Notes under the pieces: generated by a model
The model's input: the letters and a program-made list of their open reading frames with translations, nothing else
What the model was told of the DNA's origin: nothing
Databases searched by the model: none
Part shown: one piece after another, positions 1 to 39,238 of the stretch
Layout of the letters: the number at the start of each line of letters is the position of its first letter
Numbering within the stretch: position 1 is the first letter of the stretch
IMG/VR virus record: IMGVR_UViG_3300022181_000125
Location: 1-39,238 of that record
DNA length: 39,238 nucleotides
Origin: a virus
Lineage: Duplodnaviria; Caudoviricetes
Strand: one strand, 5' to 3'
Program-made: the position numbers and the translations under genes

Positions 1-417
1 TCATTTTTCCACCTCACTTTCGATCAAGCTGTAAGCGTACTCAGCCTGCTTGAATGGATCATTGAAAATCTTTCCTACTTTGGGCATGATAAATTTCGTT
101 GCTGGCTTACATTCTTCTTGCGGCTTATCTGGAAATATTCTGCCCAATTTCCGCTGCCGATTGAACCGTTCTGCTTCTGCTCTTTCAAAAGTCTCCTGAT
201 CAATAATTGCCGGATAATACTTGTCACCAAGGTAGCGTTTATTTTGCAGGATTCTCTTTACACTCGGGTGATTAAGCTTAAGTCCAACCGCTTCAGCTGC
301 TGCTACGTAGGCAAGGCCAGATAAATAACCCTTGAAAATCATCCGAACCTGCTCTGCTTGTTCTTCATTTATGATAGCTTTTCCTTTCTCATTTCTATAT
401 CCATATGGTATTGCCAT
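1..417 (-). CDS. Small recombinase-domain protein (middle gene of a serine recombinase cluster)
   Basis: IPYGY...IL.N.rY.G...yPaII..etFe recombinase DNA-binding pattern with no catalytic domain. Its stop overlaps an ATG (ATGA at 4..1) preceded by GAGG, so another gene starts at the window edge. Confidence 0.8.
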   Translation of the reverse strand: MAIPYGYRNEKGKAIINEEQAEQVRMIFKGYLSGLAYVAAAEAVGLKLNHPSVKRILQNKRYLGDKYYPAIIDQETFERAEAERFNRQRKLGRIFPDKPQEECKPATKFIMPKVGKIFNDPFKQAEYAYSLIESEVEK

Positions 418-421
418 CGTC

Positions 422-1972
422 TCACAACCTTTCTCTCAATGTTAATCCGCACTTAAGCACAAAGCCAATTTCAAATCTTTTGAACACGATAATGTACTCT
501 ACATGCTCTACAAACGCAGCTTCAACGAATTCTTTAAGAGTACCCACGGTATTGATGTACTTGATGAGTTTATTGAGGGCTTCCAGGTGCTCGTGCTCAT
601 GAGCGAGCGAAGCGTAAAGTGTTTCTTTTTCATCACTGATCTGTTTAGCTTCAGCAAGAAGACCTAAGTTCTGCTCATTGAAAACCGCCGTTTCAAGATA
701 TTCCTTAGCAAACAGCTCCGTTATCTTTTGCCTCTTGTTCAAATTGTCTTCAAGAGCCACATCCAATTTATCAAGTCGCGCCAGCACTTCTCCCTGGTTG
801 AGGTCTTTTAGGCTTGTTTGCAAAGGCTGCAATAACACTTTCTTAGAAAATACCAGCTTGTTGATCATATTCAAGAAAGCTATTTCAATATTTCTTTCGC
901 GGATGAATTGCATGCTGCACTGGTCTACTCTTTTAATATGTGTTTTACACGCATAAGCGAAGTATTGTACTTTTGATTTAGTATGCGTTCTTCTTTTCCA
1001 AGTGGCACCACATTCGCCGCAAATTATTTTGCCAGAAAACGGGTAGCGGTTTTGATACTTTCCTTCACCCGTCTGAATTTTCATCTCATTGGAGCGCCTT
1101 TTGATCATCGACTGTACTAAATCAAAATCTTCAGCAGTAATAATAGCTTCGTGATGCTCGGCAATGTAGTATTGGTTCTTCTCACCATTATTGATGTGCC
1201 TGGCGAACGTGTCATCAGTAAATGTTTTTTGGAAAAGCACATCGCCTTTATACTTTTCGTTCCGAAGAATCGATAGCACTGTCCCAGATGTCCATTCTCT
1301 TTTTTTCCTGGTTGGGATGCCTTTTTCATTAAGCGCTCTAGCGATTAAATGTCCACCTTTACCAGCTAAACACTCTGAAAAAATGTACCTGACTACCTCA
1401 ACCTCATCTTCATCGATCACCATCAAGCCATCCTCGTTTTTGTAACCGTATGGCGGAGAAGCAATAATGTAAGTTCCGTTTTGGAATCTCTTCTCAATGG
1501 ACCATTTTTCATTCTCCGAAAGGGAAACCGACTCGCTTTCCGCAAGGCTGCTAAATATTGTGAGCAGCAGCTCACTCTCCATGTCTCCGGTGTTGATATT
1601 TTCTTTCTCGAAGTAAATGAACACTTTCAGCTTTATCAACTTTCTAACCGCTTCAAGGCACTCTGTGGTATTTCTGGCAAATCGGCTGATGGATTTGATA
1701 ATGATGAAATCAATCTTACCGGCTTCGCAATCATCAAGCATTTTGCTAAGTCCACCACGCTTTGCCATGCTTGTGCCGGAGACGCCCTCGTCGTAGTAAA
1801 GTCCAACGTACTCCCAGTTGGGATTACTTTTAATGCTGGTTTCATAATGACTTTTTTGTGCTTCCAAGCTAACGAGTTGTTCGCGACTATCTGTTGAAAC
1901 GCGAGCATAAGCTGCAACCCGCAGTTTTTTCTGCAGCTTTTCGTCTGCTGCAATCTTTGTTATCCGTTTCAT
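422..1972 (-). CDS. Large serine recombinase (integrase)
   Basis: AYARVST catalytic Ser motif, SISRFARN, PPYGY, recombinase domain, CGECG...C zinc ribbon and coiled coil. Start moved to ATG 1972 behind AAGGAGG. Confidence 0.92.
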   Translation of the reverse strand: MKRITKIAADEKLQKKLRVAAYARVSTDSREQLVSLEAQKSHYETSIKSNPNWEYVGLYYDEGVSGTSMAKRGGLSKMLDDCEAGKIDFIIIKSISRFARNTTECLEAVRKLIKLKVFIYFEKENINTGDMESELLLTIFSSLAESESVSLSENEKWSIEKRFQNGTYIIASPPYGYKNEDGLMVIDEDEVEVVRYIFSECLAGKGGHLIARALNEKGIPTRKKREWTSGTVLSILRNEKYKGDVLFQKTFTDDTFARHINNGEKNQYYIAEHHEAIITAEDFDLVQSMIKRRSNEMKIQTGEGKYQNRYPFSGKIICGECGATWKRRTHTKSKVQYFAYACKTHIKRVDQCSMQFIRERNIEIAFLNMINKLVFSKKVLLQPLQTSLKDLNQGEVLARLDKLDVALEDNLNKRQKITELFAKEYLETAVFNEQNLGLLAEAKQISDEKETLYASLAHEHEHLEALNKLIKYINTVGTLKEFVEAAFVEHVEYIIVFKRFEIGFVLKCGLTLRERL

Positions 1973-1999
1973 TGTCTCAACCTCCTTTCCTTCCGTACT

Positions 2000-2031
2000 A
2001 TACATCACTCTAAAAGCCTTATTTATCAAGT
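2000..2031 (-). promoter_or_regulatory. Promoter-like motif ACTTG-N12-TTTAGAGTGATRTAT, copy A
   Basis: Upstream of the recombinase RBS; same motif and spacing at 23681..23712. Confidence 0.55.
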
Positions 2032-2034
2032 CTT

Positions 2035-2253
2035 TTATGTCAGTATCTCGGCTAAAAGAGGAGGAAAGGTTTCGCGATTTTTGGCCATTATCTTATCGTA
2101 TTCGTCCTGAGAAATAAGGCCTTTTTCTAAGAGTTTTTTTGTAATCTTCATGGCTACCAAATAATCATGCTCATTCTGAAGCGCACCCTCCGTGATCTTC
2201 TCAGCCTTATATTGAATGGAATGGGCGTTTTCCAACTTTGTCACATTCATCAT
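2035..2253 (-). CDS. Small SHOCT-like protein
   Basis: KKLLEKGLISQDEYDKI motif, usual position before recombinases, GAGG RBS before ATG 2253. Confidence 0.7.
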   Translation of the reverse strand: MMNVTKLENAHSIQYKAEKITEGALQNEHDYLVAMKITKKLLEKGLISQDEYDKIMAKNRETFPPLLAEILT

Positions 2254-2288
2254 CTCGACCTCTTTCCGAGGGAACCTATCAATCATCA

Positions 2289-2330
2289 CCCTCTAATAGT
2301 CCCAGGACAGAAAGCGGACGAATGAACGAA
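2289..2330 (-). promoter_or_regulatory. Bipartite motif TTCGTTCA-N13-TGTCCTGGGACT, copy 1
   Basis: One of four copies with an identical 13-nt spacer; faces the SHOCT/recombinase genes. Confidence 0.7.
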
Positions 2331-2337
2331 AAACAGT

Positions 2338-2382
2338 AAAAAAAATAATGCCTACCGAAAGACGAATCTCTCGATAGGCATT
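2338..2382 (-). terminator. Intrinsic terminator after the amidase
   Basis: AAUGCCUAUCGAGAGA-UUCG-UCUUUCGGUAGGCAUU 16-bp stem (G-U pairs form on the minus strand) followed by a U tract. Confidence 0.85.
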
Positions 2383-2391
2383 GCTCTGTAG

Positions 2392-3087
2392 TTACTCGCT
2401 GTATTTAATGAAAGCATCCGTGAAGCCTGCCGCCTTGACCTTCTTGAGAAGGGCATCGGCATTCGTCTTGACAGAAAACGCTCCAAGTTGGACGCGGTAG
2501 TATTTCTTCGCCACGGTCGACTCGACGGCAGCAAGACCGGTTCTTACATCAGCACGGAAGGTATCCATCGATTTTCCATGCTTCGGAAACCAGTGCATGA
2601 CATCGCCGTGGTTACTGGCAATTCCAAGTTTATTACCCTCCGAATGGCAGATGATTTCCTTTTCGGTAAGTCCGTATTGCTTGCAGAGATAGACGCAAAG
2701 TTCCACGGCTTCCTTGTAAACGGCATTAAAATACGAGGCATCGGTCAGACCGTCCTCGCAGATTTCAAAGCCGATATGTGTATCGTTTGCTGCACCTCCG
2801 GCATGCCAGCCTCTGTGATTCCACGGTAGCGTCTGATAGGTGGCGATGCCTCCGTCAGCCAGCATACCGATGAATCCGTGGACGCAGACCTGACGGCCGT
2901 CTGGCTGGTCCTGATTCCAGTGATTGTTATACTGGTTTTTACCCAGAAGACCGTCGTCCGGCCCTACATAGCGTTTCAGATATGGGTTGTTCGCCCCGGT
3001 GGAATGCACCATAATACCTTTTGGTACGATGGTTTTTCCTGCTTTGTAGCAGGCGTTGTTTGTCAGAATGAGTTTATGCAGATTCAT
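2392..3087 (-). CDS. Endolysin: N-acetylmuramoyl-L-alanine amidase (Amidase_2) with C-terminal SPOR domain
   Basis: IMVHST, WHAGG, IGFEICE, CHSE zinc-amidase motifs; YRVQLGAFS...NA...GF.DAFI SPOR motif. Confidence 0.9.
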   Translation of the reverse strand: MNLHKLILTNNACYKAGKTIVPKGIMVHSTGANNPYLKRYVGPDDGLLGKNQYNNHWNQDQPDGRQVCVHGFIGMLADGGIATYQTLPWNHRGWHAGGAANDTHIGFEICEDGLTDASYFNAVYKEAVELCVYLCKQYGLTEKEIICHSEGNKLGIASNHGDVMHWFPKHGKSMDTFRADVRTGLAAVESTVAKKYYRVQLGAFSVKTNADALLKKVKAAGFTDAFIKYSE

Positions 3088-3490
3088 TTTTATTGTCCTC
3101 CTTGTTAAGCTGTTTCAACACTGACCTGAGCTTATCTGGGATAGGCAGGCCAATTTTAGCGGCATTCTCAATAATGCTGATTCCTTCATTAGATAAATAG
3201 AAGAAGATGACAGCCGTCCTTATTCCGCTTCCGGTTTGAATAAGCTTTGAATCAATGATGTGGCCAATTGCAACTAGTGAAAATAGCAGAACCTTTTTGA
3301 AGATTCCTCTGAAGCCCACCTCGCTTGATAGCCGTTTCTCCAGGATGGCCACCATGACTCCTGTTAGGTAGTCGATAACGACAAATGCCACCAAAGCATA
3401 CAAGAACCCATCCCAGCCGCCTAAGAAATACCCGATATAGGCACCTGCAGCGGCAATTACAATCTGAATCGTGTTAACAATGTCTTTCAT
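3074..3490 (-). CDS. Holin (phage holin 4_1 type)
   Basis: Hydrophobic segments, DYLTG, NEGISIIENA..IGLPIP motif; directly upstream of the amidase. Confidence 0.9.
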   Translation of the reverse strand: MKDIVNTIQIVIAAAGAYIGYFLGGWDGFLYALVAFVVIDYLTGVMVAILEKRLSSEVGFRGIFKKVLLFSLVAIGHIIDSKLIQTGSGIRTAVIFFYLSNEGISIIENAAKIGLPIPDKLRSVLKQLNKEDNKNESA

Positions 3491-3510
3491 TCTTTAATCC
3501 TCCTCGATTT

Positions 3511-3537
3511 AAAATAAAAAGGAGCCAGAAGGCTCCC
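3511..3537 (-). terminator. Intrinsic terminator between tail and lysis genes
   Basis: GGAGCC-UUCU-GGCUCC followed by UUUUUAUUUU. Confidence 0.7.
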
Positions 3538-3560
3538 TAAGCAACTTGTATTTTTGTCAG

Positions 3561-6500
3561 CTATCCAAATATAGATAGTGAGACTACAGGACAGTCGATG
3601 TACCCTCCGTCGAGGTCCTCGCATGTCAGTCCGATGAATAAATTGGTAATTTCAGCAGGATCTGAGGCTGCCACAGCTGTATTTGCCGACGTTGCAGTTG
3701 GTTCACAGGCATTTGCGCAGAACGCATAATTCGCATCGATCAGCTCATTGGCAAAGTTGACAGCATAATAACCGGTTCCAATATCCGAAACGGTATGAAT
3801 GCCAGCCCCCCTTCTGATGGCGCATCTTCTTAGCGTAATGTTTCCACTCGTTGTCAAAGAGGTTCCTGCCGTGTATTTAAAGGTGTCAGCTGTTACCTCA
3901 GTAATTTTATATGCGCCATCCACTCCTGTGCCGGAAGTTATATCAGAGTAGATCATGTGCCCAATTTTGTGGCCGTGTCCTGTCAGGGTTACCGTTACGG
4001 TTGTTCCGCTTTGTGCATAGGTTCCGGTGGCATTAGCATTTGTAATCCCATTGAACGTCACCCATGCCAAGCAACCACCAAGTGCACTTCCACCGCCGCC
4101 AGGCACAAATTCAAGACCGCTACCATCCGCTTTGACAGCCACTACTCTAGTTCCTTGCCCTAAATAGCTGTCAGGCGTATCCGTTAATTCTAAGAAATCA
4201 TGAACATGGTCGGTCTCTGAGTAAACATTGGTGTGTAAGTGGTTCGTGTTTGCCTTTGTTGCAAGGATGGTATTTATCTCGGATTCGGAGTACGTGCCAC
4301 TGCTTGATGGAGGCACTGCAAGCACATCAGAGCCGCTGAACTGCGACATGCGCTCAACCTTTTGGTTCAGCTTAATCTCATGCTCCAGCATCATATTGTG
4401 TAGCTCCAACGTATATTCCAGGGCACTGTTTTCATCGTTCTCACTTACTGTGATCCCACGAACTCTCACCTTGCCATCAAATCCGGCATCGTCTGTTCCT
4501 TCGGGTGCAATCTTCCAGCCAATCCAATCACCGATCAAGTAGGACTCGAAAGGTTTCAGCCTGTTTCCCTCGTCATCGTAGAACTTCGTTACAGTTCCTT
4601 GTATCCCCCAGGTCGGGAAAGCGGCTCGGCTCAGGTATGCTTGTCCATACTCGCTCAGCCCGGACTGAATGTTGCTTGCAGACAGGTACCCTTCTCTTCG
4701 TCCATACGCAGTTTGACTAACAGAGTTCGTCGCGATCGCCAGCAACTTGTCGCCGCCCTCAACCAACACTTCATTGACCAAGTGCGTTGCATCACTCTGA
4801 TTCTGATGGCTAAGAATGGCCTGACCCGGCCTGTATACTACCTTGTCGTAAAGGTCCATGCCCCTTGATTTATAAATCTTGAGCACAAGGTTTGGTGTCA
4901 TTTCTATATCGAAGTATCCAAGACCATCGGTAAATTTGGACACGACCTCGCTGAGCGGTGTGCCGACGTGGAAAGTTAAATTCACGTCCTCTGTAAACAG
5001 GTTGCCCAGGCTATCCATGTCATCTTGCCAGTCAATCGTTACCCCAGCAAGGCCACCACGGTTCTGTGCTTCGAGGAGCAGGGTCCTTAATACCTTGCTT
5101 GCCGATCCTGTGAACGGCCTGTCCAATGCAGGCGTGCCCATATTTTCCGGGTACACAACAGCCCTGCTAAGTACATTCAGAACACCTCGGCCACTTACTT
5201 CAATGATCTGTTTCTCGCCGCTGTCAACATAATTCGGTTTCCTTGATTCTATGATCCACTTGAATAATGGATTGCCGTCAAGCTTAACAAGAATCAAGTT
5301 GTCATCCGCAATGTACGTCCTGTCGCCACCGGTGTCATCATATCGGCTGATACTAAAGCTTCCACTGCCGGGTTTGTTTTGGAGCATCTGGAAGGACTTG
5401 TTGAACGCGCCGTCCAGCTGTCTTACTATAATGTTCGGGTTGGTCCTGTCGCAAACAAACAGCTCAATGCCGATGTCATCTGCCGGAAGCCCTTCATAGA
5501 TCTCGAAGCCTATAAGGTTGCTATTCTGTACTACAGGAGCAGTAAGTTGAACCTTTATGCTTCCGGTCTCAGCATCCATCGGGAGCTGAAACACAATCTT
5601 TTCCCAAGTCCACTCCAGTACGCTGCAAAGCTTGGTGCCAATATAGACAAATCCACCATAGCTTCTCAAGTACCTGTTCACATTACTGAGATCTACTGAC
5701 GTATGCGTGTAACCAAAGCCGTTTCCATACAAGGTCAATATCGATCCGGGCTCACCTCTGGTAACGGAAATCGACTGAATCCAGGGGAAGGGTGGATCAT
5801 CCGTAACATTGAGCGGATTGTACAAGGCTCTCGTTGCTCTCAGCTTTCCAAACGCACGATTGAACACATTGTACAGAGCTCGCTTGTCTCTCGGTTTTCC
5901 AAAAGCCCTGTTCTCTTTCAAGTCCAGAGTTCTCGCCGCCATTGGTTTCCCAAAGGCAATGTTCTCAAGCAGCGACATGTACCTGGGCAATGGAAATGGT
6001 CCACCAGTCAAGTTGAACGTGTTAATCTGGCTCCATCCGGTATCAATGCCCAGCGTTGCATTGACCGCCCTTGCTCTCCAGCAAAGGAACCCGTCATACA
6101 CGTCCTGCGGGTAAAACGTTGTCGGTTCACCACATGGCAAAGCTGAAACCGTGGTTGTTCTATGCTGTAAACCTGTAAACTGAGCGGTTCGGTCTATTTC
6201 TATTGTCATGTTCGCAACTGCATCAAGGACGAGCTGCATTTCCATTTTCATCAGAGAGGGTGTTTTCGTAATATCTGACGTGTTCAAAGTTTGCTTGAAC
6301 CAGATATATTTGCCATTCACATCATCATTCTGAGCAATAACCGGACATTGAGCACCGTTCGTTGATTGTGTATACGAACCTGGAGAATTCAAGTCACTGG
6401 TCAAAGCACAGCTAATCGCAATGCTCGTTCCGGTGGGCATATCCCCGAGCTCCCACGTAATTATCTCGTCACCATAGGCCCTGCCGCTGAGTGCAAAAGG

Positions 6501-7223
6501 GCCAATGACTCTGTTTCCTGTTGTGTAGAAATCAAAATCGTAACCGATGCCCTCGAGCAGTTCCATTTCCGAAAACGATACGTCCGTTCCGCTCTGGTTC
6601 GAGGTGACATTCAGCCGATAGTAACTGTACAAGGCGACATTGGCATAGGCCACGGTGAACGTCTTCAGTTCATTCATTGCCCACGAAATCTGGCCAGTCT
6701 GTGTATCCAGAACCGTCCAGTTTGCACCATCATTACTGCCCTCAAACGTCCAGTCTTTCGGGCTGTCAATCAAGTACGTATCATTTCTTGCCCTGATTGT
6801 ATATCCGGAAATTTTCTTTGCTGAAGGAAGGGCAACGGTCAAAATGCCGGACGTGGAGCCAATAGCCCATCTGCTGTTCGGGGAGTTGTCAAAAGCTCTC
6901 CAACCTTCATAGCCGGAGCCAAGATTCCCACTGTCACTAACCGTTACGCCTTCTGTCGTAGCCGCTGTCATGAGCGGAACGACATCGGAGCCATTTGTGT
7001 AGCCTTTCGGCGTAGTGCTTGGATCTTCATCCAACTGCAAACCGATGAAGGTCGGTACATGATCTATCTCAACTTCTCTTGTCACAACATGGGTAAACAC
7101 ACCCTCTTCATCGAAGTCGGCTTTCACCAACTCTTCATAGGTTCGTACCCATTTTGCGGTCAAGGACAAGCTGCTTGTTATCGCTTGATCTTGAGGTGCG
7201 ATCAACCTTATTCTATCTGGCAT
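3561..7223 (-). CDS. Large tail tip/adhesion protein (F5/8 type C domain, IPT/TIG-like domain, Tal/baseplate-hub-like region, C-terminal fibre-like domain)
   Basis: WRAFD...PKDWTFEGSNDG..W...YYRL discoidin pattern; G.PG.iltlyG.GFG IPT pattern; YGRRE and GDWI hub-like motifs; AWVTFNG...GTGYYAVNF C-terminus; position after Dit. Confidence 0.75.
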   Translation of the reverse strand: MPDRIRLIAPQDQAITSSLSLTAKWVRTYEELVKADFDEEGVFTHVVTREVEIDHVPTFIGLQLDEDPSTTPKGYTNGSDVVPLMTAATTEGVTVSDSGNLGSGYEGWRAFDNSPNSRWAIGSTSGILTVALPSAKKISGYTIRARNDTYLIDSPKDWTFEGSNDGANWTVLDTQTGQISWAMNELKTFTVAYANVALYSYYRLNVTSNQSGTDVSFSEMELLEGIGYDFDFYTTGNRVIGPFALSGRAYGDEIITWELGDMPTGTSIAISCALTSDLNSPGSYTQSTNGAQCPVIAQNDDVNGKYIWFKQTLNTSDITKTPSLMKMEMQLVLDAVANMTIEIDRTAQFTGLQHRTTTVSALPCGEPTTFYPQDVYDGFLCWRARAVNATLGIDTGWSQINTFNLTGGPFPLPRYMSLLENIAFGKPMAARTLDLKENRAFGKPRDKRALYNVFNRAFGKLRATRALYNPLNVTDDPPFPWIQSISVTRGEPGSILTLYGNGFGYTHTSVDLSNVNRYLRSYGGFVYIGTKLCSVLEWTWEKIVFQLPMDAETGSIKVQLTAPVVQNSNLIGFEIYEGLPADDIGIELFVCDRTNPNIIVRQLDGAFNKSFQMLQNKPGSGSFSISRYDDTGGDRTYIADDNLILVKLDGNPLFKWIIESRKPNYVDSGEKQIIEVSGRGVLNVLSRAVVYPENMGTPALDRPFTGSASKVLRTLLLEAQNRGGLAGVTIDWQDDMDSLGNLFTEDVNLTFHVGTPLSEVVSKFTDGLGYFDIEMTPNLVLKIYKSRGMDLYDKVVYRPGQAILSHQNQSDATHLVNEVLVEGGDKLLAIATNSVSQTAYGRREGYLSASNIQSGLSEYGQAYLSRAAFPTWGIQGTVTKFYDDEGNRLKPFESYLIGDWIGWKIAPEGTDDAGFDGKVRVRGITVSENDENSALEYTLELHNMMLEHEIKLNQKVERMSQFSGSDVLAVPPSSSGTYSESEINTILATKANTNHLHTNVYSETDHVHDFLELTDTPDSYLGQGTRVVAVKADGSGLEFVPGGGGSALGGCLAWVTFNGITNANATGTYAQSGTTVTVTLTGHGHKIGHMIYSDITSGTGVDGAYKITEVTADTFKYTAGTSLTTSGNITLRRCAIRRGAGIHTVSDIGTGYYAVNFANELIDANYAFCANACEPTATSANTAVAASDPAEITNLFIGLTCEDLDGGYIDCPVVSLSIFG

Positions 7224-7238
7224 TATCTCACCTCCATG

Positions 7239-8126
7239 CTATGACCAGCTTCCTATCAGTACCTCAATTCTCGGTGACCTCGGTCCGAGCATCTGCGTTG
7301 GCGGCGGGATCGTGTTTTTAACAATGATGCTTGCGCTTGCTGCTCCTTGAGGGAGGGAAGTAATCGTAGCCCCTGTCACCCACGTAACACCCTCGTCCAT
7401 ACTGAACAGAAAATCCTGGTCTATCAAGGACAGCGTTATATTATTCGCTGTCTTTGTCGTACTGCTGTTGTAAAGTTTAATCCTGTGCGTTGTCGTGGTT
7501 CCTTCCGGCCTGTCACCGAAATCAAGGTCTCGGATAAATTCAGGATCTCCGCTCGCATCGTCATCCAAGAACAGGACGTCATTCACTACCTCACCAGCTG
7601 CTTTCATGCCATAGACATGCAATGCATAGATGACCGCGCCCATGTAGGAGCCGGTTGTAGCATATTCAACCCGCAGGCATCTTATGGATTCAGAGAACGT
7701 ACAAGGCTGTATCTGGTCTCGCCAATCATCGTCGCCCATCAGTCTTGTTGGAATGCTGCCATTTGGCAAGTTAGCCGCTATCCAGGTACCATCTAAGCCA
7801 TTCGTTGTATTGGCACTGCCATGAACAGTGACGGATTGCAAACTGCTTGCGGGCGGCATCTGACCAACATAAGACTGAGCATGCAGCATCCCTAAGCCGG
7901 AAACATTATATTTGTGCGGCAAAAAAATCCACAGTACAAGCTTAATTCCATAATTGCTATTATAGGTTTGATTCACCGCGTATGTGCTGTTGCTTAAACC
8001 GTTTAACTTAGACATCTCATCCGTACTCAATGCTGACGCCATATCAACGATGGACGTTCCTCTATATACAGAGCCTCCTCCAACGTCATAACTAAATTTC
8101 CTTCCGGGGACAGTCGGGTAAGCCAT
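7239..8126 (-). CDS. Tail/baseplate-associated protein, paralog 2
   Basis: Clear paralog of 8139..9014; lies in the tail module. Confidence 0.7.
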   Translation of the reverse strand: MAYPTVPGRKFSYDVGGGSVYRGTSIVDMASALSTDEMSKLNGLSNSTYAVNQTYNSNYGIKLVLWIFLPHKYNVSGLGMLHAQSYVGQMPPASSLQSVTVHGSANTTNGLDGTWIAANLPNGSIPTRLMGDDDWRDQIQPCTFSESIRCLRVEYATTGSYMGAVIYALHVYGMKAAGEVVNDVLFLDDDASGDPEFIRDLDFGDRPEGTTTTHRIKLYNSSTTKTANNITLSLIDQDFLFSMDEGVTWVTGATITSLPQGAASASIIVKNTIPPPTQMLGPRSPRIEVLIGSWS

Positions 8127-8138
8127 CTAATCCACCTC

Positions 8139-9014
8139 CTATGACCAACTACCAATCGACACTTCAAATCTTGGCGCTCTTGGACCAAGCATCTGTGTCG
8201 GAGGCGGTATCGTATTTTTGACAATAATGCTTGCACTGGTTCCCTGCGGAGCCAAAGACGTAATCGTTGCTCCGGTAATCCACGTTATCCCTTCATCCAT
8301 ACTGAACAGTAGATCCGTATCAATCAGCGAAAGGGATAAGTTGTGGGCAATCTTTGTCGTGCTGCTGTTGAATAGCTTAATCCGCTTCATGATTGTGGTG
8401 CCTTCCTGCCGGTCTCCCCAGTCCATGTCTCGGATATATTCCGGGTCATTTGTCACGTCATCTTCTAAGAACAATATGTCATCCGGAATCTCACCCTCTG
8501 CTTTCACACCATAGATATGCAGAGCGTATACATAAATACGTTGCCACGAACCAGAGTCAGCCTGTGCATAATACCTAACTCTCAGAACTTTTATCGGCTC
8601 AGAGAACGTGCAAGGCTGAATACTATCCCTCCATACGTCATCGTCTGCCATCATTGCTGGTATCGCTCCGTTTGGTAGCGTGGCACTTATCCATGTACCA
8701 TCAAGACCATTCGTGCTATCCGGACTACCAGCAACACTAATACTGCCGTTACCCTTACCACCATAAACTTGGTGTATAAACCCAAGACCAGCAACCACAT
8801 ACTTCTGGGGCAGGAAAATCCATATCGTCTTTAGTGCCGCATCATTACCAACCTCGATATTCAATACTCGAGACGTATTTCCTGTACCATTCAATTTATT
8901 CATTTGGTCAGATGTCATAGCATTCGTTATGTCATTCGTATCGTTACCCCAGTATGCAGAACCACCGCCTATATCATATTCAAATTTCCGTCCGGGTAAG
9001 GTTGGATATGGCAT
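8139..9014 (-). CDS. Tail/baseplate-associated protein, paralog 1
   Basis: Shares YPT.PGRKF.YD.GGGS N-terminus and SASIIVKNTIPPPTQMLGPR.PR.EV.IGSWS C-terminus with 7239..8126. Confidence 0.7.
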   Translation of the reverse strand: MPYPTLPGRKFEYDIGGGSAYWGNDTNDITNAMTSDQMNKLNGTGNTSRVLNIEVGNDAALKTIWIFLPQKYVVAGLGFIHQVYGGKGNGSISVAGSPDSTNGLDGTWISATLPNGAIPAMMADDDVWRDSIQPCTFSEPIKVLRVRYYAQADSGSWQRIYVYALHIYGVKAEGEIPDDILFLEDDVTNDPEYIRDMDWGDRQEGTTIMKRIKLFNSSTTKIAHNLSLSLIDTDLLFSMDEGITWITGATITSLAPQGTSASIIVKNTIPPPTQMLGPRAPRFEVSIGSWS

Positions 9015-9026
9015 TTACTTCACCTC

Positions 9027-9800
9027 CTAATAAAAGGCAGGATAGTACTCAAATGTAATCCTGCCGCCAATCGTGTCTGTTTCAAGCTCCATGCTGTTGT
9101 TTCCCGCTTCGAGGATCATCCAGTAGGCGTCGCCGCCATGCTTGATAATCGAGATCATATTCGTATTGCCTTTCAGGCATGTGTAATATTTTGTGTTTAG
9201 AACCACTGATTCCCCGCTTGCTATTGTTCCAAGGAACTGAATCCAAACCCCATTGTTCTGATTTCTAATAATCGGATTACTTAGCGGTCCTTCCAAGGTA
9301 ATAACCATTGCTGTTACTGGCGCAGAGCCTTCATTGGCATGCGTCCATGCAAAGGGAGAGGAAGTAACCATCTTGGTCGTGGCGCTTTTTACGGTTCCAT
9401 AAAAGAATGGATCTGCTAATTCTAATTCCAAGGCAAATTTGGCATATCCGGGATTCTTCCTGACGAAATTTATCTCCGAACATAGCTCAGCTTGTGCCTG
9501 CCTGGTTTCTCCATTCCTCATCGTACGAATAAGCGGATGAAGCCCCGGATTACCAATGGCTTTCAGGAAAGCATCAATATTAGCATCTAGGTCGGCCCTG
9601 CTCGTTCCTTTTATCCACATGGAGAGGACAACTTTTCTACTGTCAAATCTTTTCTTAATCCACCTTTTACCATGCTGAAATGGCACTTGTAGGTCAGATC
9701 CTCTGTATTTAGGAATTCCAACACCCTCAATAACCTCTTCAACAGCCCGTTTTCCTCTTGCGGTAAGAGCAAATCCGTTAAACGTCCAATTCTCAGTCAA
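9027..9800 (-). CDS. Distal tail protein (Dit, siphovirus tail family)
   Basis: Follows the tape measure gene; WTFNG N-terminus, ADPFFYG, N.G..P and L..G.N motifs; TTG start behind GGAGG. Confidence 0.8.
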   Translation of the reverse strand: MTENWTFNGFALTARGKRAVEEVIEGVGIPKYRGSDLQVPFQHGKRWIKKRFDSRKVVLSMWIKGTSRADLDANIDAFLKAIGNPGLHPLIRTMRNGETRQAQAELCSEINFVRKNPGYAKFALELELADPFFYGTVKSATTKMVTSSPFAWTHANEGSAPVTAMVITLEGPLSNPIIRNQNNGVWIQFLGTIASGESVVLNTKYYTCLKGNTNMISIIKHGGDAYWMILEAGNNSMELETDTIGGRITFEYYPAFY

Positions 9801-9813
9801 TTGTATGCACCTC

Positions 9814-12105
9814 CTACACCAAACCGTAGGAGTGCTTCAACAAGGTAGTTCTTACACTGTCTGAAGCCTGCTCCGGCTTTGGATTATTGATTACTATTTC
9901 ATAATTGTTGACTGCGTTTCCGGTCTGCTTTTCAGCTCCCGCTCCATTTGAGATCGGTGTAGACCTGCTGACCGCATCAACATCTATATTCAGTCCGTCA
10001 AACTCTGTTGGGATCGCTTTTTTCATGTCTTCTTCAACTAATTTCATCGCATCGGCAAAGCCTACTCCGATTCCCATGCCCATATTCGATCCGATGCCGG
10101 CGAATACGGTAGAAGGAGAGTGTATGCCCAGCAGATTTTTGGCACCGTCTACAATGCCGGAAAAGAACCCGCTGATATTATCGCTAATCCAGCTTCCCAT
10201 AGATTTGATGCCGTCCCAAAGGCCCGAAACGATGTTCTTTCCAATTTCAAAAACCGAACCGACCGCTTTCCCCAGACCCGTCACGATCGCCGCTATAATC
10301 TCCGGTAGCCGGACAACCAGTTGTGGGATCGCCTGGATCAAACCGAATGCGAGCTGAACGGTGAGTTCAATACCCATCGCTATAATGGCAGGCAGGTTGT
10401 TGGTGATAAAATTGACGATTGTCATTATAATCTGTGGCAGCGCTTCCATAAGCTGTGGAAGCGCATTCAAAAGTCCTTCTGCTAACCCCGCAATGATGGC
10501 GAAGGCCGCTTCGAGGATTTTATCCATGTTATCCAGCAGCACCTGAACAATCAAAAGGATGGCCTGCACGATGGAAGGGATGAGTTCAGGCAGAGCCTCT
10601 GCGATGCCCAACGCCAGAGTCACAATCATTTGTATGGCAGCTTCAATGATGGCGGGCAAATTGTCGATGATGCCCTGCACCAAAGTCAGCACAAGTTGCA
10701 ACGCACCTTCTGTAAGGGCGGGCAGAGCAACAATCAAGCCTTCCAAAAGAGTCATGACAATAGAAGAAGCACACTCAACGATCGTTGGCAGGTTTTCGAC
10801 AAGGGCACTCCCAATAGCCATGACAATATCCATGCCGACTTGAATGATCTTTGGCAGGTTCTCCATGATCATATCCACAAGGCCACCGACCGTATTTCCG
10901 ATGACCTCGCTGATTTTGTTGAAGTCATCCCCAGCATCTATGAGGCCGGTTGTGAACTCACCAAGAAGGGTCGTGCCGTCATCAGCCAGGGTCTGCAATT
11001 GCGGCAGAAGCACTGTTCCCATCACGCGTTTTGCCGCTTCCGAGCCTTGTTTAAGTCTCTGGACGGAATCGTCGAACTGTCCGAGCTTCTGAATGCTTTC
11101 TTCACTGAGGACTGCACCCATCCGTTTGGCTTCTTCGGTTAATGCCGCCATGCCCTCGCTGCCTTGGGCGATAAGAGGATTTAAGTCCTGTGCACTTTTG
11201 CCGAGAATCTGCATGGCAAGGGCATCACGTTCGGTTTCGTTTGTGACTTTACCGAGAGCATCGATGACCTCCCAGTAGACCTGTTCTCCATCACGCAGTT
11301 CACCGTGGGCATCCGTCACGCTTATGCCCAGCTTGGCATAGGCCTTGGCTGCCGCACCTGTTCCCTCACGAGCGGAAGACATAGATTTGATTTGTTTGGA
11401 CATTGACGAAGTCAGGGTATCCAAGGACACATCCACAAGGTCAGCCGCATAACTATATGCCTGCAGGCTTTCCACGCTCATCCCGGTAACCGTGGACTGC
11501 GTCAGCATTTCATCCGCATAAGCAGCCGCTTCAACGGTCATATCAACGAGCGCTTTTCCTGCACTGATTGCGGCGGTACCGATGGCTGCAAACGCAACGC
11601 CCATCGCAACTCCAATTCCCTTGACTACGGAGCCGAGCTTTTCAAACTTGCCTCCAGCTGAATCCGCATCCTTCCCGGTCTTTTCAAGTTCATCTCCAAA
11701 CTGATCCGCTTGCTTTTCAGCCGCATTAAATTCATCTGCGACGCTATCCAGGGCTTTCTCGTTGCCCTTAAGCTCACGCTCCATACCGTTTAGTTCTGCT
11801 TGGGCGTTATTGAGTTGAACTGCCCAGGCTTGTGTCCGGCGGTCATTTTCCCCAAAGGATGAGGAGGCGTTTTCCAGAGCCTTGCGCAGGGTTTCGATTT
11901 TATCTTTCTGGGCATCGATTTGTTTGTTCAGAACCTCGTTTTTGGAGGTGAGGGACTGGATGCTGTTTTCATTTTTTCCGAACTCAGACTCGACCAATTT
12001 CATCTCCGAGCCGAGTACCTTAAACGACTGATTGATATCAGCGAGGGCTTTTTTAAACTCCTTTTCGCCCTCAACACCGATTTTTAGACCGAAGTTATCC
12101 GCCAC
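9814..12105 (-). CDS. Tape measure protein
   Basis: MADNFGLKIGVEGEKEFK N-terminus, coiled coils, 11-residue LP-rich repeats, GIHSPS motif. Confidence 0.92.
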   Translation of the reverse strand: MADNFGLKIGVEGEKEFKKALADINQSFKVLGSEMKLVESEFGKNENSIQSLTSKNEVLNKQIDAQKDKIETLRKALENASSSFGENDRRTQAWAVQLNNAQAELNGMERELKGNEKALDSVADEFNAAEKQADQFGDELEKTGKDADSAGGKFEKLGSVVKGIGVAMGVAFAAIGTAAISAGKALVDMTVEAAAYADEMLTQSTVTGMSVESLQAYSYAADLVDVSLDTLTSSMSKQIKSMSSAREGTGAAAKAYAKLGISVTDAHGELRDGEQVYWEVIDALGKVTNETERDALAMQILGKSAQDLNPLIAQGSEGMAALTEEAKRMGAVLSEESIQKLGQFDDSVQRLKQGSEAAKRVMGTVLLPQLQTLADDGTTLLGEFTTGLIDAGDDFNKISEVIGNTVGGLVDMIMENLPKIIQVGMDIVMAIGSALVENLPTIVECASSIVMTLLEGLIVALPALTEGALQLVLTLVQGIIDNLPAIIEAAIQMIVTLALGIAEALPELIPSIVQAILLIVQVLLDNMDKILEAAFAIIAGLAEGLLNALPQLMEALPQIIMTIVNFITNNLPAIIAMGIELTVQLAFGLIQAIPQLVVRLPEIIAAIVTGLGKAVGSVFEIGKNIVSGLWDGIKSMGSWISDNISGFFSGIVDGAKNLLGIHSPSTVFAGIGSNMGMGIGVGFADAMKLVEEDMKKAIPTEFDGLNIDVDAVSRSTPISNGAGAEKQTGNAVNNYEIVINNPKPEQASDSVRTTLLKHSYGLV

Positions 12106-12120
12106 GTTCCCACCACCTCC

Positions 12121-12330
12121 TTAGATTCCATTTGGTATGATTTCGTCGATGTAATACTCGCGTTTTGCCTTCGCAAGTCCGTTAAATTGTTTGTAAACCT
12201 CCCACTGGTCCAGCAAATGACCGATCGGCATCAGCCAGGTCTCCTGCTCAGACCGATGGAGAAGGGATACACCATAAAAAATCAGCCGGGCAAACAACTC
12301 TTCGTCGCTTACCCGACCTGTGCGTTTTTT
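12121..12330 (-). CDS. Tail assembly chaperone C-terminal extension reached by -1 frameshift (gpGT-like)
   Basis: Not in the ORF track. The -1 frame from the slip site A AAA AAC (12330..12324) is open for 69 codons (KKRTGRVSDEELFARLIFYG...EIIPNGI) up to the TMP RBS. Confidence 0.75.
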   Translation of the reverse strand, partial: KKRTGRVSDEELFARLIFYGVSLLHRSEQETWLMPIGHLLDQWEVYKQFNGLAKAKREYYIDEIIPNGI

Positions 12331-12695
12331 GAGGTTTCTTCCTCGCTCTCCACGTTTCGCTTTGTGCCTTTGTACATAGCATCCATAATGGCGTTTTTGT
12401 AATCCGCCAGTTCAAAAGGAGAGGTCAAGAGTTCTACCGTATCCTCCGTAAGGAGATCTCTCTTCTTCGAGGGATTCTGAAGATTGTGGATCAGCACCGA
12501 CTGATTGGCGAGCAAGGTGATGAGCCACACAACCTCGTCTAGAGCCATCTCAAAGTTTTCACTCTTCATTAGTTTTTCGCCTAAATTGGAAAGACCGCCA
12601 TATCTCTTGGCGATCTCCTTTGTGGCCTTGGTGGTCAGGAGCATTTCATATTCCTTACCACCGATTTCAATGATTGTGCTTCTTTCGTTATCCAT
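12309..12695 (-). CDS. Tail assembly chaperone (gpG-like)
   Basis: Between major tail and TMP genes; ends SKNAQVG with a slippery heptamer; GGAGG before ATG 12695. Confidence 0.8.
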   Translation of the reverse strand: MDNERSTIIEIGGKEYEMLLTTKATKEIAKRYGGLSNLGEKLMKSENFEMALDEVVWLITLLANQSVLIHNLQNPSKKRDLLTEDTVELLTSPFELADYKNAIMDAMYKGTKRNVESEEETSKNAQVG

Positions 12696-12709
12696 CTTTA
12701 CGCCCTCCA

Positions 12710-13300
12710 TTAGGGTGTTACCGTGAATACGGGCTCATAGACCTGCGTATACCAACCGGTGATCACAGAAGCCGGAACGATAGCATCATCCTCGTTGACT
12801 TCGGATTTCCACGGGTGCTTGCCGTTGCCATCGAGCTTATTTCTTCGTATTACTGTGCCCTCAATGGTTGGGGTGGAGAACGTGATGCTGTCGCCCTTCG
12901 TGGCGAGGTTAGTTGCCGGGATGCCGAAGACCACACGGTAAAGCCAGAAATATCGGTATTTCCCGTTTGCTTTCTTCGCCCTAAAGCCAACCGCGACGGG
13001 TGCGCCTCCGTCCTCACTGCCGGATATCAAGGCGTGGTTATCGTCAAGCTTCGCTCCGGTCAGATCTTCAGCAGCAGTCACGCCGATATCGTCAATCCCG
13101 AGGGACAAGGTTCCGCTCTTGAACTCTTTCACGATCTCCGCAGGACCATCGTCGGCATACAGCGTAGCTTCAGCAAGTTCTACGGACAGGTCCGCTTTCA
13201 TGGCTTTCGCAAGCTGCAAGGGAGTTCCATAGGTTTCATTCCCACTGGAATCTTCCGTGATTTTGGCATAGTAGAGTTTATCTAATCCGATTGTTGCCAT
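12710..13300 (-). CDS. Major tail protein (phi13 family)
   Basis: IGLDKLYYAKI, LYADDG, YRYFWLY, size and position. Confidence 0.9.
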   Translation of the reverse strand: MATIGLDKLYYAKITEDSSGNETYGTPLQLAKAMKADLSVELAEATLYADDGPAEIVKEFKSGTLSLGIDDIGVTAAEDLTGAKLDDNHALISGSEDGGAPVAVGFRAKKANGKYRYFWLYRVVFGIPATNLATKGDSITFSTPTIEGTVIRRNKLDGNGKHPWKSEVNEDDAIVPASVITGWYTQVYEPVFTVTP

Positions 13301-13303
13301 TGG

Positions 13304-13642
13304 TTATTCCTCCAATTCGTAATATTTCGCCACATCGATGGCGTAATGGTGATAGCCTGTATCATCCTCATGTCCGAGGTACCTGCGGTCCGTTATTGTA
13401 AAATCCGCATTGATCAGATTGCGGACTATTTGGTTTTTCAGCGCTGTGTAATTTCCCTTGTCAAAGAGTGATAGCCGCGCCTCTTGTATTTCGTGCCGTG
13501 GTTTATCGTCGGTATAAAGTTCAAACGTATCCACCATCGGCGTGATCACAGCATAACGATCTGGTGCAGTCTCTGAAAACACACCCGTTTCCACAGGAAT
13601 CAGAGGAGAGATGAGCGCAGTCAATTCGCTTAAGAAGCTCAT
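13304..13642 (-). CDS. Tail terminator/completion protein
   Basis: Position; EDDTGYHHYAID C-terminal motif. Confidence 0.7.
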   Translation of the reverse strand: MSFLSELTALISPLIPVETGVFSETAPDRYAVITPMVDTFELYTDDKPRHEIQEARLSLFDKGNYTALKNQIVRNLINADFTITDRRYLGHEDDTGYHHYAIDVAKYYELEE

Positions 13643-14070
13643 ATTTTTTCTACCTCCTTTTCAAACGCCGTGACCATCGCGTCAACACAAGCCTTTTTAC
13701 TCGCTGATTTTGCGGGCTTCAGAAAAGACTTTGGCGGTTGGCCATGCTTCCCATACTCCAAAACGCCCGCAATCATAGCATTGCTTTTCCCATCCTGGCG
13801 CGGTTCGGAAAAGCCGACTTTAACATTGAAATTCCCGTCTTTATCCTGTTTAGCAGAAGAAATACCAAGCGCGGAAACAAGCTCACCGGTGGAGCGGCTT
13901 TCTTCCTTTGTACCTTTGCCGATGACACTTTGCAGGTTGCTTTTCACCTTTTCTTCCACAACCTCACCGCCAGCTTTCAGCACACTGGGGATAATTTCAT
14001 CAGTTTTATCGCCAAGCCTGGACAACTTTAATAGAAATTCATCTGGCATTTTAAACGCTGCCTTAGCCAC
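13639..14070 (-). CDS. HK97 gp10-family tail-associated protein
   Basis: RSTGEL, LEYG...QPP..FLKPA motifs. Confidence 0.85.
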   Translation of the reverse strand: MAKAAFKMPDEFLLKLSRLGDKTDEIIPSVLKAGGEVVEEKVKSNLQSVIGKGTKEESRSTGELVSALGISSAKQDKDGNFNVKVGFSEPRQDGKSNAMIAGVLEYGKHGQPPKSFLKPAKSASKKACVDAMVTAFEKEVEKI

Positions 14071-14395
14071 TGGAGATCACCTCCTTGGCAAGGACCTCAA
14101 TGTACATCCCGCGCCCTTTGACATCCTCCACCGAGGTGATTTGAAAACGGTCTTCTTTGTTCACCACAACCATCGAAGTTGTAATGGTCACACCGGGTAT
14201 GCGGCGAAAACAGAAAAGGTCGGTGGCTTCAGAGAAGCTGGCTCTGTTTGCCCATTTCTCGTTGCCGTGCCGACCCTCGCGATACGCTTTGACAGAGGCG
14301 ATGATGTTGTCGACTTCCGTCCGAAACCCCTCTGAATCTTTGGTGGTCACTTTTTCCACGATGTCGATGAAGGTGTTCATCTTTCCACAGCTCAT
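14063..14395 (-). CDS. Head-tail adaptor / head closure protein
   Basis: Position and MS.GKM...F.ITSVED..G....EVL pattern; start moved to ATG 14395. Confidence 0.8.
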   Translation of the reverse strand: MSCGKMNTFIDIVEKVTTKDSEGFRTEVDNIIASVKAYREGRHGNEKWANRASFSEATDLFCFRRIPGVTITTSMVVVNKEDRFQITSVEDVKGRGMYIEVLAKEVISSG

Positions 14396-14397
14396 AA

Positions 14398-14706
14398 TCA
14401 CACCTTCCAATCCCGGTCCAGCCTTAGTAAAAGGTTGACCGTATTCCACACTTGCTGCCCAGCCTGGACATTGTCCGCAAAAAAGCCGCCCGTGCTGCCG
14501 TCCCTTGATTCATAAAAATGGGACGACAGCATGATAACGGCTTGCTCTGTAGTGGGTGGCATTGCATTTTCGGCATAGTTGTTTTCGGGTAGATGCTGAT
14601 AGCTCTCGGCATACCTGACTGCAGCGGTGATGTACATCTGCAAAAGCTCATCATCTGCCGAGTGCTCAAGAATGAGGTTTGCCTTAACTTTTTCAAGCAG
14701 TGTCAT
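14398..14706 (-). CDS. Head-tail connector protein (gp6-like)
   Basis: LEKVKANL...DDELL...A...A, SHFYESR motifs. Confidence 0.85.
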   Translation of the reverse strand: MTLLEKVKANLILEHSADDELLQMYITAAVRYAESYQHLPENNYAENAMPPTTEQAVIMLSSHFYESRDGSTGGFFADNVQAGQQVWNTVNLLLRLDRDWKV

Positions 14707-14730
14707 ACCGTCACCATCCTTTCATTGTTT

Positions 14731-14958
14731 TTAACTATCAGCTGCCATCAGGCCAGCAGCTTTTAGCTTTGCCAGCAGCGCATTGAAATCAACAACAAGT
14801 CCAGCAATGGTTGTAGCGGTCGAGTCTGACTGATTTTCAGCCGGTGTAAACTGAGAAGGAAGCCCCGTTACCGAGGCTCCCTCCTTGATTTCAAGCGTGC
14901 CGCCTATGACGGTTTTTTCACCGCCTTGTTCAGTGTAGTTCTTTGCGTTATAGCTCAT
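14731..14958 (-). CDS. Head fibre/decoration-like small protein
   Basis: Follows the capsid gene; DFNALLAKLKAAGLM motif. Confidence 0.65.
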   Translation of the reverse strand: MSYNAKNYTEQGGEKTVIGGTLEIKEGASVTGLPSQFTPAENQSDSTATTIAGLVVDFNALLAKLKAAGLMAADS

Positions 14959-14970
14959 ACTGCACCTCCG

Positions 14971-16179
14971 TTAAGCCTTCTGCTGGAGAACCTTGATAGC
15001 CTCCGGCAGAATCAGTTTTCCATCAACACGCTGAGTTGCGACAAAGCCTACCTGACCGGTAGCTGCATAGAGCTCATTGAGTCTCTTGAAAACACGGCCC
15101 TGACGGTCGGCAACCCAGTAGTAACCGAAATCACCGAAGATGATGGACTTAGCGGATGCGGCGATGTTAGGGACATAAGCTGAAGTGTAAATAGGTCTGT
15201 TCAGGATGGTATCTGGTGTACCTGCCTGCAGTGAAGGCTGCCAAATGTATTGTCCCTGACCGTCCTTCAGTTTGCGGATCGCCTTAACAGTGGCATCGTT
15301 CATGACGAACACTGCTTTATTTCTGTACGGCGCCTTAAGGGAGTAGAACAGATCAAGCACCTCGTCGATGGTGATGGCCGTAGCGCTTGCAGTGGTCACG
15401 CCAAGCTGTGCACCACCAGTAGCTGAAAGTATACCCGTAGGCTTTCCGGAGCCGTCGCCGGTGAAGAACGCATCTTCTTCCTTGCTACCGATACGTCTGG
15501 CGAACTCTTTAGCGATGTAATTTTCAAGGTTGAATACGCTATCGTTAAGCAGTTCCTCAGAAACCTTGATCATGGTTCCAAGCTTATAGGCTCCGATGGA
15601 TACCTGACCAAAGCTGTCATCGCTTTCAGGGATTGCACCTTCCTCATCAATCCAGGATGCTGTGCCCTTGGATGCTACGACTGGAATTTTGCGGTCACCA
15701 GAAGAAGTGGTAATGACATTGGCCAGCTTTCTGAAGATGTTCTCGTCATCGAGGGCTTCCACAAGGGTACGCTCAAATTCATCAGGCACAAGGTAGCCGC
15801 CTTCAGTGTCGGTTCCGATCTGAAGCGCATTTCTGATGACAGGATCAAGACCTTCACCAGAACGTGTGCGCATTGCATTCCAGAACGCTTTTCTGTAATC
15901 GTCAGAAGCTCTACCGCTCCTAGTCTCTATGCCCGGAATATTAGGTCTACCGGTAAGAGGCATATTTAGTGGCTTTGAAAGCTCGCGGTCTAGGGCTTCC
16001 TGCTTTTCGAGACGATCGATTTCATTACCAAGGGCGACCACATCCGCTTCCATCTTGTCGTAAACGGCGGTATCCTCAGCTGAAACGATGCCATCCGCCC
16101 CACGTTTGGTATCAAGAAAAGCCTTTGCTGTTTCCCATGCCTTTGCGCGCTTCTCACGCAGTTCAAGAATTTTGTTCAT
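14971..16179 (-). CDS. Major capsid protein (HK97 fold)
   Basis: N-terminal coiled-coil delta domain, GGYLVP, SEELLNDS, GDFGYY, RVDG. Confidence 0.95.
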   Translation of the reverse strand: MNKILELREKRAKAWETAKAFLDTKRGADGIVSAEDTAVYDKMEADVVALGNEIDRLEKQEALDRELSKPLNMPLTGRPNIPGIETRSGRASDDYRKAFWNAMRTRSGEGLDPVIRNALQIGTDTEGGYLVPDEFERTLVEALDDENIFRKLANVITTSSGDRKIPVVASKGTASWIDEEGAIPESDDSFGQVSIGAYKLGTMIKVSEELLNDSVFNLENYIAKEFARRIGSKEEDAFFTGDGSGKPTGILSATGGAQLGVTTASATAITIDEVLDLFYSLKAPYRNKAVFVMNDATVKAIRKLKDGQGQYIWQPSLQAGTPDTILNRPIYTSAYVPNIAASAKSIIFGDFGYYWVADRQGRVFKRLNELYAATGQVGFVATQRVDGKLILPEAIKVLQQKA

Positions 16180-16198
16180 AGTATTTTCCTCCTCAAAT

Positions 16199-16897
16199 TT
16201 AGTGTTGAATTAAAGAGAGCCGCTTCTCCAGCGACTCAATTGGTGTACCTGTTTGTTGTTTGGGCAGTTTGGGCTTTACCTTGTCCAGCAGAGAGTTGGT
16301 AACAGCCCTACGGCTGAAGGCATAGGTGAAATCCTCAGTCTGTAGTCGTTTCTTTTCGTCGTCCAGAATGCCGTCTGCAAAACCAAGCTCAATGGCTTTC
16401 TTAGCATTGAGCCAGGTTTCTGCGTCCATCAGGTGGGACAGCTTTGCCCGCGACTGTCCTGTTTTGATCTCGTAGGCGTTGATGATGCTTTCCTTAACCT
16501 CCGAAAGCATGGCGATGGCCTTTTGCATTTCCTCGCTGTCACCGATTGCCACGGTCAACGGATTATGCACCATCATGAGGGCAGTCGGTGCCATCAGCAC
16601 AGTTGTTCCGGCCATAGCGATTACGGATGCAGCAGATGCGGCAATACCATCGATTTTTACGGTGACCTTGCCTTTGTAATCCATAAGCATGGCGTAGATC
16701 TGACTTGCCGCAATGCAGTCACCGCCGGGTGAGTTGAGCCAAATAACAATGTCATCCTCACCGGCAGTAAGTTCTGATTTAAATGCCTTAGGGGTGACAT
16801 CATCGTCAAACCATGACTCTTCGGCAATCACGCCGTCAAGGTAGAGTGTTCGGACACCGGAATTATCATCCCGTGCCCAGTTCCAGAATTTCTTCAT
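16199..16897 (-). CDS. ClpP-like prohead maturation protease
   Basis: LNSPGG, AASAAS, MVHNP, ETWL.A..A.ELGFAD. Confidence 0.93.
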   Translation of the reverse strand: MKKFWNWARDDNSGVRTLYLDGVIAEESWFDDDVTPKAFKSELTAGEDDIVIWLNSPGGDCIAASQIYAMLMDYKGKVTVKIDGIAASAASVIAMAGTTVLMAPTALMMVHNPLTVAIGDSEEMQKAIAMLSEVKESIINAYEIKTGQSRAKLSHLMDAETWLNAKKAIELGFADGILDDEKKRLQTEDFTYAFSRRAVTNSLLDKVKPKLPKQQTGTPIESLEKRLSLIQH

Positions 16898-18150
16898 TCG
16901 GTTTCCTCCGTTTCTTTTATATTTGCAAACGCGCCAGCGTCCTGTAGTTTGGTCATGGCGCCGTTGATCAGGTAGAGGTCGCCACCAAGTTCCGCTGGGA
17001 TGCGGTCCAGGTTCTCAAGCTCCCGGATGTCGTTGGCGCTCATCCAACCATTCTGGCGAGCGGTGGCGTAACCGCTCATTCGGCTCACATAGTCGCCTCG
17101 AAGCAACCCGTCCACATTGAACTTAATGAACAGCTTCGGCTTTTCGCTCTCCATGAGTAGGGCGCGGCACATGGACTGTTCCCAGCGCACTACCCAAGGA
17201 TCGAGGGTGTATTTCACGAACTCTAACGATTGCTGTTCGATGTTGGAGAAGGAGGATTTTTCAAGGTCGGCGAGCATATGAGGTGGCACCCTGAAAATAC
17301 GGGCAATCTCATTGATCTGGAATTTTCTCGTCTCCAGAAACTGCGCTTGTTCCGGCGAGATCCCGATGGGTTGATACTTCATGCCCTCCTCAAGAACGGC
17401 CACCCGGTGTGAGTTTCCACTTCCTTGATAGGCTGCATTCCAAGACTCCTTAATCTTCAGTGGGTCCTTGATGGTGCCGGGGTGTTCTAGCACGCCGCCC
17501 GGAGCAGCTCCATTAGCGAAGAATTTCGCACCATATTCCTCGGTGGCAATGGCCAGTCCCACGGCATTTTTCGCCATCGCAATGGGAGAGTAGCCAACCA
17601 GTCCATCAAAGCCCATACCAGGAATATGCAGAATATCGGAAGGAGCCAAGTAGACTTGACTGTCTTTGCCGAGGGAGGGAGTGTCCTCGTTACTGCGCTG
17701 GTACAAATAGAAAAGCCGACCGTTTGAATCTCGGTCGACTGTCATTTTGTTCGGCATCAGCGGATAAAGTGCAATGACCTCGCCACGGGCGTTTCTAATG
17801 ATCTGCGCGTAGGCGTTACCCCATAATAAAAGATGACTCATCAGCGTTTCTCTAAACGCAAAGGAAGTCATCTCAGGGTTCGGCTCGTCATGAAGCAGTT
17901 TGTACAGTGGGTGTTTAAGGTGTTTTTCCTTGCCTCCGGAAGCATTATATTGATATATATGGAGCGGAAGTCCCGCCAGTGTTTCAGATAATATCCTCAC
18001 GCAGCTGTACACCGCTGTCATTTGCATGGCCGTCTGCTCATTGACTGGTTTGCCCGCGCTGGTGCTTCCGAAAAAGAAGCTGTAGCGGCTGCCACCGAGG
18101 GCATCTTTAGGCTTGTCACGCGCCTTGAATATTCCTTGCAGTATTCTCAT
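16894..18150 (-). CDS. Portal protein (HK97 family)
   Basis: VYSCV, PNPEMT, LLWGNAY, IARIFRVPP, SNIEQQ, NDIRELEN; start moved to ATG 18150. Confidence 0.95.
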   Translation of the reverse strand: MRILQGIFKARDKPKDALGGSRYSFFFGSTSAGKPVNEQTAMQMTAVYSCVRILSETLAGLPLHIYQYNASGGKEKHLKHPLYKLLHDEPNPEMTSFAFRETLMSHLLLWGNAYAQIIRNARGEVIALYPLMPNKMTVDRDSNGRLFYLYQRSNEDTPSLGKDSQVYLAPSDILHIPGMGFDGLVGYSPIAMAKNAVGLAIATEEYGAKFFANGAAPGGVLEHPGTIKDPLKIKESWNAAYQGSGNSHRVAVLEEGMKYQPIGISPEQAQFLETRKFQINEIARIFRVPPHMLADLEKSSFSNIEQQSLEFVKYTLDPWVVRWEQSMCRALLMESEKPKLFIKFNVDGLLRGDYVSRMSGYATARQNGWMSANDIRELENLDRIPAELGGDLYLINGAMTKLQDAGAFANIKETEETE

Positions 18151-18179
18151 TGACATCACTCTCCTTAAAAATGAGCATG

Positions 18180-18207
18180 AAAAAAGCACCCACAAATGTA
18201 GATGCTT
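18180..18207 (-). terminator. Intrinsic terminator closing the accessory cassette
   Basis: AAGCAUCUAC-AUUU-GUGGGUGCUU running into a U tract. Confidence 0.75.
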
Positions 18208-18221
18208 GAAATTCAGATGTT

Positions 18222-18407
18222 TTACTTGTTTTCACTTATTTTTACTTGAATTTTTGAATAACCATTTCCATAATTAATTATTTCAGAACCCTTTGTATAG
18301 TCGATACAATTGGATTTATGTACTTTGGCTTTAAAACATATATTTTGATGTGGATTTGCTTTACTTTCTCTTGAAATCCTATTTGAAGAAACTACTGTTT
18401 TTTTCAT
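18222..18407 (-). CDS. Small basic hypothetical protein (61 aa), last gene of the accessory cassette
   Basis: Strong AAAGGAGG RBS before ATG 18407; ends just before the terminator; no recognisable family. Confidence 0.6.
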   Translation of the reverse strand: MKKTVVSSNRISRESKANPHQNICFKAKVHKSNCIDYTKGSEIINYGNGYSKIQVKISENK

Positions 18408-18420
18408 ATCAGTACCTCCT

Positions 18421-19464
18421 TTAGCTGATACCCCCAACGATAGAAGCTAACTTAACAAATAAATCTTTCCCATTATCAGTATATTTTATACAGTATTTGC
18501 TCATTTTCGTTGTCTTCTTTGTTGCAATATTTGTTTTAATACATTCAAGAGTGTTTTTTGTTTTTACGCATATACAATATTCATATGCACCGTCGCTTTT
18601 TACATATGGCGCACTTTGATCACCTGTAAATTGCCAATCCAGATTTGAATCCACAGAACTTATATCATTCATCATTTCTATAGTATTCATATATCTCGAA
18701 TCTGGATTAATTTGTAATGCCTTAAGAATAATTTTCTGCAGTTGCTTGGGGATATGTGGGAAAAATAGTTTTCTATCAGGGAACTTTCCTTTCAAGATTG
18801 CATCTTTAAGTTGATCAGTTGTTGTGATTTTTTGATCTGATAATTGACTGTTAAGTACACCTATTCCATTGCACAACCTATACATTGTTAAACCGATTTG
18901 GTAGATATCTGATTGTATTGTTCTACCTGAACTTTGATACCACTCAGGGTCAACATGCATTCTGTAATTGTATGGTTGCTCGGCCACTCCATTTCCATCC
19001 ATATATTTGGAAAGTCCGAAATCCGTTAATATCGCTTTCCCAGTATCATCAATTAGAATATTCGTTGGCTTAATGTCCAGGTGAAGCATATTCTTCGAGT
19101 GAATAAAACTAACTGCACTCAATAGATCCAACGAGTATTTTACTATTTCCCTCACTGTTAGAAAGCGATTATTACACAAAGTGTTGAGAGATCCGTTTCT
19201 ATAATAGGGCATTGCCAAATAAATATTGTCGTTATCCTGAGATGCGTATTGAATTTCTGCGACATTTGGATGTTTGCTGTCATATATCATCTTTGATTCA
19301 GAAAAATATTCTTCTGGTTTGAATTTCGATTTCTCCATTCTTTTTATTATTAATGTACTACCAAGCTGTACATCATTAGCTATAAACACATTGGAATTCT
19401 TTCCTTCATTGTTTCCAATATCGGAAACTTTTTCAAATTGTATCAAAGTCAATATATTAGGCAT
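18421..19464 (-). CDS. Cytoplasmic Hanks-type Ser/Thr protein kinase (non-RD)
   Basis: LIIK Lys, alphaC Glu, HPNV, HLDIKPTN, DFG, DPE, SDIYQIG, P..R; no transmembrane or PASTA segment. Start is ATG 19464 or GTG 19473. Confidence 0.9.
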   Translation of the reverse strand: MPNILTLIQFEKVSDIGNNEGKNSNVFIANDVQLGSTLIIKRMEKSKFKPEEYFSESKMIYDSKHPNVAEIQYASQDNDNIYLAMPYYRNGSLNTLCNNRFLTVREIVKYSLDLLSAVSFIHSKNMLHLDIKPTNILIDDTGKAILTDFGLSKYMDGNGVAEQPYNYRMHVDPEWYQSSGRTIQSDIYQIGLTMYRLCNGIGVLNSQLSDQKITTTDQLKDAILKGKFPDRKLFFPHIPKQLQKIILKALQINPDSRYMNTIEMMNDISSVDSNLDWQFTGDQSAPYVKSDGAYEYCICVKTKNTLECIKTNIATKKTTKMSKYCIKYTDNGKDLFVKLASIVGGIS

Positions 19465-19954
19465 TTTTTGCACCTGCTTCCAATGAAGCTAACGCAACAA
19501 TAATCGCTTCTTTTTGTTCGCATGTAATTTTTTTCCCAGTATCAGAAACTACTTCAGTTAGATCCATAATACCATCGAGCATTTCATGTGGTTTCTTTTT
19601 TTCAACACTTAGTGTCGAAGCAATATTAGAAGCAACACCCATGAAATGACTTTTTACTGTGCTGTTTGTGAATAACTCCATTAAAACACCTTCAACATTG
19701 AATCTAAAGATTAGACCGTTATTGATTGATGTCCGCGCGTTGCCTTCAATTAATTTAATACCAGCAAAAGAAATATCATACTGAGAAATTATAGTGTCAA
19801 ATGTTTTCCTGATAAAGCTAAGTTGTTCAGAAACTCCAATTGAAACGGGAATCTTCAGGCTTGATATACTCAGCACTTCGTTTTGCTCTCCGTTTTCTCG
19901 TACTATTGAATAATATATCTCGGTCGGAGATACTCTAAACCCAATCGCGTTCAT
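19457..19954 (-). CDS. Hypothetical protein with RuvC/RNase H-like pattern
   Basis: AIGFRVSPTEIYYSIV...IKLIE...RFNVEGVLM...KEAIIVAL parallels RuvC ILGIDPG..GYGVI...AIE...ARGV...DALAIA; by-eye match only. Confidence 0.55.
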   Translation of the reverse strand: MNAIGFRVSPTEIYYSIVRENGEQNEVLSISSLKIPVSIGVSEQLSFIRKTFDTIISQYDISFAGIKLIEGNARTSINNGLIFRFNVEGVLMELFTNSTVKSHFMGVASNIASTLSVEKKKPHEMLDGIMDLTEVVSDTGKKITCEQKEAIIVALASLEAGAKNA

Positions 19955-19969
19955 TGTCATCCTCCTTTA

Positions 19970-20476
19970 TCATTTGAAATATTCTTTGTATTCTAGTAGG
20001 GTAGGCTTAATTTTATCCCATATAACCACTTTATCATCTATATCTTCAAAAACCTTACCGTGGCTCTTTGGTGCATCCATTTTCATTTGAGCGTAGTTGC
20101 TTTTAAATGTAGGGATGAATACATCAGGATGGTTAGCCTTATCAAGGCAACGCTTTTCTAATTCAAGAAGAGGAACCGAACCGATTTCTGCTTCAATCTG
20201 AAAATATGCTTTTATAATTCTGTGGTTAATTTGGTTTTTTCGTTTAGCCCAAAGTGGTATTTTTGACAGAGCTTTGGGTTCTTCGGTTGATGTTGGTTTT
20301 GTTCCAATTGCTGGTGACGTGGCATATTCTCGTGATGCTTTTGAAAAAGAAGAAGAAATATAATTTTTCATAAATTCTTCTACGATAAATGATACTTCGT
20401 CTTTATTCAGCTTTAAGGCAATACAGAATTTCTCGTAAATATCTTCATCGACGATTAAGGTTATGTTTTTAGTCAT
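19970..20476 (-). CDS. Putative regulator with N-terminal ribbon-helix-helix motif and an unknown C-terminal domain
   Basis: KNITLIVDEDIYEKF...VSFIVEEFMKNYI fits the RHH pattern; GGAGG before ATG 20476. Confidence 0.6.
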   Translation of the reverse strand: MTKNITLIVDEDIYEKFCIALKLNKDEVSFIVEEFMKNYISSSFSKASREYATSPAIGTKPTSTEEPKALSKIPLWAKRKNQINHRIIKAYFQIEAEIGSVPLLELEKRCLDKANHPDVFIPTFKSNYAQMKMDAPKSHGKVFEDIDDKVVIWDKIKPTLLEYKEYFK

Positions 20477-20498
20477 CTCTACCACCTCCATTGAGGTA

Positions 20499-20527
20499 AT
20501 ACTAACATACTAATTAGTATTTGTATA
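20499..20527 (-). promoter_or_regulatory. SigA-like promoter with palindromic operator for the accessory cassette
   Basis: TATACA-17 nt-TAGTAT with extended -10 TG; perfect 14-bp palindrome ATACTAATTAGTAT (20507..20520) in the spacer. Confidence 0.6.
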
Positions 20528-20546
20528 GACTAAAACACTATATTTA

Positions 20547-22148
20547 CTAAAAAATTAGAAGGCCCCTCTCGTCATAAACCGAAGTTCCTGTTTCTCCTCC
20601 ACAGCGTATAGCACGGTCAAGCGCCATAATCGTCGCAACCGCACCGTCGATCTTTTCTGTGGACTTTTCCTTGTCGGCCTTGATATTTCCGGCAGGATCG
20701 GTTCGAATAAAAATGTTATCCATCATCCACCGAAGGACCGGATGGCCTCCGTGCGCGATTTTTTCTTCAAATGTAAGTTTCATTAGCTCTTTTGTCGGCG
20801 GGGACATATCCTTGAAGCCCTGCCCAAACGGGATGACCGAAAAGCCGAGGTTTTCCAAATTCTGTGTCATCTGGACCGCGCCCCATCGGTCGAAGGCAAT
20901 CTCGCGGATGTTGTACTTCGTGCCCAGCTGTTCAATGAACGCTTCAATGAAGCCGTAATGCACCACATTCCCCTCGGTGGTTAACAAAAAATCTTGTTTT
21001 TGCCAAACGTCATAATTCACATGATCGCGCCGAACACGGAGGTCAATGTTCTCCTCCGGAATCCAGAAGAACGGGAGCACACTATATTTGTCCGCCTCAT
21101 CAAGCGGCGGAAAAACAAGCACGAACGCCGTTATATCCGTACTGCTGGAGAGGTCGAGGCCGCCGTAGCAGACACGTCCTTCGAGAGCGGTTTCGTTCAC
21201 AGGGAACGCGCATTGATCCCATCTGTCCATGGGCATCCAGCGCACCGCCTGCTTGACCCACTGGTTTAGTCGAAGTTGCCTGAAGCTATTCTCCTCAGCA
21301 GGGTTTTGCTTGGCTGATTCAAAAGCTGCTTTGACTTTGTCCATGCTGACGGTGATGCCAAGTGACGGATTTGCCTTTTTCCACACCTTCGGATCAGACC
21401 AGTCATCCTCGGAAGCTGCACCGAAAATTACTGGATAGAAGGTGGGATCGTTCTTTCTGCCGTCTATGATATCCAGGGCTTTTTGGTGTACTTCCCAACA
21501 GATGCTGTTTTGGTTATCCCCGGCAGTGGTGATCAGGAAATACAGTGGCTGCATCCTGGCATCGCCGCTGCCCTTGGTCATGACATCAAATAGTTTTCGA
21601 TTGGGCTGGGTGTGCAGTTCATCAAACACGACGCCGTGAGTATTGAAACCGTGCTTGTTTCCCACATCAGCGGACAAGACCTGGTAGATGCTGCCGGTTG
21701 GCAGAAATATGAGCCGTTTCTGTGAATCAAGGATTTTCACCCGCTTTGACAGTGCCGGACACATGCGCACCATATCCGCCGCCACATTAAAAACGATGGA
21801 GGCTTGATTACGATCGGCCGCGCAGCCATATACCTCGGCGCGTTCTTCATTATCACCGCAGGTCAGCAGCAAAGCGATAGCGGCAGCGAGCTCTGATTTG
21901 CCCATTTTCTTTGGTATCTCCACATAGGCGGTGTTGAACTGCCTATAGCCATTGGGTTTTAAGGTTCCGAACACGTCTCGGATAATCTGTTCCTGCCAAT
22001 CAATCAGCTCGAAGGGCTTTCCAGCCCAAGTCCCTTTGGTATGGGAAAGCGCCTCAATGAATGAGACTGCATAATCAGCCATCTCTTTGCTGTAGTAAGC
22101 ATCCTTCGCTTTAAATGCAGTTGGTTTGTATTTTTTGAGTTTTCGGAT
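20547..22148 (-). CDS. terL: Terminase large subunit
   Basis: IPKKMGKS Walker A, VFDELH Walker B, GLDLS and KIDG nuclease motifs. The reading frame extends 22 codons above ATG 22082 to an ATC behind AAGGAGGTGA. Confidence 0.95.
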   Translation of the reverse strand: MRKLKKYKPTAFKAKDAYYSKEMADYAVSFIEALSHTKGTWAGKPFELIDWQEQIIRDVFGTLKPNGYRQFNTAYVEIPKKMGKSELAAAIALLLTCGDNEERAEVYGCAADRNQASIVFNVAADMVRMCPALSKRVKILDSQKRLIFLPTGSIYQVLSADVGNKHGFNTHGVVFDELHTQPNRKLFDVMTKGSGDARMQPLYFLITTAGDNQNSICWEVHQKALDIIDGRKNDPTFYPVIFGAASEDDWSDPKVWKKANPSLGITVSMDKVKAAFESAKQNPAEENSFRQLRLNQWVKQAVRWMPMDRWDQCAFPVNETALEGRVCYGGLDLSSSTDITAFVLVFPPLDEADKYSVLPFFWIPEENIDLRVRRDHVNYDVWQKQDFLLTTEGNVVHYGFIEAFIEQLGTKYNIREIAFDRWGAVQMTQNLENLGFSVIPFGQGFKDMSPPTKELMKLTFEEKIAHGGHPVLRWMMDNIFIRTDPAGNIKADKEKSTEKIDGAVATIMALDRAIRCGGETGTSVYDERGLLIF

Positions 22149-22175
22149 ATGCAGTCACCTCCTTCAAAAAGGCAT

Positions 22176-22234
22176 AAAAAATAGACCACAATGGGTCTTT
22201 CATAACGAGGAACAGAGCCGCAAGGCTCCATTCC
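22176..22234 (-). terminator. Two tandem hairpins, the second terminator-like, upstream of terL
   Basis: GGAAUGGAGCC-UUGC-GGCUCUGUUCC (22234..22209), then AGACC-N6-GGUCU followed by AUUUUUU. Confidence 0.55.
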
Positions 22235-22255
22235 GGGATTCGATTTTTTATTGAG

Positions 22256-22480
22256 TTAGTTGTGTTCTTTCATCAGGATAGCAAGGGCAATCTCTGCATC
22301 GGAATCGAGCGGTTCTATATCCCAGCCTCTGTCGTAATTGGCGATGATCTCACCATCGCGTTTTAGCATGAGTTTGGAAATGCGGCCCTTCTCGATGCCG
22401 TACTGCGATCCTTCTTCAAAACACTTCACCCAGTAGTGAATGATGCTGCTTCCAGCCTTGATACTTCCTTCTTTCCACAT
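22256..22480 (-). CDS. Small conserved phage protein
   Basis: GI..GRISKL...NYDRGWD motif typical of genes upstream of terL in such prophages. Confidence 0.7.
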   Translation of the reverse strand: MWKEGSIKAGSSIIHYWVKCFEEGSQYGIEKGRISKLMLKRDGEIIANYDRGWDIEPLDSDAEIALAILMKEHN

Positions 22481-22513
22481 GATCGTGCTCTCCCTTGGTT
22501 TTGTATGTTTATG

Positions 22514-22690
22514 TTATTCCTCGCCGGTCAGGATGAAATGGGCATATTCCTTACGATTCTCTTCGAGGTACACTACCAGCTCATAAAATCCCATGTCGTT
22601 TGCGATACGCTGTACCGCCACCACATCAAACATATTCGTCAGGCCAGTGTCTCGAATAGCCAGGATCTGCGTACGCACCTTATCGTTCAT
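22514..22690 (-). CDS. DUF5049-like small protein
   Basis: QILAIRDTGLTNMFD...Y.HFILTG; start moved to ATG 22690. Confidence 0.75.
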   Translation of the reverse strand: MNDKVRTQILAIRDTGLTNMFDVVAVQRIANDMGFYELVVYLEENRKEYAHFILTGEE

Positions 22691-22910
22691 CGTCGCACCT
22701 CCGGCAAAAGTCCTCGCCATAGACCACGTTTAGTCCGCTGCCGTTGTCCCAGTTAACCAGGATGCTTGCGGTGTCATCCACGCCAGTTACTGTGCCCTTG
22801 GTGCCGATGGGCGGAGCCTGCTCGTCGTTCATGCGAAGTAGTTCCACGCGGCAACCAGCCGGATACTGGCGGCGGATACGCTCGACGATTTCTTTACTCG
22901 GAAATCTCAT
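22680..22910 (-). CDS. DUF4314-like protein
   Basis: YPAGCRVEL..M.D...PPIGT.GTV..VDD....V.WD.GS.L...YGED. Confidence 0.85.
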   Translation of the reverse strand: MRFPSKEIVERIRRQYPAGCRVELLRMNDEQAPPIGTKGTVTGVDDTASILVNWDNGSGLNVVYGEDFCRRCDDER

Positions 22911-23649
22911 CGTTAGACGCCTCCTCTCCGTTTAACAGAACTTTTTCCGCTTCCACCACTGCGAGGTCGTCGGTGGCGGCGTCGAGGTCTTCGCTGCTGA
23001 AGCCTTTCTTGGCACCCGAGCGAAATGCGGCGCTGCCAGTCAGGTTTCTAAGAAGCGTCCGACGCGTTTCCTTGAACTCCTCACCAATGAAACCGAGTCG
23101 TAGGAGGAAGCAGCGGAAAGCGTATTTCTCATTGTCCGTTTCCTTTTCCTTGGCGGTAACACGCTTCTGGTTCTTGGCTGCAGCAAGCATCTTCCCAATA
23201 AAGTGAGCAGACGCGTCGATTACCTCCGGCTCTGGAATGCGGTCGAACCAAGGGAAGCGAATGCGCTCGTCTGTGAGCTCGATTTCCAAGTTGTCCGCAC
23301 CAAGTGCTTTTTTGATGAGCGTAGCTTTGCTGTCTATCATCCGACGCAGGTTGTCGATCGCGGCTTCGGTGGTGTCCTTCAGCGGGAGTTCAATACAAAG
23401 CCTGTCTGTGACTTCCTCGATCTCCGCTTCAAAGCCCATTTCGCAAAGGCGCTCTATAAGCTGTTCGCCCTTGCTGCTGTTGGTGTGATCGTCGAAGGAA
23501 AGGATGCCGTCCTTGCTGATTGTGAAGGAGTCCACCTGATAAGCGCAGGATGGAACGCCGAGGTACTTGGCATCACTTTCGAGAATCTCGGCAATGGCCT
23601 GTACCAGTCGCTTGCGGTCGGGTCCAGTTACGTTGTAGTTGATTTCCAT
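22894..23649 (-). CDS. Conserved phage protein (often labelled virulence-related protein)
   Basis: KYLGVPSCAY, FPWF, NEKYAFRCFLLRLGFIG.E.K..R..LL.NL.G..AF; start moved to ATG 23649. Confidence 0.8.
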   Translation of the reverse strand: MEINYNVTGPDRKRLVQAIAEILESDAKYLGVPSCAYQVDSFTISKDGILSFDDHTNSSKGEQLIERLCEMGFEAEIEEVTDRLCIELPLKDTTEAAIDNLRRMIDSKATLIKKALGADNLEIELTDERIRFPWFDRIPEPEVIDASAHFIGKMLAAAKNQKRVTAKEKETDNEKYAFRCFLLRLGFIGEEFKETRRTLLRNLTGSAAFRSGAKKGFSSEDLDAATDDLAVVEAEKVLLNGEEASNDEISE

Positions 23650-23680
23650 ATTCAAAACCTCCTGTCGTTTTGGTATGTAC

Positions 23681-23712
23681 ATATATCACTCTAAAGGCAA
23701 CTTAAAGCAAGT
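23681..23712 (-). promoter_or_regulatory. Promoter-like motif ACTTG-N12-TTTAGAGTGATRTAT, copy B
   Basis: Upstream of the RBS of 22894..23649; matches 2000..2031. Confidence 0.55.
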
Positions 23713-23781
23713 CAATTTCGAGAAATATATGTGCCAAATCGAGTCGGAGGAAGCGACTGTTTATCATCAACGATGCTATCT

Positions 23782-25026
23782 TCAGGTCTTGCTGTCCTCG
23801 CTGGCTGCCACGTCTGCATAGGAGTAGAGCAGACCATCTCGCTGGACAGAAACCTTGTCGCTAGATCCGACCTGTTCGATGTAGCGCTTGACGATAACAT
23901 CGCAGAACTTCTCATCGAGCTCAATGGTATTACAGGAGCGGTCAGACTGTTCACAGGCGATGAGTGTTGAACCGCTGCCACCAAAGGGATCGAGTACCAG
24001 GGTGTTGCTCATGCTGCTGTTCATAATCGGGTACGCCAAGAGCGGAACCGGCTTCATGGTCGGATGATCGCCGTTTTTCTTAGGCTTGTCGAACTCCCAG
24101 ATGGTGGTTTCCTTACGACCGGTGTACCACTGATGCTTTCCGGTTTTCTTCCACCCGTAGAGCACAGGCTCGTGCTGCCATTGATATGGAGAGCGTCCCA
24201 GAACCAGCGACTGTTTCTTCCAGATGCAGCAGCCGGACAAATAAAAACCGGCATCCACAAAGGCTCTCCTGAAATTCAGCCCTTCGGTGTCGGCGTGGAA
24301 TACATAGATGCTGGCGTCGTTTGCCATGACGGACGCGGTGTTTGTAAAAGCATCGAACAAAAAGTTGTAGAAGGCATCATTACCCATATTGTCGTTCTTG
24401 ATTTTTCCGGCGCTGCCTTCGTAGTTGACGTTGTAAGGCGGGTCGGTGATCACGAGATTGGCTTTGGCTCCAGCCATCAGCAAGTCAAATGTCTCTGCTT
24501 TGGTACTGTCGCCACATACCAGCCTGTGCCGGCCGAGTGTCCAGAGGTCATCGAGTTTGGTGATCGGCGGCTCCTTCAACTCTGCTTCCACATCAAAATC
24601 ATCATCGTGGATACCGTCTTTGATACTATCCTTAAACAGGTCATCCAGTTCAGCGGGGTCAAAGCCTGTGAGCGACACATCGAAGTCTGAACCCTGTAAA
24701 TCTGCAATGAGTAGAGCCAGCTTTTCTTTATCCCATTCACCGGAAATCTTGTTCAGTGCGATGTTGAGAGCCTTTTCCTTCTCAACATCCATCTCTACTA
24801 CCACGCACTCGACTTCGGTGATGCCCATGTCGATGAGCACCTTCAAACGCTGGTGCCCACCTACAACACAGCCTGTCACCTTGTTCCAGATGACCGGCTC
24901 GACGTATCCGAACTGTTCTATGGAGCGCTTTAGCTTATCGTATTCCGGATCGCCAGGCTTTAGGTCCTTGCGAGGATTGTAATCCGCAGGTAGAAGCTCG
25001 GCGGTATTCTTTTTCTCAATCAACAT
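23782..25026 (-). CDS. ParB-like domain fused to an N6/N4 DNA methyltransferase (beta class)
   Basis: YNPR...GGHQR ParB-like N-terminus; DPPY before HPTMKP and DPFGGSGST. Confidence 0.92.
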   Translation of the reverse strand: MLIEKKNTAELLPADYNPRKDLKPGDPEYDKLKRSIEQFGYVEPVIWNKVTGCVVGGHQRLKVLIDMGITEVECVVVEMDVEKEKALNIALNKISGEWDKEKLALLIADLQGSDFDVSLTGFDPAELDDLFKDSIKDGIHDDDFDVEAELKEPPITKLDDLWTLGRHRLVCGDSTKAETFDLLMAGAKANLVITDPPYNVNYEGSAGKIKNDNMGNDAFYNFLFDAFTNTASVMANDASIYVFHADTEGLNFRRAFVDAGFYLSGCCIWKKQSLVLGRSPYQWQHEPVLYGWKKTGKHQWYTGRKETTIWEFDKPKKNGDHPTMKPVPLLAYPIMNSSMSNTLVLDPFGGSGSTLIACEQSDRSCNTIELDEKFCDVIVKRYIEQVGSSDKVSVQRDGLLYSYADVAASEDSKT

Positions 25027-26179
25027 ATTTCTTTACCGCCTCCCGTAGTTCTTTATACCGGTCCAGCCATTCCCAGCGAGAGAGCGTTCCGCTGAAATGT
25101 CCGTAAGTTGCTGTATCAGCATAGATGGCGTCACGCAAACTCAGCGTTTCAATGATTGCTGCTGGACGCAGGTTAAACACATCAAGTACCGCCTTTCTGA
25201 GTACGTCATCCGGGACAGTCCCGGTGCCGAAGGTATCAATCTCAACCGCAACGGGGTCAGCCTTGCCAATGGCATAGGAGATGGCCACCTGACATTGTTT
25301 GGCATAATCACACCAGACGATGTTCTTTGCGATGGCTCTAGCCATGTAGGCACCGGAGCGGTCAACTTTCGTCGGGTCTTTACCGGAGAATGCGCCGCCT
25401 CCATGAGCAGCAAGACCGCCATAGCTATCGACCATAATCTTTCGACCGGTCAAACCGGTGTCGGCAGCAGGCCCGCCCTCGACAAAACGACCAGAAGGAT
25501 TGACGAGTATTTCGGTGTCATCATCAAATGGAAATTTCTCAAACACCGGCCACAGCACTTGGGAGATGATCTCACTACGGAGAACCTCCAAATCCTTATC
25601 AGCGCGGTGCTGTACAGAAACAATAATCGTTTTGATGCGCTTAGGCTTGTCATCCTCATACTCAACCGTGACCTGGGCTTTCCCATCAGAACCGATGCCT
25701 ATGATGACGCCACTTTTCATAGTGCTATCCAGCTTCCGACAAATGCTATGAGCGAATACGAGCGGAAGCGGGAGTTTTTCGGACGTCTCATCTGTGGCAT
25801 AGCCATAAACAGTGCCCTGGTCGCCAGCGCCAAGCATGGAATACCACGAAGTATCTCCGGCGCGGGATTCTAGCGCCTGATCCACACCACAAGCGATGTC
25901 CTTGCTTTGCTGGTGGACGAACACAAACACAATGAACTTCCATGGGTTGTAGCCGACGTCCTCAAGGACTCTGCGAACTACCCAGCGGATGTCCACCTTC
26001 TTCGAGCAGGTGATTTCGCCCGCTACGATGATTTTGCCTTTTGTGGCCATGACCTCGCAGGCCACGCGTGATGCTTTATCTTTGCGAAGACATGCATCGA
26101 GAATGCTGTCGGCAATCAGGTCGCAGAGTTTATCTGGGTGACCCTTGCAGACACTTTCAGAAGTTTTGTATTTTTCCAT
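25016..26179 (-). CDS. metK: S-adenosylmethionine synthetase
   Basis: SESV..GHPDK, GAGDQG, D.KAQV, GP.ADTGLTGRK, GGGAFSGKDPTKVDRS, YGHF. Confidence 0.95.
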   Translation of the reverse strand: MEKYKTSESVCKGHPDKLCDLIADSILDACLRKDKASRVACEVMATKGKIIVAGEITCSKKVDIRWVVRRVLEDVGYNPWKFIVFVFVHQQSKDIACGVDQALESRAGDTSWYSMLGAGDQGTVYGYATDETSEKLPLPLVFAHSICRKLDSTMKSGVIIGIGSDGKAQVTVEYEDDKPKRIKTIIVSVQHRADKDLEVLRSEIISQVLWPVFEKFPFDDDTEILVNPSGRFVEGGPAADTGLTGRKIMVDSYGGLAAHGGGAFSGKDPTKVDRSGAYMARAIAKNIVWCDYAKQCQVAISYAIGKADPVAVEIDTFGTGTVPDDVLRKAVLDVFNLRPAAIIETLSLRDAIYADTATYGHFSGTLSRWEWLDRYKELREAVKKYVD

Positions 26180-26180
26180 A

Positions 26181-26732
26181 TCATTTTCCTTTCCGGGCGG
26201 TTAAGAGCCGCTCCATAACATCATCTTGCGGATTCACACCGCTGTACTCTCCGGTACAGTTTTCCTTTACGATCTGAAAAATCTCCATCCACAGACGATT
26301 TGTCTGGTTCATGTAGTTCTGACCCATCGCCACATAGGGGCTTTGAATTGCGTTGCCTGTAGTGGGATGCTTTGCAAGAAAGCCATACTCGGTGACTGCT
26401 TCCTCGCACTGAATCCACCGGGCTACACTCATGGCGTACCGCTCTAAAAGTTGTGGCGACACAAGCACTGCACAGCCACGCTCGTTCAGCCACGTCCATG
26501 TTGATTTATATATTTCGCTCGCGACGAGTGTCTTGCCGTCCTTCTGGACAGCTTCGAGCATCTTTGCTGGTTCCGGCATCACTTGACCGTTAAGGTCTGC
26601 CGTATCGGTAAACTCCATTACCGTCAGTTTTCTGCCGCCGGGATTACCTTCGGCTATTTTGTCGGCTAATGGCTTCTTTTTTGCGCCCGCGCCGACACGA
26701 GCGCCGCCACGATTGGTACCGTCTTTTGCCAA
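26181..26732 (-). CDS. terS: Terminase small subunit (P27-like)
   Basis: RGGARVGAG.KKK N-terminus, LERYA....RW, SPYV; follows the packaging HNH gene. Confidence 0.8.
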   Translation of the reverse strand: MAKDGTNRGGARVGAGAKKKPLADKIAEGNPGGRKLTVMEFTDTADLNGQVMPEPAKMLEAVQKDGKTLVASEIYKSTWTWLNERGCAVLVSPQLLERYAMSVARWIQCEEAVTEYGFLAKHPTTGNAIQSPYVAMGQNYMNQTNRLWMEIFQIVKENCTGEYSGVNPQDDVMERLLTARKGK

Positions 26733-26838
26733 TCATCACACCTCCTTTTTGGGCGAGGGCTATACCCCCGTTTGAATATGCGTTTTTTAACACGACACCC
26801 CACGCCGCTGTCCGCTTGAAAAAGTTCTGGAGATTTGA

Positions 26839-27195
26839 CTACCCCCACCGGTCACCGCTCTCAGCAGTAATTCTGGAGTGACACGACTTACAAAGCGCCA
26901 TGAGGTTGCTCGTCTCATTGCCTCCACCTTTTGAGAGCGGCAGGATGTGGTGCACCTCTTCGGCAGGCGTCAGCTTGCCTTGCTTCTGGCACTCCTCACA
27001 CAAAGGGTGCGCTCTGACATAGCGGTCACGGATTCGTTTCCAAGCCCTGCCATATCGTTTGTTGGACGCAGGGTCGCGTTCGTACTGGTTGTACTGTTTG
27101 TCCATGACCTTTTGATGCTCGGCACAGTATTGCTCGCGTACAGCAAGCCGACCGCAGCCGGGATAGGCACAGGGACGCTTGGGTTTGTAAGGCAT
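26839..27195 (-). CDS. Packaging-associated HNH endonuclease (HK97 gp74-like)
   Basis: CAYPGC, W..IR......PLCEEC, VHHI.P...GG....NL.ALCKSCH; directly upstream of terS; start moved to ATG 27195. Confidence 0.9.
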   Translation of the reverse strand: MPYKPKRPCAYPGCGRLAVREQYCAEHQKVMDKQYNQYERDPASNKRYGRAWKRIRDRYVRAHPLCEECQKQGKLTPAEEVHHILPLSKGGGNETSNLMALCKSCHSRITAESGDRWG

Positions 27196-27221
27196 TGGTT
27201 CACCTCGCTTTCTGGGCATAC

Positions 27222-27254
27222 AAAAAGCCACCGCAGGATTTCTCCCGAGGTGGC
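27222..27254 (-). terminator. Terminator-like hairpin in the late-operon leader
   Basis: GCCACC...GGUGGC stem followed by UUUUUG. Confidence 0.55.
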
Positions 27255-27279
27255 CTATGCCTATACTTTCTATACTACC

Positions 27280-27322
27280 AGTGTACTATGTTTGGCTATA
27301 ACATCAACTCTCTTTTACTCTC
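27280..27322 (-). promoter_or_regulatory. Candidate late promoter with tandem GAGAGT boxes
   Basis: TTGATG-16-TACACT; GAGAGT twice with 10-bp period (27322..27317, 27312..27307) at the end of the DUF1492-like gene. Confidence 0.45.
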
Positions 27323-27731
27323 CACTTTCGTCGACTACGACTTTTGTTAAAGCCCAATCACGCATTCGGTAAGTATGCTGGATGCTGTAGCCCATCTTGG
27401 CAGCGACTTCCTCCCATGTGCATCCGCAAAGGAAACGAAGTTCAAGTAGCGTCTGGTATTCCTTATTGTCCACGGCTTTGATGCTGGCAACAATCTGTCG
27501 TTTGATGTCCACCAACCGGTGAATATCACGATCGATTTCTGCCTGAAGATCTACAATCTTCACAACAGCATCCGCCATAGAAGATATGCTGTGGTTAGGA
27601 TTACGAGGCATGTCGTTGATGGTAGATGTGCATTTCGTGGCCAGCTCACTTAAGGAAGCAATCTGCTCTAATTTGCTGTCAATGCGAAGGTCCAACCGGT
27701 AGGCTTGGCTCAGAAAATCCAGAGCTTTCAT
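27315..27731 (-). CDS. DUF1492 / RinA-ArpU-like late transcriptional activator
   Basis: A..FLSQA..LD..I, coiled coil, LLELRF....WEEVA..MGYS HTH. Confidence 0.85.
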   Translation of the reverse strand: MKALDFLSQAYRLDLRIDSKLEQIASLSELATKCTSTINDMPRNPNHSISSMADAVVKIVDLQAEIDRDIHRLVDIKRQIVASIKAVDNKEYQTLLELRFLCGCTWEEVAAKMGYSIQHTYRMRDWALTKVVVDESGE

Positions 27732-27732
27732 G

Positions 27733-28014
27733 TTAGCCCACCTCCATATTTCTAACTTGACGCATCAGAGTATCGCCATCCAAATTGGAAAGCAATTCAA
27801 ACCACCCAGAATGGAAGAAGCGTTCAACATCATCGCACTCGCCTTCATTCTTGATTATATTTTCCCTCAAGATGCGCTTCCGCTTATCCTTCATGGCCTC
27901 CTCAGTATCAAGGTCTGGCGTGTGCGGGTGCCGCTTTAGGAAGTGAATTGCTTCCCGGTAGTCCTTCACTGCTTGGACAATAATTGCATTTGCTAAACTT
28001 TCATAGGGTTCCAT
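27733..28014 (-). CDS. Conserved hypothetical phage protein
   Basis: YE.LANAII.QAVKDYR...ERFF.S.WF..L pattern; start moved to ATG 28014. Confidence 0.75.
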   Translation of the reverse strand: MEPYESLANAIIVQAVKDYREAIHFLKRHPHTPDLDTEEAMKDKRKRILRENIIKNEGECDDVERFFHSGWFELLSNLDGDTLMRQVRNMEVG

Positions 28015-28065
28015 AATCGTACCTCCGATAAATTTGGATTTCTCTCGGATTGGCACGGATTGTCT

Positions 28066-29449
28066 TTAATTGACTCTCATTTGCAGATCAGCTTTGACAG
28101 CATCGATTAGCGCCGACTGGCTTTTATCCTTTAAGGACAGAGCCCTCAAAACACGTTCATCAATCGTGCCTTTGGTAACGATGTGCTGCACCACAACCGT
28201 TTCAGCTGTTTGGCCTTGTCGCCAAAGCCTAGCATTTGTTTGTTGATATAACTCTAATGACCAGGTAAGACCGAACCAGACAATGCATGAGCCGCCGGCC
28301 TGAAGATTTAAGCCATGTCCTGCAGATGCGGGATGAATTAAACCAACCGGTATTTCCTTGTTGTTCCACCTTCGAATACTTTCAGCAGTATCCAACTTAG
28401 AAAATGAGACCTTTATGCTTTGAAGCTTTTCTAAGATTCTTTCGTAGTCGTGCTTATACCAATAGGCCACGAGTATTGGCTTTCCTGCAGATGCCTCAAT
28501 GATGTCCTCCAAGGCATCCAGCTTCTGATTATGGATGACTTCTGTTCCACCACTGTCGATATAAATGGCGCCGTTGGCCATCTGACAGAGCTTATTAGAA
28601 AGTGCCGCAGCATTTGCCGCTGTAACCTCACCACCAGGCAGCTCCAGGACAAGGTCTCTTGCTAATTCGTCGTAGCGTTTTGCCTCTTTTTCAGAAAGGA
28701 TAACCGTATGTTCACTGCTGATCAGCTCAGGCATCATCAGGTAATCCGTCGACTTCATGGAAATCGTAATGTCGGAGATTTTCTGGTAGATGCATTGCTC
28801 CGCTCCGGGAAGTGGCTTGTAGCTGAAAATGATCTGGCCATTTCTCTTATCCGGCATAAAGTAGTTACTGCGAAATGCAGTGATGAACCGTCCAAGCCTA
28901 GCGCCCATGTCCAGCAACTTAAACTCAGCCCATAAATCCATTAGACCATTGCTGCTCGGTGTTCCGGTCATACCAATCATGCGTTTTACTTTTGGGCGCA
29001 CCTTCATTAGTGACTTAAAGCGCTTAGCCTGATGATTTTTGAAGGAAGAAAGCTCATCGATAATGACCGTATCAAAATCAAACGACAGCCCGCTCTCATC
29101 AATAAGCCAGCAAAGATTTTCACGGTTTATGACATAGATATCTGCTGCCGCTTTTAACGCCCTAATCCGTTCAGCAGTGCTTCCTACTGCAACAGAAACA
29201 ATCAGGTCGGATAGATGATCCCATTTTTCGATTTCAGCTGGCCAGGTATCTCTTGCCACTCGAAGCGGGGCTACCACCAACACCTTGTGTGCATCGAAGT
29301 AATCAAACAGCAGGTTATTGATAGCAGTCAGGGCAATGCTTGTTTTACCTATTTCAGCCCAAGCCCATATCAAGTAAAATTGCTGACATGGGCTTGGATT
29401 CTATGAAATCAATTGCGTACTGTTGATACGCATGTGGTGTATATTTCAT
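28066..29449 (-). CDS. SNF2-family helicase interrupted by 10 nt in motif I (candidate ribosomal bypass; 457 aa if bypassed)
   Basis: ATG 29449 with GGAGG encodes MKYTPHAYQQYAIDFIESKPMSAILLDMGLG then TGA. KTSIALT resumes at 29346 in another frame. APLRVA, IIDELS, TGTP, SAGHGLNLQ and Q.NARLWRQGQ are intact. Confidence 0.9.
29347..29398 (-). other. Candidate recoding signal: 15-bp hairpin + GGC/TGA/AATA/GGT coding gap
   Basis: UCCAAGCCCAUGUCA (29398..29384) pairs with UGAUAUGGGCUUGGG (29372..29358); take-off GGC 29359..29357, stop 29356..29354, landing GGT 29349..29347. Confidence 0.65.
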
Positions 29450-29943
29450 TTTTGCATCACCTCCTCTTCTTCGATTCTTTTTAATTCGTTAATAAACCAA
29501 TTGATCTCCGCATGAAATTTGGCGTGCTCCGATTGCGATTTATAAACGCGGATATTGTTGATCCTGTTATTTCTCTTGTTGCCATCAATATGGTGGACAA
29601 CCTCACCGGTAATAAGTGGTCTTCCCAGAAACTCTTCTGCAACAACACGATGCTCATGTCTGCCATAATTTTTTGCATATGTTCTTCCTTCGCCTGAATT
29701 AAGGTGAGCATTCCTAATCTTTTCTCTTGTAGAAACCGTCATCCTTGTTGGATTCAATTGAAGATTTAAGTCATGCATGTTTTGGGAAATGTTGGTGTAA
29801 TCCTTTAAATCCATATAACGATCCGGATTCTTTTCCTTGCTACTAAAATCCGCAAAGCACTTTCTACTACAAAAATTGTGTGGCTTGATACGACTGCCAT
29901 ACCTTATTATGGGTTTGCCGCACCAGTCACAAATTAATCTCAT
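29446..29943 (-). CDS. Free-standing HNH homing-type endonuclease (N-terminal Cys4 zinc finger, NUMOD3-like motif, HNH_3)
   Basis: CDWC...FCSRKC; TREKIRNAH; HEHRVVAE..LGR.L...EVVHHIDGNKRNN...N......SEH...H; AT-richer than its neighbours and overlaps both. Confidence 0.88.
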   Translation of the reverse strand: MRLICDWCGKPIIRYGSRIKPHNFCSRKCFADFSSKEKNPDRYMDLKDYTNISQNMHDLNLQLNPTRMTVSTREKIRNAHLNSGEGRTYAKNYGRHEHRVVAEEFLGRPLITGEVVHHIDGNKRNNRINNIRVYKSQSEHAKFHAEINWFINELKRIEEEEVMQK

Positions 29944-30205
29944 CTAAAATCCCTCCAATCTGACTCGCATCGTCTAATATGAAAACTGAAAATCCTAATC
30001 CTCTAAGCAACTTGTGCCTTGCCATCTGTAATGGGCGTGGGCGCTTACCTTGAGCTTTGACCTCAACAAAGGCTATCTTTCCTTCAGGCAGTAGAACGAT
30101 TCGATCCGGCATACCATCAAAGCCTGGGGATACAAACTTCAACGCCAGCCCGCCGCGCTTTTTTGCTTTTAAAGTTAACTTCTTTTCAATCTCTTTTTCT
30201 CTCAT
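29927..30205 (-). CDS. VRR-NUC domain nuclease
   Basis: E..IE..L, KFVSPG..GMPDRIVL, FVEVK, PLQ, GF.V. Confidence 0.92.
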   Translation of the reverse strand: MREKEIEKKLTLKAKKRGGLALKFVSPGFDGMPDRIVLLPEGKIAFVEVKAQGKRPRPLQMARHKLLRGLGFSVFILDDASQIGGILDEINL

Positions 30206-30227
30206 CGCTCTATCTCCATCAAAATTT

Positions 30228-30331
30228 GGTGGTGGTCATTATACTCATTCCATAAAACCCCCTATAGGCTATTTTTTACTTAAAAACCTCTCTATAGGGA
30301 CTTTTTGTATATGAGTATAATGAGGGTCACC
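30228..30331. repeat. About 104-bp imperfect palindrome after the primase gene (candidate replication origin)
   Basis: Concentric arms GGTG/CACC, TCATTATACTCAT/ATGAGTATAATGA, AAAA/TTTT, CCCTATAG/CTATAGGG and TTTTT/AAAAA share one centre (30279/30280). Confidence 0.75.
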
Positions 30332-30343
30332 AGTGACAGTCTT

Positions 30344-32596
30344 TTATGGTTGATTCAAAAAATCTTCATCTTTTACGCGCACTCCATAGATGAAAGAACC
30401 CTTATTTATCTTCTTGCGCGTAAAGCCTGCAAGTTCAACGGCCGTATAAAAATCGGTCGTGCTTCTCGTATACTCACCATTTCGTGCACAGTAATTACGA
30501 TATTCTTGATAAAAGGCACCGGACTTCTGCGAATAGTCCGGACCGATTTCACAGCAATCCTCAAGGAAGTTTGCCATCCAGTCATTGTTCTCTCTATAAC
30601 TATCAATCGCCTTACGAACACACTCAGGCGGTGATAAATGAAAGTTCTTACGTATTGCCTTCATGGCTCCTTCTACAATCCAGCTAAGGATATAGGGACC
30701 CGCCTCATGGAAGAGGTGGTCAGCGTAATTCTTCATATCACTGCTACCTTCAATCTTTGCATCGAAAGGAATGACAATCAGACGACGCCACGTCCCTGCG
30801 TCATTGGCACCTACACGGGGTAAATGGTTCGTATAAAGCACAAGCGTATGCGAAGGGGTGAACCTAAATGGATCTTTGTACTTTTTTTCAGCCGTAATCT
30901 CGTCTGTAGAACAAAGCTGTTTAATGATGGACGTATTAAGACGCATGCCCTCCTCAAGCTCTGCCGCGATGATGAGACGCTTGCCCTTAAGCTCTGCCAT
31001 TTCAGGCTTCACATTTCTACGACAGCCAACCGTCAAAGTGTCTGCAGACAAGGAACCGGAATAAGTACCAAGCACCCTGGATATGGTATTCCAGAAGGTG
31101 GATTTACCATTACGCCCTTCCCCATAAGCAATGATGATCGCTTCCAGGTAAACCTTACCGATGGCAGCAAGACCAACAATCTGCTGGACATATTCGATAA
31201 GCTCAGCATCATTACAAAAGAAAGTGCGAAGAGCTTGTTGCCAGATATCCTTGCCCTCTTCACCGGGCTTACTATTGGTCTGCTTCGTAATGAAGTCCGC
31301 GGCTTCTGGAAGCCTACTTTCACCCGTTTTTAGATCAATCGTTGCACCGGGTGTATTAAGTAAAAACTCATCCTTATCTAGATCTGAGACGCTGTGCTGC
31401 AGCATCGGCTTTGCCGCCTGGAGGGCCGCCATAACATATTTCATATCGCGACGCTTGAGCACAAACTTTTTATAAATTGTCGCGGCGGTATACATGCCAT
31501 ACGCGATTTGCTGTTCTTCGTTCAAATCTCCTAGGCCCTTGCCGGTAATGACAGCTGCTTTTTCTAGGCCCACCTTAACACAGGATTCCAGTGTTGATGC
31601 AACATGTGATTCAGCGTCAGCAAGCTGCTCATCAAGGAACTCCTCCATTGCACCGACGGCCTTCTGCTTTGACTCCACCCATTTTTCACCGTCATACCTT
31701 AAATAATCCGTTGCCTCGGTGAAGCAAAGCTCTGCATCATATTCACGAGCAAGTACTTTGGCCTGCCCAATATCGGAGTAATCTGTGGGTTTTAAAGAAG
31801 CAATATCTTTGTTAAAATCCTCCGGGGCCACATAGCCTTCCTGATCCTGAACCTTTTTAGCAAACTTCACCGCGCTATTCCATATGGTCGTCAGTTCATC
31901 CTCCTCGACGGCTGTCTCACACTTTTCTGCTTCCTTTAAGAAAAGGTCATGCGCTTTATCTCCAATCCCATAACGTTTTAGAACTCTGCCTGCGAAATGC
32001 GACAGGGTTTTATTGCGTCTGCCTGCTGGAATAACGGAGTGGTTTGACATCGCTTCGTCAAAATCCTCATCGACATCCTCCAGCACATCAAGAACGGAGA
32101 GCCAGCCTTCATGCCAGATCGCTTCATCGGAAGCGGCACCATAGATAAACCGTGCTGCATCCAGAGCGTTATCATCGAAGAACGGAAACTGCGCATAGAT
32201 TGCCTTTTTCAAATTGGCATAGGTATCCGCGCCCCCTACTGCATCGATTGAAAAATAAACATGAAACTTAGGTCTTGCTGTTTTGCCGTCTTTCGGGAGC
32301 ATATTGTTGCGGCTGGGCGCAATTGCATAGGATATATCCGGCATCAGTTCATCAAGAGTATCCGGCGTTATCCATTCAGCAGGATCATCGCTATGATCAT
32401 TATCACAATCCATAACGATAACATCAGACTTGAGGAAATTATCTGCACTGCGGTAGTTGTTCTCATATTCCGCACAAACGTGGTCTACCTTCACTGCTTC
32501 CTTCAGTTCATCCGCTGAGGTAACCACACATTTATTTGGATAGAAGCAGTTCTTCTGATTACCGGTGCAGTTTGCGGTACAGATCGTTAATTGCAT
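30344..32596 (-). CDS. Phage/plasmid primase-helicase (P4/D5 family)
   Basis: MDCD and PKFHVYF primase motifs, GRRN..L PriCT-like region, D5_N region, GEGRNGKST Walker A, TNHLP, WRRL. Confidence 0.93.
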   Translation of the reverse strand: MQLTICTANCTGNQKNCFYPNKCVVTSADELKEAVKVDHVCAEYENNYRSADNFLKSDVIVMDCDNDHSDDPAEWITPDTLDELMPDISYAIAPSRNNMLPKDGKTARPKFHVYFSIDAVGGADTYANLKKAIYAQFPFFDDNALDAARFIYGAASDEAIWHEGWLSVLDVLEDVDEDFDEAMSNHSVIPAGRRNKTLSHFAGRVLKRYGIGDKAHDLFLKEAEKCETAVEEDELTTIWNSAVKFAKKVQDQEGYVAPEDFNKDIASLKPTDYSDIGQAKVLAREYDAELCFTEATDYLRYDGEKWVESKQKAVGAMEEFLDEQLADAESHVASTLESCVKVGLEKAAVITGKGLGDLNEEQQIAYGMYTAATIYKKFVLKRRDMKYVMAALQAAKPMLQHSVSDLDKDEFLLNTPGATIDLKTGESRLPEAADFITKQTNSKPGEEGKDIWQQALRTFFCNDAELIEYVQQIVGLAAIGKVYLEAIIIAYGEGRNGKSTFWNTISRVLGTYSGSLSADTLTVGCRRNVKPEMAELKGKRLIIAAELEEGMRLNTSIIKQLCSTDEITAEKKYKDPFRFTPSHTLVLYTNHLPRVGANDAGTWRRLIVIPFDAKIEGSSDMKNYADHLFHEAGPYILSWIVEGAMKAIRKNFHLSPPECVRKAIDSYRENNDWMANFLEDCCEIGPDYSQKSGAFYQEYRNYCARNGEYTRSTTDFYTAVELAGFTRKKINKGSFIYGVRVKDEDFLNQP

Positions 32597-33042
32597 GCCC
32601 CTACCTCCTTCATATCTTCAGAAAAATAGCGAATCGTCTTGTAGTGGCATTTGGCTTTCTCAATTTCTTTTTGCATGCCTTCCGTGATTCTGCTTCCTAT
32701 TACCCAGAGTTCGTTACACTTTCCGAGAAATACCATATTCATAAACATGGCAAGCTCGCGCTCCTCAGGAATAGCATCCGATAAGTATTGCGGCAGAAGC
32801 AGATGCGGTGCTAACGGGATATAACCCCTATCGACTGCTGATCTACTGTAGCTTCTGGCGTTCTCTGCGTTCTTGATCGTGTCACCACGATACGGAGAGC
32901 AGATATAAACCAGTGGAAGAAATGGTTTCTCTGCTTTTTTAATGTTTGACAGCGCTTCATAGGCTGTCGGGTCCTTTAAACCGGAAGCATTCTTTCTGTC
33001 AACTTTTCCTGGACCATATTGAATCTTTACTTGTTCGTCCAT
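32587..33042 (-). CDS. DUF4406-like (nucleoside deoxyribosyltransferase-like fold) protein
   Basis: VYICSPYRGD, P.APHL, C.ELWV.G..I.EGM..EI. Confidence 0.8.
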   Translation of the reverse strand: MDEQVKIQYGPGKVDRKNASGLKDPTAYEALSNIKKAEKPFLPLVYICSPYRGDTIKNAENARSYSRSAVDRGYIPLAPHLLLPQYLSDAIPEERELAMFMNMVFLGKCNELWVIGSRITEGMQKEIEKAKCHYKTIRYFSEDMKEVGACN

Positions 33043-33076
33043 GAGCGAACCTCCTTATTTTTATTAGAGGTAAAGT

Positions 33077-33118
33077 CCCTCTAACAGTCCCAGGACAGAA
33101 ACCGCCACTTTGAACGAA
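33077..33118 (-). promoter_or_regulatory. Bipartite motif copy 2
   Basis: TTCGTTCA-N13-TGTCCTGGGACTGTTAGAGGG facing the primase operon. Confidence 0.7.
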
Positions 33119-33154
33119 CTTTTTTATAATTAAATTTTTCTTCCTTATATAAGC

Positions 33155-33186
33155 GACAGCAGACTAAAAATCTGCTGTCTTTTTTT
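33155..33186 (+). terminator. Terminator-like hairpin between the divergent motif copies
   Basis: GACAGCAGA-CTAAAAA-TCTGCTGTC followed by 7 T. Confidence 0.6.
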
Positions 33187-33218
33187 CGTTCATTTCCGTT
33201 CTAAGTGTCCTGGGACTA
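33185..33218 (+). promoter_or_regulatory. Bipartite motif copy 3
   Basis: TTCGTTCA-N13-TGTCCTGGGACTA. Confidence 0.7.
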
Positions 33219-33264
33219 GTGAAGGACATGAAAAATGTGTGGCCCGAAAAAATCCAAAAGATTA

Positions 33265-33304
33265 TTCGTTCAAACCACACAAAACTGTCCTGGGACTATT
33301 AGAG
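33265..33304 (+). promoter_or_regulatory. Bipartite motif copy 4
   Basis: TTCGTTCA-N13-TGTCCTGGGACTATTAGAG facing the DNA polymerase operon. Confidence 0.7.
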
Positions 33305-33339
33305 AGGGAATAACGCCTCTCGGGAAGGGAGGTAACCAC

Positions 33340-33516
33340 ATGCATACACAGACCCCTGCAGAGGCTTCGAAAGACCAGCAGCTTGATGAAGAACTTGCTG
33401 ACACTCTCACAGCCATCAGCGTTGTATCCAAAAGACTGGCCCAGAAAATCAAGGCCTTGTCTGCAAAGGAACAAGAAAAAAAGGAAGGAGGTACTCCAAA
33501 TGAGCAAGATGAGTGA
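33340..33516 (+). CDS. Small hypothetical protein (58 aa)
   Basis: GGAGG RBS before ATG 33340; overlaps the next gene. Confidence 0.6.
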   Translation: MHTQTPAEASKDQQLDEELADTLTAISVVSKRLAQKIKALSAKEQEKKEGGTPNEQDE

Positions 33517-33817
33517 ACTGAGTCAGGTTCTGTCTGAACTAAAGGACTGCGGACAAACCCTCATGAACATTGCGGACTCGCTTACTGAGCTTTTCTCAAG
33601 CACATCGGCCGGTCACAAAATTCCCGCTCCACCGACAGAGGAACCGAGACCAGCGTATTCATTTGTAGAGGTTCGGAAGAAGTTTGCAGAAATGTCCAGA
33701 GCCGGACACACAGACGCGCTTAAGGATCTGTTGAAAAAACACGGTGCAGACAAACTCTCCAGCATAGACCCGTCACAGTACGCCGCATTGCTTGCGGATG
33801 CGGAGGCAATTCAATGA
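33500..33817 (+). CDS. Conserved phage protein preceding DUF2800
   Basis: AAGGAGG RBS; VR..FA..SRAG.T..LK.LL.KHGA.KLS.ID...Y..LL.DA motif. Confidence 0.75.
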   Translation: MSKMSELSQVLSELKDCGQTLMNIADSLTELFSSTSAGHKIPAPPTEEPRPAYSFVEVRKKFAEMSRAGHTDALKDLLKKHGADKLSSIDPSQYAALLADAEAIQ

Positions 33818-34968
33818 GCGTAAAACACGCACTGCTTTCCGCATCGTCGGCACACCGTTGGATCTCATGTCCGCCATCAGCCCTACTTAGTAAGAAGTTC
33901 GACGATTCTTCAAGCAGCTTTGCACAGGAAGGCACCGATGCTCACACCCTCGCGCAGCACAAGCTGGAAAAATTGCTGGGACTTCCTACAAAGGACCCGA
34001 CTGAATCACTAAGCTTCTACTGTGAGGAAATGAACGATCACGCGGAAAATTATGCGGCCTTTGTGCTGGAACAAGTTGAGAAAACAAGGGAAACCTGCCT
34101 TGATCCTCAGGTACTAATTGAGCAGAAGCTCGATTTCTCAAGGTATGTCCCAGAAGGGTTTGGCCATGTGGACTGCCTGATTATCGCAGATGGCACACTT
34201 ACCGTAATTGACTATAAATACGGACTTGGGATCAAGGTTTCATCGGAAAGAAATCCGCAGATGTTCTGCTATGCGCTTGGCGGCTTGGCACTGTTCGATG
34301 GGATCTACGACATCGACAATGTTCGCCTGGTCATCTATCAGCCGCGCAGAGAAAACATTAGCGAGTACAGCATCTCAAAGAGCGAACTTATCCAGTGGGC
34401 TGAGGACGTCTTGTCTCCTACTGCACAACTTGCCAGCAAGGGCGAGGGCGAATATAAAGCAGGCGAGCATTGTCAGTTCTGTAAGGCCAAAGCAACTTGT
34501 AGGAAGCGTGCCGAATACAACCTGGAGCTTGCCAAGTACGACTTTGAGGTGCCGGCCACGCTCGATCACGATGAGATCGCAGCCATCCTGACAAAAGCAG
34601 ATGAACTGGTTTCTTGGGTAAGCGATGTTAAGGAATATGCATTGAAGGAAGCGCTAAACGGTACCAAGTTTGAAGGATTCAAATTAGTTGCCGGTCGGTC
34701 CAACAGGAAATACACAGACGAAGCTGCCGCAGCTGATCTCGTTATTGCAGCCGGTAAAGACCCCTACGAGAAGAAGCTACTCGGCATCACTGCTATGACA
34801 GCACTTCTCGGCAAAAAGGCATTTGAAGATATTCTCGGTGGCCTAACCTATAAGCCGCCTGGAAAACCGGTCCTTGTTACCGCTGATGACAAAAGGCCTG
34901 AATTTAACTCAGCATATGAAGATTTTGATGAAAATCAAGGAGGAAAAAATCATGACAAAGACAGTTAA
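33814..34968 (+). CDS. DUF2800 PD-(D/E)XK (Cas4-like) nuclease
   Basis: HALLSASSAHRW..C, EGT.AH, EQ, G..D, DYKYG, Q...YA, C.FC.....C. Confidence 0.9.
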   Translation: MSVKHALLSASSAHRWISCPPSALLSKKFDDSSSSFAQEGTDAHTLAQHKLEKLLGLPTKDPTESLSFYCEEMNDHAENYAAFVLEQVEKTRETCLDPQVLIEQKLDFSRYVPEGFGHVDCLIIADGTLTVIDYKYGLGIKVSSERNPQMFCYALGGLALFDGIYDIDNVRLVIYQPRRENISEYSISKSELIQWAEDVLSPTAQLASKGEGEYKAGEHCQFCKAKATCRKRAEYNLELAKYDFEVPATLDHDEIAAILTKADELVSWVSDVKEYALKEALNGTKFEGFKLVAGRSNRKYTDEAAAADLVIAAGKDPYEKKLLGITAMTALLGKKAFEDILGGLTYKPPGKPVLVTADDKRPEFNSAYEDFDENQGGKNHDKDS

Positions 34969-35515
34969 TCCATTGAAAGTAGTTACTGGCCCTGATACCC
35001 GCTGGAGCTATGTGAATGCGTGGGAGCCTAAATCCATTAATGGCGGCACGCCCAAGTACAGTGTATCTCTCATTATCCCTAAGTCCGACACCAAGACCAT
35101 CCAGAAAGTAAAAGCTGCAATAGAAGCAGCCTACCACGAAGGCGAAAGCAAGCTTAAAGGCAATGGCCGCAGCGTACCGCCTCTTACAACCCTTAAGACC
35201 CCACTTCGTGATGGTGATTCGGAACGTCCTGATGATCCCGTTTACGCCAACGCATACTTTGTAAATGCCAACAACAGCTCTGCCCCTGGCATCGTAGATG
35301 CCGATCGTCAGCCTATCCTCGAGCGCTCTGAGATTTATTCCGGAGTTTATGGTCGGGCCAGCGTGAACTTCTACGCATTCAACACCAACGGAAATAAGGG
35401 AATCGCGTGTTCTCTTAATAACCTTCAGAAGATCCGTGATGGCGAGCCTCTTGGCGGTAAGTCAAACGCTGAAGATGACTTTGCCACTGAGGATGATGAC
35501 GATTTTCTTTCCTAA
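34952..35515 (+). CDS. DUF2815 single-stranded DNA-binding-like protein
   Basis: RWSY...EP, KYS.SLIIPK, PLRDGD, YSG.Y, L.N.QK..DGE.LGG, acidic tail DDDDFLS; start at ATG 34952. Confidence 0.9.
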   Translation: MTKTVNPLKVVTGPDTRWSYVNAWEPKSINGGTPKYSVSLIIPKSDTKTIQKVKAAIEAAYHEGESKLKGNGRSVPPLTTLKTPLRDGDSERPDDPVYANAYFVNANNSSAPGIVDADRQPILERSEIYSGVYGRASVNFYAFNTNGNKGIACSLNNLQKIRDGEPLGGKSNAEDDFATEDDDDFLS

Positions 35516-35584
35516 CAGGTAACGGTCAATCAGGGTGGTAGAAAACCTACCACCCTAGACAATCAAAGAAATGAGGTAAATCAT

Positions 35585-35734
35585 ATGAAAACTTTTCTTG
35601 TAATCGAATTGTTTGTTATGTATCAGCTGTTTGTAATCGGATTTCTGGTTATGGTAGCCAAGGATGTGATTGGCAGCATCAAGAAGCACAAAAAGGAAAA
35701 AGCGAAGAACTTTGATCCACTCGATAAGTTTTAA
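35585..35734 (+). CDS. Small single-pass membrane protein (49 aa)
   Basis: Below the ORF-track cutoff; GAGG RBS; hydrophobic residues 4-25 followed by a Lys-rich tail. Confidence 0.55.
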   Translation: MKTFLVIELFVMYQLFVIGFLVMVAKDVIGSIKKHKKEKAKNFDPLDKF

Positions 35735-35740
35735 TCGCTT

Positions 35741-35776
35741 GGGCGGTGGCACTTCTGCTGCCGCCCTTATTTTTTT
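35741..35776 (+). terminator. Terminator-like hairpin just upstream of the DNA polymerase gene
   Basis: GGGCGGTGGCA-CTTC-TGCTGCCGCCC followed by TTATTTTTTT. Confidence 0.7.
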
Positions 35777-35790
35777 GAAAGGAGGATCTT

Positions 35791-37782
35791 ATGGAAGAGA
35801 TAAAATCACTGTCTCTTGACCTGGAAACCTACTCGGACGTGGACCTTGGCAAGTGCGGTGTTTATCGTTATGCGGAATCTCCACGCTTTGAAGTGCTCTT
35901 GTTTGGCTATGCAGTGAATGGCGGCAAGGTACACGTTATTGATCTGGCTTTAGGCGAGAAAATACCGGAAGAGATCGTGAACGCACTAACCGACGATACC
36001 ATAACAAAATGGGCTTTTAATGCTTCCTTCGAGCGGATCTGTTTATCCTATTGGCTTCGCAGGTACTGCCCAGATAAATTTTTCAGCTACAGCATCCAGG
36101 AGGACACGGTTGGAGCGTATCTTGACCCCTCTTCGTGGCGCTGCAGCATGATATGGTCTGCCTATATGGGCTTACCGCTTTCACTTGAAGGTGTGGGTGC
36201 AGTGCTGAAACTCGGCGAGCAAAAGTTAAAAGAAGGCAAAGACCTCATTCGCTACTTCTGTATTCCATGTAAGCCTACCATCGTCAATGGTGGCCGAACT
36301 CGAAACCTACCTGAACATGATATGACCAAATGGTCCCTATTTAAGAAGTACAATATCCGAGATGTCGAAGCGGAACAGGCCCTGAAGAAGCGCTTAGAAA
36401 GCTATCCGGTACCTGAGTTTGTTTGGGATGAATACCATCTGGATCAGGAGATTAATGACAGAGGTATTCTGCTTGATATGGGCGTCGTTAAAAATGCCAT
36501 CATCATCGATGAGAAATCCAAAGAAGAAATCACTGCCGCCATGAGGGAGCGTACCAACCTTGATAATCCAAATAGCGTCCTGCAGGTAAAACAGTGGCTT
36601 TCTGATAGCGGAATAGAAACCGAGTCTCTTGGCAAAAAGAATGTCGCAGCCCTTATAAAGACGGTACCTGAGGATCAACGTGACGTGCTTCTCCTTCGCC
36701 AGCAGCTTGCAAAAAGCAGCATCAAAAAATATCAGGCCATGCGAAATACCGTCTGCACGGATGGCAGGGCTCGCGGCATGTTTCAATATTTCGGTGCTTC
36801 CCGTTCTGGTCGCTGGGCAGGCAGGCATATACAATTGCAAAACCTTCCTCAGAATCATCTCCCTGATTTGGAAGATGCACGGTCCCTTGTTAAGCTAGGA
36901 GATTATGATGCCGTAAAACTTCTTTATGATGATGTGCCGGATACCCTCTCTCAGCTTATCCGCACTGCTTTTATTCCTAAGCCAGGACACAAATTTATTG
37001 TGTGCGACTTCAGTGCGATCGAGGCTAGAGTTCTATCTTTTTTAGCCGGGGAAAAATGGCGACTAGATGTATTTGAAAACGATGGTGATATCTACTGCGC
37101 TTCTGCTTCTGCTATGTTTCATGTACCGGTTGAGAAGCATGGTGTGAACAGCCATCTTCGTCAAAAGGGAAAAATCGCAGAATTGGCTCTTGGATATGGC
37201 GGCAGCACCGGTGCCCTCAAGGCTATGGGAGCGCTAGACATGGGCCTTACTGAAGACGAATTGCAGCCGCTGGTTGATTCTTGGAGAACTTCGAACCCCA
37301 ACATCACGAAGCTTTGGTGGGATGTTGATAGGACCGTTAAAGAGGCGGTTCGCTTACGAACACATACTAAAACACATGGCATTAAATTCTACTACCAAAA
37401 GGGAATGCTGTTTATTGAGCTTCCTTCCGGCAGGAGGCTCTCCTATGTAAAGCCCAAGATCGAACCAAACCAGTTCGGTGGCGAGTCGGTTACCTACGAA
37501 GGCACCGGAAACACAAAAAAATGGGAACGCATCGAAAGTTACGGTCCAAAATTCGTTGAAAATATCGTCCAAGCCATAAGTAGAGATATCCTGGCCTACG
37601 CCATGAAAGCACTCCGTCACTGCTTTATCTGTGGACATGTCCATGACGAACTAATTATCGAATCCAGCATGGGCGTTTCCCTTGACGCCGTTTGTGAACA
37701 GATGGGAAGAACACCACCTTGGATCAAAGGTTTAGCACTTAGAGCCGACGGCTATGAAACCATGTTTTATAAGAAAGATTAA
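35791..37782 (+). CDS. Phage family A DNA polymerase with 3'-5' exonuclease
   Basis: DLET, AFNASFE, YN..D exonuclease motifs; SGRW, QLQN, DFSAIEAR motif A, R..GK...LALGYG motif B, HVHDE motif C. Confidence 0.95.
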   Translation: MEEIKSLSLDLETYSDVDLGKCGVYRYAESPRFEVLLFGYAVNGGKVHVIDLALGEKIPEEIVNALTDDTITKWAFNASFERICLSYWLRRYCPDKFFSYSIQEDTVGAYLDPSSWRCSMIWSAYMGLPLSLEGVGAVLKLGEQKLKEGKDLIRYFCIPCKPTIVNGGRTRNLPEHDMTKWSLFKKYNIRDVEAEQALKKRLESYPVPEFVWDEYHLDQEINDRGILLDMGVVKNAIIIDEKSKEEITAAMRERTNLDNPNSVLQVKQWLSDSGIETESLGKKNVAALIKTVPEDQRDVLLLRQQLAKSSIKKYQAMRNTVCTDGRARGMFQYFGASRSGRWAGRHIQLQNLPQNHLPDLEDARSLVKLGDYDAVKLLYDDVPDTLSQLIRTAFIPKPGHKFIVCDFSAIEARVLSFLAGEKWRLDVFENDGDIYCASASAMFHVPVEKHGVNSHLRQKGKIAELALGYGGSTGALKAMGALDMGLTEDELQPLVDSWRTSNPNITKLWWDVDRTVKEAVRLRTHTKTHGIKFYYQKGMLFIELPSGRRLSYVKPKIEPNQFGGESVTYEGTGNTKKWERIESYGPKFVENIVQAISRDILAYAMKALRHCFICGHVHDELIIESSMGVSLDAVCEQMGRTPPWIKGLALRADGYETMFYKKD

Positions 37783-37910
37783 GAAAAAAATGGCACGATA
37801 GACCTGTATTGAAATCATGAAAGATTTTTCATATATCTTTTTGGAAAATATGTTAATAAATAAGTCACCAGCATCCCTTAATAGGTCTATATTCCTGCTG
37901 ATATTGATAC

Positions 37911-37951
37911 AAAAAAAGCCCTCTCCGGCGCAAGTGTGCCGGAAAAGGCTT
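37911..37951 (-). terminator. Intrinsic terminator downstream of hsdS
   Basis: AAGCCUUUUCCGGCAC...GCGCCGGAGAGGGCUU running into a 7-U tract. Confidence 0.7.
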
Positions 37952-37961
37952 GAACCAAGTG

Positions 37962-38009
37962 CTTCCGATGCTCCACATCTTTTCAATGCGAGCTTCGGAA
38001 GTTCTTTTT
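37962..38009 (+). terminator. Hairpin, possible plus-strand terminator for the polymerase operon
   Basis: CTTCCGA.GCTC...GAGC.TCGGAAG followed by TTCTTTTT. Confidence 0.45.
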
Positions 38010-38110
38010 CAGTCTATTTGATTTGTCGCGTCAGCCATAGATTTTGAGTTTACTTATCCTGCATAATCTGAAGCTGAGGGATAATTAAAAAGTGTGGCAA
38101 AATTAAAGGT

Positions 38111-39238
38111 TTAGCCTGTTATGTTGGCTTGCCCATTCATAAGAATTGGGAGTAGCCACTCTCTGAAGGCGATGAGCTGCTGAGACTCTCGGGTATTTTC
38201 AGAAATCAACTCCAGATATGGCTGGACAATGCTATTAAAATACTCAAGTTCATGATCAAGCGGTATATAAATTGGCCTGTCTTTAAGAAGTGGTTTTTGC
38301 AAATGCTTAAGTCCGGTTCCCTGGAAAAACTTTTTATCTAGCTCAGGCTTTATGCTCTCTAAAAACATATAAAGATAGTCAGATAACAAGTCGGTCCCGG
38401 TAATACACCATGTGTCTGTTGAATATGCAGCCTTACCTACGTAAAACTTTATATCCGCATTCCCACCAGTGTTTAAATAACAGTTCCTTCCATCAACGAC
38501 CGGCTCATACCACGTTAAGATAGCATCCCCGCTTGTAAAAAATGGGTAGTTTCCATCTTTGCCCTTTGCTTCACCAACTTGTATAGTTGATTTTGGGTTT
38601 TCGATAATAATATCTTCAAGTTTCCCATTATAAGTCTTGTCGAAAAATAGATGCATAAATATTTCATATGCCATCAACTGTAAATGTTCCTTTGTTTTGT
38701 TATTACACATTATTTTTTTATCAAGTGAAGATAAAATACTAACTAATTTGTCTTGATACTCTTTCTTAGGTATTTTGAACTTTAGTGACATGAGATATTC
38801 AAGATTAATATTATCTTGAATGCTTCCACTAGCTGCATTTTGTATGGAATTTCGAATGTATTCGAAAAGATAATGCATGAATAATTCAGAAGTTTCCTTC
38901 TGATAAGCTTGAAAACCAACAACACTATCAGGGAAACACATGGGGTAATCAAGTATCGCAGTCTCTGCAATATTCGCAGCGATTGTGATGCATAGTGTTC
39001 CTGCATCCCACAGTTTACTCTGTTTTAATCCGAAGTCATTATATAGCTGTGTGTGTTTAGTTAAATATAAATTAGCAGCTTTTATTTCTCCAGTTTGAAC
39101 TAATGGATACTTACCATTGTCAAATAAACGTGGGTCGTTGCGTGGTCTGTGTTTTGAAATACCTCGAGAAAACTTACCCAGTTCATCTAACTTTTTAGTA
39201 TCCCAATCTTGATTATATCTGCCTCCATTATATATCAT
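38111..39238 (-). CDS. hsdS: Type I restriction-modification specificity subunit
   Basis: Two TRD-like regions (W..KKL.EL; KLEDI), IP..EYQ.K...LS.LD.KI..N central helix, LLP.LM.GQ C-terminus; the start is at the window edge. Confidence 0.9.
   Translation of the reverse strand: MIYNGGRYNQDWDTKKLDELGKFSRGISKHRPRNDPRLFDNGKYPLVQTGEIKAANLYLTKHTQLYNDFGLKQSKLWDAGTLCITIAANIAETAILDYPMCFPDSVVGFQAYQKETSELFMHYLFEYIRNSIQNAASGSIQDNINLEYLMSLKFKIPKKEYQDKLVSILSSLDKKIMCNNKTKEHLQLMAYEIFMHLFFDKTYNGKLEDIIIENPKSTIQVGEAKGKDGNYPFFTSGDAILTWYEPVVDGRNCYLNTGGNADIKFYVGKAAYSTDTWCITGTDLLSDYLYMFLESIKPELDKKFFQGTGLKHLQKPLLKDRPIYIPLDHELEYFNSIVQPYLELISENTRESQQLIAFREWLLPILMNGQANITG

Follow-up and report, generated by a model that had tools for sequence, protein, structure and literature searches.

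How is a single conserved protein read from two disjoint open reading frames? The question arises from the SNF2 helicase gene of the 39,238-nt stretch of phage DNA analyzed here (the window), in which a stop codon closes the frame inside motif I and coding resumes 10 nt later, the two frames together encoding one conserved helicase.

A helicase gene interrupted within motif I

The helicase gene lies on the minus strand and starts at ATG 29449, preceded by the Shine–Dalgarno (SD) sequence GAGGAGGTGA. Exon 1 (ORF1, 29357–29449) comprises 31 codons, MKYTPHAYQQYAIDFIESKPMSAILLDMGLG, and ends in D-M-G-L-G, the first half of SNF2 motif I; its residues 5–9 and 26–31 are as conserved as in intact genes. 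The last codon, GGC for Gly31 (29357–29359), is the candidate take-off codon. It is followed by a 10-nt coding gap (29347–29356) made up of TGA (29356–29354), AATA (29353–29350) and the landing triplet GGT (29349–29347), which does not overlap the take-off codon and is readable by the take-off tRNA. Reading resumes at the Walker A Lys-Thr (AAA ACA) that opens exon 2 (ORF2, 28066–29346, minus strand), a frame of 426 codons whose stop lies at 28066. The joined helicase thus amounts to 31 + 426 = 457 aa, and exon 2 is the sole SNF2 helicase copy in the window genome. Re-reading of the sequence confirmed the start with its ribosome-binding site, the 31 codons, the 10-nt insert and the 457-aa sum given in the original prediction, and matches of exon 2 to Pfam SNF2-rel_dom, DEAD and Helicase_C bear out its statement that the other motifs are intact downstream.

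The insert recurs in other assemblies. Logan contigs from the DNA runs X1 and X2 cross the junction with no differences, these being contigs rather than raw reads, from runs that are possibly the source of the window; at this contig level, no variant lacking the 10 nt is listed for either run. The junction is also identical in the 357-kb JGI contig L866, and an RNA-library contig (X5) crosses the site unspliced, with the gap retained. Loci L001 and L867 carry the same gap as the window except that the landing triplet is GGA. Contigs of the RNA libraries X4, X7 and X8 end at 29356–29363, and one of X3 ends at 29355. Such ends at the hairpin base and the stop codon give a weak hint, the contigs being of low depth and possibly from one campaign.

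The window represents a temperate phage genome of 39 kb whose gene content is heliusvirus-like; within the phage collection, its junction region is matched best by NatCom phages. All nine marker functions named for Ca. Heliusvirales in the accessible part of PMC11283538 (TerL, portal, capsid, protease, exonuclease, SSB, polymerase, endonuclease and helicase) were found with PHROGs rather than with that study's own HMMs; the criterion given there is a TerL in the heliusvirus clade with an HMM score over 700. Exonuclease, SSB and DNA polymerase are encoded on the plus strand at 33814–37782 and the other annotated genes on the minus strand. This segment looks like a 4-kb inversion, and no flanking inverted repeat was found around it. 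A 20-nt near-perfect inverted repeat (arms 33079–33098 and 33285–33304), with a further 12-nt copy at 33206–33217, lies between divergent replication genes and is possibly an operator or origin. An S-adenosylmethionine synthetase is encoded beside a DNA methylase (25016–26179), and a type I restriction specificity subunit occupies the contig end (38111–39238). No phage tRNA genes were found.

Recurrence of the gap and its codon rules

Among 80 related viral loci, six carry a stop-led insert at the same place. A pattern scan found 101 of 119 loci interrupted and a genome-locus scan 71 of 120 (69 of the 71 from Bacillota), both with part of the helix 3′ strand fixed in the search pattern; a scan that left the gap free found 44 of 120. 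After duplicate removal, and with 20 distant or partial loci excluded, the final set comprised 172 interrupted and 112 intact helicase genes from public phage and Bacillota loci. The possibility that the insert was a singleton, on which the original prediction could have foundered, is thereby removed, since 172 distinct interrupted loci lie far beyond chance. Gaps of 4, 5, 6, 7, 8, 9 and 10 nt occur in 37, 60, 49, 17, 3, 3 and 3 loci, respectively, and so fall in all three frames. The site is constant across helicases 43–95% identical, isolate genomes included; cultured bacteria of environmental origin that carry interrupted genes include Acetobacterium fimetarium DSM 8238 and Succiniclasticum ruminis DSM 9236. 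The first gap codon is a stop in 170 of the 172.

The interruption has been gained or lost repeatedly. In a tree built from exon 2, with 190 tips, the interrupted/intact state switches 38–39 times, against a mean of 61 for shuffled states, and gap length changes 45 times among 109 tips. The window and L001 nest among intact genes on this tree. Their exon 1 sequences agree at 92 of 93 nt, whereas exon 1 of the window matches those intact relatives at only 62–65 of 93 nt, compared with 78–83 of 93 at the start of exon 2. Exon 1 therefore arrived together with the gap. Gaps reach helicases that are merely 26–28% identical: the distant families YYDMGLG, EMGTGKT and EQGTGKT have the same stop-led gaps (L225, L288, L308, L695, L701, L705, L713 and L714–L736), and in most of their folded loci a helix ends next to the take-off. 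The 5-nt TAG gap (TAGGN loci such as L028 and L202) is a tandem duplication, TTAGG-TTAGG, which is a plausible origin of the gap.

Annotation is affected as well. The Javan422 helicase in GenBank (QBX27882) is annotated from a false start, out of the frame of exon 1. A rough estimate from about 360 versus 5,900 stored stretches, the intact pattern also picking up members of other families, suggests that this core gene of a common lineage of temperate phages is wrongly annotated, as truncated or with a false start, in approximately 1 of 20 cases.

The codons at the junction follow rules. In scans that did not require a stop, the codon after the take-off was nevertheless a stop in 48 of 50 loci, the other two having TCG and TGG. 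A complete census of in-frame G-x-G-K-T, the form produced by 6-nt gaps, returned 103 loci, 101 of them helicases (77 distinct). In all 101, x is TGA or TAA and never a sense codon, so that two extra residues are apparently not tolerated at this position. Where the scans left the take-off codon free, it was GGY in 109 of 109 interrupted loci; purine-ending GGR was thus absent there but present in 46 of 112 intact genes, and one GGG take-off was found among the 77 distinct census loci.

In 171 of 172 interrupted loci, tRNA-Gly(GCC) could retain at least two of its three base pairs at the landing triplet. This last gap triplet is GGN in 103 loci and AGY, GAY, CGC or AGA in 69. Purines occupy the third position in 44 of the 103 GG landings but in only one of the 69 mismatched ones, and their avoidance in the latter persists on independent pairs (p 0.004). 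The rule fits the retention of two of three pairs with anticodon GCC, although it could instead reflect Ser and Asp codons. The 5-nt TGA gaps end in AGY or AGA in 27 of 27 cases and never in an Asn or Thr codon. Three loci with a Leu take-off land at Leu-like triplets (TTA-TGA-A-TTA, CTG-TGA-G-CTA and CTG-TGA-CCG). Fifteen GG landings pass over an earlier GGG, as ribosomes on T4 likewise do according to the accessible part of Wills et al. 2024.

A predicted RNA helix and the decoding of the gap

In the window, folding predicts a 16-bp mRNA hairpin immediately 5′ of the gap, in which a 5′ arm in codons 18–23 (29383–29398) pairs with a 3′ arm that runs up to and into the take-off codon (29358–29373). 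Its predicted stability of −24.5 kcal/mol (z −5.6) was reached by none of 200 shuffles and by one of 1000 synonymous shuffles.

Most relatives form a different helix with the same strand. Interrupted genes conserve synonymous positions in codons 2–4 and 27–30 because the predicted common helix pairs them: nt +4 to +12 pair with nine nt ending one base before the take-off. The first Gly is GGC in 48 of 50 interrupted genes (in a scan leaving it free) versus 19 of 90 intact ones. The helix was identified from averaged single-sequence pair probabilities and then tested, in comparisons covering matches of at least 45% identity. A duplex of −6 kcal/mol or better was present in 159 of 163 interrupted versus 25 of 90 intact genes and was stronger than synonymous shuffles in 131 of 163 versus 3 of 90. 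In an alignment of 122 sequences, 91.9% of cells pair, against 16–47% in slid registers, and three helix pairs show two-sided compensatory changes (14 cells; none in 500 shuffles). The helix accompanies the gap in approximately 15 of 19 independent pairs and is never opposed, and it accounts for the exon 1 differences between interrupted and intact genes. Downstream folding of interrupted genes is only slightly stronger (p 0.04), and RNAalifold found no consensus structure, gap included.

In four loci, namely the window, L001, L016 and L247, the common helix is lacking and its 3′ strand is paired with codons 18–23 instead; 1, 0, 10 and 0 of 1000 shuffles, respectively, were as stable as this local hairpin. 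A second class of 29 distinct loci, with a changed N-terminus, takes off at the first Gly. There the +4/−5 geometry returns with different sequence, the helix being shifted by 6 nt. This first-Gly register gives nine of nine pairs in 20 of 28 first-Gly genes and at most seven in the 163 second-Gly genes; the reverse control is weaker, as 25 of the 28 first-Gly genes form seven of nine pairs in the second-Gly register.

No T4-like A-site hairpin, mini-SD, KKYK-like or other nascent-peptide signal was found at the helicase gap, nor was a promoter or terminator. The conserved upstream sequence GGAGGTGATGCC was considered as a pairing partner and rejected: folding did not support it, and it coincides with the SD and the last part of the upstream ORF.

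Judged from sequence evidence, the split helicase is probably decoded by programmed translational bypassing, as a T4 mobA/gene 60-like mobile cassette with a helix-assisted stop-hop. We prefer one hop by peptidyl-tRNA-Gly because it is the sole single mechanism that fits all gap lengths from 4 to 10 nt and all frames. In the window, the ribosome would pause at UGA after GGC, and the peptidyl-tRNA-Gly would release GGC, slide 10 bases and re-pair at GGU. The predicted hairpin would re-form behind the ribosome and aid the slide; zipping as the mRNA exits, it may push the ribosome forward, as proposed for the 5′ stem-loop of T4 gene 60. In its common form on codons 2–4, the helix may also block trailing initiation or be blocked by it. 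The stop-triggered 10-nt slide from GGC to GGU put forward in the original prediction is thus the supported reading, which at the protein level we infer.

We consider it unlikely that the ribosome instead undergoes simple recoding at the stop, that is, a +1 shift, a −1 shift or readthrough according to gap length, leaving one to three extra residues in the P-loop (D-M-G-L-G-E-I-G-K-T in the window). A 5′ helix together with a stop codon can promote +1 frameshifting, and UGA-C is an RF2-type shift context. Moreover, the 1-nt insertion CTT-C-GGC of L692 requires a +1 shift, a +1 step at the window's first Gly would read G-W-A-E-I-G-K-T, a GxxxxGKT pattern, and the 4-nt gaps are ambiguous, as a +1 shift re-pairs equally well there (GUU versus GAC). 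However, simple recoding would require three separate mechanisms that replace one another between close relatives, and the Gly before the Lys would be missing from 69 of 172 products. Sense versions of the 6-nt gap would be expected if the extra residues were tolerated, and the census held none; the invariant endings of the 5-nt TGA gaps likewise count against recoding. Removal of the gap before translation, whether through splicing of the RNA, skipping by RNA polymerase at the hairpin or excision of the DNA in a subpopulation, is very improbable. A strong predicted hairpin adjoins the site and the TTAGG-TTAGG form is a short direct repeat, but no self-splicing intron would fit into 4–10 nt, the locus yielded no Rfam family at gathering score, and the X5 contig is unspliced. 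No joint is listed in six RNA runs, in contigs that drop rare variants and may hold DNA, and signals such as an in-frame stop and tRNA-type landing rules belong to translation. Group I and II introns and inteins were rejected on the size of the insert, the Rfam result and the unspliced contig.

It is also scarcely credible that exon 2 is translated from a start of its own and that its product and a 31-residue peptide complement each other as two polypeptides. The window does contain an in-frame TTG at 29373, annotators choose such starts (as in Javan422), and split genes beside homing endonucleases exist (Manning and Atkins, 10.1101/2022.08.31.505936, in the accessible text). Yet the cut falls inside the P-loop, the window TTG is buried in the predicted hairpin without an SD, and a start codon in the frame of exon 2 lies between the Lys codon and the stop preceding it in only 57 of 172 loci, which is impossible for 6- and 9-nt gaps. 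Equally remote is the explanation that the loci are pseudogenes, homing scars or assembly errors. One interrupted locus has a stop within exon 1, and exon 2 is broken further in 4 of 114 interrupted genes (1 of 98 intact), remaining open for at least 390 codons in 110 and 97, respectively. Pseudogene status is nevertheless largely refuted because exon 2 is under purifying selection: median dN/dS was 0.066 over 20 interrupted pairs versus 0.064 over 19 intact pairs. Between the window and L001 the value is 0.064, in agreement with a downstream frame free of relaxed selection, as the original prediction required. The single site across divergent helicases, together with the conserved helix and codon rules, argues further against decay.

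The HNH endonuclease and relation to known bypass systems

A free-standing HNH endonuclease gene (29446–29943, minus strand; 165 aa; PF13392, E 8e-12) lies between the helicase and a VRR-NUC nuclease gene (29927–30205, minus strand; profile match), which is the usual upstream neighbor and forms the left flank of the HNH insertion. The HNH stop overlaps the helicase ATG, and its 3′ end contains the helicase SD. Upstream members of this HNH family were found at 20 of 112 interrupted versus none of 77 intact loci, an association with p of about 0.06 on independent pairs. An obligatory partnership was rejected: 92 of the 112 interrupted loci are without HNH, and among the first six interrupted loci found, four have VRR-NUC directly upstream and one an unrelated gene. 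In L015, L147 and L371, the HNH position is taken by an unrelated gene of 225–240 aa, antirepressor-like by eye.

Across 80 loci of HNH relatives, 59 genes precede a stop-led gap (23 at the second Gly, 35 at the first Gly and one at Leu); of the remainder, three helicases are broken in other ways, 12 are intact and carry a different motif (xCGLG, AMGMG, DLGLG, EMGLG, EMGTG or EQGTG), three are other helicases and three loci have no helicase. An intact DMGLG was found downstream of an HNH relative in none of the 80, and all 25 loci with an HNH at least 50% identical have a broken helicase. The HNH gene thus travels with a disrupted or altered helicase allele, in the manner of a homing-immunity cassette with putative cleavage specificity. 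In L682, L692 and L717, the helicases beside HNH are broken with no stop at the take-off; the L692 insertion is likely crossed by a +1 shift before the CGG codon, and the L682 and L717 inserts are of about 16–17 nt. Intact helicases by distant HNH genes in L029, L033, L076, L693 and L699 have x-C-G-L-G in place of D-M-G-L-G, a possible second route to immunity, through substitution.

As to origin, the neighboring HNH may be a homing endonuclease aimed at the motif I codons, with the gap making the endonuclease's own allele resistant. A single cassette made up of HNH, new SD, exon 1 and gap would have spread, and HNH would later have been lost from it in most lineages. Going further, we tentatively suggest, as an idea that may well prove wrong, that this HNH family seeded the most widespread natural bypass in bacteria, with a portable hop signal and helicase output coupled to initiation. 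The minimal signal would consist of a 5′ helix, a codon, a stop and a near-cognate landing, built repeatedly at three motif I codons and spread across helicase families down to about 26% identity. With the helix on the first codons, hopping and re-initiation would be mutually exclusive, tying helicase output to ribosome loading.

The closest parallel is T4 gene 60/MobA. The accessible text of 10.1101/2022.08.31.505936 describes a Gly take-off followed by a stop, Gly-type re-pairing and a 5′ stem-loop (both predicted in the helicases), an HNH gene upstream, an insert that falls within a conserved catalytic motif, and repeated gain and loss in which the endonuclease is often lost and the gap kept. 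All of these are shared, and there (Manning and Atkins) the T4 insert protects against MobA and outlasts it. According to PMC5009743 and PMC11194080 (accessible parts), trailing ribosomes weaken the T4 5′ stem-loop, which has been proposed to drive the slide; by analogy, the helicase helix may act in the same way. As far as the accessible sources describe T4, the differences are equally clear. Helicase gaps span 4–10 nt rather than about 50 nt, and the target is an SNF2 helicase of temperate Bacillota phages instead of a T4-type topoisomerase of myoviruses, with no CTE/NTE tails. Decoding would involve GGY and tRNA-Gly(GCC), with 40% mismatched landings, rather than GGA, and the 5′ helix, usually from codons 2–4, is not homologous in sequence to the T4 stem-loop.

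The Hau3 terminase of a Streptomyces phage, in the accessible text of PMC10732093, shares short gaps (10 and 7 nt), an essential phage gene, a Gly before the pause codon and a proposed 5′ stem-loop, and bypass of its UAA version was seen by mass spectrometry in E. coli. It differs in its rare UUA pause codon, its regulatory model and its occurrence in 3 of 100 genes, against true stops and 172 distinct loci in the helicases; no homing endonuclease is reported in that text, whereas the helicase set has HNH. The stop-hops of Weiss et al. 1987 (PMC5009743, accessible part) likewise have matched codons flanking a stop and hops of a few bases in any frame, but were laboratory constructs, whereas the helicase gaps are natural. 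That 2016 review, in its accessible part, knew of no natural in-frame stop-hop, which the 6- and 9-nt helicase gaps would be. Magnusiomyces mitochondrial byps are also bypassed mobile inserts with two-of-three re-pairing, but they span 27–55 nt, use an unassigned codon and are read by mitochondrial ribosomes (PMC5009743 and 10.1101/2022.08.31.505936, accessible parts).

A literature search restricted to openly visible text found no paper on the helicase gap family. Previously described natural cases of bypassing are T4 gene 60 with its homologues, the byps of yeast mitochondria and the candidates in the Hau3 terminase. To these the helicases add about 200 natural variants of a much smaller cassette, which differ in the length of the gap, the stop codon, the match at the landing site, the take-off codon and the partner strand of the helix. 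Such a natural series lends itself to finding the minimum that makes a ribosome slide and to learning whether base pairing of the mRNA in its wake is the motor, and it suggests that T4's pairing of a homing endonuclease with a bypass is a general strategy. The helicase gaps, as read here, work like T4 gene 60/MobA and resemble the 10-nt gaps of Hau3, and they belong to neither family.

Follow-up and report, generated by a model that had tools for sequence, protein, structure and literature searches.

How can a phage keep a SNF2 helicase gene in service when its reading frame is broken inside motif I, and what is a gene for an HNH endonuclease doing directly in front of it? In the window, by which we mean the whole analysed stretch of 39,238 nucleotides of a Caudoviricetes virus (IMG/VR record IMGVR_UViG_3300022181_000125), the helicase frame runs from the ATG at 29449 through DMGLG into a TGA at 29356, and the K-T of the same motif resumes 10 bases further on in a different frame. 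The first-pass annotation had proposed that nuclease gene and gap form a homing cassette in which the gap protects the element's own DNA and bypassing by the ribosome rescues the protein.

The interrupted helicase gene and the HNH gene

On the minus strand the gene order is primase, VRR-NUC, HNH endonuclease and SNF2 helicase (Table 1). As annotated at first, the HNH gene lies between VRR-NUC and helicase, overlaps the VRR-NUC gene by 17 nt, holds the helicase ribosome-binding site (RBS; GGAGGTGA, 29464-29457) in its last codons and shares with the helicase an ATGA stop/start at 29449-29446; the insert (29356-29347) begins 93 nt past the helicase ATG, between DMGLG and KT. Helicase motifs II (DELS), III, V and VI are intact in ORF2, and a single tblastn match indicates one SNF2 copy in the 39-kb genome. 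The gap is no assembly error, as an independent contig (L002/L322) contains a gap of the same length and a contig from an RNA library crosses the gap unchanged. Elsewhere in the window, genes for DUF2800, ssDNA-binding and DNA polymerase A proteins (33814-37782, plus) lie on the strand opposite to the primase-helicase block, a gene for a type I restriction specificity subunit (38111-39238) follows the DNA polymerase A region, and SAM synthetase and DNA methylase genes are located between the small and large terminase genes (23782-26179, minus).

Table 1. Features of the helicase locus in the window
Feature	Position	Strand	Basis and remarks
Primase	32596-30344	minus	
VRR-NUC gene	29927..30205	minus	Pfam VRR_NUC; upstream host flank, only its last codons within the cassette
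Whole mobile cassette, 597 bp	29347..29943	minus	HNH gene, RBS, replacement helicase N-terminus and coding gap
HNH endonuclease gene, free-standing, 165 aa	29446..29943	minus	Pfam HNH_3, E=8e-12; PHROG HNH families
Helicase RBS GGAGGTGA	29457..29464	minus	Cassette-supplied; within the last HNH codons, 7 nt 5' of the helicase ATG
ATGA, helicase start and HNH stop	29449-29446	minus	Sequence
SNF2 helicase ORF1, from the Q motif through DMGLG, 31 codons	29357..29449	minus	Element-borne replacement N-terminus; 69% nt identity to empty relative
RNA hairpin, 16 bp	29358..29398	minus	Folding; 5' arm 29398-29383, 3' arm 29373-29358; 3' end at take-off codon
Coding gap, 10 nt, GGC-TGA-AATA-GGT	29347..29356	minus	Take-off GGC 29359-29357; TGA 29356-29354; landing GGT 29349-29347
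SNF2 helicase ORF2, beginning with K-T of motif I, 426 codons	28066..29346	minus	Pfam SNF2/Helicase_C

The HNH protein combines an N-terminal Cys4 finger with an intact active-site motif (HHIDGNKRNN), whose H and N residues are invariant among 45 aligned relatives. The zinc finger of the first-pass annotation is borne out by its four cysteines, (nearly) invariant in the same alignment, although the profile matches to it are weak (treble-clef/TRASH/zf-FCS, E 0.06-2.7), and the noted AT-richness holds as a tendency (GC 38.6% against 46.5% for the genome) that has to be called mild because 7.7% of 498-nt windows are as low in GC. A NUMOD3-like motif, which had also been named, is not confirmed, as Pfam gave no match to it at E<=10. 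The structure model has a pLDDT of 89, and with it Foldseek returned no match at E<=0.001, hence none of significance to a characterised homing enzyme; the sequence found nothing in the PDB at E<=10. Weak fold matches include I-HmuI (1u3e, E=0.97), and the HNH_3 core points in the same direction, to the I-HmuI/I-BasI-type HNH nicking homing endonucleases, which are intron-encoded and from which the window protein differs by the Cys4 finger preceding its core and by the lack of a significant structural match. The gene presents itself as a candidate free-standing homing endonuclease, being an optional ORF with an intact nuclease motif that adjoins a conserved gene, is patchily distributed among close relatives and is inherited together with a flank. 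A group I intron or intein does not describe it, as the HNH is an ORF of its own upstream of the helicase start and the intervening sequence comprises 10 nt.

Boundaries and distribution of the cassette

Where does the element begin and end? Six relatives whose helicases are 91-96% identical to that of the window (L323, L324, L326, L327, L328 and L402) lack both the HNH gene and the gap, and the ATG that opens the HNH gene in the window is the ATG that opens the helicase in these empty alleles. Identity to them is ~90% through the VRR-NUC gene as far as 29944, drops to ~69% across the first 31 helicase codons and stands at ~88% (87-89%) right after the gap. From this pattern it follows that the element extends from 29943 to 29347 and carries its own helicase N-terminus; HNH gene and gap are missing as one block from the empty relatives, at exactly the boundaries given in the first-pass annotation. 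Across 20 close gap/intact pairs, hand-picked and not independent, the median identity of ORF1 is 0.69 as compared to 0.83 just downstream, whereby ORF1 may vary more in any case. In a comparison of 28 gap alleles that carries a best-of-many bias, ORF1 was nearer to a distant gap allele than to its own intact partner in 17, less near in 6 and tied in 5. That ORF1 tracks the HNH gene rather than the helicase is not supported by distance matrices of 20 HNH-bearing gap alleles (rho 0.29 versus 0.46).

The RBS signature GGTGAYGC is found in 91 of 118 gap alleles and in 4 of 180 intact alleles, and of the gap alleles lacking the HNH gene 63 of 81 have it. Since HNH-less gap alleles share the RBS of the cassette, most of them are probably its descendants. 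ORF1 starts mostly with MKFIPH in gap alleles and with M(K/Q)YNPH in intact alleles. An exception among the HNH-less alleles is L132, which has a hairpin-plus-gap patch like that of the window and neither HNH gene nor cassette RBS. Loss of the HNH gene by simple microhomology deletion could not be shown, the VRR-NUC end being remodelled in HNH-less alleles.

How tightly are nuclease and gap linked? Among the best 80 HNH relatives in IMG/VR, 6 have no adjacent helicase; of the remaining 74, many of them near-duplicate loci, 62 have a gap in motif I and 12 an intact motif, and the best-ranked 27 all have the gap. Gaps linked to the HNH reach helicase families only 21-28% identical to that of the window and always affect P-loop codons, after either Gly. 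The same HNH family accompanies a gap in four unrelated helicase families and thus follows the codons of motif I across distant helicases, which is in line with the earlier proposal of homing to codons of conserved motifs. In VRR-NUC-adjacent lineages that have the HNH and no gap, the motif itself is changed in 6 of 7 (ECGLG twice, DCGLG, AMGMG, DLGLG, GLGMG), as compared to 22 of 117 intact alleles without HNH. A nuclease with the DMG codons as its target would select for such changes, which makes them an indirect argument for this target. Counting against the homing model, one lineage (L044-L048) combines the HNH with an unbroken motif, and in the distant L069, L077 and L079 the motif is also unbroken.

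The association holds in one direction only. Pattern scans for 120 gap and 120 intact loci, from which loci with less than 900 nt upstream or without a helicase match were dropped, revealed the HNH at 11 of 77 gap loci, leaving 66 HNH-less, and at none of 59 intact loci. A sample drawn by helicase similarity and blind to the junction comprised 160 fetched loci, of which 152 were scored; 19 of the 152, about one in eight, contained a gap, and the HNH stood beside 2 of these 19 and was absent from 17. Scan estimates of ~410 gap and ~4200 intact stretches give a similar share, the two patterns differing slightly. The proposed co-inheritance therefore applies insofar as the HNH implies the gap, but the gap does not imply the HNH, and the hairpin, supposed to travel with the insert, is missing from most gap alleles. 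A tree of the downstream protein with 265 tips, from a sample enriched for gap alleles, shows 58 changes of the gap state, as compared to a mean of 82 and a minimum of 72 after shuffling, indicating that the gap was gained or lost many times. A frameshifted HNH gene lies beside a 4-nt gap in Ruminococcus phage NatCom_23091 (Ca. Heliusvirales; L001:2806-3286 and L038-L040), where, judging by the frameshift, the nuclease appears to be decaying while the gap is kept. Furthermore, HNH-less gap alleles (L426, L448, L456, L461) occur in bacterial isolates, for example in Succiniclasticum ruminis DSM 9236 and Clostridium algidicarnis DSM 15099.

Probable decoding of the gap

What rules do the gaps obey? 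A census with a pattern that did not demand a stop codon yielded 238 matches, 62 of them in helicases and 57 unique. Of these unique gaps, 53 open with a stop codon and 4 are stop-less, and all 57 follow a GGT or GGC take-off codon, while GGA or GGG is used at this place in 63 of 203 intact alleles. None of the 57 is shorter than 4 nt, none has 3 nt and none amounts to an in-frame sense insertion. Gap length is 4-10 nt, rarely 1, 16 or 17 nt, and the gaps are spread over all three frames (38/43/51 of 132), so that only a frame-independent mechanism unifies them. The landing triplet is GGC or GGT in 19 of the 57, matches in two of three positions in 37 (GGA, AGY, GAC) and in one of three in a single case (AGA). 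In the window take-off and landing codon are matched (GGC/GGT), as they are in phage S4-5 (CTT/CTT), and the TGA stands directly after the take-off codon, as in programmed bypassing. A bias for pyrimidines at the last position of the gap is weak evidence because this base could be a remnant of the original codon. Taken together, ribosomal hopping fits the gap data best, with the many unmatched landing codons, the four stop-less gaps and the lack of a general hairpin speaking against it. The first Gly of the motif is encoded by GGC in 111 of 118 unique gap alleles (29 of 30 where the loci were not chosen by pattern) as compared to 36 of 203 intact alleles, an excess that may go back to common descent, a substitution conferring immunity or a signal to the ribosome. 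Stop-less variants include gaps of 17 nt and 16 nt after a Gly or Pro codon (L018, L053), and in L028 a one-base CTT-C insert resembles a +1 frameshift site. When metagenomes were scanned by pattern, chance matches prevailed, and 5 of the 118 loci were helicases.

The hairpin of the window is strong (-24.5 kcal/mol, z about -4 to -6). As a signal of the whole family it had to be rejected, since z<-2 is reached by 9 of 132 gap and 10 of 203 intact alleles, and folding windows that extend through the landing codon gave the same picture. Hairpins with z<-4 are found in 4 of 9 gaps of at least 9 nt, in 1 of 123 shorter gaps and in 1 of 203 intact alleles, the strong long-gap hairpins representing two or three lineages only, with both arms changed in L024. 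A 3' barrier structure was not found by folding of gap alleles. By analogy, the hairpin may aid longer hops, which would be in line with the 'driver' role that, in the excerpted text of a recent preprint, is proposed for pairing in the mRNA leaving the ribosome (10.1101/2024.12.09.627546). The alleles with long gap and strong hairpin lack the K-F pair of the usual ORF1 start (MKYTPH in the window, MIYEPH in L132, MRFVPH in L024), hinting that nascent peptide and hairpin may stand in for each other.

Is the helicase behind the gap still made, and if so, by which route? ORF2 is complete in 103 of the 106 alleles with a gap and in 163 of the 166 intact ones, and ORF1 is open over 24 codons in all 132 gap alleles. 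Among gap alleles the median dN/dS amounts to 0.035 where the HNH is lacking (14 pairs) and to 0.044 where it is present (5 pairs), as compared to 0.057 in 62 intact pairs, pairs sharing members, and one and the same gap persists among HNH-less alleles at dS up to ~0.8. Directly behind the gap, conservation of the residues equals that of intact alleles, whereby the Lys was required by the filter and most loci stem from a pattern demanding K-T; the Thr, encoded by all four of its codons, is present in 43 of 44 gap alleles that were not chosen by pattern, and no restart codon is common to the alleles. The protein behind the gap is under purifying selection and therefore must be decoded somehow; from the conservation of the alleles it seems very probable that some route leads to a functional helicase. 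Several gaps are Shine-Dalgarno-like (TAAGGA, TAGGA), ORF2 shares its frame with a TTG at 29373 and annotators call a truncated helicase, which would suit a dead gene or one made in two pieces, with the gap as an escape mutation and ORF2 restarting at a downstream or upstream start codon. Given a dN/dS of ~0.04 and the conserved residues behind the gap, this is very improbable; moreover, the first in-frame start codon varies widely in position, ORF1 stays open throughout, and the TTG is buried in the hairpin without an RBS. A shade less probable still is removal of the gap from the RNA by micro-splicing or polymerase skipping, even though precise excision would likewise restore any gap length. 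Group I and II introns are far longer than the 4-10 nt at issue. The gap is present unchanged in the RNA-library contig X6 (29107-29511, depth 3.9), and contigs of 7 RNA runs, which look like a single 2018 campaign, contain no joint with the gap removed; this is a weak argument against splicing, as cover is patchy at a depth of 2-6, which makes the uncovered parts uninformative, and DNA carry-over is possible. In three of the runs RNA contigs end at 29356, 29357 and 29363 and one starts at 29355, where the DNA run X1, possibly the source of the window sequence, continues past; this faintly suggests that reverse transcription halts at the foot of the hairpin or that the RNA is cleaved at the stop codon.

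Single alleles could be accounted for by conventional frameshifting (+1 or -1) or by readthrough of the stop, which would lengthen the P-loop by one to four residues: the 4-nt gaps GGT-TGAC and GGT-TAGC land poorly and might represent a +1 shift at the stop codon, 6-nt gaps preserve the frame, and the CTT-C insert of L028 is typical of +1 shifting. For the family as a whole this is distinctly unlikely, since a single site would need three separate mechanisms and the window allele a shift plus three extra residues; longer P-loops seem not to be tolerated, as 3-nt gaps and in-frame sense insertions are lacking among the 57 unique gaps. A different kind of alternative accepts the hop but not the immunity. 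The gap would then spread on its own as an element of recoding or regulation, or as an allele that resists the drive, and the HNH would ride beside it, protected by substitutions in the N-terminus. Such an independent gap would explain that most gap alleles are HNH-less and persist over long branches (dS ~0.8), that in L132 hairpin and gap form a patch of their own without HNH or cassette RBS, and that HNH-less alleles show a remodelled VRR-NUC end instead of a plain deletion scar. We consider it rather unlikely, because the cassette RBS occurs in 63 of 81 HNH-less gap alleles, the MKFIPH-type N-terminus is common to gap alleles, and one HNH family brings the gap to four unrelated helicase families.

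A proposed homing model and its relation to known bypassing systems

The explanation that we prefer unites homing, immunity by the gap and a ribosomal hop, and as a whole we regard it as reasonably probable. The cassette has taken the place of the first 31 codons in the SNF2 helicase gene of the phage. The HNH likely nicks the intact motif I DNA of co-infecting phages, and repair would then copy the cassette into them, while the 10-nt gap likely destroys the HNH target and so spares the element's own DNA. During translation the ribosome likely pauses at the stop codon; with this codon in the A site, peptidyl-tRNA-Gly would leave the take-off Gly codon and re-pair at the last triplet of the gap, in the window the matched GGT, giving rise to full-length helicase. 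HNH-less gap alleles are likely remnants of the cassette, or else variants that resist the nuclease and spread in its absence. The steps that we infer are nicking and where it occurs, immunity through the gap, hopping and its efficiency, and the help of the hairpin in long gaps. As ORF1 differs at ~30% of its bases, the replaced N-terminus could confer immunity instead of the gap or together with it.

Cultured phages contain comparable pairs. In Bacillus phage Carmen17 the HNH is accompanied by a 10-nt gap (GGT-TGA-CGTA-GGC), both of which are missing from Wes44, and the two phages share 96% identity in their ORF2 proteins; the helicase of Carmen17 is annotated without motif I. Both phages were isolated on B. 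thuringiensis DSM-350, Carmen17 by plating in spite of this annotated lack, and their announcement is silent on the break (PMC6430321). A hairpin predicted for Carmen17 (L722:2250-2294, z about -2.5) takes in take-off codon, gap and landing codon and is closer to the T4 take-off stem-loop than the hairpin of the window. S4-5 and S4-4 constitute a second pair of cassette and empty phage, the gap of S4-5 being a matched Leu version (CTT-TAA-ATC-CTT). Paenibacillus phage Pd_22F has the HNH and a 5-nt gap, and Corynebacterium phage StAB the HNH and an unbroken but changed motif.

The T4 MobA/gene 60 element was reportedly treated by Bonocora et al. 2011, as cited by Manning and Atkins. In the excerpted text of the latter, where the MobA element is described together with the 50-nt bypass of gene 60, several traits recur that are seen here: a free-standing HNH, a Gly take-off codon followed by a stop, a gap at the 3' end of the element, an element-borne replacement N-terminus (NTE/HomR in T4) before the gap, frequent loss of the HNH with the gap kept, and insertion in many lineages (Manning and Atkins, bioRxiv 10.1101/2022.08.31.505936). 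Measured against T4 as excerpted, the target here is motif I of an SNF2 helicase instead of the topoisomerase large-subunit gene, which is split in two in T4, whereas in the window a mere 31 codons replace the native start and the host gene is not divided into two proteins. The nuclease is set apart by its length (165 aa versus 269-279 aa for MobA), and the gap is variable at 4-10 nt, with GGT/GGC take-off and often unmatched landing, in contrast to ~50 nt and matched GGA codons in T4. The hairpin is optional here, and the named hosts are mostly Bacillota as compared to Gammaproteobacteria for the T4 type. Because of the other target, the shorter nuclease and the far shorter, variable gap, the cassette is not a member of the MobA/gene 60 element despite its similar working. 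Low-level resumption without pairing is described for T4 in the excerpts of a further preprint (10.1101/2024.12.09.627546).

Other systems share single traits. The gene for the terminase in Streptomyces phage Hau3 is likewise a phage ATPase gene with a 10-nt gap, a nearby stem-loop and a slow A-site codon, but its trigger is a rare UUA, its proposed role regulatory, and the main text does not contain the words HNH, homing or helicase (Antonov et al. 2023, PMC10732093). According to excerpts of a 2016 review, matched codons flank the stop in synthetic E. coli stop-hops, and the byps of Magnusiomyces mitochondria tolerate two-of-three landing but are 27-55 nt long, mitochondrial and unconnected with a nuclease gene; the same excerpts state that no natural in-frame stop-hop was known and that shorter counterparts had long been presumed (PMC5009743). 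The excerpted part of PMC10448857 adds nothing on bypassing, and searches of open-licence PMC and bioRxiv texts, of which preprint supplements could list related cases, yielded no description of gaps in motif I of phage helicases. What is added here is the one-way association, the exact boundaries of the element, the selection data, the take-off and landing census and the cultured pair.

Few cases of natural bypassing are established, T4 gene 60 with its homologues and the genes of Magnusiomyces mitochondria, and for the Hau3 terminase it is supported. Well over 100 alleles found in nature, whose gaps measure 4-10 nt and cover every frame, provide a series from which the minimal needs of a hop, the tolerance for landing mismatch and the need for a hairpin can be read, and in the cassette a homing nuclease would be paired with a recoded gap for a second time and independently. 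By implication, many helicases of phages and prophages that at present carry the label of truncated genes or pseudogenes would be functional, and with Carmen17 and Wes44, which share a common host, the claims for hop and homing are both testable. More tentatively, and at a little under an even chance, short stop-hops may be a common form of natural decoding, used by about a tenth of the SNF2 family with 4-10 bases skipped, mostly without hairpin or matched landing codon; the gap would then be a minimal substitute for an intron that lets a nuclease drive into conserved ATPase codons and outlives it as a resistance allele.
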